DNA of 64,000 nt from the NCBI GenBank assembly GCA_016784145.1, contig JADHVF010000001.1, positions 159,339 through 223,338 on the forward strand, given 5' to 3'. The notes beneath the pieces are model-generated. The model was given only the letters and a program-made list of their open reading frames with translations, did no database searches and was not told the DNA's origin. Numbering within the stretch: position 1 is the first letter of the stretch; each line of letters begins with the position of its first letter. This document shows, one piece after another, positions 1 to 64,000 of the stretch. This DNA is from Patescibacteria group bacterium (GTDB taxonomy: Bacteria; Patescibacteriota; Patescibacteriia; UBA2591; UBA6264). The translations under genes were made by a program, and so were the position numbers.

Positions 1-61
1 AGCTCTCTTTCTGATATCTTTAAAACATCGTTCATTAAAATAAAAAAAAGGAGAAGCAAAA

Positions 62-724
62 ATGAGAGAAGACGAAATCTTAAAACAAACGTTTAACTTT
101 ATTATGAATCACTTCAAGATATCAATAGATGACATTGAAATCATTTTATTATATGGAAACAAACAAGGTGAAGACATTGACTTATTGGTAGTACTGCCTG
201 ATTCATATAGAGGTTATTCTCACAAAAGAAAAGAATATCTTGATGTATTTTTCTGTGGAAAAAAAACATTTGTTGATTGGATAAAAAAAATGGAGCCAAT
301 CATCACAGAGCCTATTTTAACAGGCACAATACTTCTCGGAAAAATAGAAAAATACAAAAAACAAATCACGCAAACGAGAATAAGCAAAAAAATTAGAGAT
401 AACTTAATACTTCGTGCAAAAATATTTTATTCTTTTGCTAAAATTATTGAGCAAAACAATAAAATGTCTAATAATCTTAAGAAAGGAATAACTCAAGAAC
501 AAGAAGTTCCATTTGAAGCAATTGAAAATCTAAGATTTTCATTAAGTTATATGCTTTTTGCTGAATACTATAAAGATAATAAGAAAGTAATAACTTTTAA
601 GAAATTAAAAAAGAAAATAAGAAACAAAAAAACTCTTTTATTCTTAGAAGAAAAAAATAAAAAGCATTACTCAATAATGGAATTTGAAGAATTGTTAAGA
701 AAAGTTAAATCAGAAGTTTTTTAA
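62..724 (+). CDS. putative nucleotidyltransferase-domain protein (minimal NTase-like motif GNKQGEDIDLLVV)
   Basis: ORF preceded by AAGGAG RBS. The GN...DIDLLVV segment resembles the GS-x-DxD motif of the Pol-beta-type NTase fold, but with an atypically short spacer. Perfect-palindrome terminator follows. Confidence 0.35.
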   Translation: MREDEILKQTFNFIMNHFKISIDDIEIILLYGNKQGEDIDLLVVLPDSYRGYSHKRKEYLDVFFCGKKTFVDWIKKMEPIITEPILTGTILLGKIEKYKKQITQTRISKKIRDNLILRAKIFYSFAKIIEQNNKMSNNLKKGITQEQEVPFEAIENLRFSLSYMLFAEYYKDNKKVITFKKLKKKIRNKKTLLFLEEKNKKHYSIMEFEELLRKVKSEVF

Positions 725-741
725 AAAAGGAGGACAAAAAT

Positions 742-771
742 AAAAAAGGGGCTTTTAAAAAGCCCCTTTTA
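742..771. terminator. perfect-palindrome intrinsic terminator aaaaggggcttttaaaaagcccctttt (bidirectional)
   Basis: GC stem flanked by A and T runs on both strands, lying between convergent genes. Confidence 0.7.
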
Positions 772-780
772 ACTATCTTA

Positions 781-960
781 AAAAAAACACAGGCATGTAA
801 AATAATCCTATTAAAAAGTATCTTTGTTAAACTCGTCTTTCCTTGTAAACAAAAAGGCCAAGCTAAATCGGTTACAGAGGCCGTACCTCCTCTGGAGGTC
901 TGGCCTCTAAAGTACAAATCCTGTGCTTTTGAAAAAAGCACGGGCATGTAAAATAATATA
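781..960. other. structured intergenic element: two 25-bp imperfect direct repeats (aaaaaacacaggcatgtaaaataat / aaaaagcacgggcatgtaaaataat) flanking a nested GC-rich hairpin (agaggcc-gt-acctcc-tct-ggaggt-ct-ggcctct)
   Basis: Read directly. Sits between convergent genes 62..724 (+) and alr (-). GC-rich in an AT-rich genome. Candidate small RNA, REP-like element or composite terminator. Confidence 0.35.
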
Positions 961-973
961 ACCCCAAACATGA

Positions 974-2092
974 TTACACATAAATCCTTGGAATTGATTG
1001 ATTTATTCTAGTGATAATTTCGTAATTGATCGTATTTATTTTACTAGCAATATCTTCAGCCTTAATTTCCTGATTGGCCTGCTTGCCTAACAAAACAACC
1101 TCGTCCCCTGCTTTAACATCTTTTAATTTAGAAACATTAACCATTGTTATGTTCATACAAATATTTCCTATAACAGAACATTTAACTCCCTGAATTAAAA
1201 CTTGTCCGCAATTAGATAGCCCCCTATCATAGCCATCCCAATACCCGACAGGCAAAACAGCAATAATTGTCCTTTGTTTAACTTGAACAGTCCTGTCATA
1301 ACCAACAAAACTCCCTTTTGGTAATGTTTTAACCTGAATTATGCTTGTTTTCCATGATAAAGCTGGTCTGAGATTAAAATGTTTCATTTTCTTTTTAGCG
1401 AATATTTTTGTGCTCCCCGACGGCCAAAGCCCATACATGGCAATGCCAATTCTAACTAAATTAAAAAATGTTGCTGAATTATTTATGGTTGAAGCAGAGC
1501 ATCCTGCGTGAATTAATGGAATATCCATTTCATTAACTATGTTTTTGAATTTTTTTGTTTGACTATTTGTATATGTCTGGTCTTTTGACTCAGAATCAGC
1601 ATAATGCGTAAACATGCCATTGATTTTAAGATTAGAAAATTTTTTAATTTCTGTAATAAAATCTTTTATTTGTTCAGGGAAAACTCCTATCCTGCTGATG
1701 CCAGTATCAACTTTAATATGAACATTAACTTGCTTGTTTATTTTTTTTGCAATTTTTGACAAAAATTTTATTTGCTCTGTTGTGTATATTGGAAATTCGA
1801 TTTTTTGTTTAAGAGCTTGTTCTATTTTTTTAGATGATAATTCATAAAAACTTAAAATAAAAACAGGAATTTTAATTCCTGATTTTTTCAAATATAATGC
1901 TTCATCTAAATTAACAACTCCTAAATAATCAACTTCTGAATCACAAACAATTTTAGCAAAATCTAATATGCCATGACCATAAGCATTTGCCTTGACAATG
2001 GCCATTATTTTTATTCGTTTACCAACTATTTTTCTAAATTGCTTTAAGTTATATTGAATATTGGATTTTTTTATTTCAACCCAAGTAAGCAT
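974..2092 (-). CDS. alr: alanine racemase
   Basis: Canonical PLP-binding motif VKANAYGHG near the N-terminus. Length 372 aa, with overall Alr fold signatures. Confidence 0.9.
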   Translation of the reverse strand: MLTWVEIKKSNIQYNLKQFRKIVGKRIKIMAIVKANAYGHGILDFAKIVCDSEVDYLGVVNLDEALYLKKSGIKIPVFILSFYELSSKKIEQALKQKIEFPIYTTEQIKFLSKIAKKINKQVNVHIKVDTGISRIGVFPEQIKDFITEIKKFSNLKINGMFTHYADSESKDQTYTNSQTKKFKNIVNEMDIPLIHAGCSASTINNSATFFNLVRIGIAMYGLWPSGSTKIFAKKKMKHFNLRPALSWKTSIIQVKTLPKGSFVGYDRTVQVKQRTIIAVLPVGYWDGYDRGLSNCGQVLIQGVKCSVIGNICMNITMVNVSKLKDVKAGDEVVLLGKQANQEIKAEDIASKINTINYEIITRINQSIPRIYV

Positions 2093-2097
2093 AAACT

Positions 2098-2727
2098 TTA
2101 TTTAATCACAGACAAAGCATCTTCCACTATCTCTGAAATTGGCTTTTCAGTATCAATGTCAGCTAAAATTTCTTCTTTCTCATAAAAATCTATTAATGGA
2201 AATGTTTGTTGTTTGTAAACATTTAATCTTTTTTTAATTGCTTCTGGCTGGTCATCGTCTCTTTGAAATAAATCTTCGCCACATTTATCACAAATGCCTT
2301 CTTTTTTTGGTGGAATATTTGTAATATGAAATATGGCACTACAATTTTTGCATGTTCTCCTTCCAGACAACCTTTGAATTAATATTTTTTCAGAGGCCTT
2401 AAAATTTAATACTTTATCAATAAATATTTCTGCCTCTATCAAAGCTTTTGCTTGTGGAATTGTTCTAGGAAACCCATCAAGAATAAAACCACCAGCACAA
2501 TCACCTTTCTTAATTCTAGTTTTTAATAAATCAATCACCAATTCATCTGGTACTAATTTTCCTTCATCCATATAATTTTTTGCTCTCTGGCCAATTTCTG
2601 TTTCCGCTTTTACACTTGCTCTTAATAAATCTCCGGTTGAAATTTGTGGAATGCTTTCTTCTCTTGAAACATATTTAGCAATTGTTCCCTTCCCTGCTCC
2701 AGGTGGTCCTAAAAATATAAAATTCAT
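2098..2727 (-). CDS. adk: adenylate kinase
   Basis: P-loop GPPGAGKGT, FILDGFPRT motif, and a zinc-lid C-x2-C...C-x2-C. Confidence 0.93.
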   Translation of the reverse strand: MNFIFLGPPGAGKGTIAKYVSREESIPQISTGDLLRASVKAETEIGQRAKNYMDEGKLVPDELVIDLLKTRIKKGDCAGGFILDGFPRTIPQAKALIEAEIFIDKVLNFKASEKILIQRLSGRRTCKNCSAIFHITNIPPKKEGICDKCGEDLFQRDDDQPEAIKKRLNVYKQQTFPLIDFYEKEEILADIDTEKPISEIVEDALSVIK

Positions 2728-2790
2728 AATTTTTATTTTAATGATTATTTTACATAATTATAACATTTATTTTTAATAAATCAATATTTG

Positions 2791-2826
2791 AAAAACATAA
2801 AAAGCCGTATTTATTTTAAAACACGG
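2791..2826. terminator. intrinsic terminator hairpin agccgt...acggct plus T-run
   Basis: Downstream of minus-strand ORF 2830..3174. Functional in both orientations. Confidence 0.5.
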
Positions 2827-2829
2827 CTT

Positions 2830-3174
2830 TTATTTTTGTAATAATAATAACGATCTTTCTTTTGCCATCCTGTTATTGTTATTCGTCCTAGCACGAATAA
2901 TACAAATATTTTGACAAAAAACTTCCCATTCATAAAACTGACAAATTCGCCCATCCTTAATCCCAAAATGAAACTTATTACTTTTAGCCCATCTTAATTC
3001 TAGGATGTCTTGTTTTGTAATTTTATGATTACTAATTATATGCTTTTTAATCTCTAAAAAATCAACATAATTGTATTTAACAACTCTATGTTCTTTGTCT
3101 TTAGAATTACACAACAAACATTTGAACAAAAAAAATCTACTATCAATATTATTCATTGCTGTAAAGTATCTCAT
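2830..3174 (-). CDS. hypothetical small protein with C2H2-like zinc-finger spacing (C-x2-C...H-x4-H) plus an extra Cys cluster
   Basis: ORF with GGAGGG RBS 5 nt upstream and its own TTGACA-17-TATCAT promoter. Divergent from the hexapeptide protein gene. Confidence 0.4.
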   Translation of the reverse strand: MRYFTAMNNIDSRFFLFKCLLCNSKDKEHRVVKYNYVDFLEIKKHIISNHKITKQDILELRWAKSNKFHFGIKDGRICQFYEWEVFCQNICIIRARTNNNNRMAKERSLLLLQK

Positions 3175-3212
3175 TGAATCCCTCCATCTCTTTATTTAAT
3201 GTACTAATCAAC

Positions 3213-3275
3213 ATGATATCAAAAAATCTTGCTTTTGTCAATCTAATTGACAACCAACCCTCTTTCTGCTACACT
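3213..3275. promoter_or_regulatory. divergent promoter pair sharing palindromic -35 region TTGTCAAT-cta-ATTGACAA (3235..3253). Plus strand TTGACA-17-TACACT; minus strand TTGACA-17-TATCAT
   Basis: Perfect 8+3+8 palindrome read directly. Each half provides a consensus TTGACA -35 with a 17-nt spacer to a -10-like hexamer. Candidate operator. Confidence 0.55.
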
Positions 3276-3311
3276 TAAAACTGGTTCATTAAATAAAAAA
3301 AGGAGGAAAAA

Positions 3312-3830
3312 ATGGAAAAAGGAATGAAAGGAAGTGATGGCACAAATTATCATCGCCATAAAAATGGTGGTGGCTGGGTTGCAGAAACTGCTTATGTTGC
3401 ACCAACAGCCTTTGTAGGACAAAAAGCATTTGTACTAGAAAGAGCAACTGTTATTGATAACGCAAAAATATATGGTAAAGCAATAATTTCTGGATCAGCT
3501 ACAATTTCTGAAAATGCAATGATTTCTGGAGAGGCTGAGGTTTCTCGAGCAGCCAGAGTATCTGGCAATGCAATAGTTTGTGGAAATGCCAGCATATTCA
3601 ATGCAGCCAATGTTTCTGGCAATGCTGTAATTTGTGGAAATGCACGAATTCAAGATGACGCAGAAATTAAAGGAAATGCAGTAGTTTGCGACAATGGCCA
3701 TGTCTATGGTCAAGCAAAAATTAATATCAATTCAGTAGTTTGCGACAATGGAAACATTGGAGAAGAAATAGACATCTTTGAAAGCATTATTGCATTCAAT
3801 CCATTTCAAAAACCAATAAAAAGAAACTAA
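3312..3830 (+). CDS. hexapeptide-repeat (left-handed parallel beta-helix) protein. Contains 21 consecutive A-x-[VI]-x-[GSD]-[NK] hexads with a Cys ladder (VCGNAS, ICGNAR, VCDNGH, VCDNGN)
   Basis: Strong AAGGAGG RBS. Strict 6-residue periodicity across about 126 aa. Terminator 3841..3874. The antisense ORFs in the track are repeat artefacts. Confidence 0.7.
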   Translation: MEKGMKGSDGTNYHRHKNGGGWVAETAYVAPTAFVGQKAFVLERATVIDNAKIYGKAIISGSATISENAMISGEAEVSRAARVSGNAIVCGNASIFNAANVSGNAVICGNARIQDDAEIKGNAVVCDNGHVYGQAKININSVVCDNGNIGEEIDIFESIIAFNPFQKPIKRN

Positions 3831-3837
3831 AAACAAC

Positions 3838-3875
3838 AAAACCGCTCTTTGACTAAAATTAGAGCGGTTTTTTCT
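3838..3875. terminator. intrinsic terminator accgctct...agagcggt-tttttt
   Basis: GC hairpin plus T6, between convergent genes. Confidence 0.7.
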
Positions 3876-3880
3876 ATTTA

Positions 3881-4402
3881 TTATTTAGCAACCCAAATAT
3901 CTTTATAAATAGGTCCCTCAAGAGTTAAAGTACTTTTTATAAGTTTAAAAGATTTAACTTGAAATTGACTTGGCTTAAAATTTATATTTTCAATTTTCTT
4001 TTTTAATAAATTATTATCTTTAACATGTTTCACCCTGCCAAGAGTAATGTGTGGATGAAACCTTTTTTCTTTGGCATAAAATCCTGTCAAAGAATTATCA
4101 ACCTCTTGTTGTAACTTTATTACACTTTTATTATTTTCTAATCCAACCCAAATAACTTTTATTTTCTTTGGCGTAAAATGTCCAATAGTTGAAAAGTTTA
4201 TTAAAAAAGGATTGATATCTACTTTCTCAAGTAATTGTTTTATTCTATCAACGCTAGTATCTGCGACTTCTCCTAAAAATTTTAGGGTTAAGTGATATGA
4301 ATTAGTATATTTTATAGTTGCCTCATCTCCTTTAATTTTTGTTTGCAAATTAGTAAAAAAATCACACAAATTATTAACATCAATAGCTATAAATAATCTC
4401 AT
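3881..4402 (-). CDS. thpR: RNA 2',3'-cyclic phosphodiesterase (2H phosphoesterase, LigT/ThpR family)
   Basis: Two H-x-T-x motifs (HLTLKF and HITLGR) with the spacing typical of LigT. Confidence 0.8.
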   Translation of the reverse strand: MRLFIAIDVNNLCDFFTNLQTKIKGDEATIKYTNSYHLTLKFLGEVADTSVDRIKQLLEKVDINPFLINFSTIGHFTPKKIKVIWVGLENNKSVIKLQQEVDNSLTGFYAKEKRFHPHITLGRVKHVKDNNLLKKKIENINFKPSQFQVKSFKLIKSTLTLEGPIYKDIWVAK

Positions 4403-4480
4403 AAAAAAATTGATTATATTTTTTATTTATCTTTATTAAAACTAAATAAATTATAACAAGCCAAAAGTTCCTTGCCAACA

Positions 4481-4509
4481 TTGACAAGAAATCATTAGTA
4501 TGTTATATT
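4481..4509 (+). promoter_or_regulatory. sigma70-like promoter TTGACA-17-TATATT for cspA, with a leader of about 100 nt
   Basis: Consensus -35, 17-nt spacer and a -10-like hexamer. Long 5' UTRs are typical of cold-shock genes. Confidence 0.5.
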
Positions 4510-4619
4510 TATTTTATTAGATATTTTAATCTTATTAAAAATCTAAACTTTTTAGTAAATACGAAAACATCGTCGAATTTCTATTTATTATTAGAAATTA
4601 ATCATTATAATTCTATTTT

Positions 4620-4817
4620 ATGGAAGGAACCATTAAAAAGTTAACTGACAAAAACTTCGGTTTTATTACTCAAGAAGATAGCGACAAAGATTTATTCTTT
4701 CACGCTAGCGAACTAGACGGAGTTGAGTTCAGTGACTTAAGAGAAGGTGACGCAGTAACTTTTGAAGTAAAAGATACTCCAAAAGGACCAGCTGCAAATC
4801 AAGTAAAAAAAGCTTAA
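4620..4817 (+). CDS. cspA: cold-shock protein (CspA family)
   Basis: RNP1-like KGFGFI and RNP2-like FFH motifs. Length 65 aa. Confidence 0.9.
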   Translation: MEGTIKKLTDKNFGFITQEDSDKDLFFHASELDGVEFSDLREGDAVTFEVKDTPKGPAANQVKKA

Positions 4818-4843
4818 TACCACTTTTTCAATAAACAAAAACA

Positions 4844-4876
4844 AAGGACCGCTTTTATTAACGGTCTTTTGTTTTT
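4844..4876. terminator. intrinsic terminator (ggaccg...cggtc plus T-run)
   Basis: Lies between convergent cspA and the dehydrogenase gene. Confidence 0.55.
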
Positions 4877-4881
4877 AGTTT

Positions 4882-5901
4882 TTATTTTACTTTATTAATA
4901 AACTTACCTTTTATAAACCCATTAATATTATCAACAGTTGTATCTAAAATTCTTTCCAAGGCCTCTTGCGAGTTAAAGGCATTGTGAGGAGTAACCAAAA
5001 CCTTGTCATCTTGAATTAATAAATGCCCCTGTAAAATTGTCCTCAAATCACGCTTTTCCTGAAAAGGCTTGGCTAATAATTGTTTTTCTTCTTTGATAAA
5101 ATACTCCTGCTCCAAAACATCCAATCCAGCCCCGGCTAATATTTTTTTATTCAAAGCAGTCATTAATGCTTGTGTTTCAATCAATCCCCCTCTGGCCGTA
5201 TTAATCAAATACGAACCTTTTTTAATTAATTTAATATTGTCTTTATTGATTAAATGATGAGTATGTTTATTATATGGGGCATGCAAGCTAATAATATCTG
5301 AATGAGCTAATAAATAATTAAAACCAACATACTTAACTCCTAATTGTTTAGCTAATTTTACATTTTTATTAGGATCAGCCACAACAACCTTCATTTCAAA
5401 TCCCTTGCCTATTCTTGCCACATGCTTACCAATACTGCCCATGCCAACTATGCCTAAAACCTTCCCCTTTAAGTCAAATCCACATAAATCATCAAGTGTA
5501 AAATCATATTCCTGTGTTCTCTCAATTGACTCTGGTAATTTTCTAGACAAGGCCAAAATCAAAGCAAAAGTATGTTCAGCCACTGTGTTTTCCCCATAAA
5601 CAGGTACATTGCAAACTTTTATGCCTCTCTTTTTACATTCAACTAAATCAATGTGGTCAAAGCCAGTTGACATGGTTGTAATAAGTTTTAATTTTGGCAA
5701 AGCATCTAAAACTTTTTTATCAATTTTAGAGTAAATAAAAACAGCTAAAATATCTGTGTCTTTTATTTTCTTTAGATAAGAAATTGATAACTGTTTTTCA
5801 AAAAAATTTAATTTTAAATTCTTCTTATTTTTTAACTTGTCTAATAAATATCTTTCTTCCCACTTGGCCGCTTCAAAAAACGAAATTGTTGTTTTTTTCA
5901 T
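4882..5901 (-). CDS. D-isomer-specific 2-hydroxyacid dehydrogenase (D-lactate/glycerate dehydrogenase-like)
   Basis: NAD-binding GxGxxG (GIVGMGSIGKHVA) and a catalytic His/Arg-containing C-terminal half. Length 339 aa. Confidence 0.8.
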   Translation of the reverse strand: MKKTTISFFEAAKWEERYLLDKLKNKKNLKLNFFEKQLSISYLKKIKDTDILAVFIYSKIDKKVLDALPKLKLITTMSTGFDHIDLVECKKRGIKVCNVPVYGENTVAEHTFALILALSRKLPESIERTQEYDFTLDDLCGFDLKGKVLGIVGMGSIGKHVARIGKGFEMKVVVADPNKNVKLAKQLGVKYVGFNYLLAHSDIISLHAPYNKHTHHLINKDNIKLIKKGSYLINTARGGLIETQALMTALNKKILAGAGLDVLEQEYFIKEEKQLLAKPFQEKRDLRTILQGHLLIQDDKVLVTPHNAFNSQEALERILDTTVDNINGFIKGKFINKVK

Positions 5902-5924
5902 ATATTTTTTAATTATTATATTAT

Positions 5925-6461
5925 TTAATTACAAATATCTTTCGTTAGAATGATATGTTTCTCTCCTATAATATGTTTCAAGCTGTCTATTATTAAATCA
6001 TTGTTTGCTTGACCATGCAAGGAATTACAAGCATCTTTAATCACAAAAGTTTCCAAATTACTATCAAATAAATCCATGGCTGTTTTTATCACACAAACAT
6101 CTGTATAAACCCCACAAAGATAAACTTGCTTGATTTTGTTATTGAAAATAAAATCCTTTAACTTTTCGTTTAAAATAATATAAGCACTATGCTCTATCTC
6201 TGTATTGTCTGTTGATTGTAATTCTAAAAATAATTGCCGTTCTTTAGTATTTTGAAACTTATCACAGCCCAGTTGTTTTTCAAATAAAGAATCCTTATTA
6301 TTAATGAATTTTGTTAAAACTATCTTGCCTTTAAAAGATTTTTTTAATTTCAAAACATTTGACAATATTGCTTCTGACTCAATAGCCCTAAATCCCTCCT
6401 GCATATCAATAATTAAAAGTAACTTATTCATTTTATTCTTATTTTTTAAATTTTTTATCAA
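5925..6461 (-). CDS. isochorismatase-family cysteine hydrolase (nicotinamidase-like)
   Basis: LLIIDMQEGF N-terminal motif and a catalytic Cys in LCGVYTDVCV. Confidence 0.7.
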   Translation of the reverse strand: MIKNLKNKNKMNKLLLIIDMQEGFRAIESEAILSNVLKLKKSFKGKIVLTKFINNKDSLFEKQLGCDKFQNTKERQLFLELQSTDNTEIEHSAYIILNEKLKDFIFNNKIKQVYLCGVYTDVCVIKTAMDLFDSNLETFVIKDACNSLHGQANNDLIIDSLKHIIGEKHIILTKDICN

Positions 6462-6687
6462 TATAAATAATTCTCCACCAATATTTTCCTGCCAAACAAC
6501 CTCCTAATATTCCCAAAACAAAAAGAATTACTGAACCAATGTCATGGATTATTTGCCATTGCGACCAATTTAATCCACTTACAAGATATTTAAGCACTGG
6601 GATTTCTATTAAGGCATGAATTATCGTGCTAATAATAATTCCTAGCACAACCCAAAGAAAAATATATACAAACCTTTTTATCTTCAT
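6439..6687 (-). CDS. small integral membrane protein (2 TM)
   Basis: Hydrophobic ORF overlapping the downstream gene by 23 nt. Confidence 0.4.
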   Translation of the reverse strand: MKIKRFVYIFLWVVLGIIISTIIHALIEIPVLKYLVSGLNWSQWQIIHDIGSVILFVLGILGGCLAGKYWWRIIYIDKKFKK

Positions 6688-6726
6688 GCTTTCATTGTAT
6701 CATATTTTTAAATATTATTACATATT

Positions 6727-6762
6727 TATATTCTTGACAAAAACACCAAATCTGCTATTTTA
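6727..6762 (+). promoter_or_regulatory. promoter module copy 1: tatattcttgacaaaaacaccaaatctg (TTGACA -35 plus conserved downstream 15-mer)
   Basis: Identical 28-mer repeated at 7239..7266. Positioned about 60-85 nt upstream of the GTG start of ORF 6817. Confidence 0.5.
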
Positions 6763-6816
6763 TAAGCATTAGAAGGGATAATCCCTTTATTCATTAACAA
6801 TCAAAAGGAGACGATT

Positions 6817-7134
6817 GTGTTTATACACGAGAATAAACCCATGGACATAGAACAGATGAAAAAGTTGATAGAACAACTTCAAGCATATCTGCCATTTTAT
6901 GGAAAAATCTTGTCATGCAAACAAGATGCGCCAGATTCTCCATTAGGGAGAATTGATAAATTGTGGTTGATAAAAAGTCATCTAAAGATTACTATTGTTC
7001 AAGAAAGAATCAATAAAAAGGGACGAATATATGACAAACCGCCCTTAAGATTAAAAATACCAATAGACGAAATACATGATATTTTTTCTTTTAAGACAAA
7101 AGATGGTCGGAATATTATTCTTGAACAGGAGTAA
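6817..7134 (+). CDS. hypothetical protein (GTG start, AAGGAG RBS)
   Basis: RBS 6 nt upstream of GTG. Has its own terminator 7164..7198. Confidence 0.45.
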   Translation: MFIHENKPMDIEQMKKLIEQLQAYLPFYGKILSCKQDAPDSPLGRIDKLWLIKSHLKITIVQERINKKGRIYDKPPLRLKIPIDEIHDIFSFKTKDGRNIILEQE

Positions 7135-7161
7135 CAAATGTTAATCATGTCCAGTCAATAA

Positions 7162-7198
7162 AAAGCCCTGAGATTAAAATCTTAGGGCTTTCGCTTTT
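7162..7198 (+). terminator. intrinsic terminator agccctgag...cttagggct-ttcgctttt
   Basis: Hairpin plus U-tract. Confidence 0.65.
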
Positions 7199-7238
7199 AA
7201 TATTATTGATCTTCTATTTATTTTTTAATACTATTTTT

Positions 7239-7274
7239 TATATTCTTGACAAAAACACCAAATCTGATATGCTA
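7239..7274 (+). promoter_or_regulatory. promoter module copy 2 (identical 28-mer with TTGACA)
   Basis: See copy 1. Upstream of ORF 7347. Confidence 0.5.
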
Positions 7275-7346
7275 AAGTATATCAAAACTCAAAAGAATTT
7301 ATAATTTTTTGAGACACTTTAAAAACAAAATAAGGGGGGTTCTTAA

Positions 7347-7652
7347 ATGAGACAAACAGCACTTGCTTTTCGTGAACTAGAGATTGCATTAGAAAACCCG
7401 AGCTGGGAATATCCTGAATGCTTGATTATTAATGAAATTGGTTGCTTTTTTTATAATGGGCACAAACCAGCTGAAAAAATTCTTGGGGATTTATTAAAAT
7501 CAGATAAAAAAGATAAGAAATACATTGCTTATTGTTTTTTGTCTAAGCCTAAAAATAAATTATCAAGAGAGACACTTAAAAAAATTACTGAATTTGAAGC
7601 AGATCCAGCTAACCAAGAATTAGTCAAAGACGCAAAAAAATGTCGCGAATAA
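7347..7652 (+). CDS. hypothetical protein
   Basis: GGGGGG-type RBS. Has its own promoter module and its own terminator. Confidence 0.45.
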   Translation: MRQTALAFRELEIALENPSWEYPECLIINEIGCFFYNGHKPAEKILGDLLKSDKKDKKYIAYCFLSKPKNKLSRETLKKITEFEADPANQELVKDAKKCRE

Positions 7653-7665
7653 CAAAAAGAACAAC

Positions 7666-7698
7666 AACAGCGGATTTAAAAAATCCGCTGTTTCTTAT
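7666..7698. terminator. intrinsic terminator cagcggattt...aaatccgctg-tttctt
   Basis: Perfect 10-bp stem, between convergent genes. Confidence 0.7.
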
Positions 7699-7702
7699 TT
7701 AA

Positions 7703-7909
7703 TTAATTTTTTATTAGTTTTTTTATTTTTTCAATTTCATCTTCTTTTTTATTAAAAAAAATAATAAAAGCAAGAATCAAAAGAAATATTCCTAAAAGGA
7801 TAGCAAAAAAATCAATTCCTGGACCATCAACAAATCCTAGAAAAAAAATAAACCAAATTGATAATAATGTTAGTCCGACTCCACTTATTCTTCTGCTTAA
7901 TTTATTCAT
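7703..7909 (-). CDS. small membrane protein
   Basis: Two hydrophobic helices. Length 68 aa. Confidence 0.35.
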   Translation of the reverse strand: MNKLSRRISGVGLTLLSIWFIFFLGFVDGPGIDFFAILLGIFLLILAFIIFFNKKEDEIEKIKKLIKN

Positions 7910-8057
7910 TTTTCTTTAATTAAAAATTTGCTATCGTTAAAACTTAAAATGACATAAATATAATAAAATTTGGCTATCATTTTGTTAATAACTAATTATT
8001 GCCATGAACCAGAATAAATTCGGTTCACGGCATAAATCAGAACTTCGTTCTGATTTA

Positions 8058-8132
8058 TGGCTCCGGAGGGCGGGTTCGAACCGCCGACACGCTGGTTAAC
8101 AGCCAGCTGCTCTGCCACTGAGCTACTCCGGA
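8058..8132 (-). tRNA. tRNA-Asn (anticodon GTT), CCA encoded
   Basis: Cloverleaf found in the reverse complement: acceptor TCCGGAG/CTCCGGA, anticodon stem-loop GCTGG-CTGTTAA-CCAGC, T-arm GGTTCGAACCC. Followed on the minus strand by two hairpins (8034..8057 and 8001..8031). Confidence 0.85.
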
Positions 8133-8307
8133 ATAATATTCAATTATAATTTAAGTTCAGGCCTTTATTTTTTTAAAAAATCAAAGGATTTATACTTAAG
8201 AGGCACAATCTCCAAAAGGAGATTAGACCATTTCATGGAGGAAGTGAATATAAAAAGATTAGTAATGATTAATAAATGATTAGTGACTAAGAATTAGTGA
8301 CCAGGGA

Positions 8308-9579
8308 TCAATAATAATCTTTGATTTTTTTGGTATCACCAAGCTCTCTAATTCTTTCCAATGCTCGAGCTTCAATTTGTCTGATTCTCTCTCTAGTAAC
8401 ACCAAATACCTGTCCAACTTCTTCTAATGTATGAGCTACTCCGTCTGAAAGTCCAAATCTAATATCCAGTATTTTCTGCTCTCTTGATGAGAGGTCTGAG
8501 GTCACTTCTTTCATATATTTTTTCAAAAGAGCAAGCGCAGCCACTTTGTCAGGTGTTATTGTTTTTATGTCTTCAATAAAATCAGCTAGTTCTGTATTTT
8601 TGTCATCATCTTTTCCAACCGTTGTTTCTAATGAAATAACATCTTGTGATATTTTAATTAAATACCTGGCTTCATCTGCGCCTATTTCTAATTCGTCAGC
8701 TATTTCTTCTGGGGATGGTCGCCTGCCTAATGCTTGCGCCAAATATCTGTCTGCTTTTTTAAATTTTCCTAAAACTTCAACCACATGGACAGGAATTCTG
8801 ATTGTTCTTGATTGATCTGCTAATGAACGGATAATTGCCTGTCTTATCCACCAAACAGCATAAGTTGAAAATCTATAGCCTCTTTTCCAATCAAATTTTT
8901 CTACAGCTCTGAAAAGTCCGATGTTTCCTTCTTGAATTAAGTCCAAAAAAGTTAACCCATAACCAGAAAATTTTTTAGCAACACTGACAACTAAACGCAA
9001 ATTTGATTCTATTAACTTCATTTTGGCAAACTCATCTCCATCGTCTTTGAGTTTGGCTAGTTCTACTTCTTCTTTGGGGGTTATTAAAGATACTCTGCCA
9101 ATTTCCTTTAAATACATCTGAATCGAATCAGCTGACAACTTGCTTAAATCTAACATGAATTTATTGTCTTTTTTTTCTTCTTGATCCAATAGATTTTCTT
9201 TTGATTCAGCTATATTTATACCAGCTTTTTCTAATTTATCAAGAAAATCCTCGTATTCATCTAAATACTTTTCTAATCTAACAAAAACATGAAGTAACTC
9301 ATTTTCCGTCACAAATCCCCTTTTTCTCCCTTTGTTGGCTAATCTGTCCGCCTCTTGTTCTGGAAATTTAATTGAATAGATTGGATCTGTCTTAACCAGT
9401 TTGACAACTTTTTTCTTAAGAGATTTTTTCTTTTTCACCACTGTCTTTGGTTTAATCACTTTCTTTTTCACTTTTTTCTTAAGAATCTTTTTCTTTTTCA
9501 CAGCTGTCTTTGATTTAATCGCTTTCTTTTTTAGAAATGCCTTTGTTTTTAAAATTTTCTTTTTTTTCTTAATTGACAT
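8308..9579 (-). CDS. rpoD: RNA polymerase sigma factor RpoD (sigma-70) with lysine-rich N-terminal repeat extension
   Basis: Regions 2-4 are conserved ([26 protein letters not shown]...RERIRQIE). TGA stop. The first ~60 residues consist of KKK-x repeats. Confidence 0.93.
9414..9535. repeat. imperfect tandem duplication of about 60 bp encoding the Lys-rich N-terminus of RpoD
   Basis: Two near-identical units read directly (ttcttaaga...tttcaccactgtctttggtttaatcactttctttttcac). Confidence 0.6.
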
Positions 9580-9593
9580 AAATTATTTAAAAA

Positions 9594-11372
9594 TCATTTT
9601 GAAATTTGTTTTGATAATCCATTAATTTTTTGACTGATTTCTTTTATATCCTGCTTATTACCTTCTTCCTCTGCATGTCTTAACTCATCTATTAATCTCT
9701 CTATTTTGGTGTTTAAATATCTTTTTTTAAAGAGATTAAATGACTTGGTTAATTCTCTATCCACTTTTTCCTTTTTAAATCCCTTAAATTCTTTGTCTGC
9801 TAAAAAAGTTAAGAAAGTAAAATAATTAAGCAAATCTTTATCTTTGATTGTTTTCTTTATTTTTTCTGCTTCAATTTTTTCTGAATTGTCAAAATATTCT
9901 TTTGTTTTGGTTAGTATTTGTTTTAAGTTTTCTGTTTCAAACATGTCTAACAATAACTTATCTAAAACTTTTTTTCCTTGTTCAGGGAAAGTTAAAATCA
10001 TTGCTAAAAATTTTTCTTGTATTTGTTGAATGCCTGTTTTTAATTCTGCTAACTGAGCAGGTTGACTTGAATAAGTTGGTCTTTTTGAAGCATTAATCTT
10101 TTTCAAAGCATCAATCAAAAAAACTTCTGAAACATTTATTTTATTACTAAGATTTTTTAACCATAATCCCTGCTCTACTGAATCCCCTAATTTCGCAATG
10201 ATTGGCAAAAGTGTTTTGGTGACCTCTTTTCTGTCTGAAAGATTTGCTAAATCCTTATCTTTAAGTACTAATGAAAAATAATATTCCATAATTGGGATTG
10301 GATTTTTAACTGCTTGCTTCCAGCTCTTTATATCCTCTCTAATACATTCATCAGGGTCTTTGCCCTTAGTTAGTTCTAAGATTTTAACATCAAGTCCTTG
10401 TTTTAGCAAGAGGTCAATACTTCGAGAGGTAGCTGTTTGCCCGGCCAGGTCAACATCAAATCCTAAAATTATATTTTCAGTATATCTTTTTAATATATTT
10501 GCTTGTTGATCTGTTAAGGCTGTGCCAGAGGTACAAACAACATTTTTTGTATCTGCTTGGTGAGCTGAAATGACATCAACATTGCCTTCAACTAGAATTA
10601 CTTTATCATAATGTCTGATTTTTTGTTTAGCCATGTCTAAGCCATATAAAACCCTACTTTTGTTATAGATTTGAGTTTCAGGGGTATTAATATATTTACC
10701 AATCTGGTCATCTTCTGCTTCTGGCATTATTCTTGAAGTAAAACCAATTGTTTGCCCAAACATATCTCTTATTGGAAACATTATTCTATTACGAAAACGA
10801 TCATAATATTTGTTACTTGATTTTCTAGATTTAACAATCAAACCAGCCATTTCAATATGTTTAAAGGAAAAACCTCTTTTAATTAAAAAATTCAATAAAG
10901 TATCCCATTTGTCAGGGGCAAAACCAAGCTCAAACTCTTCAATTGTTTTTTTCTTTAAATTTCTTTGTTTTAAATATTTTCTGGCTGAATTAGCAGATTT
11001 TGAATCCATTAATACTTTATGATAAAACTTGGCACTAATATTACAAATATCAAGTAGCTTTGTTTTAGCGCTATCAAAACTTTTATCTTTCTTCTCAGAA
11101 ATATTAACGCCTGCTTTTTTTGCCAAAATGCGCAAGGCTTCTGGAAAATCAATTCCTTCTATTTCTTGGACAAAACCAAACATATCCGAACCCTTGGAGC
11201 AGCCAAAACAATGCCATATCTGTTTTTCTTGCGAAACATGAAAAGATGGATTTTCTTCCTTGTGAAACGGGCACGGAGCTTTAAAACTGGTGCCTGATTG
11301 TTTTAGATGAACATAGTCAGATATAACATCAACAATGTCTAGTTTTGATTTTATTTCATCAACAACATCCAT
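9594..11372 (-). CDS. dnaG: DNA primase
   Basis: CHC2 zinc finger (CPFHKEENPSFHV...CFGC) and TOPRIM (LVEGNVDVIS). Forms a dnaG-rpoD operon. Confidence 0.93.
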   Translation of the reverse strand: MDVVDEIKSKLDIVDVISDYVHLKQSGTSFKAPCPFHKEENPSFHVSQEKQIWHCFGCSKGSDMFGFVQEIEGIDFPEALRILAKKAGVNISEKKDKSFDSAKTKLLDICNISAKFYHKVLMDSKSANSARKYLKQRNLKKKTIEEFELGFAPDKWDTLLNFLIKRGFSFKHIEMAGLIVKSRKSSNKYYDRFRNRIMFPIRDMFGQTIGFTSRIMPEAEDDQIGKYINTPETQIYNKSRVLYGLDMAKQKIRHYDKVILVEGNVDVISAHQADTKNVVCTSGTALTDQQANILKRYTENIILGFDVDLAGQTATSRSIDLLLKQGLDVKILELTKGKDPDECIREDIKSWKQAVKNPIPIMEYYFSLVLKDKDLANLSDRKEVTKTLLPIIAKLGDSVEQGLWLKNLSNKINVSEVFLIDALKKINASKRPTYSSQPAQLAELKTGIQQIQEKFLAMILTFPEQGKKVLDKLLLDMFETENLKQILTKTKEYFDNSEKIEAEKIKKTIKDKDLLNYFTFLTFLADKEFKGFKKEKVDRELTKSFNLFKKRYLNTKIERLIDELRHAEEEGNKQDIKEISQKINGLSKQISK

Positions 11373-11382
11373 AATATTTATT

Positions 11383-12324
11383 TTAGTCGTAAATAATTGG
11401 CAACCTGTTTTCCATTAGAACTTTTGTGTTATATAGGTCTGGATCTATTGTTTTATCCCAACATACTTTTCCTTTGTCGTGCAACCATTTTTTATCAAAC
11501 CCCCTATAATATTTTGTATTATATTTATCCCCCTTATTATCTGTAGCAAAAGTAGCACATAATTCAAATTTGAAATTATCTTTTAAATTATAGTCATAGT
11601 CCTTATCCGTGTCAGGATCTTGCGGAGGAATAAATCCAGAAATACTATCTTCTAAATCAGTGAGGTTTTTAGGAAGAGTTTCTTTGTTCCTCCAATAATT
11701 TATAATTTCTGACTGAATCATGTTTAAGTCCTGAACTCTTTCATTGTCTATTCTTAAATCTCTTTGATGAGCTGGCGAACCGATTATGAAAAAACCGGCA
11801 ATAATAGCAATTAGAATCACTAACGAGCTAATTTTAGCAAACAATCCTGGAATACTTGATTTGGTTTGTTTTCGTTTTTTTAGATCCCAGAGATAATAAC
11901 CAAAAACAGCTCCAGCCACTACCATTACAACTAATAATTTAAGAAAAAACTTAATAGTTAAATCACCTTTTAAAAAATTATTTATCAAGGAGATTAAATC
12001 GATTATAATGGCTCCAGCAGCGATAAATAGAGTTAGATATAATAGCCAAGCCCTTGATCTCAAATCTCTTTTGTCGGGAGATTTTTTGTTTAATTTTTCT
12101 ATAGACCAAGCCATAAAAACAAAAACAGGCCAGAGAATTATTAAATTCGCCATGGAAGCCCGCACAACTCCGCTAATACTATTATAGCTATAACTTAATT
12201 GGTCTGGAAACAGAAAATTGATGTATTGGAATAGCAAGGCAATAAAACTGCCAACCCCTATATAAAGGGTGGCGATCATTAATAAATAGGAAAATATTTC
12301 TTTTGGAGTGCTTTTTGTTTTCAT
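11383..12324 (-). CDS. membrane protein, DUF5671-like N-terminal TM domain plus C-terminal Cys-containing domain
   Basis: Five predicted TM helices. Architecture is common in CPR genomes. Confidence 0.45.
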   Translation of the reverse strand: MKTKSTPKEIFSYLLMIATLYIGVGSFIALLFQYINFLFPDQLSYSYNSISGVVRASMANLIILWPVFVFMAWSIEKLNKKSPDKRDLRSRAWLLYLTLFIAAGAIIIDLISLINNFLKGDLTIKFFLKLLVVMVVAGAVFGYYLWDLKKRKQTKSSIPGLFAKISSLVILIAIIAGFFIIGSPAHQRDLRIDNERVQDLNMIQSEIINYWRNKETLPKNLTDLEDSISGFIPPQDPDTDKDYDYNLKDNFKFELCATFATDNKGDKYNTKYYRGFDKKWLHDKGKVCWDKTIDPDLYNTKVLMENRLPIIYD

Positions 12325-12343
12325 ATGTTTTTAATTAAAATGA

Positions 12344-13099
12344 TTAGTGATGATGAAAAGTTAATAATAAAATAATAGTAATTATTCCGGTTAATAATAA
12401 TAAAAATTGCGTGATGATATTTTTTACATTAGCACTAACATGCTTGCGATGAAGCTCTGGCACAAGGTCAGACAAGGCAATATAAATAAAGCTAGCAGCT
12501 GAAATAGCCATGATATAGGGGACAACTCCTTGAACTGGCTCAAGAATATAATAAGATAGAATTGCTGCTGGCAAAGTTGTTAAACTTGATAATATATTTA
12601 ATAATAACGCTTTTTTCTTCTTATATCCACTGTGAATTAAAATGGCAAAATCTCCTACTTCCTGAGGAATTTCGTGAAGAATCATAGAAAATCCAACCAT
12701 TATGCCAAAAGGAATTGATATCAAAAAACTAGCTGCAATCACCACCCCGTCAGCAAAATTATGAAAAGCATCACCAATTAAAATCATCTGACCAGAGGCC
12801 TTATGAATCTCGCATTTTTGGTCATGACAATGATGCCAGATAATAGTTTTTTCAATAAGAAAAAAAATAATAATTCCAATCAGAACTGTTAATAAGATTG
12901 GCCTTAATTCAAGCCGCTCCACTGCTTCTGGAATTAATCCTAAAAAAGCAGAGGCTAATAAAGTTCCGCCAGCATATGCTATTAAGAATGGGATAAGTAT
13001 TTTTTGGATTTTTTCTTTGAATAAAAGATAACTGCCTATTGTGATTATAACACCGATGCTTCCTAAAATACTAAATAAAATAATAAAAAATAAAGTCAT
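12344..13099 (-). CDS. zupT: ZIP-family zinc transporter
   Basis: ZIP signature motifs HNFADG and HEIPQEVGDF. Confidence 0.8.
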   Translation of the reverse strand: MTLFFIILFSILGSIGVIITIGSYLLFKEKIQKILIPFLIAYAGGTLLASAFLGLIPEAVERLELRPILLTVLIGIIIFFLIEKTIIWHHCHDQKCEIHKASGQMILIGDAFHNFADGVVIAASFLISIPFGIMVGFSMILHEIPQEVGDFAILIHSGYKKKKALLLNILSSLTTLPAAILSYYILEPVQGVVPYIMAISAASFIYIALSDLVPELHRKHVSANVKNIITQFLLLLTGIITIILLLTFHHH

Positions 13100-13139
13100 T
13101 AAAAATATTATAACAAAGTTTTTGAATAAAAAAAAGGCT

Positions 13140-13439
13140 CTACATTGAGAGCCTTTTGTATGTTTTTAAGCCAAAATTAATTGCTTTGAATAAATATAAT
13201 CCGAGCCAGATAAGTGACAGGATAAAAACCGGTATCATTCTAAGCAAAATATCAATCTCCGTGATGTTGCCTGTCAATACTGCTTTTATATCTTCCCAAT
13301 CAGCCCACCCCCATCCACTTGCATAAAAAACAAGCAACATGAGCGTGCTAAAGATTAACACATCTTCATTCAGTATTCCAGCAAAAAATCCTATTATTAC
13401 CGAAAATATGACTTTTGGCGTTTGTGTTGTAAGTTGCAT
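13140..13439 (-). CDS. small membrane protein
   Basis: AAAGGAGG RBS. Hydrophobic. Stop codon is embedded in a terminator hairpin (ggctctacattgagagcc plus T8). Confidence 0.4.
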   Translation of the reverse strand: MQLTTQTPKVIFSVIIGFFAGILNEDVLIFSTLMLLVFYASGWGWADWEDIKAVLTGNITEIDILLRMIPVFILSLIWLGLYLFKAINFGLKTYKRLSM

Positions 13440-13530
13440 TTCTGCCTCCTTTTTTTAAATTATTTCTTACTGTGACAAGGATAGCGCAAATCTCCCTTTC
13501 TGTCAATTCCCTATATCTACTATTTAACCT

Positions 13531-13552
13531 ACTGAGAGGCCTTGCCTCTCAG
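13531..13552. repeat. GC-rich palindromic element, variant ctgagaggc-ctt-gcctctcag
   Basis: 21-nt hairpin. Member of the family also seen at 15176..15215, 23282..23341 and 23540..23560. Confidence 0.5.
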
Positions 13553-13582
13553 TAAATTTTGGATAAATTTTATTTAGGGAAT

Positions 13583-14302
13583 TCAGGAGTCAGGGCCCCC
13601 AAAAGAAAGATAGAATTTGCGTTTTTCTTTAGAAAATTTTTCAATAGCATAACGCAACATCATACGTGGCATAATATGTGCCTGTTTTTTTAAAAATTCC
13701 TCTAATGTCTTTTTATCTCGTTTGCCAACCTCTCTAAGCATCCAACCACTAGCTTTATGAATTAAATCATGTTTGTCTTTTAAAAATATCTGAGCCAGTT
13801 TTAAAGTATCATTAAATTGATTGTTTTTAATAAATTGAAAAGTGGAAACCATGGCTATGCGTCGTTCCCACAAATTTTTTGATTTAGCCAGCTTATAAAG
13901 AATACTTTTATCTTTTTTCCCCATCAGCCAAACTCCTAATATATTTGAGGCTGTAATATCAACCAAGTCCCAGTTATTCACATTTCTGGCATTTTTCAAA
14001 TAAAAATTAACTATTTGTTTTTGTCGCCCAACATCAGCCTGCTTAAATTGATTAGTTAAAATCACTAAACAGGTTAATCTTTGTTCATGAATTTTGCTTT
14101 TTAATAATATTTGTAAATCTTTTAATTTTAAATTTGTGTATTTTTGGGCTACTTTTCTTTGTTCTGGCACAGTAATGCCCAGAAAAATATCCCCTGCACC
14201 ATATTGGCCTGGCCCTGTTTTAAAAAAACGAGACAAAATGATTGCTTTGTCTGGATTTTTTAATACTTTTAATTCTTTTTTTAAGGATATTAAATTACCC
14301 AT
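13583..14302 (-). CDS. DNA alkylation repair protein (AlkD/AlkC-like HEAT-repeat glycosylase)
   Basis: NNWDLVD motif and helical-repeat composition typical of pfam DNA_alkylation. Confidence 0.6.
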   Translation of the reverse strand: MGNLISLKKELKVLKNPDKAIILSRFFKTGPGQYGAGDIFLGITVPEQRKVAQKYTNLKLKDLQILLKSKIHEQRLTCLVILTNQFKQADVGRQKQIVNFYLKNARNVNNWDLVDITASNILGVWLMGKKDKSILYKLAKSKNLWERRIAMVSTFQFIKNNQFNDTLKLAQIFLKDKHDLIHKASGWMLREVGKRDKKTLEEFLKKQAHIMPRMMLRYAIEKFSKEKRKFYLSFGGPDS

Positions 14303-15060
14303 AAAAAGAAAATTATACTAATTATTATTCTATAAATGCCAAATAAAATAAAATTATTATTTTGAACATATTTTATAAAAAACTTAATAGTAATTAAAGC
14401 CACTAGAAAAGCAACAACAAAACCAATTCCCAGAGCAATAAAATTTTCTCCTGAAAATGACAGGCCTGATTTTAATAAATCATAACCAGTGGCTGCCAAC
14501 ATAGTCGGAATTGCCAGCAAAAAAGAAAATTCTACAATGGTTTTGCGACTCAGTCCTAAAATTAGTCCGCCAACAATAGTTGCTCCGGCCCTAGAAACCC
14601 CTGGAATCATGGCAATTGATTGGAAAATACCAATTAAAAAACATTTTGAAAAAGGTATTTTGCTGATTGCCTGAGTATCTTTTTCTTTTTCTTTGTGTAA
14701 TAAATCAAAAACAATTAAAAAAATACCGCCCAAAAATAAAGCGCCAATTATTATCTGATAACTTTCTAATAAATAATTTTTTACGATCTTGTAAGCCAAA
14801 AGACCCAAAACAGCTGTTGGCAAAAAAGCAATAACAATTCTTTTCAACACCTCGTACTTTATTAAAAACTTTTTCCAATAAAGCCAAACCACTGCCAAAA
14901 TTGCGCCTAATTGAATTGAAATCTCAAAAGTTTTTACAAAGTCAGTTTGAGATAATCCCAGCAGTTTTGAAGAAAGAATTAAGTGAGCGGTTGAAGAAAT
15001 CGGCAAAAACTCGCTCAAGCCCTCTACTATTCCTAAAATTAAACTATGTATATATCCCAT
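14290..15060 (-). CDS. uppP: undecaprenyl-diphosphate phosphatase
   Basis: GLSEFLPISSTAHL motif of the BacA/UppP family. Multiple TM helices. Confidence 0.9.
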   Translation of the reverse strand: MGYIHSLILGIVEGLSEFLPISSTAHLILSSKLLGLSQTDFVKTFEISIQLGAILAVVWLYWKKFLIKYEVLKRIVIAFLPTAVLGLLAYKIVKNYLLESYQIIIGALFLGGIFLIVFDLLHKEKEKDTQAISKIPFSKCFLIGIFQSIAMIPGVSRAGATIVGGLILGLSRKTIVEFSFLLAIPTMLAATGYDLLKSGLSFSGENFIALGIGFVVAFLVALITIKFFIKYVQNNNFILFGIYRIIISIIFFLWVI

Positions 15061-15175
15061 TTATCTTGTTTTGCTATATTTACTATTTATATGCTTGTCT
15101 ATACATGGATCAGGCACAATGGTCAGTCCTATTTAAGTGAGCTCTGATAACCCTATTAACTTAGTGGAAACCCCT

Positions 15176-15215
15176 ACTTAGAGGCCTTGCCCTACTTAGG
15201 GGCCTTGCCCCTAAG
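15176..15215. repeat. tandem pair of GC-rich palindromic elements (cttagaggccttgccctac / cttaggggc-ctt-gcccctaag)
   Basis: Read directly. The loop ctt is the reverse complement of the aag loop in the 23.3-kb copies, so the element occurs in both orientations. Confidence 0.55.
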
Positions 15216-15480
15216 TAAAATAAAAAATTGTGTAATATTTATATTAAGAATAACCAAAAAAAATAATTTTAACAACCATTTTTTTATTTTCCAAAATCCA
15301 ATTTTTTAGTAAAAATTACAAATATTGTAACAAATTATATTTTTACTCGTCATATTATAATGAGAGGGATAAAAAAAATAATAAATATTAAAAATGACTG
15401 TAATAAAAATAACTAATAAAAAAAGCAAGAAAAAAGTAGATTCCGCCTTAGAAAAATGGGCTATATTTTTATTATTTTTA

Positions 15481-15530
15481 ATGCAAAAAGAAAATAAAAA
15501 ATAAAATAAATATAATAAACAAACAAAAAA
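15481..15530. repeat. direct repeat DR-L (atgcaaaaagaaaataaaaaataaaataaatataataaacaaacaaaaaa), followed by hairpin terminator 15531..15560
   Basis: 49/49 identity with DR-R at 16966..17014. Confidence 0.7.
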
Positions 15531-15804
15531 AGCACTTATTTATTAAGTGTTTTTTTAATATCCTTGTGCTAACTCTAAGACCTCGTAAAATAAAGCTCTT
15601 CGTGATAGCTCAATCTGGCAGTACCTTTTAGTTGAAATGCGTGATAATTTGAACTTAAAACTTTATTAATCTATTAATAAATATCGTGTTTGCCAATAGA
15701 ATAAAATCTAACTGCATTTTTCTTTTTATCTACAAAATCAAAAATAATTCTATATTCATAATTTATAAAAAATGCTAGAAATAGTTACTCACAGTTTAAA
15801 TAAT

Positions 15805-15833
15805 TTGACTTATATTTATTAATTGGCTATAAT
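15805..15833 (+). promoter_or_regulatory. consensus sigma70 promoter TTGACT-17-TATAAT for the fic gene
   Basis: Read directly, about 30 nt upstream of ATG 15864. No SD sequence. Confidence 0.55.
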
Positions 15834-15863
15834 TGGGCATAGTTAATATAACCAATTAATCTT

Positions 15864-16961
15864 ATGATAAAAAAGCAAAAAAATACCACTAAAAAGGGTC
15901 TGGGTCTGGATAAATTCGATAAACGGCTTGAACACGTCCCAGCCAGCATCATCTCGAAAATAGGACAGATCGATGAATTAAAAGGAAGATGGATTGCAGG
16001 GGCAAAATTAAGTCCTCAAGTTTTAGGTCGTCTCAAACGGTCTGTTTTGATTACATCTACTGGTGCTTCTACTCGTATTGAAGGTGCAAAACTATCTGAT
16101 AAGGATGTTGAGAAAATGATGAGAGGTATTACTATCCAGAAATTTACTGACCGAGATAAACAGGAAGTTCAAGGTTATTATGAACTTTTAGAAAATGTTT
16201 TTAATTCTTGGAAAATACTTAAACTTAACGAAGGCACTATAAAGCATTTCCACGGTGAATTGCTCAAGTATGTTGATAAAGACCAAAGACATCGAGGTGA
16301 TTATAAAAAGCAGGAAAATAAAGTCCACATGGTAAATAAAGCTGGCGAGTCTGTGGGTGTTCTTTTTGATACCACCGCCGCCTATCTTACTCCCAAAGAA
16401 ATGCAGGAATTAATTGAGTGGACTAACAATGCTTTGACCGAGAAAAAATATCACTCACTTCTTATTGTCGCTAATCTCTTAGTAGAGTTTTTAAAGATTC
16501 ATCCATTCCAAGATGGTAATGGCCGGTTTTCTCGTGTTCTGACAAATCTATTGCTTCTTAAAGAGGGCTACGAATACATGCCCTATGTATCTCATGAGAA
16601 ATTGGTTGAGGATAACAAGCCAGAATACTATATTGCTTTACGTAAAAGTCAAAAAACAATGGGTTCAAAAAAAGAGGATATTACTCCATGGCTTAAATTC
16701 TTTTTCACTATGTTAATTCAACAAGCAGAAATGGCAGAAGAGCTTTTGTCAAAAGAAAACATAGAAAAACTTTTGTCTGAAAAACAGCTGGCTGTTTGGC
16801 AGTATTTACAGGAAGTAGAAGAAGTCAGCACTGGAAAGCTTGTTAAAAAAACAAAAATTTCTCGAGCTACTGTAAAACAAGCACTCGATAGATTATTACA
16901 GTTTAAGAAAATCGAACGCATTGGTCTTGGTAGAAGCGCGAGATACCGAAAACTAAAATAA
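15864..16961 (+). CDS. fic: Fic-family protein (AMPylator) with C-terminal winged-helix domain
   Basis: Canonical Fic motif HPFQDGNGRFSR. Confidence 0.9.
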   Translation: MIKKQKNTTKKGLGLDKFDKRLEHVPASIISKIGQIDELKGRWIAGAKLSPQVLGRLKRSVLITSTGASTRIEGAKLSDKDVEKMMRGITIQKFTDRDKQEVQGYYELLENVFNSWKILKLNEGTIKHFHGELLKYVDKDQRHRGDYKKQENKVHMVNKAGESVGVLFDTTAAYLTPKEMQELIEWTNNALTEKKYHSLLIVANLLVEFLKIHPFQDGNGRFSRVLTNLLLLKEGYEYMPYVSHEKLVEDNKPEYYIALRKSQKTMGSKKEDITPWLKFFFTMLIQQAEMAEELLSKENIEKLLSEKQLAVWQYLQEVEEVSTGKLVKKTKISRATVKQALDRLLQFKKIERIGLGRSARYRKLK

Positions 16962-16965
16962 ATAT

Positions 16966-17014
16966 ATGCAAAAAGAAAATAAAAAATAAAATAAATATAA
17001 TAAACAAACAAAAA
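16966..17014. repeat. direct repeat DR-R, followed by hairpin terminator gacggaag-taat-cttccgtc plus T6 (17015..17045)
   Basis: Identical to DR-L. Both are followed by a hairpin and then tttttaatat. Confidence 0.7.
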
Positions 17015-17057
17015 AGACGGAAGTAATCTTCCGTCTTTTTTAATATACAATAAATAC

Positions 17058-17567
17058 TTATTTCTCTTTTTCGTAAAAATTAGGATCAAGTCTTAGCCTT
17101 GAATCAATTTTGGATGGATCTTTCTCAGTCTCCTGTTGCTTGAGCCACATATAAAATTCTTCCTTATTTCTAATGAAATTATTATGTTCTCCTGGATTAA
17201 GCTTTCTCCCTAATTTTTGCTCTACATGCCACATTTCCGAACCTCTTTGAGAAGGAAGGTCTCTAATTTCCTTAGAAATATCAATTTTTCTAGAAGGAAG
17301 TAGCGGTTCTTTTTTGCCACTAATAAACGCACGAAGCTTTTTTAATAAACCATCTGTTTTTTTGATATCTTCTTCTACTAGTTTTTTGCTTTCTTCTGAA
17401 GTCTCAAAATCATCTTTTATTTCTTCTTCTTTATTTTCTTCTAGTTTTTCTTCCGTTCGACCATGCTCAGGGTCTTTGCCTTTATTTTCTTCCAATACTT
17501 CTTCATTTGAATTCTTTTCAAAATTCATAATAATTAAAGTTAATTTATTATGTATATATAATAACAC
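17058..17567 (-). CDS. acidic hypothetical protein (GTG start; probable real start at internal MNFEKN)
   Basis: ORF only. Glu/Lys-rich. Confidence 0.35.
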   Translation of the reverse strand: MLLYIHNKLTLIIMNFEKNSNEEVLEENKGKDPEHGRTEEKLEENKEEEIKDDFETSEESKKLVEEDIKKTDGLLKKLRAFISGKKEPLLPSRKIDISKEIRDLPSQRGSEMWHVEQKLGRKLNPGEHNNFIRNKEEFYMWLKQQETEKDPSKIDSRLRLDPNFYEKEK

Positions 17568-17664
17568 ATATAAAACAAAAAGTCAAACAGAGATTGATTT
17601 ATGAAGCTTGAGATAACAACCCCACTATCGCTACAAAAAGCTTTGGCAAAGTAAAAGTGAAACT

Positions 17665-17752
17665 TGGCGGAGAGGAAGGGATTCGAACCCTTGATACCTT
17701 GCGGTATACTGCCTTTCCAAGGCAGCGCAATCGGCCTCTATGCGACCTCTCC
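17665..17752 (-). tRNA. tRNA-Ser (anticodon GGA), long variable arm, CCA encoded
   Basis: Reverse complement GGAGAGGTCGCATAGAGGCC...CTGCC-TTGGAAA-GGCAG...long variable arm...GGGTTCGAATCCCTTCCTCTCCGCCA. Confidence 0.85.
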
Positions 17753-17808
17753 ATGATTTAATTCATAATAGCAAATATTTAAGTGATAAGCAATATTTAA
17801 AATATATA

Positions 17809-17837
17809 TTGACAAGATTTACATAATATGCTAAATT
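17809..17837 (+). promoter_or_regulatory. promoter TTGACA-17-TAAATT with extended -10 TG (TGcTAAATT)
   Basis: Read directly. Drives the + strand small gene 17991..18218 via a leader of about 150 nt. Confidence 0.5.
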
Positions 17838-17990
17838 ATAATTATTGTCATACTTGTTATTGATACTGACCTTTTGTAAAGGAAAATCATTTAAAAATAC
17901 ATTGACACCTAACGCAAGAAAGGAGTAATAGTATAACTAAAAATGGTTTTCAGCGCAATTACTTAATAACAAGATAAGAAGAAACTCATC

Positions 17991-18218
17991 ATGAGCGGAA
18001 TAAACAATCCCAATGACAATGGACCAGGACCAGTATACAGAACACCATGTGGCGATGGATCAATTACTGGAATCCGTGGTGGAGTAACCCATAATCATGA
18101 CTATAATGATGTTGGCATAGGCCATGTCAAAGATCAACGTAGCAATGAAATTATTGGAAACTACAATAACTTCAATGACAAAATTGATAGTCTATTACCA
18201 CCCTGGATGAAGAAATAA
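17991..18218 (+). CDS. small Gly/Asn-rich hypothetical protein (75 aa)
   Basis: ORF with its own promoter and a strong terminator (18236..18270). Confidence 0.4.
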   Translation: MSGINNPNDNGPGPVYRTPCGDGSITGIRGGVTHNHDYNDVGIGHVKDQRSNEIIGNYNNFNDKIDSLLPPWMKK

Positions 18219-18233
18219 TCCCTGGTTCTAAAA

Positions 18234-18272
18234 ACAAGGGGGCTGAAAAATCGGCCCCCTTTTTTCTTTTTA
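18234..18272 (+). terminator. intrinsic terminator agggggc...gccccct-ttttttc
   Basis: GC-rich stem plus T-run. Confidence 0.75.
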
Positions 18273-18292
18273 AGAAAAAACTACTTAAAATA

Positions 18293-18330
18293 AAGCGCCC
18301 GGGCATTTTTTTGCCCGGGCTTGGTTTTTG
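18293..18330. terminator. hairpin built from two copies of the palindromic octamer GCCCGGGC separated by attttttt
   Basis: Terminator for minus-strand ORF 18333..18599. Confidence 0.55.
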
Positions 18331-18332
18331 AG

Positions 18333-18599
18333 TTAATGTGAAAACTCAACTATAAATGTTCTACCATCTATAATTATTACTCCTCCATTTTTAATAACGT
18401 CTGAACAAATGCTCATTGGAATCTCTTTTATTTCACCATTTTTTCTTGCACTTACCTTCATTGCGCAAATGTTATGGATGCATATTCCATCATCCCTATA
18501 ATCTATCTTTACATCGCTATTCTCTCTAAGCCATTTAAGATTTCTTTTCCCGCGACTTTCTGATAAAGTAAGGCTTCTCAAACTGTAATTTGTCATCAT
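18333..18599 (-). CDS. hypothetical protein (88 aa)
   Basis: ORF only. Confidence 0.35.
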   Translation of the reverse strand: MMTNYSLRSLTLSESRGKRNLKWLRENSDVKIDYRDDGICIHNICAMKVSARKNGEIKEIPMSICSDVIKNGGVIIIDGRTFIVEFSH

Positions 18600-18712
18600 C
18601 TATATTCTCCGTAATTAGGTTTTAATGAATTATTATTAGGCAATAAAAAATCTCATCTTATTGCCTCTTTCTATATAATCAAGATAAACAAAAAAATGAG
18701 ATTTGTCAATAC

Positions 18713-21151
18713 TTATTTCTTTAATTTTTTTTCTTTTTTCAAAACTTGTAAACTTGTTTTTACAACTGTGTCTGGGGTCAATGAAATTGAATCAATCCCC
18801 TGTTCTACTAAAAATTCAGCGAATTCTGGAAAATCACTTGGTCCTTGACCACAAATTCCGATTTTTCTATTATATTTATGAGCCGTGGTTATCATTTGAG
18901 TGACTATTCTTTTAACTGCTTTGTTTCTTTCATCAAAAAGATGAGACACCAAGCCAGAATCCCTATCAAGCCCTAATGTTAGCTGGGTTAAATCATTAGT
19001 GCCAATTGAAAAACCATCAAAAATTTTAGCAAACTCATCTCCTAAAATAACATTAGACGGAATTTCAGCCATTACATAAACCTGTAATGGTTTTAATTTT
19101 GTTTGCTTTTTACGCAAGCCATGCTTGTCAATAATGGCTAATACTTTTTTCCCTTCTTCAATAGTCCTGCAAAACGGAACCATGACAATAACATTATCTA
19201 GTCCCATTACTTGTCTCACTTTTTTAATTGCCAAACATTCAAGGTCAAAGGCTTTTTTAAATTCAGGACTATAATAACGACTAGCCCCTCGCCAACCAAT
19301 CATTGGGTTGGTTTCTTGAGGTTCAAACTCTTTCCCGCCTATTAAATTAGCATATTCATTGGTTTTAAAGTCAGAAAATCTAACTATTACTTCTTTAGGA
19401 TAAAAAGCAGCTGCAATCTTGCCAATTCCTTCTGCTAGTTTATCAACATAAAATTGGGGTTTACTAGGATAACCAGCTGTTACTTTATCAATTTGCTTTT
19501 TGACTGTTTGACTGGTTAATTTTGAATAATTAAGTAGTGCTAAGGGATGAATTTTAATATAATTGTTAATTATAAATTCTTCTCTGGCTAAACCTACTCC
19601 ATCATTTGGAATAAATGAAAGCGCAAATGCTTGTTCTGGTTCTGCCAAATTCATCATTATTTTTGTGTTTGGTTTTTTAAAATTTTTAATTTTAGTTTGT
19701 TTGATTTTATATTCTTTGATTCCTTTATACACATATCCTGTCTCCCCTTCTGCACATGAAACCGTAATAGCTTGATTTGGTTTAATTTTTTTAGTAGCGT
19801 TTCTTGTCCCCACAATACACGGAATTCCCAACTCACGAGAAATAATAGAGGCATGACACGTCCTTCCACCTGAGTTTGTCACAATTGCCTGGGCCTGTTT
19901 CATTATTGGCACCCAATCAGGATCAGTCATTTGAGTTATTAAAATTTGTCCTGGTTTAAATTTTGAAATATCTTTAACACTCTTAATCACATTTGCCTGT
20001 CCTGCTCCTATTTTTGAACCAATGGCTGTCCCGCTAACAATTGGCGTAAATTGCGACTCCATGTCTTTGTACTTTCTTTGTCCAGGAAATACCTGCCTGG
20101 TTTTTTTATTAACAAAAATATATTCTGTTAAAACATCAATCGATTTTTGAGATTGAACTGTCTCTGGTCTGGCCTGTAAGATATATAATTTTTTGTCATG
20201 CCCATCTTTTGCCCATTCCATGTCCATGGCTCGCCTATAGTGTTTTTCAATTATTACTGAATATTTGGCTAATTCTAATATTTCATCATCTGTTAATGTA
20301 AAACTTTGTTTTTCTTTTAAAGTTGGTCTGACATTTTTAACTGACTTGCCTTTTACTGTACTATAAATCATCTTCCATTCTTTGCTGCCAATTTTTTTAC
20401 TAATAATAGGCTTAAACTTATCTAGGTTTGGCTCGTAAACCATAAACTCATCTGGACTAACCTTGCCTTGAACAATATTTTCTCCCAAGCCCCAAGAAGA
20501 ATTAATAACTGTCACATCAGCAAAGCCTGATTCAGTATCACAAGAAAACATAACCCCTGAACAAGAAATGTCTGAACGAACCATTTTTTGAATACCAATT
20601 GATATGGCTACTTTTAAATGATCAAATCCTTTCGTTTGCCTATATACAATTGCCCTGTCAGTAAAAAGAGAGGCCATACATTTTTGAACTGCCTCTAATA
20701 ATTGCTTTTTTCCTTTTATATTAAGGTGAGTGTCCATTTGTCCGGCAAAGGAGGCACTAGGCATGTCTTCGGCTGTAGCAGAACTTCTAACAGCTACATC
20801 AACTGCTTGAGTATTATACTGGGCTGATAATTTTTTATAAAAAGAAACAATTTCATCTTCCAGCTTTAATGGAAGCTGGGCTGATAAAATTAATTCTCTA
20901 ATTTCCTTCCCCTTTATTCCTAATTGCTTGATGTTGGCTATGTCTAAGTTATCAAGTATTGCTTTTATTTTTGGCTTTAGCCCTGCTTGTTTTAAAAAAT
21001 CCCAATAGGCCTCAGAAGTAGTCGCAAAACCATTAGGAATTCTCACTCCTTTTGAATTTAATTTTCTATACATTTCCCCCAAAGATGCGTTTTTACCACC
21101 AACCCTAGGCACATCTTTAATAACAATATCCTTAAACCACAATACTAACAT
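18713..21151 (-). CDS. ppsA: phosphoenolpyruvate synthase (pyruvate, water dikinase)
   Basis: PEP-utilising enzyme mobile-domain signature GGRTCHASIISRELGIPCIVG. Length 812 aa, with an N-terminal ATP-grasp-like region. Confidence 0.88.
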   Translation of the reverse strand: MLVLWFKDIVIKDVPRVGGKNASLGEMYRKLNSKGVRIPNGFATTSEAYWDFLKQAGLKPKIKAILDNLDIANIKQLGIKGKEIRELILSAQLPLKLEDEIVSFYKKLSAQYNTQAVDVAVRSSATAEDMPSASFAGQMDTHLNIKGKKQLLEAVQKCMASLFTDRAIVYRQTKGFDHLKVAISIGIQKMVRSDISCSGVMFSCDTESGFADVTVINSSWGLGENIVQGKVSPDEFMVYEPNLDKFKPIISKKIGSKEWKMIYSTVKGKSVKNVRPTLKEKQSFTLTDDEILELAKYSVIIEKHYRRAMDMEWAKDGHDKKLYILQARPETVQSQKSIDVLTEYIFVNKKTRQVFPGQRKYKDMESQFTPIVSGTAIGSKIGAGQANVIKSVKDISKFKPGQILITQMTDPDWVPIMKQAQAIVTNSGGRTCHASIISRELGIPCIVGTRNATKKIKPNQAITVSCAEGETGYVYKGIKEYKIKQTKIKNFKKPNTKIMMNLAEPEQAFALSFIPNDGVGLAREEFIINNYIKIHPLALLNYSKLTSQTVKKQIDKVTAGYPSKPQFYVDKLAEGIGKIAAAFYPKEVIVRFSDFKTNEYANLIGGKEFEPQETNPMIGWRGASRYYSPEFKKAFDLECLAIKKVRQVMGLDNVIVMVPFCRTIEEGKKVLAIIDKHGLRKKQTKLKPLQVYVMAEIPSNVILGDEFAKIFDGFSIGTNDLTQLTLGLDRDSGLVSHLFDERNKAVKRIVTQMITTAHKYNRKIGICGQGPSDFPEFAEFLVEQGIDSISLTPDTVVKTSLQVLKKEKKLKK

Positions 21152-21157
21152 AATATT

Positions 21158-21517
21158 TTATAAGTTTACTTTTTTAGAGAAACCATATACTATTGGGATT
21201 TTCCATTTTTTACCAGAAATGGCGTGAGCAAAAGCAACCACAGAAAGCACTAAACATAATATCCACCCCAAAAAACCAATTACCCAACCAATAAATGGGA
21301 TTATCCAAATCAGCGTAAAGACTATCTCTGCTAAAAATAAAACCACGCCTTGCCTCAGATGAAAGCGAACATATTCACTTTTTGGTTTGATAGCCAAGAC
21401 ACCTATGGCCAAGACACCTAAATAAGAAAACCCTGCTATAATTTTAGAAGTATGTTTTGGTTTTTTAATTGCTTCAACCACTCCTTCTATTTTTTCTACA
21501 ATTTTTTCTGTTTCCAT
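21158..21517 (-). CDS. DUF4870-family membrane protein
   Basis: YLGVL...VRFHLRQG motif. Three TM helices. Confidence 0.55.
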   Translation of the reverse strand: METEKIVEKIEGVVEAIKKPKHTSKIIAGFSYLGVLAIGVLAIKPKSEYVRFHLRQGVVLFLAEIVFTLIWIIPFIGWVIGFLGWILCLVLSVVAFAHAISGKKWKIPIVYGFSKKVNL

Positions 21518-21574
21518 AATTTTATTTTATTAAAAAAAATAATTATTTAACTTTATTATACCAATTAAAATATA

Positions 21575-23218
21575 TTAAACAATAATAACAAGTGGTTTTT
21601 TGCCTGTTTTGTTTAATATAAAATCACTTAAACTTAAAGCTATTTTTTCTTTTGACTTTTTGTCTGTGCCATGTTTCTTTGTGAGCGCATTAGCTTTTTG
21701 TTTTGTTTCCATTATTATTTGCTTGTCTGCCGACAAACCAAGAAAGTTAACCTTAACATTACGCGAATTTTTCTTTTTTCCATAAGAGATTGAAACAATA
21801 CAAATGCCTGCCTCTGCCATGATTTTGCGTTGCTTTATTATTTCAGGACTTATAATCTTAATGTTTTTCCCTTCCACAACCGGAGATGTTAACGAAATTT
21901 CCTTGCTTAATATTCTGGCATTTTTAATTTCATCTATTTCAAAAATACTGCCATTTTTAAGCATAAAACAATTTGATTCCCTGATATTGTTTTGTTTAGC
22001 TAATTTAATATGAGTTGACCTCATATATGGTTCTCCGTGAACTGGAATAAAAAAATTTGGCCTAATAATTTTCAACATTTTTGATAAATCCTTACCAAAA
22101 GCATGTCCTGAACTATGAACACCTAATCCTAACATTCTTCTATAGATTATTTCTGCTCCCTGAGAAACTAATCCGTTGATAACCCTGTGAACAGATAATT
22201 CATTGCCTGGAATGGTTGAAGATGAGAAAACAACTGTATCTCCTTTTTTTATTCGCACTAACCTGTGTTCTCCTCTGGCAATATTTGACATGGCTGACCT
22301 TTCTTCGCCTTGCGCTCCCGTAGCTAGAATTAGCAAGTTTTTATCAGGAATACTTTTAATATCCTTAACTTCTTTTATTAGTCCATTGGGAATCTTTAAA
22401 AACCCTAATCTTTCCGCAATGACAATACTTTTTTTAATTGAAAATCCAACTACAACTATTTTTCTATTGTATTTTTTACAGGATTCAATTACCTGAGAAA
22501 TGCGACTTATCAAAGTTGAAAAAGTTGTAAAAATTATCCTTGATTTTGACTGTTGAACAATTGAATCAATTACTCTGCCAACTTCTTTTTCAGGAGTGGT
22601 TGTGCCATCTATATTTGCATTAGTACTATCTGCCATATATAAATCAACTCCCTGCCTACTAATTTGCTTTAATCTTTTCATATTCATTGGTGTTTGATCA
22701 GCTGGGTTTTTATCTAGCTTAAAATCACCTGTATGAAAAATACTAATAAATTTTGTTTTTATAATCAAGGCAAAACTATCTGGAATATTATGGACAACAT
22801 GAAATGGTGTAATTTCAAAAGACCCCAATGAGAATGATTGGTCATCAAGAATCTCAACCAAATTAACATTATCTATTTTAAATTCTTTTAAATAAAATCT
22901 TATGAAGCCAATCGCTAATTTGCTAGCATATATTTTTGGATTGCCTATTTCTTTTATTAAGTGATGAATTGCCCCAATGTGATCCAAGTGGCCATGGGTT
23001 ATTACCAACCCCTTAATTCGTTTTTTGTTTTTTCTTAAATAACTTATATCTGGCAGAATATAATCCACCCCTGGCATATCAGGGCCTGGAAAATCCAATC
23101 CCATGTCAACTACAACAATATCTCCAGGGACATTGTTTTCTTTTATCTGCTCAAAAACAGTACAATTCTTGCCAACTTCTTCCAATCCTCCGATTGGAAT
23201 TATTCTTAATTTTTCCAT
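21575..23218 (-). CDS. rnj: ribonuclease J
   Basis: Metallo-beta-lactamase HxHxDH (VITHGHLDHIGA), beta-CASP and C-terminal domain. Length 547 aa. Confidence 0.9.
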   Translation of the reverse strand: MEKLRIIPIGGLEEVGKNCTVFEQIKENNVPGDIVVVDMGLDFPGPDMPGVDYILPDISYLRKNKKRIKGLVITHGHLDHIGAIHHLIKEIGNPKIYASKLAIGFIRFYLKEFKIDNVNLVEILDDQSFSLGSFEITPFHVVHNIPDSFALIIKTKFISIFHTGDFKLDKNPADQTPMNMKRLKQISRQGVDLYMADSTNANIDGTTTPEKEVGRVIDSIVQQSKSRIIFTTFSTLISRISQVIESCKKYNRKIVVVGFSIKKSIVIAERLGFLKIPNGLIKEVKDIKSIPDKNLLILATGAQGEERSAMSNIARGEHRLVRIKKGDTVVFSSSTIPGNELSVHRVINGLVSQGAEIIYRRMLGLGVHSSGHAFGKDLSKMLKIIRPNFFIPVHGEPYMRSTHIKLAKQNNIRESNCFMLKNGSIFEIDEIKNARILSKEISLTSPVVEGKNIKIISPEIIKQRKIMAEAGICIVSISYGKKKNSRNVKVNFLGLSADKQIIMETKQKANALTKKHGTDKKSKEKIALSLSDFILNKTGKKPLVIIV

Positions 23219-23281
23219 AACATATCCTCATTTTTATTTTATTTACTCTGTTTACTCTATTGTTTGCTCTATTTTATTTTA

Positions 23282-23341
23282 CTTAGGGGCAAGGCCCCTA
23301 AGTGATTGATTTGTACTCTACTTAGGGGCAAGGCCGCTAAG
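23282..23341. repeat. two GC-rich palindromic elements (cttaggggc-aag-gcccctaag and cttaggggcaaggccgctaag)
   Basis: Read directly. Left boundary of the minisatellite. Confidence 0.6.
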
Positions 23342-23349
23342 TGAGATTC

Positions 23350-23531
23350 TTGATTACTAATTATTGATTATTGATTACTAATTATTGATTACTGATTATT
23401 GATTACTGATTATTGATTATTGATTCTTGATTATTGATTACTAATTATTGATTATTGATTATTGATTATTGATTACTAATTATTGATTATTGATTACTGA
23501 TTATTGATTATTGATTACTGATTATTGATTA
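23350..23531. repeat. heptanucleotide minisatellite, 26 contiguous units of TTGATTA / CTAATTA / CTGATTA (one TTGATTC)
   Basis: Parsed unit by unit: T A T T A T C T C T T' T T A T T T T A T T C T T C T. Noncoding, with TAA in every variant A unit. Lies between rnj and ORF 23612..23890. Confidence 0.8.
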
Positions 23532-23539
23532 CTACTCTA

Positions 23540-23560
23540 CTTAGGGGCAAGGCCCCTAAG
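23540..23560. repeat. GC-rich palindromic element cttaggggc-aag-gcccctaag (right boundary of minisatellite)
   Basis: Identical to the copy at 23282..23302. Confidence 0.6.
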
Positions 23561-23611
23561 TGAGGTAAAAGCCACTAAGGGATGTAATTCAGGAGAATTT
23601 TAAGAGTAGGA

Positions 23612-23890
23612 CTAGGATTTTTTGAAAGAGATGGTGGATTTTTTTAAAGCAATTTTATAAATATTCTCTATAAAATCTCCACCAGCATAACCAACTATTA
23701 AAGAAACCATGGCGGTTGATTTGAATATATAAGCTGCAAACATCCCAATAAATCCAGACAAAAATGTCATTGTTAAAAAATAAAATAAATCAAACTTTAC
23801 ATTTTTATATGAAAATTGGTGTTTTATAAAACCAACTAATCCCCTGATTACTCCTCCGCAAAAGCCTGCGATTAAAATTTGCCATTCCAT
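23612..23890 (-). CDS. small membrane protein
   Basis: Hydrophobic ORF. Confidence 0.35.
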   Translation of the reverse strand: MEWQILIAGFCGGVIRGLVGFIKHQFSYKNVKFDLFYFLTMTFLSGFIGMFAAYIFKSTAMVSLIVGYAGGDFIENIYKIALKKSTISFKKS

Positions 23891-23901
23891 AATTTTTATT
23901 T

Positions 23902-24177
23902 TTAATATTTAATACTAAAATTTTTAAAATTAACTAATTCATTCTCCCAATCAACTTCAAAATTATCTATTTTAGCAGCCCCCAGCCCTTGATTAATTAA
24001 TTGAATCAATTGCTTGATATTTTGTTCTGGTCCTTGTACTTTTACTTTAACCGACCCATCTAACTCATTTTTTACCCAACCAACCAGCCCCAGCTTTAAA
24101 GCTAATTTTTGAATATTTAAGCGAAGAAAAACTCCTTGCACAATTCCTCTAAATATAATCACTGATTGTTTGTTCAT
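23902..24177 (-). CDS. acyP: acylphosphatase
   Basis: V-x-G-x-VQGV-x-FR signature (IIFRGIVQGVFLR). Start placed at the internal MNKQ. Confidence 0.7.
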   Translation of the reverse strand: MNKQSVIIFRGIVQGVFLRLNIQKLALKLGLVGWVKNELDGSVKVKVQGPEQNIKQLIQLINQGLGAAKIDNFEVDWENELVNFKNFSIKY

Positions 24178-24715
24178 TTTTTTTATACTTAAATGGCACA
24201 CCATGGCCAGGATAAATCATCATATCTTGCCTTAAGATTAATTCCAAATATCTAAGCGACTTTTTCAGGGATTGTTCATCTCCACCTGGCAAATCAAATC
24301 TGCCATAGCCATATTCAAACAAAGTATCACCCGTAAAAATAAAGTCATCTCCTAACAAGCAAATGCTTCCCAAAGTATGACCCGGAGTATGGATTATTTT
24401 TAAAGACTGACTCCCAATTGTGATGATTTCATCATTTTTTAAAAACCTGTCTACATTAAAATCAATAAAATCTTTTTCTTGTTGATGAATTAAAACATCT
24501 GCTCCAGTAGCTTGTTTTACTTCATCACTTTTCAAAGTGTGATCAAAGTGATAATGAGTATGAATAATCTGTTTCAATGATTTGCCAGTTTTATTAATCT
24601 CATCCAAAATCCTCTTTGTTTCATCCCCTGGGTCAATAACAATTAATTCATTGCCAGATGAAAATAAATAACAATTTGCTTCAAAGCTCCCTACGACTAA
24701 TGTTTTAATTTTCAT
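24149..24715 (-). CDS. MBL-fold metallo-hydrolase (hydroxyacylglutathione hydrolase-like)
   Basis: HTHYHFDHT (HxHxDH) motif. Confidence 0.75.
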   Translation of the reverse strand: MKIKTLVVGSFEANCYLFSSGNELIVIDPGDETKRILDEINKTGKSLKQIIHTHYHFDHTLKSDEVKQATGADVLIHQQEKDFIDFNVDRFLKNDEIITIGSQSLKIIHTPGHTLGSICLLGDDFIFTGDTLFEYGYGRFDLPGGDEQSLKKSLRYLELILRQDMMIYPGHGVPFKYKKNEQTISDYI

Positions 24716-25517
24716 TTTTTAATTTAATTATAGTTATTTCAGGCGAACAATTAAACCTAATAGGCAAGGCAGCCTCTCCAATACCCTGATTAACATATAG
24801 AAACATTTTTTTGACTATAAATAATCCCCTATCATATTTGCTTCGATATATGCTTGGTATCCAAAAACTGGGCACAAATGGAATTCTCACTTGTCCACCA
24901 TGCGTATGCCCTGTCAAAATCAAATCCACTTGTTTAGATTTAATGTCTCTAAGTATTTCAGGAGAATGTGCTAAAAGTATTTTAACTGCCTGCTTGCTAA
25001 TGCCTTGGCTAGCCAATTGAAAATCGTCATGCCTGGTATGTGGGTCATCAACCCCAATCAACCAAATGGATTTATGTTTTTGCTTTAACTCCCTATTGTT
25101 ATTAATTAAAACATCTATCCCTGTTTTTTTTAATGTCTGTATAAATAAATGGACATTAATTGAGGTATTGGCATGAGAGTGATTTCCTAGTACGCAAAAA
25201 ACTTTATATTGATGTTGCTTTGCTAATCTCTGCCAAAAAGGAATAATTTCTTCCAAATGCCTTGTTTTATAATCAATAATATCTCCTGTAATAAAAATAT
25301 AATCTGGAGATATCTTTTTTAATCTTTTTAATAATTTTTTTTCTTTTCTGCCAAATCTTTTAGAATGTAAGTCACTAATTTGAACAAGTCTTGTATTAGC
25401 AAATGAATCTGGTAGATTTTTTATAGTTATTGATATTTTTTTATTTTTAAAATTATATGGCTCAAATATAAGAACATAATATAATAAAAAAAATAAAATC
25501 AATATGAATAGTATCAT
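24705..25517 (-). CDS. calcineurin-like metallophosphoesterase with N-terminal TM anchor
   Basis: GDIID and GNHSH motifs. Confidence 0.75.
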   Translation of the reverse strand: MILFILILFFLLYYVLIFEPYNFKNKKISITIKNLPDSFANTRLVQISDLHSKRFGRKEKKLLKRLKKISPDYIFITGDIIDYKTRHLEEIIPFWQRLAKQHQYKVFCVLGNHSHANTSINVHLFIQTLKKTGIDVLINNNRELKQKHKSIWLIGVDDPHTRHDDFQLASQGISKQAVKILLAHSPEILRDIKSKQVDLILTGHTHGGQVRIPFVPSFWIPSIYRSKYDRGLFIVKKMFLYVNQGIGEAALPIRFNCSPEITIIKLKNEN

Positions 25518-25555
25518 ACTTGTTTAGTTTAACAAAAATATACTATTTTATCAAG

Positions 25556-25596
25556 AAACACCCTGTAGTTTCTACAGGGTGTTTGTTTGTTTTTGC
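25556..25596. terminator. hairpin caccctgtag-tttc-tacagggtg plus T-run, overlapping the stop codon of ORF 25572..26216
   Basis: Perfect 10-bp stem. Confidence 0.5.
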
Positions 25597-26216
25597 CATG
25601 GCTTGCGTTTCTTCAAGGATTGATATTGTGGTTTGCCTTGTTCTGCAAGTTGTTGTCTGTATTTTGTTCTTTGCTTTCTATTTTTTTTCACATAAGCCAA
25701 TGCTTTTGGTGGCAACCCATAATCCCAGCTCAACCAAACTGGCTGATTATCTTTATGTTCTGATTTATTGCAACAAGACCAATAACGAGATTTTATTCCT
25801 TTTGATTTGGCAATGTTCATAAATTTATTACATTGCAAACAAATAGGTCTATGTTTAATCTTGTACATTGCAATCCAGGCCTGTCTTAAAAATGTCACCA
25901 CAAAATTCTTGGTCCTATGGATTGGATGTGAAAAATAAAGAGCATTATCTTGCTTTGAAATAACTATCCAAGCAGCATCAGACTCACGAGCTTTTTGCTC
26001 TATCATCATCCAAGTTGTCCAAGCAGTTACTTCAAGTCCATTTTTAGCAAATACAAAACCAACTTCTCTGCCTGGCCTAGAACGTGGAGCCCTTAATCTC
26101 AACCGTCTAAATGTCTGTTGAAACTCTTTAACTCCTATTTGTCTAAATCCCCATGACCTAAACTGCTGTTGCATAAACTCAAAATCACTTCTATTTGGTA
26201 ATACTTGTTTTGGCAA
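25572..26216 (-). CDS. hypothetical zinc-ribbon protein (C-x2-C...CC) with basic C-terminal tail. Local GC visibly higher than surrounding genes
   Basis: ORF of 214 aa. No recognisable family. Composition shift judged by eye (about 40% against about 28%). Confidence 0.4.
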   Translation of the reverse strand: MPKQVLPNRSDFEFMQQQFRSWGFRQIGVKEFQQTFRRLRLRAPRSRPGREVGFVFAKNGLEVTAWTTWMMIEQKARESDAAWIVISKQDNALYFSHPIHRTKNFVVTFLRQAWIAMYKIKHRPICLQCNKFMNIAKSKGIKSRYWSCCNKSEHKDNQPVWLSWDYGLPPKALAYVKKNRKQRTKYRQQLAEQGKPQYQSLKKRKPWQKQTNTL

Positions 26217-26394
26217 TTTTAGCCTCCTTTTTTAATTGTTTTCTAAAAAGAACTGTTTCCATGATAGCAAAAAAGGGCTTGTTAGTCAATCATGATGTAA
26301 CAAAAGGATATCAATTTCGTCAAAATAGATATAAGTAAAAAATATTATGAATAATAACAATCAAAAACACTATAAATGTTCTTGGAGGAATACA

Positions 26395-26517
26395 ATGATT
26401 ATGGGTAAATCCAATAATGCATACCCATTTTTATTTGTTATGGATAAAAAACAAAACTCAGGAGCATTTTTAAATTTTTGGAAAAAATTAAAGAAATTGA
26501 AAACTCGTTATTAGTAA
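26395..26517 (+). CDS. candidate 40-aa mini-ORF (MIMGKSNNAYPFLFVMDKKQNSGAFLNFWKKLKKLKTRY)
   Basis: GGAGG RBS 6 nt upstream of ATG. Followed by hairpin terminator 26543..26569. Absent from the track because it is shorter than 60 aa. Confidence 0.25.
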
Positions 26518-26539
26518 AAATTTAAAAATAAAATTAAAC

Positions 26540-26572
26540 CACCCCTGAGTCTAAAAACTCAGGGGTTTTAAA
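26540..26572 (+). terminator. hairpin cccctgagt...actcagggg-tttt in the leader of the MFS gene (candidate attenuator)
   Basis: Read directly. Ends 37 nt upstream of the MFS start codon. Confidence 0.5.
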
Positions 26573-26605
26573 TAACATAATAAACTAAAAAAAAGGAGGC
26601 CAATT

Positions 26606-27793
26606 ATGGCTAATCAAACTATCAAAACATACCTATTAATCACAGCTGCATCAGAATTGTTGATAGGATTGCATGCTGCAATCTATGTCACTTACTTAAT
26701 GAGTAATGATTTGAGCTTATTACAAGTAAGTTTAGTCAACTTTTTCTTCATGCTGTCTGTCTTTGTTCTTGAAATACCAACCGGCGCGATTGCTGATATA
26801 TTTGGAAGGAAATTTTCTTTTGTTCTTTCAAATATTATCTGTGGAGCAGGCTTTCTAGTATATAGCCTATCTGAAAGTTTCACTGGATTTGTTGCATCTG
26901 AAATCATCATAGCGTTAGGATTGGTGCTATCATCAGGAGCATTTAAGGCTTGGATGGTGGATTCCCTCAATTTTTATCAATGGGAAGGCAAGTTGATAAA
27001 TGTATTCAAGCTTGAAGGAAGAATTGGCAGCATCGCTAGTATGGCTGGTGGATTAATCGGAGCATATCTTGGCGTGCAAAACCTGGCAATGCCGTTTGCA
27101 ATTGCTGGAACAGGTTTTCTCATTTTAGCTATCACTACCTTTGCGTTAGTAAAAGAAGAATACTTTGTTCACAAGAAAAGGAAAGATATAAATCTCTGGA
27201 ATAATATCAGGCAAATCTCGAGCGCTAGCATAAAATACGGGCTAAAACACCAAGTCGTGTTCTTGATAGTTAGTGTGACAGTTGTTTTCACTCTAGGATT
27301 TCAAGCATTAAACATGTACTGGCAACCTTGGTTTACCCCTCATATCTCAGGCAGTCAATATCTTGGCTATATCTGGGTTGGCATAATTTTCTGTAAGATG
27401 CTTGGAATAGAAATGGTTGGTTATTTTGAAAAAAGAGTTCCAAATTTTAAGATAGGGTATCTTGTTATCGGAACAAGCGTTGGCACGATGATTATGTTGT
27501 CAGCCATACCTTTTCTCAAAATATCAATAATAGCCTTTATCTTACATGAAGTAATAAGAGGGTTATCACAGCCATACACAAATACAATGATTCAAGAGAA
27601 CATAACCTCGTCAGCCAATCGAGCCACCATTGATTCCTTTATTTCAATGATGAGAACTGGGGCGGCTGGAATTGGACTACTCTTAGCTGGAATCTTGTCC
27701 AATGCTTATGGAATCAGCATCACTTGGATGATATCTGGAATAATCATAATTGTATTAACGCCTGTTGCCATGATAATAAACGGCCATGACTAA
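26606..27793 (+). CDS. MFS transporter (12 TM)
   Basis: AAGGAGG RBS. Has an MFS motif between TM2 and TM3 (GAIADIFGRK). Confidence 0.8.
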   Translation: MANQTIKTYLLITAASELLIGLHAAIYVTYLMSNDLSLLQVSLVNFFFMLSVFVLEIPTGAIADIFGRKFSFVLSNIICGAGFLVYSLSESFTGFVASEIIIALGLVLSSGAFKAWMVDSLNFYQWEGKLINVFKLEGRIGSIASMAGGLIGAYLGVQNLAMPFAIAGTGFLILAITTFALVKEEYFVHKKRKDINLWNNIRQISSASIKYGLKHQVVFLIVSVTVVFTLGFQALNMYWQPWFTPHISGSQYLGYIWVGIIFCKMLGIEMVGYFEKRVPNFKIGYLVIGTSVGTMIMLSAIPFLKISIIAFILHEVIRGLSQPYTNTMIQENITSSANRATIDSFISMMRTGAAGIGLLLAGILSNAYGISITWMISGIIIIVLTPVAMIINGHD

Positions 27794-27797
27794 TAGA

Positions 27798-27833
27798 AAA
27801 AGTCCGTCTGCAAAATGACGGACTTTTTTTATT
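27798..27833. terminator. intrinsic terminator agtccgtc...gacggact-ttttttt
   Basis: Perfect 8-bp stem plus T7. Confidence 0.75.
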
Positions 27834-27882
27834 CAATTTTTATTTCCCCTTCTACTGAGAAACAGGGGCTCTTAATTCCTTG

Positions 27883-28350
27883 TCAATCCTCTGCTATTTT
27901 TTTTGGTTTAGTAATATTTGGTTCTTTGCCATAAAACGGCAAAACCTGTTTAAGAGGTTTGGTTTTTAAGAACTTAGCAATCCCCTTTTCAAATAAATCA
28001 ACATTTATCTGCCTAATCTCATTACTTGGCAGTTGAGCCCCCAAGTGAGATGAGTGGGGATACGGGGGCAAACTGACTCCAATGGCAGGGATATTCAATG
28101 TCCATGACAAAGTATTCGCAATTGCTAAAGCAACCCTAATTCCAGAAAAAGAACCAGGGCCATTAACAACCACAATCCCCTGTAGAGATTTTATTTTTAT
28201 ATTATTTTTCTCCAAAATTTTATTTATATTAATTAAAATATTCTCATTTCTGTTGCCAGGATTATTAGAAAATAACCAAGTAATAGCATCTTTGACTTTA
28301 ATCCCTATAAATGTTTTTTGATTAGCTAGATTGTTTATAAACAAATACAT
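27883..28350 (-). CDS. tsaB: tRNA threonylcarbamoyladenosine biosynthesis protein TsaB (short form)
   Basis: GPGSFSGIRV motif. Length 155 aa. Confidence 0.65.
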   Translation of the reverse strand: MYLFINNLANQKTFIGIKVKDAITWLFSNNPGNRNENILININKILEKNNIKIKSLQGIVVVNGPGSFSGIRVALAIANTLSWTLNIPAIGVSLPPYPHSSHLGAQLPSNEIRQINVDLFEKGIAKFLKTKPLKQVLPFYGKEPNITKPKKIAED

Positions 28351-28432
28351 AAATTTTATTTACAGATTTATTATTTTATATTATAATAATAAAGAATAAT
28401 ATTGGCAACTTTTTAATTAATTATAAAAATTT

Positions 28433-30418
28433 ATGACTGATAAAATCAGTACTGAAAAAATTTGTTTTTCAAACCCGAAAGAATCAAATGTTTATTCTAA
28501 AATTTATGCTGTTAAGCCAGGTGAAAAATTTTTAAAAGAATTTGGCCAATTGATGATAATCTTTGATTTTGGGTTTAAGAAAGAAGTGAATGACAAAATA
28601 GTTGACAACCTTAAAAATTGGATTGGGAATTTTACTATTTTTGCTCAAGATAGTTTTTATAAAAAAGAAAAAATTAAAAAAGAAACAGAAGAAAATTTTG
28701 AAAATTTTCTACAAAAAATAAATAATTGGATGATTGAAGAAAAATCAGAATATGGAAAGTTTTTTGATGAATACATAGATGATATCAATATTAAAATAGC
28801 TTTATTAACTGAAAAAAATATTTACTTCAGTCAAGTTGGAGAAATCCAAGCACATATAATTCAAGACCAAGCAATTCAAAAAATATCAGCCAGCAAAAAT
28901 AAATCTAACAAATTCTCAGATATTGTTAGTGGAGAAATAGACAAGGATTCTGTCTTGATATTTAATACAAAAAACTTATTTGATTATTTTTCAAAAGAAA
29001 AAATAATACAAATAATAGAAACAACTCCCGTGAAAAAAATTGGCAATGCTATAAAAAAATTACTAGCAAACAATGATAGTTATAAAAATAATTTAGCCTG
29101 CCTAATCTTGTCTAATCAAAAAAAGATAACTGCTCTCCCTCAATCAAAGGTCTCAAAAAAAACTACTATAATGCAAGTCGAATCTGAAACTAAAGATAAA
29201 TATTTTAAAAAAGAAAAAGATAATCAACCAACTAAAATGAAACTTGAAATTAAAAAAGGCAAACCAAAATCAAGCATTATTCACAAAATACTCTTTCTGA
29301 TTTTAATAATTTTAGCAATCCTCTTCATCAGCAGTGTTGTAAAATTAACCAAACAAGAAATTGACCAAAACAAGAATAAAGAATATCAAACAGCTAGTGA
29401 TAATTTTTATAAAAAAATAAAAGCTCTTGACATGGCAATTGCCTTTAAAGATAAAAACAAAACAATTAAAATATTTTCCGAAATCAAAGAGATATTAAAC
29501 ATTTTCCCTAAACAAACAAACGAGCAGATTCAAACCTATAAATTATTAAACTCTGAATATTTTAAAAAAAGAAATAAATTCTACAAAATAAAAACAATCA
29601 CAGAACCAAATCTTTTATTTGACCTGTCTGAAATAGACACAAACATACAAGCTGATGGGTGGACAAACATTGGAGATGATTTTTATATTTTTAATTCATT
29701 AAATAATTACATTTATACTTTTAACATATCATCAAATGAATCTGAAATATTAAATAATTCATCTTCTAATATAGGTAGAATAAAAAAAATACTATCATTT
29801 GATAGTGATAATTTAATAGGAATTACACAAACTAATGACTTGATTAATTTTAATATAATAGACAAAGAAATAACATCATTAAAATTAAAATCAAACAAGA
29901 AACTAATGGAATTCAACGACATTTGTATATATAATGATCGTCTTTATGCATTAAATTCTTCAAACAATCAAATCTATAAATATTCAAAAACAATTGATGG
30001 TTTTGATAAAGAAGAAAAATGGATAAAGGATGAATCATCCGTATCTAATGGACTAAATATTTCAATTGATGGCAATATTTATGTCTTGTTAAAAAATGGC
30101 GAAATTATTAAATTTTTCAGAAACAAAGAAGCACAATTTAACCAAACAAGAATAGAGCCATTAATTTCTTCTATTGACCCTGGTATAATGAATAAAAATG
30201 GTGACAAAATTAAGCTATATTCTGATGCTGACATTGATAACATATATCTTTTAGATGGAAAGACAAAGCGTCTGATTATTTTTGATAAACAAGGAAAATC
30301 AAAGCAGCAACTTTATTTCCCTCAGTTTAATAATCTGAAAGATTTTATTATAAGTAAAAATGAACAAAAAGCTTGGCTTTTAAACGCCAACAAGATATTT
30401 GAAATAAATCTGGAATAA
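28433..30418 (+). CDS. hypothetical single-pass membrane protein with C-terminal beta-propeller-like repeats
   Basis: TM segment ILFLILIILAILFISSVV at about residue 290. The C-terminal half contains repeated D-x-x-[IL]Y-[VIL] motifs (IYTFN, LYALN, IYVLL, IYLLD). Confidence 0.45.
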   Translation: MTDKISTEKICFSNPKESNVYSKIYAVKPGEKFLKEFGQLMIIFDFGFKKEVNDKIVDNLKNWIGNFTIFAQDSFYKKEKIKKETEENFENFLQKINNWMIEEKSEYGKFFDEYIDDINIKIALLTEKNIYFSQVGEIQAHIIQDQAIQKISASKNKSNKFSDIVSGEIDKDSVLIFNTKNLFDYFSKEKIIQIIETTPVKKIGNAIKKLLANNDSYKNNLACLILSNQKKITALPQSKVSKKTTIMQVESETKDKYFKKEKDNQPTKMKLEIKKGKPKSSIIHKILFLILIILAILFISSVVKLTKQEIDQNKNKEYQTASDNFYKKIKALDMAIAFKDKNKTIKIFSEIKEILNIFPKQTNEQIQTYKLLNSEYFKKRNKFYKIKTITEPNLLFDLSEIDTNIQADGWTNIGDDFYIFNSLNNYIYTFNISSNESEILNNSSSNIGRIKKILSFDSDNLIGITQTNDLINFNIIDKEITSLKLKSNKKLMEFNDICIYNDRLYALNSSNNQIYKYSKTIDGFDKEEKWIKDESSVSNGLNISIDGNIYVLLKNGEIIKFFRNKEAQFNQTRIEPLISSIDPGIMNKNGDKIKLYSDADIDNIYLLDGKTKRLIIFDKQGKSKQQLYFPQFNNLKDFIISKNEQKAWLLNANKIFEINLE

Positions 30419-30458
30419 ATACTAATAGTCAAAATTAGAAATTACCACCAAATTCCAA

Positions 30459-30551
30459 GAAACAAGATACAAACAAATATCAACAAATAAATTCCAAATA
30501 AAATAACCAAGATTATTACATCTTGGTTATTGTTTATTTACTGTATTCTAC
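30459..30551 (+). other. conserved 3'-element copy 1 (gaaacaagatacaa ... caaataaattcc ... hairpin aataaccaagat/atcttggttatt ... tactgtattcta)
   Basis: Homologous to 51800..51930. Hairpin spans 30502..30531. Confidence 0.55.
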
Positions 30552-30991
30552 TTTAAAGCAACCTTGGCGCCAGCCTTTTCTAAAGTTTCTTTCATTTTAT
30601 CAGCATCTTCCTTGTTGGCTCCTTCTTTCACAACTGCTGGAACATTGTCTGTTAAATCTTTAGCTTCTTTTAACCCAATTGAAACAAACTCTCTAATTGC
30701 CTTAATAACTGAAATTTTACTCTCTCCCACTTCTATTAATTCAACATTAAAACTTGTTTGCTCTTCTTTGTCATCTTCTTCTCCTACTGCAGCCACTGCT
30801 GGTCCTGCCATTGCTACTGGAGCTTGAGCAGAAACATTAAATTTTTCTTCCAAAATTTTTACTAATTCTGACAAATCAATTGCACTCATTTTCTCAATTT
30901 CTTCAACAATGCTTTTAAATTTACTAGGAATTTTTACTTTTTTAGTTTCTTTTGATTCTTCTTTTTTTTCTTGTTTTTTTTCGTCTGCCAT
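30548..30991 (-). CDS. rplL: 50S ribosomal protein L7/L12 with Lys/Glu-rich N-terminal extension
   Basis: SELVKILEEKFNVSA and GLKEAKDLT motifs, plus an Ala-rich hinge. Confidence 0.9.
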   Translation of the reverse strand: MADEKKQEKKEESKETKKVKIPSKFKSIVEEIEKMSAIDLSELVKILEEKFNVSAQAPVAMAGPAVAAVGEEDDKEEQTSFNVELIEVGESKISVIKAIREFVSIGLKEAKDLTDNVPAVVKEGANKEDADKMKETLEKAGAKVALK

Positions 30992-31028
30992 AATATTTTT
31001 TTTATTATTTAATTAATATTAATTATAT

Positions 31029-31541
31029 TTAATTTTTTATAGATGATAGCACATAAACCAGATTTCTCATATTGCCATTTAATACAGAAGCAAACCCTCT
31101 AACAGGGGCTTGTATTATGTTTGCTAATTGTGATAACAAAATTTCCTTGGTCGGAATACTGGCCAATTCTTTAATTTTAGCCACATCAACCAACTCTGAG
31201 TTAAATACACCTCCATGAATATTCAATGATTTATACTTTTTAGAAAGATTAATAGCTGCTCTAGCCGGCTCTATTTCATCTTCATTGTTCAAGATAATGC
31301 CAAAACCACCGTTAATTTCTTTTAAGTTAACATCAAGCCCTATCCTCTTAATTGCTTTTTGTAAAAGTGTTTTTTTTGTTACCAAATATTCACAAGAACT
31401 ATTTTTTAACAATTGTCTCAAATTATTAATATCATTTGCCTTTATTCCATAATAATCAATTAAAACAAAATTTTTTGTCTTATTTAATTTGTCTTCCAAT
31501 TCTTTAATAATACCTGCTTTTTGTTGTATTGTTTTTGCCAT
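31029..31541 (-). CDS. rplJ: 50S ribosomal protein L10
   Basis: Similarity to L10 beginning at MAKTIQQKAGII. Start set at this internal ATG because the upstream part of the ORF looks non-coding. Confidence 0.85.
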   Translation of the reverse strand: MAKTIQQKAGIIKELEDKLNKTKNFVLIDYYGIKANDINNLRQLLKNSSCEYLVTKKTLLQKAIKRIGLDVNLKEINGGFGIILNNEDEIEPARAAINLSKKYKSLNIHGGVFNSELVDVAKIKELASIPTKEILLSQLANIIQAPVRGFASVLNGNMRNLVYVLSSIKN

Positions 31542-31715
31542 AAAAATTATAATTAATAATTTAAAAAATCTGCGCAATCGCAGACCCAAAAAATAAAATA
31601 AAATATTTTTGTTTGTCTAGGGAGGCATTTAATTAAGCTTTAACAAGCGCCCACTGTCTACGACTAATATAATTTTAAAATAATTAAATTTATTTGTCAA
31701 ATATTTTCTCCACAA

Positions 31716-32405
31716 CTATTCTATGATTGTTCCTTTAAATTGATTGCCTTGTAAATAATTTTTGAAATTATTGATTTTCTGGCCATTTAAAATAATAACC
31801 CTTAAGCCGAGCTGCTGAGCAATTTTTGAAGCCAACGGACCAAATGGAGCTGATTTCCTTGGCGACCACTTTGTCCCAACAATTTTCAAAAAATCCGTCC
31901 AGTTAATATTTCTAATTGGCTTGGCCTGCTTATATTTATCTGGGTCTTTATCATAAACAAAGTCAATATCACTTAAATTAATAATCTCCTTTGCCTTGAA
32001 ACTATCTGCCCATAAAACAGCATCTTTGTCAGTCGAACAACCTGGTTTCCAGCCACAAGCAATTACTAATGGCTTTGAAATCCTGGATGGCAATGAACTT
32101 GGGTCGCTTAAAACATCTTTATAAGCATGTTTAGCCAAAAGAACTCTGACTAATTCTGCGTTTACTCTAGTAGAAGCAATTCCCAACCAATCCAAGTCAA
32201 TGTTCTTTGGTTTGGTTATTTTTCTTGCCGCAGCATTATATTTTCTACTAGTATTCCCTCCTCCAACAATGATGACAATTTTATATCCCTGGCTTAATAA
32301 TCCTAAAATGAATTTCCTAAATTTTTTCAAAAAACTAACATCAATATCTCCTGGCACAACCAAAGACCCTCCTAAAGACAAAATTATTCTTTTTTTATTT
32401 TCCAT
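31716..32405 (-). CDS. pyrH: UMP kinase, archaeal-type
   Basis: Pattern ILSLGGSLVVP...IVGGGNTSRKY...GTKWSPRKS...GTIIE matches short archaeal/CPR-type PyrH. Confidence 0.7.
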   Translation of the reverse strand: MENKKRIILSLGGSLVVPGDIDVSFLKKFRKFILGLLSQGYKIVIIVGGGNTSRKYNAAARKITKPKNIDLDWLGIASTRVNAELVRVLLAKHAYKDVLSDPSSLPSRISKPLVIACGWKPGCSTDKDAVLWADSFKAKEIINLSDIDFVYDKDPDKYKQAKPIRNINWTDFLKIVGTKWSPRKSAPFGPLASKIAQQLGLRVIILNGQKINNFKNYLQGNQFKGTIIE

Positions 32406-32498
32406 AATTATATATTAATTGTCTTAACAATTTTTATTAAGATTGTTAGGGGGTGGACCTAACAAGGACTAATAAGGAGGTAAATGGGTGGGAGATGG

Positions 32499-34238
32499 TT
32501 ACATTTTTTCTAAAGTGTCTATGCCCAGCAAAATTAACCCTTTTTTAATAACATGTGCTACGGCCAAGATTAACTCTATCCGCGCTTTTTTTACTTCAAA
32601 TCCTGCTTTTAATACTTTATGCTGATGATAAAACTCGTTAAACTTTTGTGATATTTTTAATAAATAATTTGCCAAAATGCCTGTATTATGTTCTTGTCTT
32701 GCTTTAGCAATAGTATCTTCAAATAAAGATAATAATTTTAATAATTCTATTTCTTGTTTGTTTTTTAATAAAGAATAATCAATTTTTTTCATTATTTCTT
32801 CATCAGCTGGTTTATCTTTTCTGATTATTGATTTTATTCTAGCATAAGTGTATAAGACATATGGTCCGGTGTCACCTTCAAAAGAAATTGATTCTACTGG
32901 ATTAAAATTAACACTATGTTTGGGCGAAAACTTAAGAAAGAAAAATTTTAAAGCTGCCAGAGCAATTTTGTCTGCTCTTTTAGAAACATCTATCGGCGTG
33001 ATATCAGGATTTCTTTTCAAAACCTCTGTCTTGGCCAGTTGGTTCATTTTATCAATAATATCATCAGCATCAATCACAATCCCTTGCCTTGATTTCATTT
33101 TGCCTTCTGGCAAAAAAACCATGCCATAAGAAAGATGCTCGCAATCTTGAGCCCACTTAAATCCAAATATTTCTAAAACTCTAAATAAAACTTTAAAATA
33201 ATAATCTTGTTCTGAAGCAACCACATAAATTGACTTATGAGGAGTAAAATCCTTGTATTTTTTTTGAGCCAAAGCAATGTCTTGCGTCAAATAAACAGTT
33301 GTCTGGTTCGGTCTTATCAAGACCTTTTTGTCAAGATTATCTTTTATCAAGTCTATTTCAATTGCCTTGTCCTCTCGCTGATAACAAAGTCCTTTTTTTA
33401 ATGCTTTTAAAATAGTTTGTCTTCCTAATTTATAAATATCACTTTCAAAATACCATTTATCAAAACTTACTCCAATTCTTTGATATGTTTCTTTAATACC
33501 ATCCAAAGCCCATTTATTCATTTTTTGCCATAATAATATAATTCTCTGGTCCCCTGCCTCCCATTTTTCAAGTATTTCCTGTGCCTGATCTAATAATTCT
33601 GGATTTTTAATAGCCATTTTTTCAAATAAAGCATAATATTTTCCCACAAAATGATCGCCTTTTGTTTTAGTTGATTCAGGGGTTTTGTTTTCCCCCCAAT
33701 TATCATAAGCAAGCATTGATTTACAAATATGTATCCCCCTGTCATTAATCAAGTTAATTTTAACAACATCATAACCAGTAGCAAAATAAAAATTAGCCAT
33801 TGCCATGCCAATGAAATTATTCCTTAAATGCCCTAAGTGTTGCGGTTTATTAGTATTGGGGGCTGAATACTCAATTAAAATCCTCCTGTCTTTGCCTACT
33901 TTGGCATTACCAAATTTTTGCTTAGCCTTGTTGATGGCCTGAACAGTCAACTTAAACCATTTTTCTTTATCAATAAAAAAATTCAAATAAGGCCCCTTGT
34001 TTTCAGTCCTAATTAAAAGTGTCTTTTTATTTGCTTTAATTTGCTTGTTTATTTTTAATGACAAATCTGCTGCACATTTTGCTGGTGACTTCTTGATAAT
34101 TTTTGCCAAAACAAAACAAGATAAACAAATATCCCCCAAATTAATATCAGGGGGAATTTCAAACTTATATTCAAAATTACTTGGCAGGGCCAATGATTTT
34201 TTTATAATACTAATAATGTCTTGCTTGATTTCATTCAT
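32499..34238 (-). CDS. argS: arginine--tRNA ligase
   Basis: Class I HIGH-region variant NTNKPQHLGHLRN. Has a C-terminal DALR anticodon-binding domain. Confidence 0.9.
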   Translation of the reverse strand: MNEIKQDIISIIKKSLALPSNFEYKFEIPPDINLGDICLSCFVLAKIIKKSPAKCAADLSLKINKQIKANKKTLLIRTENKGPYLNFFIDKEKWFKLTVQAINKAKQKFGNAKVGKDRRILIEYSAPNTNKPQHLGHLRNNFIGMAMANFYFATGYDVVKINLINDRGIHICKSMLAYDNWGENKTPESTKTKGDHFVGKYYALFEKMAIKNPELLDQAQEILEKWEAGDQRIILLWQKMNKWALDGIKETYQRIGVSFDKWYFESDIYKLGRQTILKALKKGLCYQREDKAIEIDLIKDNLDKKVLIRPNQTTVYLTQDIALAQKKYKDFTPHKSIYVVASEQDYYFKVLFRVLEIFGFKWAQDCEHLSYGMVFLPEGKMKSRQGIVIDADDIIDKMNQLAKTEVLKRNPDITPIDVSKRADKIALAALKFFFLKFSPKHSVNFNPVESISFEGDTGPYVLYTYARIKSIIRKDKPADEEIMKKIDYSLLKNKQEIELLKLLSLFEDTIAKARQEHNTGILANYLLKISQKFNEFYHQHKVLKAGFEVKKARIELILAVAHVIKKGLILLGIDTLEKM

Positions 34239-34253
34239 TTTAATAACAAAAAA

Positions 34254-35258
34254 TTAAGAAATGTGTCTACCAACATATTCTGCCATCTCAACATACCTAC
34301 TAGCATAACCATATTCATTGTCATACCATAAAATTAATTTTATTAAATTGTCATTTACATTAGTTGCCAATCCATCTATTATGACCGAATATGGATTGGC
34401 TATAAAGTCAGAAGAAACAAGTGGTTCATAACTAACATCTATAATGCCTTTCATTTTTTGCTCACTAGCATTTTTTAATACATTATTAATATTATCAATT
34501 GTGGTTGATTGGTTAACCAGACAAACAATGTCAACTAAAGAAACAATTGGCACTGGCACCCTAACTGCCAGGCCGTGCAGTTTGGTGGCTAATTCTGGTA
34601 AAACAGCAATTACTGACTTGCTAGCTCCAGTAGTGGTTGGAATTATATTTAAATCAGCTGCTCTAGCTCTACGCAAGTCTTTATGTGGTAAATCTATTAT
34701 TTTTTGACTACTTGTATAAGCATGAATAGTTGTAAAAAATGAATTAAGAATTTCAAGTTCTTTATTTAAAATCTTCAAAACCGGAGCAATGCAATTAGTA
34801 GTACAAGAACCATTTGAAATAATAATATCATTTTTAAAATCAAGCTTAGCTTCATTTACCCCTAAAACAAAAATAGGGATGAATTCATCTTTAGGAGGAG
34901 CTGATAAAATAACTCTTTTAGCTCCAGCTTTAATATGTTTGTTGGCCAATTCTTTTGTGTTAAATTTGCCTGTGCTTTCTAAAACAATATCAATGCCTAG
35001 CTTTTTCCAAGGCAAATCAGATGGATCTTTGACACTTGAAACCGGAATTTGCTTATTATTAATATAAAGATTATCATCATTAAAATCTACTTGACCATCA
35101 AATTTCCCATAAACAGAATCATATTTCAAAAGATGAGCCAAGGTTTTGTTATCAACTAAATCATTAATTGCTACCACTTCTACTTTGTCTGATTTAAGGG
35201 CAATGCGAAAACTAGCTCTGCCAATTCTCCCAAATCCATTTATAGCTATTTTAATCAT
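34254..35258 (-). CDS. gap: glyceraldehyde-3-phosphate dehydrogenase
   Basis: NGFGRIGR Rossmann motif and the active-site SCTTNC. Confidence 0.92.
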   Translation of the reverse strand: MIKIAINGFGRIGRASFRIALKSDKVEVVAINDLVDNKTLAHLLKYDSVYGKFDGQVDFNDDNLYINNKQIPVSSVKDPSDLPWKKLGIDIVLESTGKFNTKELANKHIKAGAKRVILSAPPKDEFIPIFVLGVNEAKLDFKNDIIISNGSCTTNCIAPVLKILNKELEILNSFFTTIHAYTSSQKIIDLPHKDLRRARAADLNIIPTTTGASKSVIAVLPELATKLHGLAVRVPVPIVSLVDIVCLVNQSTTIDNINNVLKNASEQKMKGIIDVSYEPLVSSDFIANPYSVIIDGLATNVNDNLIKLILWYDNEYGYASRYVEMAEYVGRHIS

Positions 35259-35264
35259 AATTTT

Positions 35265-35909
35265 TTATTTTAAATTCTCAATTATTTTTTTACCAAAATC
35301 AAAAGCAACTGCTGGGCCGTTAGCTGTAATAATATTTCCATGAATAACCATTGGCTCATCAATGTATTCAGCCTCTGCTTGTTCTAATATTTCAATAGCA
35401 TCCTTGTTTAATTCATCAGACCAAACAGTCGCTTGCTTGCCTTTTAATATGCCTGCTTTAGCTAAAATTGTAGGGGCAATACAAATTGCTCCAATAATTT
35501 TCTGCTTATTGTTAGCCTGATTTATTAAATTGTTAACTAATAAATTATCAACATAATCTACTGCTCCTGGTCCACCAATAAATATAATTGCTTTAAATTC
35601 ATCTATATTGTTAATATCTTCAATTTTTCCATCAACTTCTAACTCAGTTCCAAATTTTCCAGTTGCTTGACCACCATTAAGGCTAGCCACAAAAACATCA
35701 ACATTACCTTGCTCAAGAGCTGCTCTAGTATCTTGATATTCAATATCTTGGAACCCTTTATCAGCGATGATTAGCAAAACTTTTTTTAAATTTTGTTTGA
35801 TGGACATGGGATTGTTGTCTTGATTATTTTGAAAATAAATATATGAAAAAATTATTACTAATATTAGTATAACATAAATAAACACAAATTTAAATTTAAA
35901 TTTTTTCAT
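35265..35909 (-). CDS. DJ-1/PfpI-family protein with N-terminal membrane anchor
   Basis: Nucleophile elbow AICIAP. Length 214 aa. Confidence 0.7.
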   Translation of the reverse strand: MKKFKFKFVFIYVILILVIIFSYIYFQNNQDNNPMSIKQNLKKVLLIIADKGFQDIEYQDTRAALEQGNVDVFVASLNGGQATGKFGTELEVDGKIEDINNIDEFKAIIFIGGPGAVDYVDNLLVNNLINQANNKQKIIGAICIAPTILAKAGILKGKQATVWSDELNKDAIEILEQAEAEYIDEPMVIHGNIITANGPAVAFDFGKKIIENLK

Positions 35910-36723
35910 TTAACACCTCTATTCTTTTATTTTGACCATTTTTATTATCTATTTCAACAATAACTGTTCCTTTTAATATTCTTCTTTCAATAATCTTCCC
36001 CTTGCCTGCCTTTGTCTTTACTATTGTTCCTATTTTGGGAATATTCTTCATCAATTCTTTATAAGCATCCTGTTCGTATGAAAGGCAACATTTTAGTCTG
36101 CCACAAATTCCAGACATCCTAGCTGTTCCTCTTTGAGATAATTGTTGGTCTGCTATTGCGCACATGGGTACATTCCCTAATTTCGTCAAAAAACCCTTGC
36201 AACAAAGGGTTCTCCCACAACAACCAATATCCCCCTCTGTTTGTGCTTCTTGTCTAGCACCAACCTGATGCATTCTAATTGATTTGAAAAATTTTTTACT
36301 TAAATCTTGAACCAATTTTCTAAAATCAACCCTGGATTTTGACACAAAAGCAAAAACAATTCGGCTACCATCAAAAGAAAATAAAATATCAACAATTCTT
36401 ATTGATAATTTTCTTTTATCTGCCATGGATTGAGCTTGCTTAATTACTGACTGTTTATTCTTGTTTTTACTATTATCCTTGGCCATATCTGCCTCAGTAG
36501 CTTTTCTTAAAATAAAACCATTATATTCTGCTGGTTTTATGTTTTTGTCTTTTGACTCCTCAATTTTTATTACTGTCATTAAATCTGTATTTGATTTATG
36601 CTTGACAATAATTTTATCATTGATTTCTAACCAATCTGGATCAATATCATCATCCCCTCTTATCTTGTTAAACTTGCTTGTCTTAGAGTCCCAAGAAGCT
36701 AATTGTGCTGAAATAATTACCAT
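35896..36723 (-). CDS. PSP1 C-terminal domain protein (RicT/YaaT-like, Cys-rich Fe-S motif)
   Basis: CCGRTLCC...CGRLKCCLSYE pattern, recalled as similar to B. subtilis YaaT (CGRELCC...CGRLMCCLRYE). Confidence 0.6.
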   Translation of the reverse strand: MVIISAQLASWDSKTSKFNKIRGDDDIDPDWLEINDKIIVKHKSNTDLMTVIKIEESKDKNIKPAEYNGFILRKATEADMAKDNSKNKNKQSVIKQAQSMADKRKLSIRIVDILFSFDGSRIVFAFVSKSRVDFRKLVQDLSKKFFKSIRMHQVGARQEAQTEGDIGCCGRTLCCKGFLTKLGNVPMCAIADQQLSQRGTARMSGICGRLKCCLSYEQDAYKELMKNIPKIGTIVKTKAGKGKIIERRILKGTVIVEIDNKNGQNKRIEVLNEKI

Positions 36724-36727
36724 TTAT

Positions 36728-37306
36728 TTAGATTGCGAATCTTGTAAATTTTTTGACTTTAATATTCTCTCCAAGTTTTGATATTTTGTCTTGCATTAAA
36801 TCATTAATACTAATCTGACTATTTTTAATAAATGCCTGCCCCATTAAACAAGACTCTTTATAAAAGCTCTCTAATTTACTATCTATTATTTTAGCCTGAA
36901 TTGGCTTTGATTTACTTTTGTCAATCTCTTCTAGGTATATTTCTTTTTCTTTTTTAATTACTTGTTCTGGAACATCTTCTTTATTAATCCATTGAGGACT
37001 AAGAGCAGCTACTTGCATTGCCAAATCATGAGCCAAATCTTTGAATTCTTTGTTTTTAGCTACGAAATCTGTTTCACAGGCCAATTCAATTAACACTCCT
37101 ATTTTCCCATTTAAATGAATATAGGCCTCAATAATTCCATTATTAGTAGATTTTGCCTGTCTATTAGCAATAATTTTTTCTCCTTGCTTGCGAAGCAATT
37201 CAAAAGCTTTATCAAAGTCACCCTTGGATTTTATTAATGCTTTTTGACACTCCACTATACCAACTCCGCTTTTAATTCGTAATTTTTTTATATCTTTTAA
37301 ATCCAT
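36728..37306 (-). CDS. tsf: elongation factor Ts (short form)
   Basis: N-terminal UBA-like LRIKSGVGIVECQKAL and a conserved TDFVAKN segment. Confidence 0.9.
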   Translation of the reverse strand: MDLKDIKKLRIKSGVGIVECQKALIKSKGDFDKAFELLRKQGEKIIANRQAKSTNNGIIEAYIHLNGKIGVLIELACETDFVAKNKEFKDLAHDLAMQVAALSPQWINKEDVPEQVIKKEKEIYLEEIDKSKSKPIQAKIIDSKLESFYKESCLMGQAFIKNSQISINDLMQDKISKLGENIKVKKFTRFAI

Positions 37307-37310
37307 GTTT

Positions 37311-37997
37311 TTATTTTGTTTTATTTTGCTTGATTGTTTCTGTAATTAATCCTGTTATTAATTCAACTGATTTTATAGCGTCATCATTAGCTGGTATAGG
37401 AAAATCAACCAATTCTGGATTAGCATTTGTATCAACAATAGCTATTATTGGTATTTTTAACTTGGTTGCTTCTTTTAGGGCTATTTTTTCTCTAACAATA
37501 TCTACTATGTAAATAACATCTGGCCTTTGTTCTAATGAACTAATTCCTTCAATTTTTGCTTTCATTCTATCCAATCCTTTTAACATTTCGTATCTTTCTT
37601 TCTTCGTATATTTCTCCCACTTGCCTGCTTGTTTGTCTTGCTTCATTGTATTAAACTTTTTAATTAATTTATGAATAGTTGGGAAATTAGTAAAAGTTCC
37701 TCCTAGCCACCGCTGATCAATGTAAGGAATTTTCAATTCTTTAGCATGTTTAACAATAATATCTCTAGCCAAGGGCTTGGTGCCCACAAATAAAAAATTT
37801 TTACCCTGTTTAGCTGCTTTAGCCACAAAATCAAGTGCTTGCTTTAATTTTTCTTCAGTTTTTTCCAAATCAATAATATGAATTGTGTTTTTTGTCCCAG
37901 TAATATAATCAGACATTTTAGGATGATACTTGGCCGTATTGTGACCAATATGTACGGCTGATTTTAGTAAATCTGAAACAGAAGGAATTTTTATCAT
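37311..37997 (-). CDS. rpsB: 30S ribosomal protein S2
   Basis: LLKSAVHIGHNT N-terminus. Length 228 aa. Confidence 0.93.
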   Translation of the reverse strand: MIKIPSVSDLLKSAVHIGHNTAKYHPKMSDYITGTKNTIHIIDLEKTEEKLKQALDFVAKAAKQGKNFLFVGTKPLARDIIVKHAKELKIPYIDQRWLGGTFTNFPTIHKLIKKFNTMKQDKQAGKWEKYTKKERYEMLKGLDRMKAKIEGISSLEQRPDVIYIVDIVREKIALKEATKLKIPIIAIVDTNANPELVDFPIPANDDAIKSVELITGLITETIKQNKTK

Positions 37998-38112
37998 AAA
38001 GTATTATATTAAATATTAAAATGTTTTAAGTAAAAATTATTATACCACATGATTTTAAAAAAAGCAAATAAACACTTGCTATTTTTTTTTAATATGTTAA
38101 AATAATTTTATT

Positions 38113-38367
38113 ATGAAAAAAAATATTCAACCAAAATATTACAAAAAAGCCCAAGTAACTTGTGGTTGTGGAAACAAATTTTCTATTGGCTCTACCAGAC
38201 CAACTATTTCTGTTGAAATATGTTCTGCCTGCCATCCTGTTTTTACTGGCAAACAAAAATTTATTGATACTGCTGGCCGATTAGAAAGATTTGAAAAAAT
38301 AGCTCAAAAATCTAAAAAAATTATTGAGAAAAAAAAGACAAAAAAAGTCCGTGAAAAGACAAACTAA
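38113..38367 (+). CDS. rpmE: 50S ribosomal protein L31
   Basis: MKKNIQPKYY start and a C-x2-C...C-x2-H zinc ribbon. Confidence 0.9.
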   Translation: MKKNIQPKYYKKAQVTCGCGNKFSIGSTRPTISVEICSACHPVFTGKQKFIDTAGRLERFEKIAQKSKKIIEKKKTKKVREKTN

Positions 38368-38376
38368 ACCCAATCA

Positions 38377-39414
38377 ATGGACAAAATAATAAAAATTAAA
38401 GAATTAGTAAAAAAATTAGAGGATCAATTACAAGATCCTCAAATTTATAATAATCAAGAAAAGCTAAAAAGCATATCACAAGAATATAATCAATCAAAAA
38501 AAATTTTAACAAAACTATTAGAAATAAAAGATATAGATGAAAAAATAAAAAAAACAGAAGAAATTTTGTCATCTAGTGATTTTGAACAAGACATGATTGA
38601 GCTAGCCAAAATTGAAATAGATGAATTAGTAAAAGAAAAAAATAAAATAACCAAACAAATAAACAAAGGATCACAAGAAGAATCTGATATGGATAACAAA
38701 AATATTATAATGGAAATTCGGGCTGGCACAGGAGGAGGAGAAGCAGCTTTATTTGCTGCTAATTTATTTAGAATGTATTCTCGCTTTGCTGAAAAAATGG
38801 CTTGGAAAACTAAAATCATTTCATCAAACAAAACAAGTATAAAAGGATTTAAAGAAGTAATATTTGAAATCAACGGAACCAATGTTTTTTCATTATTAAA
38901 AAATGAAAGCGGGATACATCGAGTTCAAAGAGTGCCTGACACAGAAAAAAACAATCGATTACATACTTCAGCCGCCTCTGTAGCTGTCCTCCCTAAAGCT
39001 AACAAAATTGATGTAAAAATAGACCCCAAAGACTTAAAAACAGATTTATTTAAAGCATCAGGACATGGCGGACAAAATGTTCAAAAAAATGAGACAGCTG
39101 TTAGAATAACTCATATACCCACAAATATAATTGTGTCTTGCCAAGACGAAAGGTCTCAAAAACAAAACAAAGAAAAAGCAATGATAATGTTATGCTCAAA
39201 ACTATTAGCACTAAAAGAAGAACAAAGATTAGCAAAAATAAAAGAAAAAAGATCGTCTCAAGTTAAAAGCGGAGACAGGTCTGAAAAAATTAGAACATAT
39301 AATTTTCCACAAGACAGAGTTACTGACCATAGAATAAAAAAATCATGGCATGGCATTGAAAATATTTTAGATGGAGAAATCTCTCCCATAATAAAGGCCA
39401 TGACCAACGACTAA
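38377..39414 (+). CDS. prfA: peptide chain release factor 1
   Basis: GGQ motif (SGHGGQNVQK). Codon-recognition loop of P-x-T type (VPDTE), pointing to RF1 rather than RF2. Confidence 0.88.
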   Translation: MDKIIKIKELVKKLEDQLQDPQIYNNQEKLKSISQEYNQSKKILTKLLEIKDIDEKIKKTEEILSSSDFEQDMIELAKIEIDELVKEKNKITKQINKGSQEESDMDNKNIIMEIRAGTGGGEAALFAANLFRMYSRFAEKMAWKTKIISSNKTSIKGFKEVIFEINGTNVFSLLKNESGIHRVQRVPDTEKNNRLHTSAASVAVLPKANKIDVKIDPKDLKTDLFKASGHGGQNVQKNETAVRITHIPTNIIVSCQDERSQKQNKEKAMIMLCSKLLALKEEQRLAKIKEKRSSQVKSGDRSEKIRTYNFPQDRVTDHRIKKSWHGIENILDGEISPIIKAMTND

Positions 39415-39417
39415 TAA

Positions 39418-40455
39418 CTAATACATTAACTCGTGATTATTTGACACAATCTCTATCCAAATAAGACCAGGAGCAAACTCTATTTCTTCCTGGCTTTTTT
39501 TATTATAAAATCTTGTTCTGTCTAAATCTTTTTCTTTCTTCCAAGTAGCTTGTATAATATTATTATGCTGAAAAACAACTGCATCACCAGAACCAACTGT
39601 CTTAATGCGCTTTCTGCCAATTTCATCAAACACAACCATGTCTGTTTTTTGAACAACTATATTCTTGACAACTATCTGCTCATCGCTATCACTTAAAAAA
39701 ATATCATTATTCTGATATCTTAAATATCCTCCAATGTCATTATTAAATTCCCAAACAACTGGTTCTTTATAATCAATCCTCAATGCATAAGTCGCATCAT
39801 TAGAATCATAAAAAAAATCTTCATTAACAGAATCTGGTTGTAAATTATCATTAAACTTCCATGACATAAATTCTTGTTTGATTTCTTTGTCAATATTTTC
39901 ATTAACAACAAAATTCTCAATAGAATTTGCTGAAATGTATAAATTATGTGGCTCTTGTCTTTGCCAGTCACGCCAAAAATAATTTCCATTACTGCTAATC
40001 TCATTTAAATCATAAATTGAATAAATATCTTGCTTAATATTGGCTAAAGCTATTGGACTTCCTCCTGCATGAATAAACAATGCTTCGTATTCGTCAGCCC
40101 AATCAATAAAATAAGGCCTAGCAGACCGAACTGGACCAATTTTGTCAGGCAAAGAATTAAACTGAAAAAGCATTAATAATCGCGTAATACCCCCTTCAAC
40201 TGGCGCCTCGTAAACAATCTTAGCATCACTGATTCCACTTAATGGCCTAGAATCCTTAAAGTTGTCAACCATGATTGCTACAGATAATCCTTGATTTTCT
40301 TGTAAAACAAAATCATCCAACTCTTTACTGGATGATTCTTTAGTTATAATGTCAATTGATTCTGGAGCAATAACAACTGCTTGGTCATTTGATTGGCAAG
40401 CTGATAATAAAATAAGTAAAACAAACAAAATTAAACCCTTAAATATTTTATTCAT
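39418..40455 (-). CDS. DUF3048-family lipoprotein (YerB-like)
   Basis: Lipobox LLSAC after internal ATG. IVYEAPVEGGITRLLMLF matches the DUF3048 N-terminal domain. Start trimmed from the track ORF to avoid overlap with rplY. Confidence 0.55.
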   Translation of the reverse strand: MNKIFKGLILFVLLILLSACQSNDQAVVIAPESIDIITKESSSKELDDFVLQENQGLSVAIMVDNFKDSRPLSGISDAKIVYEAPVEGGITRLLMLFQFNSLPDKIGPVRSARPYFIDWADEYEALFIHAGGSPIALANIKQDIYSIYDLNEISSNGNYFWRDWQRQEPHNLYISANSIENFVVNENIDKEIKQEFMSWKFNDNLQPDSVNEDFFYDSNDATYALRIDYKEPVVWEFNNDIGGYLRYQNNDIFLSDSDEQIVVKNIVVQKTDMVVFDEIGRKRIKTVGSGDAVVFQHNNIIQATWKKEKDLDRTRFYNKKSQEEIEFAPGLIWIEIVSNNHELMY

Positions 40456-40462
40456 ATTTATT

Positions 40463-41131
40463 TTATTCTTTTTGTTTTGATTCTTCTGCTTTGTCATCTG
40501 CTGTTTCTTTTTTGTCAGCCCCTTCGACTGGTTCATCTTCTTTGGGTTCATCTTCCTTGGGTTTATCTTTTTTAGGTCTTTCAATTTGAACAACCATGCT
40601 TTCTTCGTCTTGTAATGTTTTTAATTTCTCTGGAATACTTAAGTCCTTTATCCTGATTACATCTTCAAATGTAGATAGTCCTGTCATGTCTACTTCTATT
40701 TCGTGAATCAAATCTTCTGGCAAACATTCTACTTCAATTTTATCAAGCACAACTGCCAAAATTCCTCCTAAATTTTTGATTGCCGGGGCTTCTCCTATAA
40801 ATTTTAATTCTATTTCTGTTTTTAATTTCTCCCCTGCTTTGGTTTTATAAAAATCTACATGACTTATTTTACTCGTCACAGGATTATACTGAATGTCATA
40901 AACCAAGGCCTTCATTTTTTTGATTTGTTTGCCCCCTGAATCAACTTCTAAGTCTAACAAGCTACTTTGCCCTGCTTGTTTATAGATTTTAATAAAATCA
41001 AGATAAGGCATCTGAACATTAATTGAATCAATTCCATGACCATATATTATAGCTGGAATAATCTCATTGTTCCTTAATTCTTTTACTTTTTTTCCGATGA
41101 TTTTTCTTGTTTTTAATTTTAAATTTAACAT
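40463..41131 (-). CDS. rplY: 50S ribosomal protein L25 / general stress protein Ctc form
   Basis: L25 N-domain (RKIIGKKVKELRNNEIIPAIIYGH) and an acidic C-terminal tail. Confidence 0.85.
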   Translation of the reverse strand: MLNLKLKTRKIIGKKVKELRNNEIIPAIIYGHGIDSINVQMPYLDFIKIYKQAGQSSLLDLEVDSGGKQIKKMKALVYDIQYNPVTSKISHVDFYKTKAGEKLKTEIELKFIGEAPAIKNLGGILAVVLDKIEVECLPEDLIHEIEVDMTGLSTFEDVIRIKDLSIPEKLKTLQDEESMVVQIERPKKDKPKEDEPKEDEPVEGADKKETADDKAEESKQKE

Positions 41132-41132
41132 A

Positions 41133-42242
41133 TCATAATATTATAGTATTTTTATTTTTTGTAAAGGGTTGATGAATCACTATGCTCTCAATAATACCTA
41201 TTAATAACATGCTTACCAATAAAGAACTACCTCCATAACTAACTAAAGGCAATGGCAACCCCACTACTGGAGCAAGACCTATGTTCATGCCAATCACTAA
41301 AATTATTTGTATAAAAAAATATAAAACAGTTCCCAAACATATTATCATGCTAAAATTATCATATACTTGTGTGCTAATTTTTATTATTTTATACAAAAGA
41401 ATAATATAAAATAATATTAAAATCAATGAACCAAGTAAACCAAATTCTTCTGCAATTACTGAAAAAATAAAATCTGTCTGACCAGCTGGCAGAAAATTTA
41501 ATTGCGATTGAGGGCCAAGTCCAAACCCTCTTCCCAAAATCTTACCAGAGCCAACTGCTATTATTGACTGTGATACTTGGTAACTACTGCCAAGCGGATC
41601 ACTGTCTGGGTTAACAAAAGTTAAAATGCGTTGTTTTTGATAGTCCTGTAAAAAAAAGAGCCAAATAGAAGCAGCCAAAAGAATCATAATTAAAAATAGT
41701 CCAAATATTCTCTTTTTATCTTCTTCTCTTAAAAGAAATATGCCCAACCAAATAAATACTATTACCATGGCTGAGCCAAAATCTGGCTGTTTAATAATTA
41801 AATATATTAATGGCAATACTATTACAAAACTAAAAACCATATCCATGGTATTAACTGCTTTTTTCGATTTCTGCCAAAATTTTGCCAACATTAAAATGGC
41901 TGCTATTTTTGCTAACTCAGCTGGCTGAAAATAAGCAAATCCTAAATTTATCCAACTAAAATTTTGCCCAGCAAAAAAAACAAAAATCAACAACAAAATG
42001 GCTAAAATGTAAATAAAAAAAGAAACTAATTTAATAAGCCTGTAATCAGTAAATGAAATTATTAAAAACAAGGCCAGGCCAATAAGAAAAAAAATGAATT
42101 GTCTATTAAAATAACTTAATTGAATAGAATTATCATTTTCTAACGATAAACTATATAATATGGTTAAACTAATAATAATAATAATCATCATTGAAGCAAA
42201 CAAAACGATATCAAATCGTTTTATTTTTGATAAATTTATCAT
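41133..42242 (-). CDS. SEDS-family peptidoglycan glycosyltransferase (FtsW/RodA)
   Basis: PLPLVSYGGSSLL C-terminal motif. About ten TM helices. Confidence 0.85.
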   Translation of the reverse strand: MINLSKIKRFDIVLFASMMIIIIISLTILYSLSLENDNSIQLSYFNRQFIFFLIGLALFLIISFTDYRLIKLVSFFIYILAILLLIFVFFAGQNFSWINLGFAYFQPAELAKIAAILMLAKFWQKSKKAVNTMDMVFSFVIVLPLIYLIIKQPDFGSAMVIVFIWLGIFLLREEDKKRIFGLFLIMILLAASIWLFFLQDYQKQRILTFVNPDSDPLGSSYQVSQSIIAVGSGKILGRGFGLGPQSQLNFLPAGQTDFIFSVIAEEFGLLGSLILILFYIILLYKIIKISTQVYDNFSMIICLGTVLYFFIQIILVIGMNIGLAPVVGLPLPLVSYGGSSLLVSMLLIGIIESIVIHQPFTKNKNTIIL

Positions 42243-42250
42243 AAAAAAAT

Positions 42251-43090
42251 TTATATTACTGGGACAAAAATTGTCTCATCAAAAAGATTAATGCTTGGAC
42301 GAACATCTATACTAGTAGAAGTTGGAATATTTTTCCAGACAAAGTCCATTGATTTAGATTGTTGTGTCATTATTTTTTTAACTGGCAAGGCATTAAGCCC
42401 TACTATTTTTTTTCCACTATACAAAGCAATTATAAAATCAATTTCGTAAAAATCATAAATAGAATTATTTTTAACATTAAAAAAAACACTAGGCAATGCT
42501 TTTGTACTACCCTCTGGAATAGAATAAATTAAATCAACATCTTTAATTTCTATTTTATCTAATATTTCTAATAATTTAAGTTCAGTTGGTCTCACCCTCT
42601 TCCAATTAATATTTGAAATATTAATTTCAAAATCTTGCCCGTTTAAATCCCCCGGCTGATTAAAACTAAAAATATATTTTTCTTGATTTGGCAAAATAAA
42701 ATCTTTTTTAATATCTGTTTGCTTCCCATTAAAAGAAAAATAATATTCATAGGAAGCCACTCTCCATTTTTTATTAGGATTGTTTATCAGTGCAATAAAA
42801 TCATAAAAAATTCTGTCATTAGTAATAATTGTTTTTTTATTTATAACCAAATCATTGGGGGCAATATATTCATTTACTTTACTAAAATCAATCAAATCCG
42901 TGGTTAATGCTTTTAGGTTTTGCTTATTAAGCTCTTCTGTCTTGAAAAAATATACTACTTGATAAATTGCAATTCCCCAGATAATTAAATTTATAAAAAC
43001 CAAAACAATAATAATAATTTTATAAAACTTATTTTTTTGTTTTAAGTACCACCTAGCAAATTCAAGTTGTTTGTCTGTTAAATTTCTCAT
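42251..43090 (-). CDS. hypothetical membrane-anchored protein
   Basis: N-terminal TM helix, remainder unrecognised. Confidence 0.35.
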   Translation of the reverse strand: MRNLTDKQLEFARWYLKQKNKFYKIIIIVLVFINLIIWGIAIYQVVYFFKTEELNKQNLKALTTDLIDFSKVNEYIAPNDLVINKKTIITNDRIFYDFIALINNPNKKWRVASYEYYFSFNGKQTDIKKDFILPNQEKYIFSFNQPGDLNGQDFEINISNINWKRVRPTELKLLEILDKIEIKDVDLIYSIPEGSTKALPSVFFNVKNNSIYDFYEIDFIIALYSGKKIVGLNALPVKKIMTQQSKSMDFVWKNIPTSTSIDVRPSINLFDETIFVPVI

Positions 43091-43217
43091 CTTTATATTA
43101 ATTTTATACTTTTATTATTTTAATGTATTTAATAATTTTATGCAACAACATAATAGGGTTGGCTAAATCTATTTTTTTGTGTAAAATAAAAAATAAATAA
43201 ATATAAAATATTATTTT

Positions 43218-43484
43218 ATGACTATTCAAAATTTTTTTTATGCATCAGGAAGTATAATGTTCATTAGTATTGGTATTTTAGTAATTATTCTTCTATTTGC
43301 TCTTATTTTAATTGTTTTTAGAATGGCTAAATTTTCAAAAAATTTGACTCAAATGTCAGCCATAATTAAAGAAACAAGCATAAAAGCAAAGAACAAGCTT
43401 ATCTCTCCTATAATTAGTGGGGTTTTAAGAACAATTCTAGATTTATTTAAACCAAACAAGCAAAAGAATAATAAAAAAAAATAA
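43218..43484 (+). CDS. small membrane protein
   Basis: Hydrophobic ORF upstream of dnaE. Confidence 0.3.
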   Translation: MTIQNFFYASGSIMFISIGILVIILLFALILIVFRMAKFSKNLTQMSAIIKETSIKAKNKLISPIISGVLRTILDLFKPNKQKNNKKK

Positions 43485-43499
43485 CCAAGAATTTAAATT

Positions 43500-46400
43500 A
43501 TGTTCACTCATCTTCATGTTCATAGCCATTACTCTCTTTTAGACGGACTATCTAAAATAGATGAATTAATTGCTCAAGCAAAAAAATTTAAAATGAAATC
43601 CATTGCCCTAACTGATCATGGAGTAATGTATGGGTCTATTGAATTTTATCAAAAAGCAAAACAAGCTGGCATTAAGCCAATCATTGGATTAGAAGCATAT
43701 TTAGCGCCTGATGGATTGCATTCAAAAACTAGAAAAAATAGATATCATATTACTTTGCTAGCAAAAAATAATCAAGGATATAAAAATCTTTTAAAACTAA
43801 CTTCAATCGCTCACTTAGAAGGATTTTACTACAAACCAAGAATTGACCATCAGGTTCTAAAAAAACATTCACAAGGAATAATTGCTCTAAGCGGATGTTT
43901 ACAAGGAGAAGTTCCTCAAATGATAATCAACCAACAACTAGCCAAGGCAAATAAAGCCATCAAAAAATATATATCTATTTTTGGTAAGAAAAATTTTTAT
44001 CTAGAAATTCAGCATCACCCAACCCTATCAAAGCAAGAAATAGTCAATAAAACTCTTAAAAAATTAGCAAGCAAACATAAACTTGAACTAGTTGCTTCAG
44101 CCGATGTTCATTACATAAAAAAAGAAGACGATAAAATACAAGACATCTTGCTTTGTATTCAAACCAAGAAAAAAATAAACGACAAAAACCGTCTATCCAT
44201 GCTAGGGGAAAACTACTGCCTACATTCTCCAGAAGAAATGGCCAAAAAAATGAAAAAATATCCTGAGGCATTAAAAAATACTATGAAAATTGCCAAACAG
44301 TGCAATGTTGAAATTGATCTTGGAAAACCGCGTCTCCCCTACTTCTCTTTACCAAAAGGAAAAACAGAAGATGAATTTTTAAAAGAATTATGTGAAAAAA
44401 ATATTCCCAAAAAATATCCTAAAACAACTGCTTTATTTCTAAAACAAATAAAAAAAAGATTGTCCCATGAGTTAGAAATAATCAGTAAAACAGGATTTTC
44501 TTCTTATTTTCTGATTGTACAAGATTTTGTTAATTGGGCAAAAATAAATAAAATTGTTATAGGCCCTGGTAGAGGATCTGCGGCTGGCTCTATTATTTCT
44601 TTTTTATTAGGCATTACAAGTATTGACCCCTTAGAATATGGCTTACTTTTTGAAAGGTTTATGACTGAAGACCGAATCTCTCCACCTGATATTGACCTTG
44701 ATTTTGCTGACACTAGAAGAGATGAAGTTATTCAATATGTAGAAGAAAAATATGGTCGAGACCATGTTGCTCAAATTATTACTTTTGGAACAATGGCCTC
44801 AAGAGCTGCCATAAGAGATGTGGGCAGGGTGCTTGATTTCCCGTATTCTTTTTGTGATAAACTGGCCAAAATGATACCAATGGGCGAAACCTTAACTAAT
44901 TCTTTAAAAATATCTGATGAACTTAGAAATTTTTATCAATCAACCCCAGATGCAAAAGAAATCATTGACTCTGCTAAAAGATTAGAAGGCACTATAAGAC
45001 ATGCTTCAAAACATGCTTGCGGACTAGTTATTTCTCCACAAGCTTTAACCGAATATACTCCAATCCAATATGATGTTTCAGTTAAAAAAGAAAAAACAAT
45101 AATAACTCAATATGAAATGCATGCTGTAGAAGATATTGGATTACTTAAAATGGATTTTTTAGGATTAAAAAATCTAACTATCATAGAAAATACAATCAAA
45201 ATTTTAAAAAAGACACAAAATATAAACATTGACATTAATAAAATCTCTCTCACTAATAAAAAAGCATTTTCAATCTTGAAAAAAGCTAATACAAAAGGAG
45301 TGTTTCAACTAGAAAGCGATGGCATGAGGCGTTACTTAAAACAATTAAAACCAAATTGTTTGGATGACATTATTTCAATCGTGGCCCTATATCGCCCCGG
45401 TCCAATGGAATTAATTCCTGAATATATTGCCAGAAAAAATGGTAGGAAAAAAATTGAATACATCCACCCAAAATTAAAGCCAATCCTGACTAATACATAT
45501 GGCATTGCTGTTTATCAAGAGCAAGTATTACAAATTGTCAGAGAGCTTGCCAGCTTCACTCTTTCAGAAGCAGATGTTTTAAGAAAAGCCGTTGGCAAAA
45601 AAATCCCAAAACTTTTAAAAGACCAGAAAATAAAATTCATTCAAGGGTGTATAAAAAATAAAATTGACAAAAACATAGCTGAAAAAATATTTTCTTTTAT
45701 AGAGCCATTTGCTCAATATGCATTTAATAAGAGTCATTCTGCTTGTTATGCTATGATTGCTTATCAAACTGCCTTCTTAAAAGCAAATTATCCGGTTGAA
45801 TTCATGGCTTCTTTGTTAATATCAAACCAAAAAAACATCGAAGAAATGGCTAGTATTATAGAATCAGCCAAGAAGATAGATATAAATGTCTTGCCTCCAG
45901 AAATCAATGAAAGCTACAAAAATTTTACGGTTCTAAATAATAAAATACGATTTGGGTTACTAGCAATTAAAAATGTTGGTCAAGGAATTGTTCAAGAAAT
46001 AATAGATGAAAGAGAAGAAAATGGCCTTTTTCAAAATTTAGAAAACTTCTTAGACAGAGTAAATACAAGAAATCTAAATAAGAAATCCTTGGAAAGTCTA
46101 ATTAAGAGTGGGGCCATGGATTGTTTTGGTGAAAGAAATCAACTTTTTCAAAATACAAAAACATTATTAGAATTTGCTAGAAAAAAACAGGCTGAAAAAA
46201 TAAACGGACAAAAAAATTTATTTAAAATTATTAATTTTGGCTCTAAAATGAGTTTAAAATTAAAAAAATACCCTGTTATTGAGCATCAACAAAAACTTTT
46301 ATGGGAAAAAGAATTATTGGGATTATTTCTCTCGTCTCATCCATTAAAAGAATATCAAAAAGTTATTAAAAAATATTCAAAAACAATTGAAGAAACAAAA

Positions 46401-46703
46401 AAAACTCAAAATAATTTTAACTCAAATACTCATAAAGTAGTTGGCATAATAACAAAAATTAAAAAAATAGTTACACACTCTAAAGAAAATATGCTTTTTG
46501 CTAAAATAGAAGATACTACTGGAGAGATTGAAGCAATTATATTCCCAAATCTTTTAAAAGCAAATAAGGACACTTTAAAAGAAAATATGATAGTGGCTAT
46601 TTCTGGCCACCTCTCAACCAAAGATGGTAGCATTAAAATAATTGCTGACAAAATTAAACAAGTAAATAAAGACATTTTAGACGATTTATTATTAAAATCA
46701 TAA
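43500..46703 (+). CDS. dnaE: DNA polymerase III subunit alpha
   Basis: PHP domain start (HLHVHSHYSLLDG) and polymerase core. Length 1067 aa. Confidence 0.93.
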   Translation: MFTHLHVHSHYSLLDGLSKIDELIAQAKKFKMKSIALTDHGVMYGSIEFYQKAKQAGIKPIIGLEAYLAPDGLHSKTRKNRYHITLLAKNNQGYKNLLKLTSIAHLEGFYYKPRIDHQVLKKHSQGIIALSGCLQGEVPQMIINQQLAKANKAIKKYISIFGKKNFYLEIQHHPTLSKQEIVNKTLKKLASKHKLELVASADVHYIKKEDDKIQDILLCIQTKKKINDKNRLSMLGENYCLHSPEEMAKKMKKYPEALKNTMKIAKQCNVEIDLGKPRLPYFSLPKGKTEDEFLKELCEKNIPKKYPKTTALFLKQIKKRLSHELEIISKTGFSSYFLIVQDFVNWAKINKIVIGPGRGSAAGSIISFLLGITSIDPLEYGLLFERFMTEDRISPPDIDLDFADTRRDEVIQYVEEKYGRDHVAQIITFGTMASRAAIRDVGRVLDFPYSFCDKLAKMIPMGETLTNSLKISDELRNFYQSTPDAKEIIDSAKRLEGTIRHASKHACGLVISPQALTEYTPIQYDVSVKKEKTIITQYEMHAVEDIGLLKMDFLGLKNLTIIENTIKILKKTQNINIDINKISLTNKKAFSILKKANTKGVFQLESDGMRRYLKQLKPNCLDDIISIVALYRPGPMELIPEYIARKNGRKKIEYIHPKLKPILTNTYGIAVYQEQVLQIVRELASFTLSEADVLRKAVGKKIPKLLKDQKIKFIQGCIKNKIDKNIAEKIFSFIEPFAQYAFNKSHSACYAMIAYQTAFLKANYPVEFMASLLISNQKNIEEMASIIESAKKIDINVLPPEINESYKNFTVLNNKIRFGLLAIKNVGQGIVQEIIDEREENGLFQNLENFLDRVNTRNLNKKSLESLIKSGAMDCFGERNQLFQNTKTLLEFARKKQAEKINGQKNLFKIINFGSKMSLKLKKYPVIEHQQKLLWEKELLGLFLSSHPLKEYQKVIKKYSKTIEETKKTQNNFNSNTHKVVGIITKIKKIVTHSKENMLFAKIEDTTGEIEAIIFPNLLKANKDTLKENMIVAISGHLSTKDGSIKIIADKIKQVNKDILDDLLLKS

Positions 46704-46706
46704 AAC

Positions 46707-47852
46707 ATGCCTCGCATTTATATTTCACCTCAAAATAAAATTGGATATTCATTTCTTTTCTCAACTATTTTAATTAGTATTGGTGTCTTTTGGGGATTAT
46801 TTAATATGTCTCAATATGCTGAAATAATTATTACTCCAACAGTAGCAGAAATTGATATAAATTTTGAAGTAAAAATTAATGACATATCCTTATCCAAAAG
46901 CGACCAAACTTCCCTAATAGGCAGAATAGTTGAATCAATTCAAGAAGTTAAATCTAACACAAAAGTGACTGGCACATCAACTGAAAAAGGATTTAGTGAA
47001 GGAGAAATTACATTAAGTAATAACACATGGAATACTATTAATTTTGTTGCCAGCACAAGATTTGCTTCACCAGCCGGGTTAATATTTAGAGCAGTAAATA
47101 AAATCCGAATCCCTGCTAGAGGAAAAACAAATATATTAGTCCGAGCTGACAAAATAGGGGGAGAATATGATATAGAGCCAGCTTCTTTTTCAATTCCAAA
47201 TCTCCGCAACTCTTTTTTGAAAACAAACATCTCTGCTAAGAGCACCCAAGCAATGAAAGGGGGGTTTTTAGAGACTGGCACAATATTTCAGAAAGACATT
47301 GATGACGCCTTAAATAAATTAAAAGAGAAAGCATATTCTAGAGGGTTAAACGAGATACAAGAGCAATTGTTGAAAAATAATTTTACGATAATTCATAAAG
47401 ACAAAATAATAAAAGAAGAGGTTGATGCTCAAGCCCTTGAGAACAAAACTGAATTCAATGCAATCATAAAAATGAGCATAGGAGCAGTAGCCTTTGACGA
47501 AGCTGATTTACTTGATTTCGCAATTTTATTATTAAAACAAGCCATGCCTTATGGAGAAAAATTAGCTGCCTATGAATCAAGTAGTCTGTCTTATAGATTA
47601 ATAGATTATGACCCATCTGAACGATGGGGTATTCTAGAAACACAAATACGTGGATATACTGTAATCAATTCCAGCCACCCAGAATTACAACCAACAAACT
47701 TTGCTAATCTTTCAAAAAATGAAATAAAAACAATGCTTGAGGAAATGGAAAAAATTAAAGAAGTAAAAATAAAATTATGGCCACCCATAATTACAAAACA
47801 AATGCCAAAGAATATAAACAAAATAAAAATTACTATTAAAAATAATGAATAA
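46707..47852 (+). CDS. hypothetical membrane-anchored protein
   Basis: N-terminal TM helix. Overlaps the thrS start by 8 nt. Confidence 0.4.
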   Translation: MPRIYISPQNKIGYSFLFSTILISIGVFWGLFNMSQYAEIIITPTVAEIDINFEVKINDISLSKSDQTSLIGRIVESIQEVKSNTKVTGTSTEKGFSEGEITLSNNTWNTINFVASTRFASPAGLIFRAVNKIRIPARGKTNILVRADKIGGEYDIEPASFSIPNLRNSFLKTNISAKSTQAMKGGFLETGTIFQKDIDDALNKLKEKAYSRGLNEIQEQLLKNNFTIIHKDKIIKEEVDAQALENKTEFNAIIKMSIGAVAFDEADLLDFAILLLKQAMPYGEKLAAYESSSLSYRLIDYDPSERWGILETQIRGYTVINSSHPELQPTNFANLSKNEIKTMLEEMEKIKEVKIKLWPPIITKQMPKNINKIKITIKNNE

Positions 47853-49635
47853 AAAAATAAGATATTCAATAGATACAATCAGGCACTCAACCAGTCATTT
47901 AATGGCGGCTGCTATTTTGGAATTATTTCCAGCAGCAAAATTTGGCATTGGGCCTACAATTGAAAACGGGTTTTATTATGATATTGATGTTAAAGAAAAA
48001 ATAACATCTGAAGATCTCAAACAAATCACAACCACAATGAAAAAAATGATAAAACAAAAATTACCATTTGAAAAAAAGAAATTGAGTATTCCTCAAGCTA
48101 TAAAATTATTTAATCAAACAAAACAACCATACAAGATAGAGTTATTAGAAGACATAAGCAAACGAGGAACAACAAAAATAACAGGCAAAGCAGATAAACA
48201 AGAATTTGTTACTATCTATAAATTAGGTAATTTTATAGATCTTTGTAAAGGCCCTCATGTAAAAACCACCAAAGATTTAGGGTCTTTTAAAATATCAAAA
48301 ATAGCTGGAGCATATTGGAGGGGTAGTGAAAAAAATAAAATGCTTACTAGAATATATGGAATTGGATTCAAAACTAAAGATGACCTTAAAAAACATATTA
48401 CCAAATTAGAACAAGCTGCCAAAAGAGACCACCGAAAAATAGGGCAGGCATTAGATTTATTTCAAATAAATGAAAATATTGGCCCTGGATTAGTTTTATG
48501 GCACCCAAAAGGAGCTATCTTAAAAAAAACAATTGAAGATTATATTCTTAAGGAATATATGAAAAATAAATACCAACTAGTAAGTACTCCTCATATTGCT
48601 AAATTAAATCTTTGGGAAACATCAGGGCATAATGATTTTTATAGAGAAGACATGTTCCCTGTTATGCACTTAAAAGAAACTGACAAAGAAGCCAAAGAGG
48701 ATTATCAAATAAAACCAATGAATTGCCCTTTTCATATTGCTATTTTCCAAAATCAAATAAGAAGTTATCGTGACTTGCCAGTTCGTTACACTGAACTCGG
48801 GACCGTATATCGCTATGAAAAATCAGGTGTTTTACATGGGATTACAAGAGTAAGAGGATTTACACAAGATGATGCCCATATTTTTTGCACCAAAGATCAA
48901 TTAGACGAAGAAATATCTAAAACAATTTCATTCGCCTTAAAATTATTAAAAATTTTTGGATTTAAAGAGTATAAGATTTGCCTTTCAACTCAACCTAAAA
49001 AATTTGTTGGCTCTCAACCAAACTGGAACAAATCAATCAGAGCCCTTAAAAAAGCATTAAAAAAACAGGACATAAAATTTGAAATAGACAAACAAGGAGG
49101 TTCTTTTTATGGACCAAAAATTGATATTAAAATAAAAGACTCTATTGGCAGGGAGTGGCAATGCACTACTATTCAAGTTGATTTTAACCTTCCTCAAAAG
49201 TTTAATATATGCTATATTGATGATAAGGGCAAGAAACAAGAACCAATTATGATACACAGAGCTTTGCTTGGGTCATTGGAAAGATTTATAGGAATTTTAA
49301 TCGAACATTATACAGGAGCTTTCCCTGTCTGGCTATCCCCCATCCAAGTATATATTGCCCCGGTAGGAAAAACACATCAAAAAGCAGCTAGTGCGTTAGC
49401 AAAAGAGTTAGAAGCACAAGATATTAAAGTGCAAATAGACACATTAAATGAAACAATTTCATATAAAATCAGAAAAGCTACCAAACAAAAAATTCCATAT
49501 ATTCTTGTTATTGGGGACAAGGAAACCAAAGGACGATTTTTAAATATAAGAACAAGAGGAGGAAAAATTATCAAATTAACACTAAAACAATTTATTAGCA
49601 AAATATTAAAACAAATTAAAAATAAAACTTTATGA
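47845..49635 (+). CDS. thrS: threonine--tRNA ligase (lacks N-terminal TGS domain)
   Basis: Editing-domain HxxxH (RHSTSHLMAAA), class II motifs and the zinc-site region. Uses a TGA stop. Confidence 0.9.
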   Translation: MNKKIRYSIDTIRHSTSHLMAAAILELFPAAKFGIGPTIENGFYYDIDVKEKITSEDLKQITTTMKKMIKQKLPFEKKKLSIPQAIKLFNQTKQPYKIELLEDISKRGTTKITGKADKQEFVTIYKLGNFIDLCKGPHVKTTKDLGSFKISKIAGAYWRGSEKNKMLTRIYGIGFKTKDDLKKHITKLEQAAKRDHRKIGQALDLFQINENIGPGLVLWHPKGAILKKTIEDYILKEYMKNKYQLVSTPHIAKLNLWETSGHNDFYREDMFPVMHLKETDKEAKEDYQIKPMNCPFHIAIFQNQIRSYRDLPVRYTELGTVYRYEKSGVLHGITRVRGFTQDDAHIFCTKDQLDEEISKTISFALKLLKIFGFKEYKICLSTQPKKFVGSQPNWNKSIRALKKALKKQDIKFEIDKQGGSFYGPKIDIKIKDSIGREWQCTTIQVDFNLPQKFNICYIDDKGKKQEPIMIHRALLGSLERFIGILIEHYTGAFPVWLSPIQVYIAPVGKTHQKAASALAKELEAQDIKVQIDTLNETISYKIRKATKQKIPYILVIGDKETKGRFLNIRTRGGKIIKLTLKQFISKILKQIKNKTL

Positions 49636-51752
49636 ACAAATCAAACAAAATCCTAGTTATTTTAAATATTGGCTTTGCTTTGCTATTATTTTTATTACCA
49701 AATGCAATAGCACAAGCTCAAGCAACAGAAACACTTGAACCAAATTCAGCCATAACACCAACTACTTTAACAGAACCAGTTGAGCAAGAAGTAAAAACAA
49801 TAGAAGAAAAAATTTTGACAGAGGCGGTTGAGGAAACTCTACTGAAAACAGACAAACAATCCTCTGTAGAAGTTGTTCAAGACCAAAACATAACAGCTGA
49901 TATCCTTGGCATTAAAAAGCAAAAGATACTACCAACCAGTAGATTATATACTTTTAAAAACTTTTGGAGAGGAACAAGAACTGCTTTCACCTTTAACCCT
50001 ATTAAAAAAGCCAACCTCCAATTAAGATATGCTAATGAGCAATTGATTGAAGCTAAAAAAATGGCTAACAAAGAAGATAATCATGAATTAGTAATCAAAA
50101 GCATAACCAAATATAATGAACAAATAGCCAATGCCTCTGATGTGATTAAAAAAGCATCAAAGCAAGACATTGATAAGGTTTTAGAATTTGAAGATAAAAT
50201 AATCAAGAATTCTTTTCAACACCAAAACTTAATTGAAGGCATAGCCAACAAATTAAAACCTGTTATGACCGAAAGGATAATCAAACTTAAAGAAAATGGC
50301 ATTAAGCACCTTGCCAAAACAATTGAAAACTCTGTAGAGCCTGAAAAAATTGAAGGCAAAATAAACCTAATGATTAAAAATCAAACAGCTAGCGAATTTA
50401 AAAATTTTAAAAACCTCGAAATCCTTAAAGCAATCGAAGATAAAATGCCTGAAGAAAGAAAAATAATCATTAAAAATATTCAGAAAAAAACACTTGAAAA
50501 ATTAGGCAATGATTTAGAAAAAATGGAACAAAGCCAAAGAGAGAGGTTTAATCAATATATTAAATATACTGGCGGAGACAAAATTCAACACTTAAAAATT
50601 ATTGATGACATTAATCACCTCGAAGTTCCAGAGAATATTCGCCAAGAAATGGCTAAAGCAAAAGAACAAGCCATTGAACAAATCGAAGAAAAGATAAAAA
50701 AACTCGAGACAAAAGAACATAAACAAGAATTTTTCCGTCATTTAGAGGAAGGGCGAATGGAAGACCTTCGTATTGTAAAAGAGTTAGAGAATAATTTATC
50801 TCCTGAAGTTATTGAAAAAGTTATTGAGATTAAAAATAAAACTTTTAATAAATTTAAGGAAAAAATGGCCAATGCCAAAACGCCTGAGAAACAAGAAAAA
50901 ATTTTTAAAGAAATGAGCGAAATAAAAGATGTTAAACAATTTGAAGTTTTTAAAGAAATTGAAAAAATAATTCCAGAGGATAAACAAGAATTTTTCAAAA
51001 AAATGAAAGAAAAATCAATCAATGAAATGGAAACCAGAATTAAAAATGTTAAAAACAAAGAACAGAGAGAAATGATTTTAGAAAGAATATCAGGAGATAG
51101 GCCTGAACAAATTGAATTAATCAAAGAGTTTATTCCTGCTGGTGAAGCAAGAGAATATATAATGAATAAACAGGCAGTTAAAATAAATAGAAAAATAAAA
51201 GAAATAAATAATCCCAACAGATTGCAAATAATGGAAGAGCGCATTACTAATCAAGTTGATCTCAAAAGGGAAATAGAAAAAAGAACTCCTGCCATTTTTG
51301 AAAGGATTAAAGAGAAAAACAATGAAATTATTAATAATCAAGTTCAAATAGAAACTAATAAATTAATAAAACAGAAAATACTACCTGCTAAAGAAATTAA
51401 AGAATTAGAAAAAATTTGGAAGGAAAAACTAAAAAACAAGGAACAAATAACAACAGACGAACTAATGCCATTTCTAAAAAACCTTGACCTTTCAAATGAA
51501 AAAATTCAACAAATTAAACAACAAGCATCCAAAATAGAAAAAAATACTTTGATTAAAAAACTTGTGCCAATCAAAAATTTACCTAAAACCATTAATAAGC
51601 TTGAGGAAGAATATAGGAATATAAAAAGAATGGATTTTGATGATAACAGGGTTGAAAAAGAGTTTAATGATAACAGGGTTGAAAAAGAGTTTAATAAAAC
51701 AAAAAGTTCAACAGGGGGGATTTGGGATAGAATTAAAAACAAACTCCAATAA
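49632..51752 (+). CDS. secreted Lys/Glu-rich coiled-coil protein with C-terminal tandem repeat
   Basis: Signal peptide (LLLFLLPNAIAQAQA). Low-complexity helical sequence. 30-bp tandem duplication at 51641..51700 (DDNRVEKEFN x2). Confidence 0.5.
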   Translation: MNKSNKILVILNIGFALLLFLLPNAIAQAQATETLEPNSAITPTTLTEPVEQEVKTIEEKILTEAVEETLLKTDKQSSVEVVQDQNITADILGIKKQKILPTSRLYTFKNFWRGTRTAFTFNPIKKANLQLRYANEQLIEAKKMANKEDNHELVIKSITKYNEQIANASDVIKKASKQDIDKVLEFEDKIIKNSFQHQNLIEGIANKLKPVMTERIIKLKENGIKHLAKTIENSVEPEKIEGKINLMIKNQTASEFKNFKNLEILKAIEDKMPEERKIIIKNIQKKTLEKLGNDLEKMEQSQRERFNQYIKYTGGDKIQHLKIIDDINHLEVPENIRQEMAKAKEQAIEQIEEKIKKLETKEHKQEFFRHLEEGRMEDLRIVKELENNLSPEVIEKVIEIKNKTFNKFKEKMANAKTPEKQEKIFKEMSEIKDVKQFEVFKEIEKIIPEDKQEFFKKMKEKSINEMETRIKNVKNKEQREMILERISGDRPEQIELIKEFIPAGEAREYIMNKQAVKINRKIKEINNPNRLQIMEERITNQVDLKREIEKRTPAIFERIKEKNNEIINNQVQIETNKLIKQKILPAKEIKELEKIWKEKLKNKEQITTDELMPFLKNLDLSNEKIQQIKQQASKIEKNTLIKKLVPIKNLPKTINKLEEEYRNIKRMDFDDNRVEKEFNDNRVEKEFNKTKSSTGGIWDRIKNKLQ

Positions 51753-51799
51753 TCTCTCATAAATCTTTTTCTTCTAAAAATCCTTTGCAAGCCAACCGC

Positions 51800-51930
51800 G
51801 AAACAAGATACAAGATACAAATAAATTCCTCAACAAACCCAGTAAGCAGAATAGATGAAGTAAACAATAATCAATAACCAAACAAAAAAACCAAGAAATG
51901 TTTGGTTATTGTTATTCTTACTGAATTCTA
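51800..51930 (+). other. conserved 3'-element copy 2 (gaaacaagatacaa gatacaa ataaattcc ... hairpin aataaccaaaca/tgtttggttatt ... tactgaattcta)
   Basis: Homologous to 30459..30551, with a covarying inner stem. Hairpin spans 51873..51910. Confidence 0.55.
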
Positions 51931-51997
51931 ATAAATAATATACAAAAAGAGATATTAATTATTTTTTAAATTATTTCAAACAAATATCAACAAACAT

Positions 51998-53251
51998 ATG
52001 AAATATCATATTATCACCTTTGGCTGCCAAATGAATGAAAATGACTCAATTAAAATAAAAGCAATGCTTCAAGAACATGGCCTCAAACCATCTTTGACAC
52101 TTGAACAATCTGATATAATCATAGTGAATATGTGCTCTGTTCGACAATCTGCTGTTAATAGAGTTTTTGGATTGCTTCAAAAACAAGGACTTCAAAAAAA
52201 GAATCAAATTAAAATTTTATTTGGCTGTGTTTTGCCAGCTGATAAAAAAAAGTTAAGCCAAAAATTTAACTTAATTTTAAATATTAACAAACTTGAACAA
52301 CTTAAAGAAATATTACCAAACAAAAACATTAACAATATATGTGAACACACTAAAACTTCTAAGGCATCAAAATATGTTCCAATTATGACTGGTTGTAATA
52401 ATTTTTGTACTTATTGCGTTGTCCCATATACTAGAGGCAGGGAAATAAGCAAGGATTACAAAACAATAATAAAACAAATAAAAGATTTGCTTGAATCAGA
52501 CACCAAAGAAATAACATTACTAGGTCAAAATGTGAATTCATATAAAGATAAAAACATTGATTTTCCTAAATTACTAAAACTTATCTCAAAGTTGCCGAAA
52601 AAATTTTGGCTAAGATTTCTAACATCACACCCTAAAGACATCTCTAATAAACTAATTAATGTCATGGCTAATAACGAAAAAATTACAGAATACCTGCATT
52701 TACCAGTTCAATCAGGTAATAATGAAATATTAGACAAAATGAACAGAGGCTATACCATAGAGCAATATAAAAAAATAATAACTCACGCTCGCAATCAAGT
52801 AACCAATATCTGTATTTCAACTGACATTATAGTGGGTTTTCCTGGAGAAACCAAACAACAATTTGAACAAACAGCTAGATTAATGAAATGCGCAAAATTT
52901 GATATGGCTTATATTGCTGAATACTCTCCTCGACCCAATACTCCTGCTAAACAAATGAAAAACAATGTGCCTCAAGTAACTAAATCTGCTCGGCGAAAAA
53001 TTTTAGATAAAATAATAGCCAAAACAGCATTAGAAAATAATAAAAAATATTTAGACAAGGTTATTAATGTATTGATTAATAATAAAAAGCAAGGAGATTA
53101 TTTTGGGAAAACAAGTAATTTTAAAAATATAAAAATCAAGTCAAACAACCTGATTAATGATAAAACCAATTTAAAAAATAAATTTGTAAAAGCCAAGGTT
53201 ACTTCAGTTACTCCATGGAACTTGGAAGGATTGTTAATTAAAAATAACTAA
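51998..53251 (+). CDS. miaB: tRNA-2-methylthio-N6-dimethylallyladenosine synthase (MiaB-family methylthiotransferase)
   Basis: N-terminal MTTase domain (ITFGCQMNEND). Radical-SAM motif CNNFCTYCVVPYTRG. TRAM-like C-terminus. Confidence 0.8.
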   Translation: MKYHIITFGCQMNENDSIKIKAMLQEHGLKPSLTLEQSDIIIVNMCSVRQSAVNRVFGLLQKQGLQKKNQIKILFGCVLPADKKKLSQKFNLILNINKLEQLKEILPNKNINNICEHTKTSKASKYVPIMTGCNNFCTYCVVPYTRGREISKDYKTIIKQIKDLLESDTKEITLLGQNVNSYKDKNIDFPKLLKLISKLPKKFWLRFLTSHPKDISNKLINVMANNEKITEYLHLPVQSGNNEILDKMNRGYTIEQYKKIITHARNQVTNICISTDIIVGFPGETKQQFEQTARLMKCAKFDMAYIAEYSPRPNTPAKQMKNNVPQVTKSARRKILDKIIAKTALENNKKYLDKVINVLINNKKQGDYFGKTSNFKNIKIKSNNLINDKTNLKNKFVKAKVTSVTPWNLEGLLIKNN

Positions 53252-53979
53252 GACTTGTTTGTTAAAGATTTAATTTTTAAAAAACATAAAATATAAACAA
53301 ATATCAGAATAAAGGCTAATGGAAATATACTCCACCACACTTCAAACCTTATAATCGCATTATAAAATCCGTGTAGCAAAATTGCCAAGCCAAGACCTTT
53401 TAACCCTGCTAAATTGCTGATTGATTTCATTTTTACTAATGCAATATAATATCCAATTATCCCTCCTGTTAAAAAATGTAGAAATGTTGTTGTAACTCCC
53501 CTAACTAGAACAGTGCTCATTCCCGAAGAAATAGAAGTATCAACAATCCCGTATAAAAAATTCTCTGAAAAAGCAAACCCTAGTCCAAGAATCATTCCAT
53601 AAACAAACCCATCTCTTAATTCATCAAAATATTTTGATTTATAACTCCTAAAACGCAAAATAAAATATTTGGCTGATTCTTCGATAAAACCGTCAATTAA
53701 AAAAGAAAGCATAAATATATTTATAATTGTATTAATGTGTGTAATTTTATTGACTGTTCTTGTTAAGTAACCACTAATATAGATTAACGGGAAAGTAATC
53801 ATTACTCCCCATAAAAATATTTTTAAAATGGCTATTTTTGGCTCTGGAGCATCTCTATCAAGCCACAAACACACCAATAGCCACAATAAAGTTGGCCCAG
53901 CGCTTAAAACAAAATAAAGAAAAAATTCTTGATAACTCACTTGTTCTATAAAAAATTTTATTAAATTCATAAAAAACAA
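53248..53979 (-). CDS. PrsW-family intramembrane metalloprotease
   Basis: Motifs EESAKY, FLHFLTGGIIG and HGFYN in a polytopic membrane protein. Confidence 0.55.
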   Translation of the reverse strand: MFFMNLIKFFIEQVSYQEFFLYFVLSAGPTLLWLLVCLWLDRDAPEPKIAILKIFLWGVMITFPLIYISGYLTRTVNKITHINTIINIFMLSFLIDGFIEESAKYFILRFRSYKSKYFDELRDGFVYGMILGLGFAFSENFLYGIVDTSISSGMSTVLVRGVTTTFLHFLTGGIIGYYIALVKMKSISNLAGLKGLGLAILLHGFYNAIIRFEVWWSIFPLAFILIFVYILCFLKIKSLTNKS

Positions 53980-54905
53980 TGGAAAAACTTCCTAAATTAA
54001 TTGTAATTATTAGTCCGACTGCTTCAGGGAAAACAGATATATCTATAAAATTGGCTAAAAAATTTTCAGGGGAAATAATTTCTGCTGATAGTCGGGCAAT
54101 TTATAAAGAAATAAATATTGGCACTGCCAAACCATCAACCAAAGAGCAGGATGGTGTTAAACATTATATGATTGATGTTGTCTCTCCTAAAGAAATATTT
54201 ACCGTTGCTCAATTTAAACAACAATCTTTGAAAATTATTAATAATATTCTCAATCAAGAAAAAATACCTTTTTTAGTTGGTGGAACTGGCCTATATGTTG
54301 ATTCCATAGTTAATAACTTAGAAATTCCACCAATACTGCCTGATCAAAAATTAAGAAAAAAATTAGAAGAACAAATATTAAACAAAGGATTAGAATATGT
54401 TTACAAAAAACTTATTAAAATAGACCCTGGCAGTAAAGAATTTATTCAAGCAACTAATCCCAGAAGAATAATAAGAGCAATGGAAGTATGCATTAAGTCC
54501 AAGCAACCATTTTCTCAATTAAGAAAACAAGGAAAACCATTGTTTAATGTTCTTAAAATAGGAATTAAAACTTCTCCAGATATTCTTTATAAAAGAATCA
54601 CTAAAAGAACTCGCCAAATGATAAATAAAGGACTTGTCCAAGAAACCCGCAAATTATTTAAAAAATATGGAAATAAATCTATATTATCTTCAACAATTGG
54701 CTATCAAGAAATAATTCCATATTTAACAACTAACAGTAAAAAATTAAGCGAAACAGCTATAAATGAAATCACTGAATTAATTATAAAAAACACAAAACAT
54801 TATTCATCCAGGCAAATCACTTGGTTTAAACGTGATCAAAATATAAATTGGATTATTAATTACAAGCAAGCAGAAGATATATTAAAAAAATTTTTAAAAC
54901 AGTAA
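53979..54905 (+). CDS. miaA: tRNA dimethylallyltransferase
   Basis: P-loop ISPTASGKT and the ADSRAIYKEINIGTAKP motif. Confidence 0.9.
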   Translation: MEKLPKLIVIISPTASGKTDISIKLAKKFSGEIISADSRAIYKEINIGTAKPSTKEQDGVKHYMIDVVSPKEIFTVAQFKQQSLKIINNILNQEKIPFLVGGTGLYVDSIVNNLEIPPILPDQKLRKKLEEQILNKGLEYVYKKLIKIDPGSKEFIQATNPRRIIRAMEVCIKSKQPFSQLRKQGKPLFNVLKIGIKTSPDILYKRITKRTRQMINKGLVQETRKLFKKYGNKSILSSTIGYQEIIPYLTTNSKKLSETAINEITELIIKNTKHYSSRQITWFKRDQNINWIINYKQAEDILKKFLKQ

Positions 54906-54912
54906 TAAAATA

Positions 54913-56424
54913 TTACCCTAATTCTGTTTCTAAAATAGTCTTAACAATGTTTGGCTCAGCCTTTGACTGAGCTTTTTTCATTGTCATGCCAATTAAATAT
55001 TGAAGAACGCTCTTGTTCCCTTGTTTATATTTAGCTACTACATCTGAATTTTCATCTATTACTTGCTTAATTATATCTTTTAACTGTTGCTCGTCTTTTA
55101 TCTCCTTGAAATCATTTTCAGATAAAACCCTGTCCACGTCTTTACCAGTATTAACCATTTTAGCTAATACTCTTTGTGCTAAATTTTTAGAAATCTTTTT
55201 TTCAAAAATTAAAATAATAAATTCAGCAAAATTGTCTGGACTAATTTTAAAATTACTTAACTTATTTGATTTATCTATGGTTAAAAGCCCATTTATTATC
55301 CAATTTCCAATTAATTTAGTTAATTTTGTTTTATTCTGCTCCCAAATATCTTTAGCAGATCCTTCAACTGTTTCTGTTGATATTAACCAAGATCTCAACT
55401 CACTAACAACCCTTTCTGTCCAGTTTGACAAATTAACATTTTCGCATAAAATTTTTGCTTGATAGCTGTCAAATCCATAAACATCAATAAATCGCTTAAT
55501 TTTATCCAGCGGAAGTTCTGGTAAAGACTTTTTAATATTTTCCAGGTCTATCGGCCAGTTTTTGTTTGAATATAAAATTGGCAGATCTGGCTCTGGAAAA
55601 TATCTGTAATCCTTTTCTCCTTCCTTGCTCCTCTGTTCAAATGTTTTCGCCTGTTTGTCATTCCAGCCACGAGTAGTTTGCTTTTTGGAATGTTTATTTT
55701 TCTCCCATAGCCCTGTTTGTCTTTTTATTTCATAAACAAGCGCATTTTCAACTGCTTTAAAAGAATTAAGATTTTTAATCTCCGTTTTTGTATATAGTTT
55801 TTTTTCTTCATCCAAAGGCCTGAGAGATATGTTTACATCACATCTCATTTGTCCTTTCTCCATATCAGCAGAAGAAATATTCAAATATCTAACTATTCTT
55901 TGCAACTCTTGTAAAAAAATTTTTGCATGAATTGGACTATTTATAACTGGTCTGGTTACTAATTCTAGCAGAGGAACGCCTGCACGATTAAAATCTAACC
56001 AACTTGATTTATCTTTTTTTGAATGTATAAATTTTGCTGTATCTTCTTCTAAGTGTATTCTTTCAAAATTTATCTTAACCAATTCATTGTTTACATTAAT
56101 TTTTAAAAATCCGTTAGCAATTAAAGGCAATTTATATTGACTAATCTGATATCCTTTTGGCAGATCAGGATAAAAATAATTTTTTCTATCAAACCAACAT
56201 TCATCAAAAACATCTCCCTGTAAAGCAATGCCTAATTCTAAGACCTTTTTAACTGCTTGTTTATTCAAAACAGGCAAAACCCCTGGCTGGCCTGTACAAA
56301 TCGCACAAATATTAAAATTTGGTTTTAATACCATTGGATTATTAGCACAACCACAAAACAATTTACTAACTGTATTGAGCTCTAAATGAATTTCTAATCC
56401 AATTACTGGTTTAAGTTTAATCAT
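54913..56424 (-). CDS. gatB: aspartyl/glutamyl-tRNA amidotransferase subunit B
   Basis: N-terminal GLEIHLELNT motif. Length 503 aa. Confidence 0.9.
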   Translation of the reverse strand: MIKLKPVIGLEIHLELNTVSKLFCGCANNPMVLKPNFNICAICTGQPGVLPVLNKQAVKKVLELGIALQGDVFDECWFDRKNYFYPDLPKGYQISQYKLPLIANGFLKINVNNELVKINFERIHLEEDTAKFIHSKKDKSSWLDFNRAGVPLLELVTRPVINSPIHAKIFLQELQRIVRYLNISSADMEKGQMRCDVNISLRPLDEEKKLYTKTEIKNLNSFKAVENALVYEIKRQTGLWEKNKHSKKQTTRGWNDKQAKTFEQRSKEGEKDYRYFPEPDLPILYSNKNWPIDLENIKKSLPELPLDKIKRFIDVYGFDSYQAKILCENVNLSNWTERVVSELRSWLISTETVEGSAKDIWEQNKTKLTKLIGNWIINGLLTIDKSNKLSNFKISPDNFAEFIILIFEKKISKNLAQRVLAKMVNTGKDVDRVLSENDFKEIKDEQQLKDIIKQVIDENSDVVAKYKQGNKSVLQYLIGMTMKKAQSKAEPNIVKTILETELG

Positions 56425-56435
56425 AAATTAATAAA

Positions 56436-57857
56436 TTAACAGGCGCCTTTATGAGATAATACTACTGGGATGGTTTTTAAAAATATTTGCAAATCAAATA
56501 ATAATGACCAGTTTTCAATATAATATATATCTAGTTTTGCTTCTTCATCAAAAGATAACTCTGCTCGACCTGAAATTTGAGCCATGCCAGTAATACCTGG
56601 CTTGATGGCTAATAACTGCTTATGATAATTCTTATACCTAGAAACTTCTTCTGGCTCATGCGGTCTAGGACCGATCAAGCTCATTTTCCCTTGAATAACA
56701 TTAAATAGTTGAGGCAGTTCATCTATACTAAATTTCCTTAAAAATTTACCAAATTTAGTAATTCTTGGGTCTGCGCTCATCTTAAATAATGGACCTGTTT
56801 GTCTTTCGTTATATCTTGCTAATGCTTGCTTATTTTGATGAGCATTTTTCACCATTGACCTAAACTTATATAATTCAAATAATTCTCCTCTTTGTCCTAT
56901 TCGTTTTAGCTTTACAAAAACAGGGCCAGGTGAATCAATTTTAATAATTATAGATAAAATTAAAAACAATGGTAAACAAAATGTAATTCCACTCAATGCT
57001 AAAATTAAATCAAAAAAACGCTTAGACACTCTCCCCCAGCCATCAAGAGATGTTTTTTGGACCACAATAATCGGAATACCAGCAATTGTTTCTGTTTTTA
57101 TATTGCTAGACAAAGCATCAAAAATATCAGCAGCATACTTGAAAAGTATTTGATTAGCCCGACAAAAACCTATTAATCTTAAAACATCTTTTTTTGAAAT
57201 ATCAGGGTCTGTTTGAATAATTTGAGTAATAGCCCTTGGACTTGATTTCCATTGATTTATTAATTTTTCAACATTATCATATTTCCCTAAAATTTTATAC
57301 CCATGTCCTGGATTTTTTTTAATAAAATTTAAAATTTTATCAGATAATTCAGATGAGCCATGGATTAAAATTGGTTCAAGCCCTTTCCCTTTTTTGTAAT
57401 AACCAAGTCTAATCCAATGCAATAAAATCCTGCCAATGCTTACAAAAAAAATGCTCGTAATCCAGCCAGCTAAAATAATAAAACGTGAAGAAAAATATTC
57501 ACGCTTAAAAAAAATAAACAAAACCACCATCATTATTCCCATTGAAGAAGATAAAAATATTTTTGAAAATTCTTTAGAAAAATGACGCCTCTTACCCATA
57601 TTATAAAGTCCTGTCATGGAAAAAATTATAATCCAGCCAAAAAATAAAATAATTAAACTATAAAAATACTTTATAAAGGGAATCTCAAAAATAACTGGCC
57701 TTAATTCAACCAAAGCACTAAATCTTAAATAATAAACAAAAACGCCTGATAAAATTAACATTAAATAATCAACCGGAATTGTAATAACAGATAAAATAAG
57801 GTCAAATTTTTTTATCATATATAATATTATAGCAATAAAAAGCAAGTTGACAAGCAC
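56436..57857 (-). CDS. undecaprenyl-phosphate sugar phosphotransferase (WbaP/bacterial sugar transferase family)
   Basis: C-terminal catalytic domain (KFRSM...DELPQLFNVIQGKMSLIGPRP) and N-terminal TM region. Confidence 0.85.
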   Translation of the reverse strand: MLVNLLFIAIILYMIKKFDLILSVITIPVDYLMLILSGVFVYYLRFSALVELRPVIFEIPFIKYFYSLIILFFGWIIIFSMTGLYNMGKRRHFSKEFSKIFLSSSMGIMMVVLFIFFKREYFSSRFIILAGWITSIFFVSIGRILLHWIRLGYYKKGKGLEPILIHGSSELSDKILNFIKKNPGHGYKILGKYDNVEKLINQWKSSPRAITQIIQTDPDISKKDVLRLIGFCRANQILFKYAADIFDALSSNIKTETIAGIPIIVVQKTSLDGWGRVSKRFFDLILALSGITFCLPLFLILSIIIKIDSPGPVFVKLKRIGQRGELFELYKFRSMVKNAHQNKQALARYNERQTGPLFKMSADPRITKFGKFLRKFSIDELPQLFNVIQGKMSLIGPRPHEPEEVSRYKNYHKQLLAIKPGITGMAQISGRAELSFDEEAKLDIYYIENWSLLFDLQIFLKTIPVVLSHKGAC

Positions 57858-57884
57858 AAGTTTTTATGCTAAAGTTATTATAGA

Positions 57885-58180
57885 CTTAGACAAGCGAGCG
57901 ATTGCGTTCAACTATTTTGTTGAATGAGGAAAGTCCGAACACTCCCCTTTTTAATTAAAACTTTGTTTTAAAATAAAAGGGAGCAAGGTAGCGGGTAATA
58001 CCCGTCGTCAGTCATATTTTTATGGCTAGATAGAGGTGCGAACAGTGACGACTTAAATTCGAAAGAATTTAGTTGCCCTATATTTTAGGGTAAATCTCGA
58101 TAGAAATATTGAGAATGAAACGGCTAAATCTTTACCCGGGTGAAAGACCAAAAAAAATCTGTTATATTAATAACTGATTA
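57885..58180 (+). ncRNA. rnpB: RNase P RNA (bacterial, reduced)
   Basis: P4 5' strand GAGGAAAGUCCGAAC and P4 3' strand AGAAUGAAACGGCUAAAU read directly, with a P3-like hairpin gttcaac...gttgaa between them. Boundaries are approximate. Confidence 0.6.
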
Positions 58181-58269
58181 GGTGGGTCGCTAGAACTAAA
58201 TTGCAAAATTTAGTCAAGATAAATAATCGCTGCTCATTTATTGAGTACAGAATTCGGCTTATAGCTTGT

Positions 58270-58668
58270 TTAGGTCCTTTTCATTGCTTGGTTGGCCATT
58301 TTGTCGGCCTGATAATTTTTTTCTCTAGGAATATGATAAAAATTAATTTTATCAAAAACCTGACACAAGTTCCAAACTTTTATAAATAAAAATCCTAATT
58401 CAGGATTTTTTATTTTATATTTTCCATTAATATGATTAACAACTAACTGGCTATCTAAATAACAATCCACTTGTGTTGCTTTCATTTTTCTAACTTGGTT
58501 AAGCCCAATTATAAGAGCTTCATATTCTGCCTGATTATTTGTTTTAACACCTAAAAACTTTGCTATTTCTTTTATAACTTGTTTTTTGTCATTATAAATA
58601 ACAACTCCTGCTCCTGCTCGCCCTGGATTTCCTTTTGAACATCCGTCTGTGTAAATTATTAATTTCAT
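58270..58668 (-). CDS. rnhA: ribonuclease HI
   Basis: IYTDGCSKGNPG start and conserved DEDD residues (EYEALI, ADKMAN). Confidence 0.85.
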   Translation of the reverse strand: MKLIIYTDGCSKGNPGRAGAGVVIYNDKKQVIKEIAKFLGVKTNNQAEYEALIIGLNQVRKMKATQVDCYLDSQLVVNHINGKYKIKNPELGFLFIKVWNLCQVFDKINFYHIPREKNYQADKMANQAMKRT

Positions 58669-60350
58669 AATTTTGCTATATCTATAATTTTAATTTGTAA
58701 TTCTTTTTGTCCATTCCACTCATTAACACCAATTTGAACAATTATATCTACTTTATCACCTTGTTTAATTTTGTCCATTTTATCAGTGCCATTAAAATGA
58801 ATCATCTTTCTGTCCTGAATAACAATTTGATAATGATTATTATTTTTTCCAACGACTCTAATGGTTTCTATTTGTACCTTGGTTATTAAAAAAACAGGTT
58901 CTTTGTTTGCCTTGCCAAATGGCTCAAGAGATAAAATCCCATCATAAAGCTCCCAATCAATGTCCTCTATCTGAATTTTAGCATCAATTGTTTTGTGTTT
59001 TATTTTTTTATCTTTAAATTGTTTTTTAAATAACTTTATTGCTTGTTTTTTAAAATCAGGAAATAAATCAGGATTTTTCAAATTAAACCCAACCGCTGAA
59101 TAATGTCCACCAAAATCTGAAAAATATTTTTTTAATTTACTAAAAAAATTAAATAAATCAAAATCACCACTTGTTCTAGCAGATCCTTTAATTTTGTCAT
59201 TTGCCTTACTTAAAATAATAACCGGCTTTCTGTATTTATCAATCAATCTATTTGAGATAATCCCCAACAAGGCAAACGGCCAATCATTGCCTAAGATTAT
59301 CACTATTTCTTCAAAATCAACTGCTTTATGCTTAATAGAAATTTCTTTTAAAATCTCTCCTACTTTTTTCTGGCGCTGATAAACAATTTTTTCAATTTCA
59401 TTTGAAATACTACTTGCCATGGCAAAATTATCTGTCAAAAGTAAATCCATGGCAATTTTAGCACTATTCATTCTTCCACAAGCATTAATTTTAGGGGCAA
59501 TTCTAAAACTAATGTCCCTTGATTTAAGCTCATCCTTGATTAATAATCTATTTATCAATGCTTTAATGCCAAAATTAGACGTTTTATTAAGCACTATCAG
59601 TCCATATTTAACAATTGCTCTATTTTCTCCTATTAAAGGCATGCAATCAGAAATTGTACCAATGGCGACCAAATCTAACAACCACTTTTCAAACCCTTCT
59701 TTGTTTTTAAAATCACACCGACTATCTTTAATTAATGCTTGAGCCACCTTAAAACAAACTCCCACTCCGGCTAACACTTTATTCGGATAATTTTCTGACG
59801 ATAATTGCGGATTTATTATAGCCAATGCATCTGGCAATTTTTTTGGCTCTCTATGATGGTCTGTAATAATAACATCAATTTTATGCTTATTTAATTTTTT
59901 AACTTCTTCCACATCTGAAATTCCGCAGTCAGTTGTAATTATTAAATCTGCTTTGGCTAACAAAATATCATCAACAATACTATTAGTAATGCCATGCCCG
60001 TCTTCTTTTCCTGAGATATAAATATCTAAATTTTTTACTCCTATTTTTTTTAAAATAGCATAAAGCACTACCCCAGATGTAATCCCATCTGTGTCTGAAT
60101 CTGAAACAATAACAATTTTTTCATCTTTTTTTATAGATAAAAAAATACGACCAACTACCTTTTTCATTTGTTTAAAAATAAAAGGATCATGAAGATCGCG
60201 ATAATAATCTGGAACTAAAAAATCATTAATTTCTTTATTGGTTTTTAGCCCTCTATTATAAAGTAATTGTAAAATTATATGATGAGCATAATCTGATTTT
60301 TTTTTAAAACTAGCTGGCATTTGTTTAGCAACTGTCCATTCTTTATTCAT
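58665..60350 (-). CDS. recJ: single-stranded-DNA-specific exonuclease RecJ
   Basis: DHH motifs (VSDSDTDGITS, ITDHH) and DHHA1 domain. Confidence 0.85.
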   Translation of the reverse strand: MNKEWTVAKQMPASFKKKSDYAHHIILQLLYNRGLKTNKEINDFLVPDYYRDLHDPFIFKQMKKVVGRIFLSIKKDEKIVIVSDSDTDGITSGVVLYAILKKIGVKNLDIYISGKEDGHGITNSIVDDILLAKADLIITTDCGISDVEEVKKLNKHKIDVIITDHHREPKKLPDALAIINPQLSSENYPNKVLAGVGVCFKVAQALIKDSRCDFKNKEGFEKWLLDLVAIGTISDCMPLIGENRAIVKYGLIVLNKTSNFGIKALINRLLIKDELKSRDISFRIAPKINACGRMNSAKIAMDLLLTDNFAMASSISNEIEKIVYQRQKKVGEILKEISIKHKAVDFEEIVIILGNDWPFALLGIISNRLIDKYRKPVIILSKANDKIKGSARTSGDFDLFNFFSKLKKYFSDFGGHYSAVGFNLKNPDLFPDFKKQAIKLFKKQFKDKKIKHKTIDAKIQIEDIDWELYDGILSLEPFGKANKEPVFLITKVQIETIRVVGKNNNHYQIVIQDRKMIHFNGTDKMDKIKQGDKVDIIVQIGVNEWNGQKELQIKIIDIAKL

Positions 60351-60351
60351 T

Positions 60352-61671
60352 TTAACCTCTATTTAACTTTATTTTTTTAAAACCCGTATACTTTCTTAAA
60401 ACTTTTGGCACAACAACGCTTTTGTCCTTTTGCTGATAATTTTCTAAAATAGCAATCAAAATTCTCCCAATAGCAAAACCTGTTCCATTCAAAGTGTGAA
60501 TAAACTTGACTTGATTGTTTTTGTCTTTACATCTAATATTTAATCTTCTTGCTTGCCAGTCTGTACAATTAGAAGTTGAATGGGTTTCCCTATATTTATT
60601 TTGAGAGGGCAACCAACATTCAATATCATATTTAGCAGCAGCTGGGTCCCCTAAATCGCCAGTACACATTGCTATTACCTGATATGGAATACCTAATTGC
60701 CTGACCATTTCTTTCTCAATTGCTAATAAAAATTTATGTTCGTCTACTGATTTATCTGGACTACAAAAACTAAACATTTCTATTTTATTAAATTGATGAA
60801 CTCTAAATATTCCTCTAACCATTTTTCCATAAGAACCCGCTTCTCTTCTAAAGCAAGTAGAAAAAGCAACATACCTAATGGGCAAAGAATCAAAATCAAA
60901 AACCTCGTCCATGTGCATTGGTCCAATTGATTGTTCTGCTGTCCCAACTAAATAAAGGTTGTCTCTGATGGTCTGGTAAATTTCTTCTGATCCTCTTTCT
61001 AAATAACCCATTGCTTGCATTGCCTGTTTTTTTACCATAATTGGCGGAATAACTAGCTGAAATAAAGAATCTTTAATATTTAAATTTTGCCTGGTTATTA
61101 TATTTTTAATATTTTTTTTATTAGATAACCAGTCAAACACAAACCTAATTAAAGCATTTTCAAGTATTACTGCTTGATTTTTAAGATAGGCAAATCTAGA
61201 GCCAGCCACTTTAGCTGACCGTTCAATATCAATTAAATCCAAATGCTTGCCTATTTCTAAATGGTCTCTTGCTTTAAAATTAAAATCTTTAATATCTCCC
61301 CATGTCTCTAATATCTCGTTATCTGATTCATCTTTACCAACTTTCACATCAGTTAGAGAAGGATTTGGAATCTGCAACATTAACTTATTAAACCCTTGCT
61401 CAATATTCTTTAGCTTAACTTTTAATTCATTGAATTCAATAACCTTTGCCCGTGCTTGCTTTATTAAGCCCTCTTTCTCCTCTTTACTTGCTTTAGCTAC
61501 ATTTTTTGAAAGTTGGTTTTGAACTGCCTTTATTTTTTCTGTCTGTTGAATTAATTTGACCCTCTGCTTATCTATTTCTAAAAGCTTATCAATATCAACT
61601 TTAACCTGTTTTGCTAAACAGGCTTTTTTAATTTTGGTTGGATTTTTACGAATTAATTTTATGTCTAACAT
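60352..61671 (-). CDS. serS: serine--tRNA ligase
   Basis: N-terminal coiled-coil arm. Class II motif 2 FRREAGSYG and motif 3. Confidence 0.9.
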   Translation of the reverse strand: MLDIKLIRKNPTKIKKACLAKQVKVDIDKLLEIDKQRVKLIQQTEKIKAVQNQLSKNVAKASKEEKEGLIKQARAKVIEFNELKVKLKNIEQGFNKLMLQIPNPSLTDVKVGKDESDNEILETWGDIKDFNFKARDHLEIGKHLDLIDIERSAKVAGSRFAYLKNQAVILENALIRFVFDWLSNKKNIKNIITRQNLNIKDSLFQLVIPPIMVKKQAMQAMGYLERGSEEIYQTIRDNLYLVGTAEQSIGPMHMDEVFDFDSLPIRYVAFSTCFRREAGSYGKMVRGIFRVHQFNKIEMFSFCSPDKSVDEHKFLLAIEKEMVRQLGIPYQVIAMCTGDLGDPAAAKYDIECWLPSQNKYRETHSTSNCTDWQARRLNIRCKDKNNQVKFIHTLNGTGFAIGRILIAILENYQQKDKSVVVPKVLRKYTGFKKIKLNRG

Positions 61672-61683
61672 ATATAAAATTAA

Positions 61684-63153
61684 TTATTTATTTTTTTTCC
61701 GCATGGTTGGAAATAAAATAACTTCTTTTATGTTTTTAGTATCTGTCAAAAGACATGTTAATCTATCAATCCCCATTCCTAAGCCAGCTGTTGGTGGCAT
61801 GCCATGCTTTAATGCTAAAATAAAATCATTATCCGTCTGTTGAGCTTCCTTATCTCCTTTATCTCTTAATTGTTGCTGATATTTAAATCTTTGTTCTTGG
61901 TCAGCTGGGTCATTTAACTCTGAAAAAGCATTACATAATTCCATTTTGCCAACAACTAATTGAAACCTCTCAACATAATTATCACTATATTTTGTCTTCT
62001 TTGCTAAAGGAGAAAGTTCTATTGGGTGGTCAATTAAAAAACATGGGTTAATAATCATTGGTCTTATTTTTTCTTTATAAATTTCATCTATTAGTTTGTC
62101 TTTTCCCCATGTTTTATCTACTTTAATACCTATTCTAACGGCTTGCTTGGTAAGGGCTGATAAACTTTTATGCTTGTCTAGGTCTATGCCAGCCCATTTT
62201 ATAAAAGCCTTGTTAAATTTTATTTTCTTATATGGTGGTTTAAAATTAATTTGTTTACCTTGATATTTGATTTTTAAATCTTTGTTTGATGTAAATAATT
62301 TTTTAAAAATAAATTCAAAAAACTCCTCTACTAACTTCATTAAATCATTGTAATTTGCATATGCCCAATAAAACTCTATTTGAGTAAATTCTGGATTATG
62401 AGACCAGTCAATTCCTTCATTTCTAAAACATTTTGATATTTCATACACTTTTTCAAATCCACCTATAATCAATCTCTTTAAATAAAGCTCTGGAGCAACA
62501 CGCAAATACATATCCATGTCCAAAGAATTATGATGGGTAACAAAAGGAGTCGCAGTTGCTCCCCCAGCCATTGACTGTAAAATTGGTGTTTCAACTTCTA
62601 AAAAATCTTTTTTATTAAAAAAATTTCTTATTAATTCAACTAATTTACTCCTAAAAATAAAAATATCCATGACCTGGTCATTTGCCAGCAAATCAAGATA
62701 TCTTTTGCGAAATCTTTCTTCAATGTCTGATAATCCGTGCCATTTTTCCGGCAAGGGCAAGAAAGTTTTTGTTAATAATTTCCACGAATAGACTTTAAGT
62801 GTTTTGGCTCCTGTTTTTGTTTTAAAAAGGCTTCCTTTTACTTCTATAAAATCACCAACATCAATTAGTTTTAAAAAATTTTTATATTTTTCTTTTCCTA
62901 AAACATCTTGTTGAAAACATATTTGGAACTTACCTGAATCGTCCTTAATTTGAGCAAAACAAATCTTCCCGTGTGAACGAATCAATATCAAGCGCCCAGC
63001 TAAAACAATCGACTTCTCCTTTAATAATCCATTAAACTTTTTAAAAACTTCCTTGTTTTTATGAGTTCTACTAGATTTTGAAGGAAAAGGGTCAATTCCT
63101 TTAACTTGTAGTTTAATAAATTTTTGTATTCTATCTTTTTCTTCTTGAATCAT
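61684..63153 (-). CDS. lysS: lysine--tRNA ligase (class II)
   Basis: OB-fold N-domain and catalytic-core motifs (FRNEGID, GKMELCNAFSELNDP). Confidence 0.9.
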   Translation of the reverse strand: MIQEEKDRIQKFIKLQVKGIDPFPSKSSRTHKNKEVFKKFNGLLKEKSIVLAGRLILIRSHGKICFAQIKDDSGKFQICFQQDVLGKEKYKNFLKLIDVGDFIEVKGSLFKTKTGAKTLKVYSWKLLTKTFLPLPEKWHGLSDIEERFRKRYLDLLANDQVMDIFIFRSKLVELIRNFFNKKDFLEVETPILQSMAGGATATPFVTHHNSLDMDMYLRVAPELYLKRLIIGGFEKVYEISKCFRNEGIDWSHNPEFTQIEFYWAYANYNDLMKLVEEFFEFIFKKLFTSNKDLKIKYQGKQINFKPPYKKIKFNKAFIKWAGIDLDKHKSLSALTKQAVRIGIKVDKTWGKDKLIDEIYKEKIRPMIINPCFLIDHPIELSPLAKKTKYSDNYVERFQLVVGKMELCNAFSELNDPADQEQRFKYQQQLRDKGDKEAQQTDNDFILALKHGMPPTAGLGMGIDRLTCLLTDTKNIKEVILFPTMRKKNK

Positions 63154-63231
63154 ATATTTATTTTAACAATTCACAAAAATAAAACAAGAACTAATATATA
63201 TTCTTGTTGCATTTAAATTAAATAATTATAT

Positions 63232-63693
63232 TTATTCAATTTTAATAATTTCAAAAACAACGTCTTGCTTAGGTGTTTTAACTATTATTTTTTCCTTTAT
63301 TTTTTTTCCTATTACAGCTTCTCCAATTGGTGAATGAATCGTAATTTTTCCATTAGATGGGTCACTTTCTTCTGCCCCCACAATAACATAAGTTTTCATA
63401 GAATCTTTATTCGCAATATTTCTTATAACTATACTTGAACCAATTTCAACAACTAAACTGTCCTTTTGCTTGTCTACAACTTCAGCATTCCTGATAAGCT
63501 CTTCCAATCTAATAATCTCTGATTCAACCAATGCTTGCTCGTTTTTAGCTGTATCGTATTCTCCATTTTCTTTAAGGTCTCCCTGTTCTATGGCATCACT
63601 AATACGCGCAGAAATCCCCTTGCGCCTTGATTTAAGGATTTCTACATCTTGTTCAATTTTTTCTTTGCCATTTGGCGTTAAATATTCTTTCAT
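63232..63693 (-). CDS. greA: transcription elongation factor GreA
   Basis: Coiled-coil N-domain (DLKENGEYD) and FKBP-like C-domain. Start placed at MKEYLTP. Confidence 0.85.
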   Translation of the reverse strand: MKEYLTPNGKEKIEQDVEILKSRRKGISARISDAIEQGDLKENGEYDTAKNEQALVESEIIRLEELIRNAEVVDKQKDSLVVEIGSSIVIRNIANKDSMKTYVIVGAEESDPSNGKITIHSPIGEAVIGKKIKEKIIVKTPKQDVVFEIIKIE

Positions 63694-63808
63694 AATTAAA
63701 AAAACCAAAAAATGCTCTACTAAGAACATAATTTGAAAATATATTTTATTTACATTATTATTATAACAAAAAATTACCAAAAAATCAACCCCCCCTGTGG
63801 AAATCTTT

Positions 63809-64000
63809 TTATTTTATTAAAAAATAAAACAATTCTATTAAAGCTCCGCCTGCTAAAAGAAAAGCCAAAACATATGTAGATATGCCTGCCTTTCTTTGAA
63901 ACCTTTTTTTTAAAAAACTACGATAAATAAACAAAACAATTATCCCTTCTGTGCCCAGAAATACTGCACCGGTTACTCCAATTACATCAATAAAATTACG
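63809..64000 (-). CDS. C-terminal fragment of a membrane protein (gene continues beyond the window)
   Basis: Open frame running to the window edge, ending ...LAGGALIELFYFLIK-TAA at 63809. Confidence 0.3.
   Translation of the reverse strand, partial: RNFIDVIGVTGAVFLGTEGIIVLFIYRSFLKKRFQRKAGISTYVLAFLLAGGALIELFYFLIK

Follow-up and report, generated by a model that had tools for sequence, protein, structure and literature searches.

A perfect palindrome between two divergent genes of a Patescibacteria genome probably reflects two back-to-back sigma-A promoters

Divergently transcribed pairs composed of a regulator gene and its target, which share a single operator, are common (tetR/tetA and bioA/bioBFCD are examples). 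In the tetR-tetA (tetO) and bioA-bioBFCD (BirA) systems, the operators carry information that is distinct from the promoter consensus, and the regulators have recognisable DNA-binding domains. Operator consensuses are also known for Rex (TTGTGAA-N4-TTCACAA), FNR (TTGAT-N4-ATCAA) and OhrR-type regulators. Another arrangement, in which two divergent sigma-70 promoters are placed back to back, is reportedly treated as a class of its own in the 1988 review of Beck and Warren (Microbiol Rev). In the bidirectional promoters described by Warman et al., the −10 elements of the two strands overlap or are shared, and the transcription starts lie 7-25 bp apart, with a mode of 18 bp (bioRxiv 10.1101/2020.01.31.928960; PMC12825309).

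We analyzed a 64-kb stretch of DNA (64,000 nucleotides; referred to below as the window) from a Patescibacteria group bacterium, which has a G+C content of 30% and is approximately 89% coding. A gap of 137 bp separates an open reading frame (ORF) for a 114-aa protein on the minus strand from a hexapeptide-repeat gene on the plus strand, and holds the perfect palindrome TTGTCAAT-cta-ATTGACAA (also written TTGTCAATCTAATTGACAA), in which two fully complementary (100%) arms of 8 nt surround a 3-nt centre (Table 1). The initial annotation of this DNA had described the repeat, a TTGACA hexamer in each of its arms, 17-nt spacers leading to a −10 hexamer on either strand, and the two flanking genes; the coordinates, the arms, all of the hexamers and the gene assignments proved to be correct.

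Table 1. Coordinates of the features of the divergent gap, its flanking genes and the comparison site (positions in the window; an arrow denotes reading on the minus strand)
Feature	Position	Strand	Details and evidence
Terminator straight after the 114-aa ORF	2800..2831	-	intrinsic; 13-pair stem, then T run
114-aa Cys/His-containing ORF (probable gene)	2830..3174	-	Shine-Dalgarno, promoter, terminator, codon usage
Shine-Dalgarno and start codon, 114-aa ORF	3172..3185	-	GGAGGG 3185->3180, 5-nt spacer, ATG 3174->3172
Outer repeat, left arm	3191..3204	-	GTACATTAAATAAA on minus strand; ~+1..+16 of predicted minus mRNA
Predicted transcription start, 114-aa ORF	~3204-3206	-	
Predicted sigma-A promoter, 114-aa ORF	3213..3241	-	consensus scan, strict pattern; −35 TTGACA 3241->3236, 17-nt spacer, TGn 3221->3220 (n = a), −10 TATCAT 3218->3213
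Perfect palindrome, 19 bp	3235..3253		axis 3244
Predicted sigma-A promoter, hexapeptide gene	3247..3275	+	consensus scan, strict pattern; −35 TTGACA 3247-3252, 17-nt spacer, TGn 3267-3268 (n = c), −10 TACACT 3270-3275
Predicted transcription start, hexapeptide gene	~3282-3284	+	
Outer repeat, right arm	3284..3297	+	GTTCATTAAATAAA; ~+1..+16 of predicted plus mRNA
Shine-Dalgarno and start codon, hexapeptide gene	3302..3314	+	GGAGG 3302-3306, 5-nt spacer, ATG 3312-3314
Hexapeptide gene, 172 aa	3312..3830	+	left-handed beta-helix / YdcK beta-solenoid-repeat protein; PF18836
Terminator hairpin behind the hexapeptide gene	3838..3871	+	11-nt perfect arms, then T run
Comparison site, second back-to-back −35 pair	4473..4486		TTGCCA-ca-TTGACA; between LigT (-) and cold-shock gene CspA (+)

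The gap belongs to a class known for a long time, that of back-to-back divergent sigma-70-type promoters. As in the other members of this class, two separate core promoters are directed outwards on opposite strands, their upstream regions abut, and the −10 and −35 elements do not overlap. There is no essential difference, and the locus is a compact case, with only 5 nt between the −35 hexamers. It shares with the promoters of Warman et al. a DNA symmetry that stems from the placement of promoter elements on the two opposite strands and not from a regulator; however, here it is the −35 elements that abut, each promoter has a −10 element of its own, and the predicted starts are approximately 78 bp apart. 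A bidirectional promoter of the Warman type is ruled out by the separate −10 elements and by this predicted distance. The resemblance to shared operators of the tetO/bioO type is one of position only: in both cases a palindrome lies between divergent genes and overlaps promoter elements of the two, whereas the palindrome analyzed here contains no information beyond the promoter consensus, and the adjacent 114-aa protein has no DNA-binding domain recognisable with Pfam, NCBIfam, PADLOC, PHROGs or the PDB.

A consensus scan gave 10 matches out of 12 for the plus-strand promoter and 11 out of 12 for the minus-strand promoter, with an extended −10 TG in both. The −35 hexamer is perfect (6/6) on both strands. 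The −10 hexamers match at five (minus strand) and four (plus strand) of six positions; both retain A2 and T6 and are preceded by TGn, on which the plus-strand hexamer, with only four matches, relies. We also searched for a strict pattern composed of a perfect TTGACA, a spacer of 16-18 nt, TGn, and a −10 hexamer with at least four of six matches including A2 and T6. This pattern was found seven times in 64 kb, as compared with 0.36 times in shuffled sequences, and six of the seven sites are intergenic. Both promoters of the gap are among the seven, and their occurrence there is far beyond chance.

The window also encodes (at 8308-9579) a group-1 sigma factor of 423 aa, which matches SigA with E = 2e-102. 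Its −35-recognition helix in region 4.2 is identical to that of a structurally characterised SigA, and region 2.4 is almost so. The presence of such a canonical group-1 sigma means that the promoter consensus of E. coli and Bacillus is applicable to this DNA. The hexamers, the spacers, the TG dinucleotides, the placement of the Shine-Dalgarno sequences and start codons, and the sigma factor all agree, and the promoter half of the original interpretation is thereby upheld. The sequence thus supports the presence in the gap of two sigma-A type promoters with predictable start sites; both would be expected to fire, with transcription starting close to the predicted positions.

The two predicted leaders are each approximately 30 nt in length and end with GGAGG, five bases and ATG. 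Both the 114-aa ORF and the hexapeptide gene are complete units, consisting of a promoter, a Shine-Dalgarno sequence, an ORF and a terminator.

In our opinion, the palindrome is probably a geometric by-product of an ordinary back-to-back pair of divergent sigma-A promoters. Two independent promoters for the housekeeping sigma factor (sigma-A/sigma-70 type) would be accommodated in the 137-bp gap, with predicted starts at approximately 3205 (minus strand) and 3283 (plus strand). Since TTGACA reads TGTCAA on the other strand, any two divergent consensus −35 boxes constitute an inverted repeat. Given two TTGACA hexamers, six of the eight positions of each arm are symmetric by definition, which leaves only the two flanking positions. 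The additional A on either side of each hexamer would represent the −35 flanks preferred by this genome: of 17 strong intergenic promoter-like sites, 13 have an A directly behind the hexamer and 8 have one directly in front of it. These frequencies imply that, once two TTGACA hexamers are present, a perfect palindrome with 8-nt arms should arise roughly one time in eight. The shortness of the gap would push the −35 boxes together, as each side holds a promoter of about 35 bp and a leader of about 30 nt with its Shine-Dalgarno sequence.

The extended −35 element ATTGACAA has 10 copies in 64 kb, five or six of which are located in the 7 kb (11%) of non-coding DNA, where it is enriched approximately 10-fold. 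Apart from this generic element, no dyad symmetry was found in the palindrome. No special regulator is needed to explain the palindrome, and the sequence calls for none; presumably, no dedicated protein makes use of it.

The search for the palindrome elsewhere, which had been proposed as a check, was run within the 64-kb window and found only the one exact copy; relaxed matches there were not above chance. Perfect inverted repeats of the 8+3+8 type occur 16 times in the window (3.4 times in shuffled sequences), mostly as terminators, and as a bare repeat of this type the palindrome is unexceptional.

The next divergent pair consists of LigT (3881-4402, minus strand) and a cold-shock protein (4620-4817, plus strand), which are unrelated housekeeping genes. 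Between them, 1.2 kb from the palindrome, lies another back-to-back −35 pair (the comparison site of Table 1), with 17-nt spacers to TATAAT and TATATT and 11 of 12 consensus matches on each side, but the −35 boxes are separated by 2 nt and not by 5 nt as in the palindrome. In the divergent gaps near 6734-6740 and 28402-28408, the −35-like hexamers overlap. Such variable distances fit independent promoters in short gaps and not a dimeric regulator with a fixed spacing of half-sites. The −35 boxes of the LigT/cold-shock pair also form a near-palindrome (4468-4491), which was even reported as a hairpin by a terminator scan.

Metagenome contigs were scanned for TTGTCAAT-N3-ATTGACAA, which gave at least 120 loci, with 114 usable sites among the matches listed. 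The majority of the latter (79 of the 114) were situated within long open frames, where they probably occur by chance. Among the matches listed, a −10-like hexamer at a distance of 16-18 nt on at least one side accompanied 18 of the 35 likely non-coding sites and 11 of the 79 coding-like sites. Three contigs among the matches listed (L047, L133 and L032) carry double promoters with the same type of palindrome. In L133 it is located between divergent small ORFs, and in L047 a gene is present on the sole side that the contig covers, while in L032 the right-hand promoter is followed by an ORF on the opposite strand, and this locus is not a divergent pair. The L133 locus (10900-10975) contains TTGTCAAT-tgt-ATTGACAA with TATAAT 17 nt away on both sides, each followed by AATTTT and then an ATG placed 6-7 nt after the −10 hexamer; judged from this layout, both genes of the mirrored divergent pair look leaderless. 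One of them encodes a small Cys-rich protein. The motif is a recurrent, convergent product of the promoter consensus in unrelated organisms.

The initial annotation had gone further and proposed that a dimeric regulator binds the palindrome, with the "C2H2-like" 114-aa protein as the obvious candidate autoregulator. The 114-aa ORF probably represents a genuine gene, as suggested by its signals (Table 1) and its codon log-odds of +0.15 per codon, a value at the low end of the range for the genes of the window (0.10-0.75); both other frames are negative. The Cys/His pattern of the protein is C19-x2-C22-x22-H45-x4-H50 (i.e. CxxC and HxxxxH). In classical C2H2 fingers 12 residues separate the second Cys from the first His, and in Ros there are nine. 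A CxxC followed by a later HxxxxH is thus common to the classical C2H2 and Ros/MucR fingers and the 114-aa protein, but in the latter this Cys-to-His interval comprises 22 residues. The protein neither follows C-x2-4-C-x12-H-x3-5-H nor matches a corresponding profile, and no Pfam match was obtained at E ≤ 1. A BED-like spacing is conceivable, although a BED-like match was not detected.

Searches of Pfam, NCBIfam and PADLOC with the 114-aa protein yielded zero matches, PHROGs only two sub-threshold ones (E 0.04 and 0.05), and the PDB nothing significant (best E 1.3). A word-indexed search among 5.8 billion proteins revealed no homologues outside the same strain, and an exhaustive HMMER search of 1.84 billion cluster representatives likewise found no true homologue beyond it; a hit to a repeated plant P450-like fragment was spurious. 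The single-sequence AlphaFold (AF2) model, with a pLDDT of 35, was uninformative. The only database copy of the protein is encoded by a same-strain contig of 470 bp (L001; GCA_014874595.1, JACKQG011669964.1), which differs from the window by four SNPs, one of them synonymous in the core and three in the C-terminal tail; the changes in the tail include an earlier stop (108 aa). The contig numbering of GCA_014874595.1 reaches eight digits, and this is probably a host-associated or contaminated assembly.

We consider it quite unlikely that the palindrome also serves as an operator, at which a dimeric regulator, possibly the 114-aa protein itself, would block both −35 boxes and thereby control its own gene as well as the hexapeptide gene. 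In favour of such a role are the perfection and the length (19 bp) of the palindrome, its position exactly midway between the two promoters, the features of the 114-aa ORF that make it look real, its CxxC and HxxxxH motifs, and the precedent of the shared operators mentioned above. However, the symmetry is that of the generic extended −35 element alone, and the neighbouring back-to-back pair has a different gap. The sole similar site of the window is this one between LigT and the cold-shock gene, and the databases contain no orthologous loci. To our knowledge, the palindrome matches none of the Rex, FNR and OhrR-type consensuses in both half-site and spacing. The 114-aa protein, for its part, belongs to no family, lacks a recognisable DNA-binding domain and homologues outside the strain, and has a Cys-His spacing that departs from the classical one and an uninformative model; furthermore, the homologues of the hexapeptide gene are not accompanied by such a divergent partner.

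The hexapeptide gene matches the YdcK beta-solenoid profile PF18836 with 32.6 bits (cut-off 30), while its Hexapep and LbH_EIF2B matches are below their respective cut-offs. This family is common in phages, and the gene matches the phage families phrog_7964 (E = 5e-32) and phrog_5070 (E ~1e-30). Relatives of the protein share no more than 48% identity with it and are not syntenic. Homologues of the gene are found in one-directional, phage-like arrays without a divergent Cys-rich partner, with P22 Y8K6-like, PAPS reductase and SNF2 helicase genes as neighbours (loci L138, L139 and L140), whereas in the window the gene is solitary and has a promoter and a terminator to itself. Judged by these relatives, it may possibly be a phage-derived acquisition. 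Nothing but their position ties the 114-aa ORF functionally to the hexapeptide gene.

Diverged orthologous loci were searched for by means of the 114-aa protein, the hexapeptide protein and adenylate kinase (adk), and none were found; the related loci that were recovered belong to the same strain (>99.9% identity), with no diverged syntenic relative. The adk search identified seven same-strain contigs, and the next relative (73% identity) lacks synteny. The adenylate kinase (2098-2727) is 100% identical to an NCBI protein labelled "Patescibacteria group bacterium", in keeping with an origin of the window from the Patescibacteria (CPR). Its nearest homologues that are not identical (~70% identity) are labelled Nanoarchaeota, Woesearchaeota or Pacearchaeota (DPANN), again with non-syntenic loci, a pattern that could result from inter-domain transfer between ultra-small lineages or from mis-binning.

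Several other elements were observed in the window. A G+C-richer element of ~155 bp (803-957), located between a 220-aa ORF and alr, has copies of 97% and 95% identity immediately outside the window on its left side (L008 9012-9235); it matches no Rfam family at threshold and may be a small RNA or else a dispersed repeat. A class A RNase P RNA (57886-58277) scores just above the gathering score, and its 3′-end overlaps the start of an ORF called at 58270-58668. An L10 leader (31552-31681), tRNA-Asn (8058-8132) and tRNA-Ser (17665-17752) are also present.

The gap contains an additional, outer inverted repeat, which shares its axis with the −35 palindrome and is located where the two mRNAs are predicted to begin. 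Its arms match at 13 of 14 positions and correspond to the motif GT[A/T]CATTAAATAAA. The 11-mer CATTAAATAAA has no further occurrence in the window. Outside the −35 elements and the outer repeat, the identity of the two arms of the gap (17/49) equals the background. An uninterrupted run of at least 11 matches on this axis had p = 5e-5 in mononucleotide shuffles and was never obtained in 20,000 dinucleotide shuffles. Since the outer repeat was found post hoc, we set the shuffle p aside in favour of a control with real leaders: among 1891 pairs of leaders of the window, 16 (0.85%) share at least 11 nt in a register of ±2 nt, and 95 (5%) do so at any register. The leader of adk has a similar TCATTAAAATAAAAA, and A-rich tracts before the Shine-Dalgarno sequence are general in the window. 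One other divergent pair has identical 12-nt Shine-Dalgarno contexts (AAAAAAGGAGGC) in mirrored orientation, at 26222-26233 and 26589-26600, which indicates that translation signals can by themselves give rise to extended inverted repeats between divergent genes. When folded in full, the gap forms a long hairpin (z = −4.4 and −5.6); this is due to the mirrored −35 elements, leaders and Shine-Dalgarno sequences and does not argue for a structured RNA. Each leader by itself folds no better than its shuffles. We regard the significance of the outer repeat as suggestive only. The promoter consensus alone does not account for this repeat, which could be a hint of co-regulation.

According to a reading that we judge unlikely, the gap is a mirrored module, generated by inverted duplication or maintained by selection, in which the 14-nt element co-regulates both genes, either as a DNA operator at approximately +1 to +16 or as a signal at the RNA level. 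The near-perfect match of the arms, their common axis with the inner palindrome, the uniqueness of the 11-mer, the shuffle statistics, the drop to background identity outside the −35 elements and the outer repeat, and the hairpin fold of the gap are all consistent with such a module. Opposed to this are the frequencies with which real leader pairs share as much, in register or in any, together with the similar adk leader, the generality of the A-rich tracts, the post hoc identification of the element, and the folding of the leaders, which is no better than that of shuffled sequences. That the module is run by the 114-aa Cys/His protein, as a new zinc-binding regulator of the Patescibacteria, is very unlikely. 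If this were true, the regulator would bind the −35 palindrome and/or the mirrored 14-nt element, as DNA or RNA, and would control its own gene together with a phage-derived beta-solenoid gene; a functional leader element would mark a small co-regulated unit of two genes.

It is scarcely credible that the palindrome acts as a nucleic-acid structure, i.e. as a DNA cruciform, an RNA hairpin or terminator, or a mobile-element terminus. In single-stranded form, its DNA folds into an 8-bp hairpin (−5.5 kcal/mol, z = −5.9), and the outer repeat may be read as the terminal inverted repeats of a 107-bp element. However, the stem is AT-rich and lacks a T run, the palindrome lies upstream of both predicted starts and so would escape transcription, and the putative element has neither flanking direct repeats nor a second copy in 64 kb, nor is there a match to an Rfam family. 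A role as a terminator or hairpin was rejected, given that only two of the eight base pairs are G-C, in addition to the missing T run and the position upstream of the predicted starts; the terminator scan did not report the palindrome. The interpretation of 3191-3297 as a MITE was discarded, with no second copy in the window and no flanking direct repeats, and an Rfam search of 3100-3400 found nothing.

The locus matters little in itself, and its usefulness is as a warning to those who scan sequences: an inverted repeat invariably results from two divergent consensus −35 boxes, so that a palindrome between divergent genes, even a perfect one, is no evidence for an operator. As regards promoter usage in this uncultivated Patescibacteria genome, the window points to canonical TTGACA/TATAAT elements in the ATTGACAA context, a frequent TGn and a canonical SigA, with divergent promoters that are tightly packed.

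What the first reader, a model, noticed from the sequence alone, without database searches (positions are those of the whole stretch)
15404..17045. Fic (AMPylator) gene lies between two 49-bp perfect direct repeats, each followed by its own terminator hairpin
The sequence atgcaaaaagaaaataaaaaataaaataaatataataaacaaacaaaaaa occurs at 15481..15530 and 16966..17014 with 49/49 identity. In each copy the repeat is followed by a different hairpin (gcactta/taagtgt; gacggaag/cttccgtc) and then the same tttttaatat. The two copies lie on either side of a single gene, which has its own consensus TTGACT-17-TATAAT promoter and encodes a canonical HPFxDGNGR Fic protein. Repeats this long and this exact in a small AT-rich genome suggest recent duplication, or insertion and excision of a Fic cassette (att-like sites), or a reusable terminator module. 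The left copy would terminate a transcript from the otherwise gene-free 15.06-15.48 kb region, which hints at an unannotated small RNA or ORF there. Fic proteins are frequent toxin or effector cargo.
Basis: partly seen in the sequence, partly recalled or inferred. Interest (0 to 1): 0.62.

Follow-up and report, generated by a model that had tools for sequence, protein, structure and literature searches.

The report
Mobile Fic defence gene between duplicated flanks
A perfect 50-base direct repeat brackets a 1.4-kb piece of foreign DNA carrying a self-regulated Fic (SoFic-like) gene in a Patescibacteria genome. [quoted passage not shown]

Summary
An exact 50-nt direct repeat (15481-15530 and 16966-17015) occurs only twice in the 64-kb window. 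Each copy is followed by a different hairpin. The pair brackets a canonical Fic gene with its own promoter.

The Fic gene is a self-contained cassette: promoter, operator, class II Fic with the N-terminal STRIEG inhibitory motif, and a C-terminal winged helix. Its best PADLOC match is the SoFic anti-phage model.

It is 81-86% identical at the DNA level to cassettes in unrelated gene contexts in other Patescibacteria and on one phage-like contig. The adjacent housekeeping gene uppP has no relative above 65%.

In 5 of 28 related fic loci the cassette lies between locus-specific 34-55-nt direct repeats, against 1 of 425 control genes (p = 3.6e-6). Those repeats are duplicated 3' ends of host genes (comF/NUDIX, prmC, rubrerythrin, tRNA-Gly).

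Best reading: insertion with long target duplication, joined at microhomologies, with no recombinase in the insert. It is not an att site or a reusable terminator module.

No empty site could be found, because the organism has no close relative in the databases. A cassette-borne origin of the repeat is therefore not excluded.

The parts
15481..15530 (.). Direct repeat, copy 1 (50 nt, 76% A). Its first 24 nt are the last 7 codons plus the stop of the 36-codon ORF.
16966..17015 (.). Direct repeat, copy 2 (50/50 identical). It starts 4 nt after the fic stop codon. On the minus strand it supplies the U-rich tract after hairpin 2.
15531..16965 (+). Repeat-bounded segment, the inferred insert. It is 1435 nt and 33.2% G+C, against 30.0% for the window.
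15526..15556 (.). Hairpin 1 (core 15532-15550 plus an A7/T7 extension). It is weak and looks like a bidirectional terminator. It is inferred to have arrived with the insert.
15677..15784 (-). Possible C-terminal remnant of a RelE/ParE-type toxin gene (..YRIIFDFVDKKKNAVRFYSIGKHDIY*). It is cut off where homology to other fic units begins (15789). The evidence is weak.
   Evidence: pairwise E = 0.005 to E. coli RelE; no Pfam, NCBIfam or PDB support
15805..15833 (+). fic promoter, TTGACT-17-TATAAT. DNA homology with fic units of other genomes begins between 15789 and 15805, at or a few bases before the -35 hexamer.
15820..15858 (+). Putative operator. It has a direct half-site TAATTGGCTA (15820-15829) and palindrome arms TAATTGGGCA (15830-15839) and TAACCAATTA (15849-15858) around TAGTTAATA. 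It overlaps the -10 hexamer.
15864..16961 (+). fic gene, 365 aa. It is a class II Fic with STRIEG at residues 69-74, HPFQDGNGRFSR at residues 213-224, and a C-terminal winged helix-turn-helix.
17010..17041 (.). Hairpin 2 (core 17016-17035 plus an A6/T6 extension). It is a strong bidirectional terminator shared by fic (+) and ORF156 (-).
15394..15504 (+). A 36-codon ORF called by a public annotation. It has no homologs, so whether it is a real gene is uncertain.
17058..17528 (-). ORF156, an orphan ORF. The only match in 5.8 billion proteins is itself.
17665..17752 (-). tRNA-Ser(GGA). The 2.6-kb interval between it and uppP is the variable islet that holds the fic insert.
15177..15226 (.). REP-like double hairpin (CTTAGGGGCCTTGCCCCTAAG). 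It belongs to a dispersed family and is not part of the fic insert.
14290..15060 (-). uppP (BacA), the housekeeping gene on the left flank.

Best explanation
The two 50-nt copies mark the ends of a recently acquired 1435-nt DNA fragment (15531-16965).

The fragment's cargo is one complete transcription unit. It consists of a sigma-70-type promoter, an operator overlapping the -10 hexamer, and a class II (SoFic-like) Fic AMP-transferase. The C-terminal winged helix of this protein most likely binds that operator, so the gene would repress itself. By family resemblance it is a candidate abortive-infection or anti-phage gene.

The fragment entered a variable islet between tRNA-Ser(GGA) and uppP. 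It did so by illegitimate, microhomology-guided joining, not by a dedicated recombinase:
- The right end joined the chromosome at a 12-nt match, ATGCAAAAAGAA.
- The left end joined 50 nt further downstream, in an A-run.
- The 50 target bases between the two joints were therefore copied onto both sides.

This is 'insertion with long target duplication', for example by two template switches or by joints made on sister chromosomes.

In these compact genomes such a duplication lets both neighbours keep their 3' ends and terminators. Here hairpin 2 keeps its A/U tracts. That would explain why duplicated versions are the ones that survive.

The perfect 50-nt repeat would also allow RecA-type precise loss of the cassette.

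What is shown: the repeat, the gene anatomy, horizontal mobility of the cassette, the excess of flanking repeats in the family, and the host-gene origin of those repeats at other loci. What is inferred: the target origin of this particular repeat, the joining mechanism, autoregulation, and the defence function.
For: (1) The repeat is exact, unique and sharply bounded.

(2) The cassette is mobile.
- The fic unit is 81-86% identical in DNA, from the -35 hexamer to the stop codon, to units that sit in quite different contexts: between a cation ATPase and an NTP-transferase, between a comF-like gene and an HTH/R-M cluster, next to an HTH gene, and between rubrerythrin and tRNA-Ala.
- One homolog lies on a phage-like contig with tail and amidase genes.
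- The best non-self Fic homolog is 89% identical. For the neighbouring uppP the best is 65%, and ORF156 has none.
- fic G+C is 36.1%, against 30.6 +/- 2.8% for the window's ORFs.

(3) There is a family-wide signature. Direct repeats of at least 30 nt and at least 90% identity lie within 500 nt on both sides of fic in 5 of 28 loci. A sixth case, L049, has its left flank cut by the contig start. The same is true of 1 of 425 other genes in the same loci (Fisher p = 3.6e-6).

(4) At the other loci the repeats are host sequence.
- L036: 45 nt. The left copy encodes the end of comF and the right copy encodes the end of the convergent NUDIX gene.
- L049: at least 55 nt inside the 3' end of prmC.
- L029: the 3' end of rubrerythrin plus 34 nt.
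- L050: the 3' 44 nt of an intact tRNA-Gly.

(5) The repeat sequences differ at every locus, and the insert has no integrase or transposase.

(6) Microhomology: 'atatATGCAAAAAGAA' directly after the fic stop codon is shared with L034 and L035, where it is the start of the next ORF. The window repeat starts exactly at ATGC. L036 shares TGTAA at its right junction.

(7) Published precedent: R-M genes inserted with target duplications of 46-47 bp and longer that overlap gene 3' ends, mostly in naturally competent species (PMC2853133).

(8) Islet: tRNA-Ser(GGA) lies 87 nt from uppP in L118 and 3.7 kb from it in L061, against 2.6 kb here.
Against: No empty site was found for this locus. All contigs that carry the flanking genes are about 99.9%-identical strains with fic and both repeat copies. 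No closer relative than 65% uppP identity exists in the databases searched.

The first 12 nt of the repeat are linked to fic in other genomes. Positions 13-50 show borderline similarity to the DNA that follows fic in L035 (p = 0.018 by shuffling; 0.058 against A-rich windows of the same genome). The whole repeat could therefore be cassette-borne.

The 36-codon ORF whose end lies in copy 1 has no homolog. Unlike the other loci, then, the repeat cannot be shown to be part of a real host gene.

The insert carries 262 nt of non-fic DNA whose origin is unknown.

Only 64 kb of the genome could be searched for further copies.

The excess of flanking repeats may be a general mark of recently inserted accessory genes in these genomes, not a property of fic.
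Confidence: 0.5

Rival explanations
1. The 50-mer belongs to the cassette, not to the target. It would be the decayed 5' end of the PglX-like methyltransferase gene that follows fic in L035-type donors. The fragment would have arrived with a 50-nt terminal redundancy, for example as slightly more than one unit cut from a circular or tandemly amplified [fic, 50-mer, hairpin 1, relE remnant] form. Hairpin 1 would then be fic's own terminator.
For: After the fic stop codon, 16 of 16 nt are identical to L034 and 15 of 16 to L035. The rest of the repeat is borderline similar to L035 (p = 0.018 and 0.058). The L035 downstream gene is a PglX/type IIG-like methyltransferase. This reading would give the cassette a complete promoter-ORF-terminator layout. 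Repeat-flanked R-M genes are reported to amplify.
Against: Ungapped identity beyond the first 12 nt is about what composition alone predicts. At every other repeat-bracketed fic locus the repeat is clearly host sequence. A 1.5-kb circle has no replication function. The reading still needs an earlier event to create the first repeat.
Confidence: 0.17
2. The repeats are attL and attR of a site-specific integration by an integrase acting in trans, as in tRNA-linked islands. The cassette would be a mobilisable remnant that can excise.
For: The insert lies in an islet 650 nt from tRNA-Ser(GGA). One related locus, L050, has the classical layout with the tRNA 3' half repeated on both sides of fic. 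Identity blocks of 40-60 nt are normal for such att sites.
Against: There is no integrase in the insert or the adjacent ORFs. The 50-mer is not tRNA sequence. Each fic locus has a different repeat made of local host genes, whereas an element-borne attP would be conserved along with the element. The homology between cassettes ends at the -35 hexamer and the stop codon.
Confidence: 0.08
3. The repeat is a local duplication, a gene-conversion patch, or re-use of an A-rich terminator leader, and has nothing to do with how fic arrived.
For: Both copies sit directly upstream of a hairpin followed by T-run and AATAT. The repeat is low-complexity and A-rich. On the minus strand it acts as the U-tract of both hairpins.
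Against: There are only two copies in 64 kb, and no partial copies. The two hairpins are unrelated in sequence although the repeat is 50/50 identical, which points to recombination and not divergence. The flanks show no residual similarity. Related fic loci show the same bracketing far more often than control genes.
Confidence: 0.08
4. The repeat is an assembly artefact or a chance match.
For: The repeat length is close to common assembler k-mer sizes. Logan k=31 contigs break inside it.
Against: Independent assemblies from at least five samples span both copies inside contigs of up to 17 kb. No matches are expected by chance. Repeats at other loci carry mismatches, so they cannot be k-mer overlaps.
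Confidence: 0.01

Closest known systems
Insertion with long target duplication of restriction-modification genes (Nobusato et al. 2000, Gene 259:99, cited from the reference list seen; Furuta, Abe and Kobayashi 2010, PMC2853133)
   Same: A small gene unit without its own recombinase is bracketed by direct repeats longer than 30 bp. Published examples are 46-47 bp in H. influenzae and T. thermophilus. The repeats differ from site to site, are unique in the genome and often overlap the 3' end of a neighbouring gene or a tRNA. The excess over control genes was shown statistically. Most hosts are naturally competent species.
   Different: The cargo is a Fic AMP-transferase, not a nuclease/methylase pair, so the published idea that DNA breakage by the R-M system drives the event does not apply. 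The hosts are Patescibacteria. For this locus the defining comparison with an empty site is missing.
SoFic, a single-gene anti-phage defence system (class II Fic; PADLOC model PDLC03963; PMC12249575)
   Same: It has the same architecture: the N-terminal inhibitory motif (S/T)xxxE(G/N), the Fic core HxFx(D/E)GNGRxxR and a C-terminal domain. The PADLOC SoFic model matches at E = 1.5e-41 over residues 57-360. The motifs are present in all 120 best homologs.
   Different: It is only a distant relative. NCBIfam's SoFic equivalog scores 43.8 bits against a cut-off of 550. There is no downstream AS1-like small antitoxin gene, only a 7-codon mini-ORF inside the repeat. Defence activity is untested.
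tRNA-targeted integrative islands with attL/attR repeats
   Same: The position is next to a tRNA gene in a variable interval, and direct repeats of tens of bases bracket the foreign DNA.
   Different: There is no integrase, the repeat is not tRNA-derived, and it is not conserved among cassettes.
Integron gene cassettes
   Same: A single-gene unit of about 1 kb with a structured 3' end.
   Different: The cassette has its own promoter and operator. The two hairpins are ordinary A/T-flanked terminators with unrelated stems. No integron integrase or attC-type conserved core was seen. This was not examined in depth.
Minimal mobile elements of Neisseria (recalled from memory, not checked here)
   Same: Small accessory or defence genes are exchanged at fixed intergenic positions in naturally transformable bacteria without their own mobility genes.
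   Different: Those move by homologous recombination in conserved flanking genes and do not create flanking duplications.

Membership tests
Insertion with long target duplication (criteria of Furuta et al. 2010) | Direct repeat longer than 30 bp on both sides of the inserted gene | tested here: met
   50/50 nt at 15481-15530 and 16966-17015
Insertion with long target duplication (criteria of Furuta et al. 2010) | Insert shorter than 20 kb with no other mobility gene (integrase, transposase, prophage) | tested here: met
   The insert is 1435 nt. The only ORF with a family match is Fic. There are no terminal inverted repeats at the insert ends.
Insertion with long target duplication (criteria of Furuta et al. 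2010) | The repeat occurs once, at the same position, in a related genome that lacks the insert (empty site) | not testable with these tools
   No relative closer than 65% uppP identity exists. ORF156 and the 36-codon ORF have no homologs. All strain-level contigs carry the insert.
Insertion with long target duplication (criteria of Furuta et al. 2010) | The repeat sequence is otherwise unique in the genome | tested here: inconclusive
   It is unique within the 64-kb window, including both halves at up to 3 mismatches. The rest of the genome could not be read.
Insertion with long target duplication (criteria of Furuta et al. 2010) | Repeats are target-derived and differ between insertion sites | tested here: inconclusive
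   This is met at the related loci L029, L036, L049 and L050, where the repeats are 3' ends of host genes. For the window, 12 nt of the repeat are also linked to fic elsewhere, and the remainder is ambiguous.
Site-specific integrative element (att sites) | Tyrosine or serine recombinase gene inside or next to the element | tested here: not met
   None is present between uppP and tRNA-Ser.
Site-specific integrative element (att sites) | The same core sequence flanks related elements at different sites | tested here: not met
   Six fic loci have six unrelated repeat sequences.
DNA transposon / IS / MITE | Terminal inverted repeats and a short (2-15 bp) target duplication | tested here: not met
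   There are no inverted repeats at the insert ends, and the duplication is 50 nt.
Class II Fic (Fido) AMP-transferase | Active-site motif HxFx(D/E)GNGRxxR and a Pfam Fic domain above the cut-off | tested here: met
   HPFQDGNGRFSR at residues 213-224. PF02661 scores 57.2 bits against 24.
Class II Fic (Fido) AMP-transferase | Inhibitory motif (S/T)xxxE(G/N) on the same chain, N-terminal to the Fic core | tested here: met
   STRIEG at residues 69-74, present in all 120 best homologs. The class definition is quoted in PMC12249575.
Class II Fic (Fido) AMP-transferase | AMPylation activity | not testable with these tools
   Needs biochemistry.
SoFic anti-phage defence system | Match to the curated SoFic models | tested here: inconclusive
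   PADLOC SoFic matches at E = 1.5e-41, 141 bits. The NCBIfam SoFic equivalog scores only 43.8 bits against a cut-off of 550.
SoFic anti-phage defence system | Protection against phage | not testable with these tools
   Needs experiment. The genomic context is suggestive only: R-M, AbiEii and PglX-like neighbours at other loci.
FicT/FicA-type toxin-antitoxin pair (class I) | A separate small antitoxin gene that supplies the inhibitory helix | tested here: not met
   No adjacent co-oriented small ORF was found, and the inhibitory motif is in cis.

The most novel reading that the evidence does not exclude
Fic-winged-helix cassettes of Patescibacteria are a large family of selfish single-gene mobile elements. 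More than 7000 homologs were scored, at up to 89% identity across classes. In this reading they insert through a dedicated, ruler-like mechanism that duplicates about 35-55 bp of target. The mechanism would be promoted by the Fic protein itself or by an unrecognised host or phage factor. That would make them a recombinase-less class of mobile element, distinct from transposons, integrons and integrative islands.
Probability: 0.12. Interest if true: 0.8.

Novelty: new variant of a known kind. Interest (0 to 1): 0.5.

Why it matters
Insertion with long target duplication is a poorly understood route of gene mobility. It has been documented for restriction-modification genes and tentatively attributed to their DNA-cutting activity.

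Finding the same signature, with statistical support, around a Fic/SoFic-like gene that has no nuclease argues for a different cause. The route would then be a general way for small defence or addiction genes to enter genomes, possibly tied to natural transformation. The finding also extends this signature to Patescibacteria, whose mobile elements are little known.

It defines a compact, apparently self-repressing cassette in which operator and recognition helix co-vary, and that prediction can be tested directly.

It also gives a practical marker, locus-specific 35-55-nt flanking repeats, for dating and mapping recent gene gain in reduced genomes.

Tried and rejected
- **Empty site.**
  - Exact-protein look-ups of Fic, UppP and ORF156 returned only about 99.9%-identical strains with the insert.
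  - Homolog searches for ORF156 and the 36-codon ORF found nothing but the query itself.
  - UppP homologs stop at 65% identity.
  - A metagenome scan with UppP gave 80 loci at 56-66% identity with almost no synteny.
- **Contig breaks.** Logan contig breaks at 15223/15225 looked at first like a population variant. They are explained by a 32-nt exact copy of a REP-like hairpin elsewhere in the window.
- **Divergence at the tRNA.** ENA contigs L001 and L003 leave the window sequence inside the 3' end of tRNA-Ser. The tails are unrelated G+C-rich DNA and differ from each other, so I treat them as chimeric joins and not as alternative alleles.
- **RelE remnant.** Pfam, NCBIfam and PDB searches gave no support. 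Only a weak pairwise match to E. coli RelE was found.
- **Rfam.** Nothing matched in 14900-17800 except the tRNA and sub-threshold terminator-like hits.
- **Longer, degraded duplication.** Alignment of the flanks beyond the 50 nt was not significant.
- **TTTTTAATAT.** This 10-mer after both hairpins is a common motif, with 10 copies in the window.
- **Defined element ends.** Conserved terminal motifs or inverted repeats at the ends of the fic unit were not found. Homology simply stops at the -35 hexamer and at the stop codon.
- **Further fic contexts.** Look-ups of P0014 and P0116 added contexts but no empty site.
- **Literature.** No paper on Fic mobility in Patescibacteria or on PDB entry 8UQU turned up.
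Full report
**Observation.** The window carries an exact 50-nt direct repeat, ATGCAAAAAGAAAATAAAAAATAAAATAAATATAATAAACAAACAAAAAA, at 15481-15530 and 16966-17015.
- It has two copies and no more at up to 3 mismatches, with none expected in shuffles.
- Neither half occurs elsewhere in the window.
- It is the longest exact non-tandem repeat in the 64 kb.
- Identity stops abruptly on both sides. Alignments of the 150-170 nt outside the repeat are not better than shuffles.
- Copy 1 is followed by a weak hairpin, GCACTTA-TTTAT-TAAGTGT, at -12.2 kcal/mol including its A7/T7 extension. Copy 2 is followed by a strong one, GACGGAAG-TAAT-CTTCCGTC, at -18.6 kcal/mol.
- The shared TTTTTAATAT after both hairpins is a common 10-mer here, with 10 copies.
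- Independent assemblies from at least five samples contain both copies inside long contigs, so the structure is real.

**Anatomy of the interval.** From left to right the region contains:
- uppP (14290-15060, minus strand);
- a REP-like double hairpin (15177-15226) with copies at about 13.5 and 23.3-23.6 kb;
- a 36-codon ORF (15394-15504) whose last 24 nt lie in repeat copy 1 and which has no homolog;
- repeat copy 1 and hairpin 1;
- about 120 nt of unassigned sequence;
- a possible C-terminal remnant of a RelE/ParE-type toxin gene on the minus strand (15677-15784), supported only by a weak pairwise match;
- the fic promoter TTGACT-17-TATAAT (15805-15833);
- fic itself (15864-16961);
- 4 nt, then repeat copy 2 and hairpin 2;
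- the orphan ORF156 (17058-17528, minus strand);
- tRNA-Ser(GGA) (17665-17752, minus strand).

**The gene.** The product has a Pfam Fic domain and a DIP2311-like C-terminal winged helix. It carries the catalytic motif HPFQDGNGRFSR at residues 213-224 and the inhibitory motif STRIEG at residues 69-74. Both motifs are present in all 120 best homologs. This is the class II layout as defined in PMC12249575. The best PADLOC match is the SoFic defence model (E = 1.5e-41). NCBIfam's SoFic equivalog is far below its cut-off, so this is a distant SoFic-like protein. Related proteins occur in phage families (phrog_5978) and have a solved relative, 8uqu.

**A self-contained, probably autoregulated unit.** In about 30 related loci the only conserved non-coding DNA is roughly 75 nt, from the -35 hexamer to the start codon. 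At a fixed position, -34 from the ATG, it holds a palindrome of the form TAAT-xxx-ATA / TAGTTAATA / TAT-x'x'x'-ATTA, which overlaps the -10 hexamer. The arm cores change in a compensatory way between subfamilies: TGG/CCA, CTG/CAG, CTT/AAG and CTGT/ACAG. The presumed recognition helix of the winged helix changes with them: TVKQ goes with TGG, TVRQ with CTG and TVNQ with CTT, in 19 loci. These loci are phylogenetically non-independent. Even so, the pattern is what autorepression by the Fic protein's own DNA-binding domain predicts. This step is an inference.

**The cassette moves between genomes.** The unit is 81-86% identical in DNA to units that sit in quite different gene contexts: between a cation ATPase and an NTP-transferase, between a comF-like gene and an HTH/R-M cluster, next to an HTH gene, between rubrerythrin and tRNA-Ala, between comF and NUDIX, next to prmC, next to tRNA-Gly, and next to AbiEii. 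One copy lies on an IMG/VR contig with tail-protein and endolysin genes. The best non-self Fic homolog is 89% identical. The neighbouring housekeeping protein UppP has no relative above 65%, and ORF156 has none at all. fic is also richer in G+C than the genome's ORFs, 36.1% against 30.6 +/- 2.8%.

**Flanking repeats are a property of the family.** I searched 500 nt on each side of fic in 28 non-redundant loci for direct repeats of at least 30 nt and at least 90% identity. Five loci were positive, against one of 425 other genes of at least 200 aa in the same loci (Fisher p = 3.6e-6). Leaving out L038, whose repeat is a multi-copy element, gives 4 of 27 against 0 of 424 (p = 1e-5). L049 is a further case whose left copy is cut by the contig start. 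L034 has a 35-nt terminator hairpin repeated around fic plus two more genes.

The repeats differ in sequence at every locus and are made of host genes.
- **L036.** The 45-nt repeat (42/45 identical) encodes the last 13 codons of comF in its left copy and the last 8 codons of the convergent NUDIX gene in its right copy. The two genes must have overlapped by 21 nt before the insertion, and the duplication left both intact.
- **L049.** The repeat lies inside the 3' end of prmC.
- **L029 and L031.** The repeat is the 3' end of rubrerythrin plus 34 nt.
- **L050.** The repeat is the 3' 44 nt of an intact tRNA-Gly.

**Comparison with what is known.** This is the pattern that Kobayashi's group named "insertion with long target duplication" for R-M genes. 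Their cases have flanking repeats longer than 30 bp, with 46-47 bp examples overlapping gene 3' ends or tRNAs. The repeats are unique in the genome, no other mobility gene is present, and repeats are in excess relative to control genes. Most cases are in naturally competent species (PMC2853133).

**Application to the window.** By analogy, the 50-mer is most simply a duplicated piece of the target, and 15531-16965 is the insert.
- **Right junction.** The 16 nt after the fic stop codon, atatATGCAAAAAGAA, are identical in L034 and differ at one base in L035. There they start the next ORF, which in L035 is a PglX/type IIG-like methyltransferase. The window repeat begins exactly at ATGC. The right junction therefore lies in a 12-nt identity between the insert end and the target.
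- **Left junction.** This junction lies in the A-run before the hairpins. Copy 1 has A7 there and copy 2 has A6.
- **Parallel case.** L036 shows a comparable 5-nt overlap, TGTAA.
- **Mechanism (inferred).** Two microhomology-guided joints, with the second landing 50 nt behind the first, would produce the duplication. This could happen by template switching or by joints on sister chromosomes.
- **Selection.** Under this reading hairpin 2 with its A6/T6 tracts is the original bidirectional terminator of the site, and hairpin 1 came in with the insert. Selection against truncating neighbours in a compact genome would favour such events.
- **Variable flanks.** The cassettes carry different amounts of extra flank: 0, 21, 70, 90 and 262 nt on the left. 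This argues against an element with defined ends.
- **The islet.** The interval between tRNA-Ser(GGA) and uppP is 87 nt in L118, 3.7 kb in L061 and 2.6 kb here. This marks it as a variable islet.

**What remains open.** I could not find an empty site. Every contig that shares the flanking proteins is the same strain with the insert, and no closer relative exists in the collections searched. Positions 13-50 of the repeat show borderline similarity to the DNA after fic in L035 (p = 0.018 by shuffling; 0.058 against A-rich windows of this genome). The main rival is therefore that the whole repeat is cassette-borne, as a terminal redundancy from a circular or tandem intermediate. The att-site and terminator-module readings fit the data poorly, for the reasons given under the rival explanations. 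Only 64 kb of the genome could be checked for further copies.

**Verdict.**
"att-like sites" and "terminator module" are not.
- The account rests on a statistically supported, family-wide pattern that appears not to have been described for Fic genes or for Patescibacteria. Literature searches on Fic in Patescibacteria and on Fic genes flanked by direct repeats found nothing relevant.

Noticed in passing
window 15177-15226; also 13528-13556, 23272-23342 and 23537-23579: A dispersed REP-like hairpin family, CTTAGGGGC-CTT-GCCCCTAAG and variants. One 32-nt exact copy explains why Logan contigs from six samples end at 15223/15225.
   Followed up: partly
window 23345-23533: A tandem array of TGATTAT/TGATTAC units (period 14, 21 or 35; about 13 copies of the 14-mer; 88-90% matches). 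It is bracketed on both sides by the REP-like hairpins.
   Followed up: partly
window 15820-15858 and the same position in about 30 fic loci: The operator palindrome at -34 from the ATG has arm cores that co-vary between subfamilies (TGG/CCA, CTG/CAG, CTT/AAG, CTGT/ACAG). The winged-helix motif changes in step (TVKQ, TVRQ, TVNQ). This suggests that Fic represses its own promoter.
   Followed up: yes
L139 (IMG/VR UViG 3300027985_001430), fic at 5983-7068: A fic cassette 78% identical to the window's, with the usual promoter and operator, sits on a phage-like contig next to tail-protein and amidase/endolysin genes. This is a possible vehicle for transfer.
   Followed up: partly
L036 3081-3125 and 4278-4322: The duplicated 45 nt encode the end of comF in one copy and the end of the convergent NUDIX gene in the other. 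The two genes therefore overlapped by 21 nt before fic was inserted.
   Followed up: yes
L034 1314-1346 and L035 2531-2563: The first 33 nt or so of the ORF after fic are shared by two loci whose downstream genes otherwise differ: a cREC_REC protein in one and a PglX-like methyltransferase in the other. fic therefore travels with variable scraps of its previous neighbour.
   Followed up: partly
L038 4750-4799, 6077, 6190, 6809, 7977-8070, 8916: A multi-copy 42-93-nt repeat (GCGGGAACTGGTTTGAAACCAGTTTCTAATGTTTCCCATACA...) is scattered around fic and its neighbours in a Paceibacterota contig. Its nature is unknown.
   Followed up: no
window 6725-6758 and 7237-7270: A 34-nt direct repeat (33/34 identical) containing TTGACA lies upstream of two adjacent small ORFs. 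It looks like a duplicated promoter of tandem paralogs.
   Followed up: no
L001 11808-12224 and L003 4675-4765 (window 17670): Two ENA contigs leave the window sequence inside the 3' end of tRNA-Ser and continue into unrelated G+C-rich DNA. The two tails differ from each other. These are probably chimeric assembly joins.
   Followed up: partly
L118 5827-6001 and L061 2166-6001: In two distant relatives, HtpX and tRNA-Ser(GGA) precede uppP. The gap between the tRNA and uppP is 87 nt in one and 3.7 kb, holding three unrelated ORFs, in the other. The spot downstream of this tRNA seems to be a recurrent insertion site.
   Followed up: partly
L029 1118-1693: A 191-aa ORF with no Pfam match (it contains the motif IEGHHR) interrupts the upstream copy of the duplicated rubrerythrin/34-nt segment. 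This suggests a second, nested insertion next to fic.
   Followed up: no
window 17058-17528: ORF156, rich in E and K, has a good promoter-like site (TTGACT-17-TATTAT with TG, 17586-17558). It has no homolog in 5.8 billion proteins.
   Followed up: partly

Follow-up and report, generated by a model that had tools for sequence, protein, structure and literature searches.

A non-coding heptamer array among palindromic hairpins in the ORF92-rnj junction of a Patescibacteria genome

The 393-nt spacer between ORF92 and the RNase J gene rnj of this uncultured Patescibacteria (CPR) bacterium is probably a lineage-specific nest of non-coding repeats, in which a near-neutral heptamer array without a dedicated function was expanded by slippage. 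This reading is carried by the anatomy of the spacer, its derived state, the dispersed family to which its hairpins belong, and the absence of coding potential, of curvature and of an excess of promoter-like sites. Repeats of this kind are ordinary in bacteria, and we found no evidence that the array switches RNase J. All positions refer to the window, that is the whole 64-kb stretch of DNA that was analysed, which has a GC content of 30%.

Results

The ORF92-rnj junction is short in related lineages

The array lies upstream of rnj (21575-23218, minus strand). The identification of this gene as RNase J, first made from the letters of the DNA without database searches (the sequence-only reading), was borne out by Pfam, which recognized the metallo-beta-lactamase, beta-CASP, RMMBL and RNase_J_C domains in the product. 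The closest non-identical homologue of this RNase J is only 57% identical. On the other side of the spacer, ORF92 (23612-23890, minus strand) encodes a small predicted membrane protein of 92 aa with no Pfam match. Relatives of ORF92 are 62-72% identical and are always located directly upstream of rnj (four related lineages). The neighbour genes of the array locus encode ORF92, an acylphosphatase, an MBL hydrolase and RNase J.

The gap between ORF92 and rnj is −4 nt (L138), 6 nt (L019 and L020), 39 nt (L139) or 124 nt (L021) in the relatives and 393 nt here. Since the junction measures only −4 to 124 nt in the four related lineages, the 393-nt spacer is, to judge from this comparison, a derived, lineage-specific insertion and not a conserved rnj promoter or leader. 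The ancestral state was probably a tight junction of ORF92 and rnj with co-transcription of the two genes, which we infer from the gene order in the relatives. The junction of L021 contains short repeats of its own, unrelated to those described here; given these repeats, the ORF92-rnj junction may have been used repeatedly for something. The sequence-only reading had assigned the array to the promoter-proximal region of rnj. The position upstream of rnj is correct, but the short junctions of the relatives make the promoter reading misleading, and the array is not conserved in any of these four lineages.

A 26-unit array with the signature of block-wise slippage or unequal exchange

The array extends over 182 bp (23350-23531) and consists of 26 strict 7-bp units in a single register. 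On the plus strand there are 17 units of TTGATTA, four of CTAATTA, four of CTGATTA and one of TTGATTC, which on the minus strand correspond to TAATCAA (17), TAATTAG (4), TAATCAG (4) and GAATCAA (1). Length, coordinates and order of the units agree with the earlier parse. An incomplete unit at 23345-23349, with the minus-strand sequence GAATC, lengthens the array by 0.7 unit to ~26.7 units. Tandem repeat analysis with TRF gave scores of 261-294 at periods of 14, 21 and 35, by far the strongest signal in the 64-kb window, where the runner-up array reached 206. Neither the window nor the adjacent 10.5 kb of DNA contained a second TTGATTA-type array.

The array is impure, with 9 of the 26 units being variants and a longest pure run of four units. 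TAATCAG is one step away from TAATCAA, and TAATTAG is a second step. Self-identity of the array was 0.89-0.92 at lags of 14, 21 and 35, compared to 0.85 at lag 7, and the order of the units on the minus strand (TCT TCT TAT ... TC TC TAT TAT) reveals duplicated blocks side by side. The higher identity at the longer lags and the duplicated blocks are the signature of stepwise slippage or unequal exchange of multi-unit blocks.

All six reading frames of the array are closed. The longest open run comprises 13 codons, and no ORF of at least 20 aa was found inside the array. The array is non-coding, as had been proposed, although the argument given for this has to be corrected: the TAA in the A variant units is not the sole cause, as closure does not come from these units alone.

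The array is embedded in three tandem hairpin modules

A 21-nt palindrome, CTTAGGGGC-AAG-GCCCCTAAG, occurs in exact form at 23282-23302 and 23540-23560. A further copy at 23321-23341 contains one mismatch (G to C), by which one stem pair is broken. No 21-mer palindrome is expected by chance (100 shuffles). The frame of GC-rich palindromes described earlier, two to the left of the array and one to the right, was confirmed at 23282, 23321 and 23540, with the correction that the copy at 23321 is inexact.

Read along the sense (minus) strand, the spacer starts with a stretch of 51 nt (23561-23611) that separates the ORF92 stop codon from the first hairpin. This stretch contains CTTAGTGG, a half-site that is also present just upstream of a hairpin copy at 15172-15215. 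Hairpin H1 (23540-23560), which on the mRNA-sense strand reads CTTAGGGGC-CTT-GCCCCTAAG and begins 51 nt past the stop codon, is followed by the spacer head TAGAGTAG (23532-23539), the same sequence as TAGAGTAC after H2. The 26 heptamers come next, and then the truncated unit GAATC together with TCA (23342-23349), a trinucleotide that stands ahead of all three hairpins. Hairpin H2 (23321-23341) is the copy with the stem mismatch. It is separated from hairpin H3 (23282-23302) by an 18-nt spacer, TAGAGTAC-AAATCAA-TCA (23303-23320). H3 lies 63 nt upstream of the rnj ATG, and H3 together with its flank TAAAATAAAA is identical in 32/32 positions to a copy at 15194-15225. The remaining 63 nt up to the ATG form an AT-rich leader (23219-23281), in which a 12-nt unit is repeated in tandem at 23249-23273 (TAGAGCAAACAA / TAGAGTAAACAG) and which also carries the ribosome-binding site of rnj, GAGGA. 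The array itself lies 131 nt from the rnj ATG, with two hairpins in between.

H1 and H2 are each followed by TAGAGTA(G/C) and then by (T/A)AATCAA, and the distance from the start of H2 to the start of H3 is 39 nt. The cluster is composed of three tandem 39-nt modules, made up of TCA, the 21-nt hairpin, TAGAGTAS and WAATCAA. Because the unexpanded H2-H3 spacer corresponds to the expanded H1-H2 spacer with a single unit, the array represents the terminal heptamer of module 1, amplified in place.

The hairpins belong to a dispersed family and are not canonical terminators

Within the 64 kb, the hairpin family (ACTNNNNGGCCTTGCCNNNNAGT; stem of 10-11 bp, loop of 3 nt) comprises six copies at three intergenic loci. 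The survey covered ~75 kb of the genome, and no new copies were detected in the flanking DNA (0.5 kb to the left and 10 kb to the right of the window). One of the other two loci (15172-15215, plus strand) is situated between bacA and a Fic-domain gene, which diverge from an intergenic region of 803 nt; here, a full copy at 15195-15215 is directly preceded by a truncated duplicate starting at 15172. The other locus carries a variant member, TACTGAGAGGCCTTGCCTCTCAGTA (13530-13554, plus strand), 28 nt past the stop codon of a DNA-alkylation-repair gene. In this variant the loop and the stem ends are kept, and two compensatory changes (U-A to G-C and G-C to A-U) leave a perfect stem of 11 bp. All copies are intergenic, and both orientations with respect to the adjacent genes are represented; two loci are found 28 and 51 nt after stop codons and one in the divergent region. 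The two loci away from rnj (15172 and 13530) carry the hairpin alone, without an array. The hairpins are a small family of dispersed extragenic palindromes that appear REP-like in behaviour.

At least six ordinary terminators were identified elsewhere in the window as hairpins with A and T tracts. On the sense strand the stems of the present hairpins are followed by TAGAGTAG, TAGAGTAC or TAAAATAA and lack a U-tract, unlike the canonical terminators of this genome. An identity as Rho-independent terminators was therefore rejected, and the hairpins were regarded as a separate class. Only H3, read on the plus strand, scored as terminator-like.

The hairpin 21-mer was also searched in the GTDB representative genomes and the JGI metagenomes, neither of which includes the host species. 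Matches were obtained only in GC-rich DNA (49-60%), in multi-copy elements of Oscillospiraceae type and in Chloroflexota, and their flanks are unrelated to those at the rnj locus. In view of the GC-rich DNA and the different flanks, these hairpins were dismissed as coincidental and not taken as relatives of the element. Rfam named none of the matched hairpins, except for one located inside a glmS ribozyme match in a Chloroflexota glmS region (L018). For the rnj-locus region itself, no Rfam match reached the gathering score and only chance-level matches were seen at E ≤ 1. Viral contigs contained no match to the 21-mer.

The array is real and shows no gross instability

No exact repeat inside the region is longer than 35 nt, and assemblers working with k ≥ 41 can therefore traverse it uniquely, whereas those using k = 31 cannot. 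The k = 31 Logan contigs of six runs all end in the hairpins. The 393-nt spacer is base-for-base identical in the window and in the SPAdes assemblies ERZ24794645 and ERZ24794644. An assembly artefact, against which the sequence-only reading had cautioned, can be dismissed, since three assemblies agree and a 35-nt repeat is resolvable at k ≥ 41.

Unit numbers were compared on contigs carrying the exact RNase J, ORF92 or 119-aa proteins, among which only two further assemblies span the array. The unit count is the same in all three assemblies, which derive from near-clonal samples (contigs 99.94-100% identical to the window). This identity argues against gross instability, yet with samples so closely related it is silent on long-term conservation. 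It could also be compatible with maintenance of the array.

No curvature, promoter excess or special motif

Several of the functions that had been suggested for the array on first inspection could be examined at the sequence level. The array does not behave as curved or A-tract DNA. Its AA/TT Fourier amplitude at 10.5 bp was 0.022, below the window background of 0.115 ± 0.060, and the only AnTm tracts of at least 4 nt are four AATT. Moreover, every three 7-bp units make up two turns of the helix, so that local bends would cancel. In the region 22900-24000, promoter-like matches were not in excess (5, compared to 6.6 ± 2.5 in shuffled sequences).

The heptamer sequence itself is likewise unremarkable. 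In IMG/VR viral contigs, (TAATCAA)4 was found in 27 stretches, and three composition-matched heptamers gave 39, 19 and 15. The viral TAATCAA arrays contain 4-18 units and lie in unrelated viruses with unrelated flanks. As composition-matched heptamers yield similar viral counts, TAATCAA was not retained as a special motif; it is an ordinary slippage product.

We also looked for genes whose products might act on the block. The window contains a cold-shock-domain gene at 4620-4817. No RHH or ParA gene was found by Pfam near the array or among the scanned ORFs (ten ORFs of 65-132 aa and the genes near the array and the hairpin copies). The Pfam scan of 29 ORFs, about half of those in the window, revealed neither a transposase gene nor a RAYT (Y1 transposase) gene. 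A target-site duplication is not visible at the flanks of the block, and the two block ends pair as inverted repeats only because each end is itself palindromic.

Predicted RNA structure of the block

On the sense strand the region is predicted to fold with a z-score of −4.0, H1, H2 and H3 contributing −16.8, −9.7 and −16.8 kcal/mol, respectively, and the array remaining largely unpaired. For plus-strand RNA the prediction is a long hairpin with G·U pairs that is formed by the array (−125 kcal/mol, z = −10), since UGAUUA is complementary to itself when G·U pairing is permitted. We gave no weight to this structure, as the plus strand runs antisense to the operon and H3 resembles a terminator on it.

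Discussion

A possible history of the block

We propose that this lineage alone acquired, by insertion, a palindrome cluster of three 39-nt modules between ORF92 and rnj. Replication slippage or unequal exchange would then have amplified the terminal heptamer of module 1 to ~26.7 units. Within the array, point variants would have arisen in the order TAATCAA, TAATCAG, TAATTAG, and would subsequently have been copied as blocks of 2-5 units. The block is likely transcribed as part of an ORF92-rnj mRNA; read-through is suggested by hairpins that have no U-tracts, in a genome whose real terminators have them. Any effects would then be by-products at the RNA level, with the stable hairpins acting as exonuclease barriers on either side of a 182-nt unstructured AU-rich tract, while the array itself would be near-neutral.

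Relation to known repeats

The REP and BIME elements of Enterobacteria and Pseudomonas are short GC-rich extragenic palindromes (imperfect, of 20-40 nt) that are dispersed and locally clustered, occur within operons and stabilise upstream mRNA. A REP has a conserved GTAG or GTGG head at its 5' end and is associated with a RAYT (Y1 transposase) gene, and clustered copies alternate in orientation. The hairpins described here share with REP and BIME that they are short, GC-rich, extragenic, present in multiple copies, and both dispersed and clustered. They differ in the position of GTAG, which at H1 and H2 stands exclusively 3' of the stem (…CCCCTAAGTAGAGTAG) and which is absent at H3, 15195 and 13530. 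In addition, the clustered copies are direct, there is no sequence similarity to REP, and none of the 29 scanned ORFs is a RAYT gene.

For the array, there is ample precedent. Heptameric simple sequence repeats (SSRs) have been reported to be over-represented in bacterial intergenic DNA, and slippage of the DNA polymerase has been proposed as the cause (PMC4692102). Nostoc PCC 7120 contains GGGGA(T/C)T arrays, including a perfect array of 26 GGGGATT units between pecE and pecF (PMC4692102). Intergenic heptamer arrays, even one of 26 units inside a cyanobacterial operon, have thus been described before. Further intergenic families are the STRR of cyanobacteria, GGGAATC of Xanthomonas and TAACTGA of Beggiatoaceae, Cyanobacteria and Bacteroidetes (PMC4692102, PMC4679880). 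In Bacteroidetes and Cyanobacteria the TAACTGA arrays reach 43 copies, and the closest relatives have short, repeat-free spacers at the same sites (PMC4679880). The present array resembles these families in its head-to-tail 7-nt units, its length of tens of units, its non-coding nature and its location between co-oriented genes, as well as in a spacer that is expanded compared to relatives without the repeat and in an origin attributed to slippage. In those families, arrays of one unit sequence are found at many loci of a genome, whereas here a single array was seen in ~75 kb; the TAATCAA unit, the CPR host and the embedding in a palindromic-repeat cluster are further differences.

Two better understood heptamer systems are more distant. 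In Haemophilus influenzae, (ATCTTTC)n tracts lie between the P2 and P1 promoters of hmw1A and hmw2A, and alleles with 13-24 repeats were studied (PMC8262952). Unit length, repeat number (about 13-28) and the location upstream of a gene are alike. However, the hmwA tracts are pure, are placed between mapped promoters and vary among isolates (PMC8262952), while the present array is interrupted and shows no variation in three near-clonal assemblies. The RHH protein omega/ParB of pSM19035 binds 7-10 contiguous WATCACW repeats, which serve as operator and centromere (PMC9499535). Both systems consist of contiguous gapless 7-bp repeats, and AATCA(A/G)T fits WATCACW at 6/7 positions (PMC9499535). The plasmid heptads are of mixed orientation, number 7-10 and overlap the par and copy-control promoters (PMC9499535). 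The 26 heptads described here are direct, have no partner gene among the scanned ORFs and are located at a chromosomal operon junction.

Alternative explanations

The block might act in the mRNA, as an intercistronic element in which the hairpins protect the 3' end of ORF92 and the 5' end of rnj and the (UAAUCAA)n tract is a platform for an endoribonuclease, possibly RNase J, so that rnj is uncoupled or autoregulated. In E. coli, genes of the same operon are differentially expressed through REP hairpins. The block is placed precisely where two genes of the same orientation adjoin each other in relatives, and three stable hairpins are predicted around an unpaired 182-nt AU-rich tract in the sense RNA (z = −4.0). 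Read-through is plausible without U-tracts at the hairpins, and the variant with compensatory changes in its stem suggests that it is the hairpin structure that counts. Nevertheless, we consider such a function unlikely: the block is not conserved, the relatives having gaps of −4 to 124 nt, and hairpin copies that occur in either orientation, one of them in a divergent intergenic region, fit a selfish or neutral repeat better. A more elaborate version, in which the hairpin-array-hairpin block is a length-tunable regulator of RNase J dosage, would have RNase J or RNase Y enter or cleave at the (UAAUCAA)n tract between protective hairpins, with feedback of RNase J on its own mRNA and a set-point that is reset by the unit number; this seems extremely unlikely to us. 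A contingency locus, where gain or loss of 7-bp units alters rnj transcription as in hmw1A/hmw2A, is a very unlikely reading. It would account for a unit size and copy number as in hmwA and for an array upstream of a gene (PMC8262952), but the same 393-nt sequence was recovered in the window and in two other, clonal assemblies, the impurity of the tract (9/26 variants, pure run of at most four units) lowers slippage rates, and the array lies 131 nt from the ATG, with two hairpins between them, in a region where promoter-like sites are not in excess of chance. The suggestion of a length-variable locus thus found no support.

The same holds for the suggestion that the array collects binding sites of a regulator. 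A protein that reads heptads could be an RHH protein such as omega/ParB of pSM19035, or an RNA-binding protein of the kind suggested for TAACTGA repeats (S1, Csp or CsrA). Contiguous 7-bp direct repeats whose AATCAAT register fits WATCACW at 6/7 positions (PMC9499535) and a cold-shock-domain gene in the window would suit this idea, which we regard as highly improbable. Position 6 is A or G and not the discriminating C of the consensus, there are 26 units and not 7-10, and no RHH or ParA gene lies beside the array or among the scanned ORFs (about half of the ORFs in the window). Furthermore, the array is a single locus in ~75 kb and absent from relatives, and composition-matched heptamers form arrays just as often. 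The idea that the array is the interior of a mobile element was right insofar as the palindromes form a dispersed repeat family. The whole block, as a lineage-specific insertion with identical end palindromes that can pair as terminal inverted repeats, could then be a non-autonomous element, MITE- or PATE-like, with the palindromes as ends and the array as cargo. The array, however, is an in situ expansion and is missing from the other copies, which are hairpin only; its unit and its flanks derive from the spacer of the 39-nt module itself. With no visible target-site duplication, no transposase or RAYT-like gene among the 29 scanned ORFs and no hairpin in viral contigs, a mobile block is quite unlikely, and without flanking direct duplications or further complete copies it was not classed as a MITE. 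The chance that the array is DNA of a curved or other special structure, or that it was created by the assembly, appears practically negligible. The AT-rich repeat is regular and k = 31 assemblies break there, but A-tracts are lacking, the 10.5-bp AA/TT amplitude lies below background, and three identical assemblies with a longest internal exact repeat of 35 nt speak against an artefact. We therefore favour the slippage-expanded, near-neutral repeat nest.

Significance

The locus adds a case from the CPR/Patescibacteria to the intergenic heptameric SSRs and to the extragenic palindromic repeats, and it illustrates how a heptamer array can grow from the spacer of a palindrome module. Taken as it stands, it matters little. 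In practical terms it is a site that breaks assemblies, as seen from the k = 31 contigs ending there, and it could be used to tell strains apart. As an enzyme, RNase J has a central role in RNA decay, and to our knowledge regulation in the reduced genomes of CPR bacteria is almost unexplored. The locus would matter more if reads revealed heterogeneity in unit number, or if the block were to set the level of RNase J.

Heptamer and hairpin sequences at the junction and elsewhere

The plus-strand RNA of the heptamer array (23350-23531), (UUGAUUA)n, is self-complementary via G·U pairs. Folding predicts a hairpin at -125 kcal/mol (z = -10), with ~90 pairs. This predicted structure is probably incidental, because the plus strand is antisense to the operon. 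The minus-strand form of the heptamer was also found in a viral contig, IMGVR_UViG_3300001533_002010, where three separate (TAATCAA)4 arrays were located (L043 9375-9409; L048 855-889, minus strand; L062 2120-2154). The retrieved stretches of this contig have 55-59% GC. Each array is followed within ~7-18 nt by an ATG, a placement that recalls the TAACTGA repeats described by MacGregor close to start codons (PMC4679880).

The 21-mer CTTAGGGGCCTTGCCCCTAAG, identical to the window hairpin, lies within a multi-copy element whose flanks are conserved (…ccaaaaaacagaCTTAGG…CTAAGaaccccgct…) in GTDB and JGI metagenome stretches (L011-L017, L024-L033). Its hosts are GC-rich Pseudoflavonifractor and Oscillospiraceae genomes and metagenome contigs. 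One stretch, L027, carries two copies of the element, 1272 nt apart. In Rfam, no family covering this multi-copy element was found.

Other repeats in and beside the window

A gene at 15864-16961 encodes a protein of 365 aa in which a Fic/DOC domain is combined with a DIP2311-like C-terminal domain. The gene is bracketed by a perfect direct repeat of 50 nt (15481-15530 and 16966-17015), an arrangement suggestive of an inserted or duplicated cassette. This apparent cassette shares a long intergenic region with the dispersed hairpin copy at 15172-15215. Within a 423-aa ORF on the minus strand (8308-9579), identified as a sigma-70 factor by precomputed Pfam hits, a 63-nt tandem duplication is present in two copies that are 90% identical (9407-9531). 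Beside the window, ~525 nt left of position 1, the flanking DNA (L034 1-600) contains a ~70-nt segment (AATTCTATTAAAAAGTATCTTTGTTAAACTCG…GGTTAC) and a 27-nt segment (CCTCTAAAGTACAAATCCTGTGCTTTT), each in two copies. Two independent contigs end at these duplications, which are a further assembly-breaking repeat.

ORF92 and the junction with rnj

ORF92 (23612-23890, minus strand) encodes a small protein without a Pfam family, probably a membrane protein. In all relatives sharing the gene order, its homologue lies directly upstream of rnj (L019 2719-2994; L021 2601-2876; L138 1223-1504; L139 1195-1461). The junction in L021 (2877-3000, between ORF91 and rnj) carries short repeats of its own, unrelated to those of the window. 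CGAAT occurs there six times at a spacing of 7-11 nt, together with an imperfect direct repeat of ~20 nt (ATTTGTAGATTAGCAT…). The ORF92/ORF91-rnj junction may be a recurrent repeat sink. Across relatives, ORF92 is the more conserved protein, with 62-72% identity versus 52-57% for RNase J, and it contains the invariant motif GG(V/A)(I/L)RGLVGFIKHQFSYK…GYAGGDFIEN. ORF92 and RNase J may act as functional partners.
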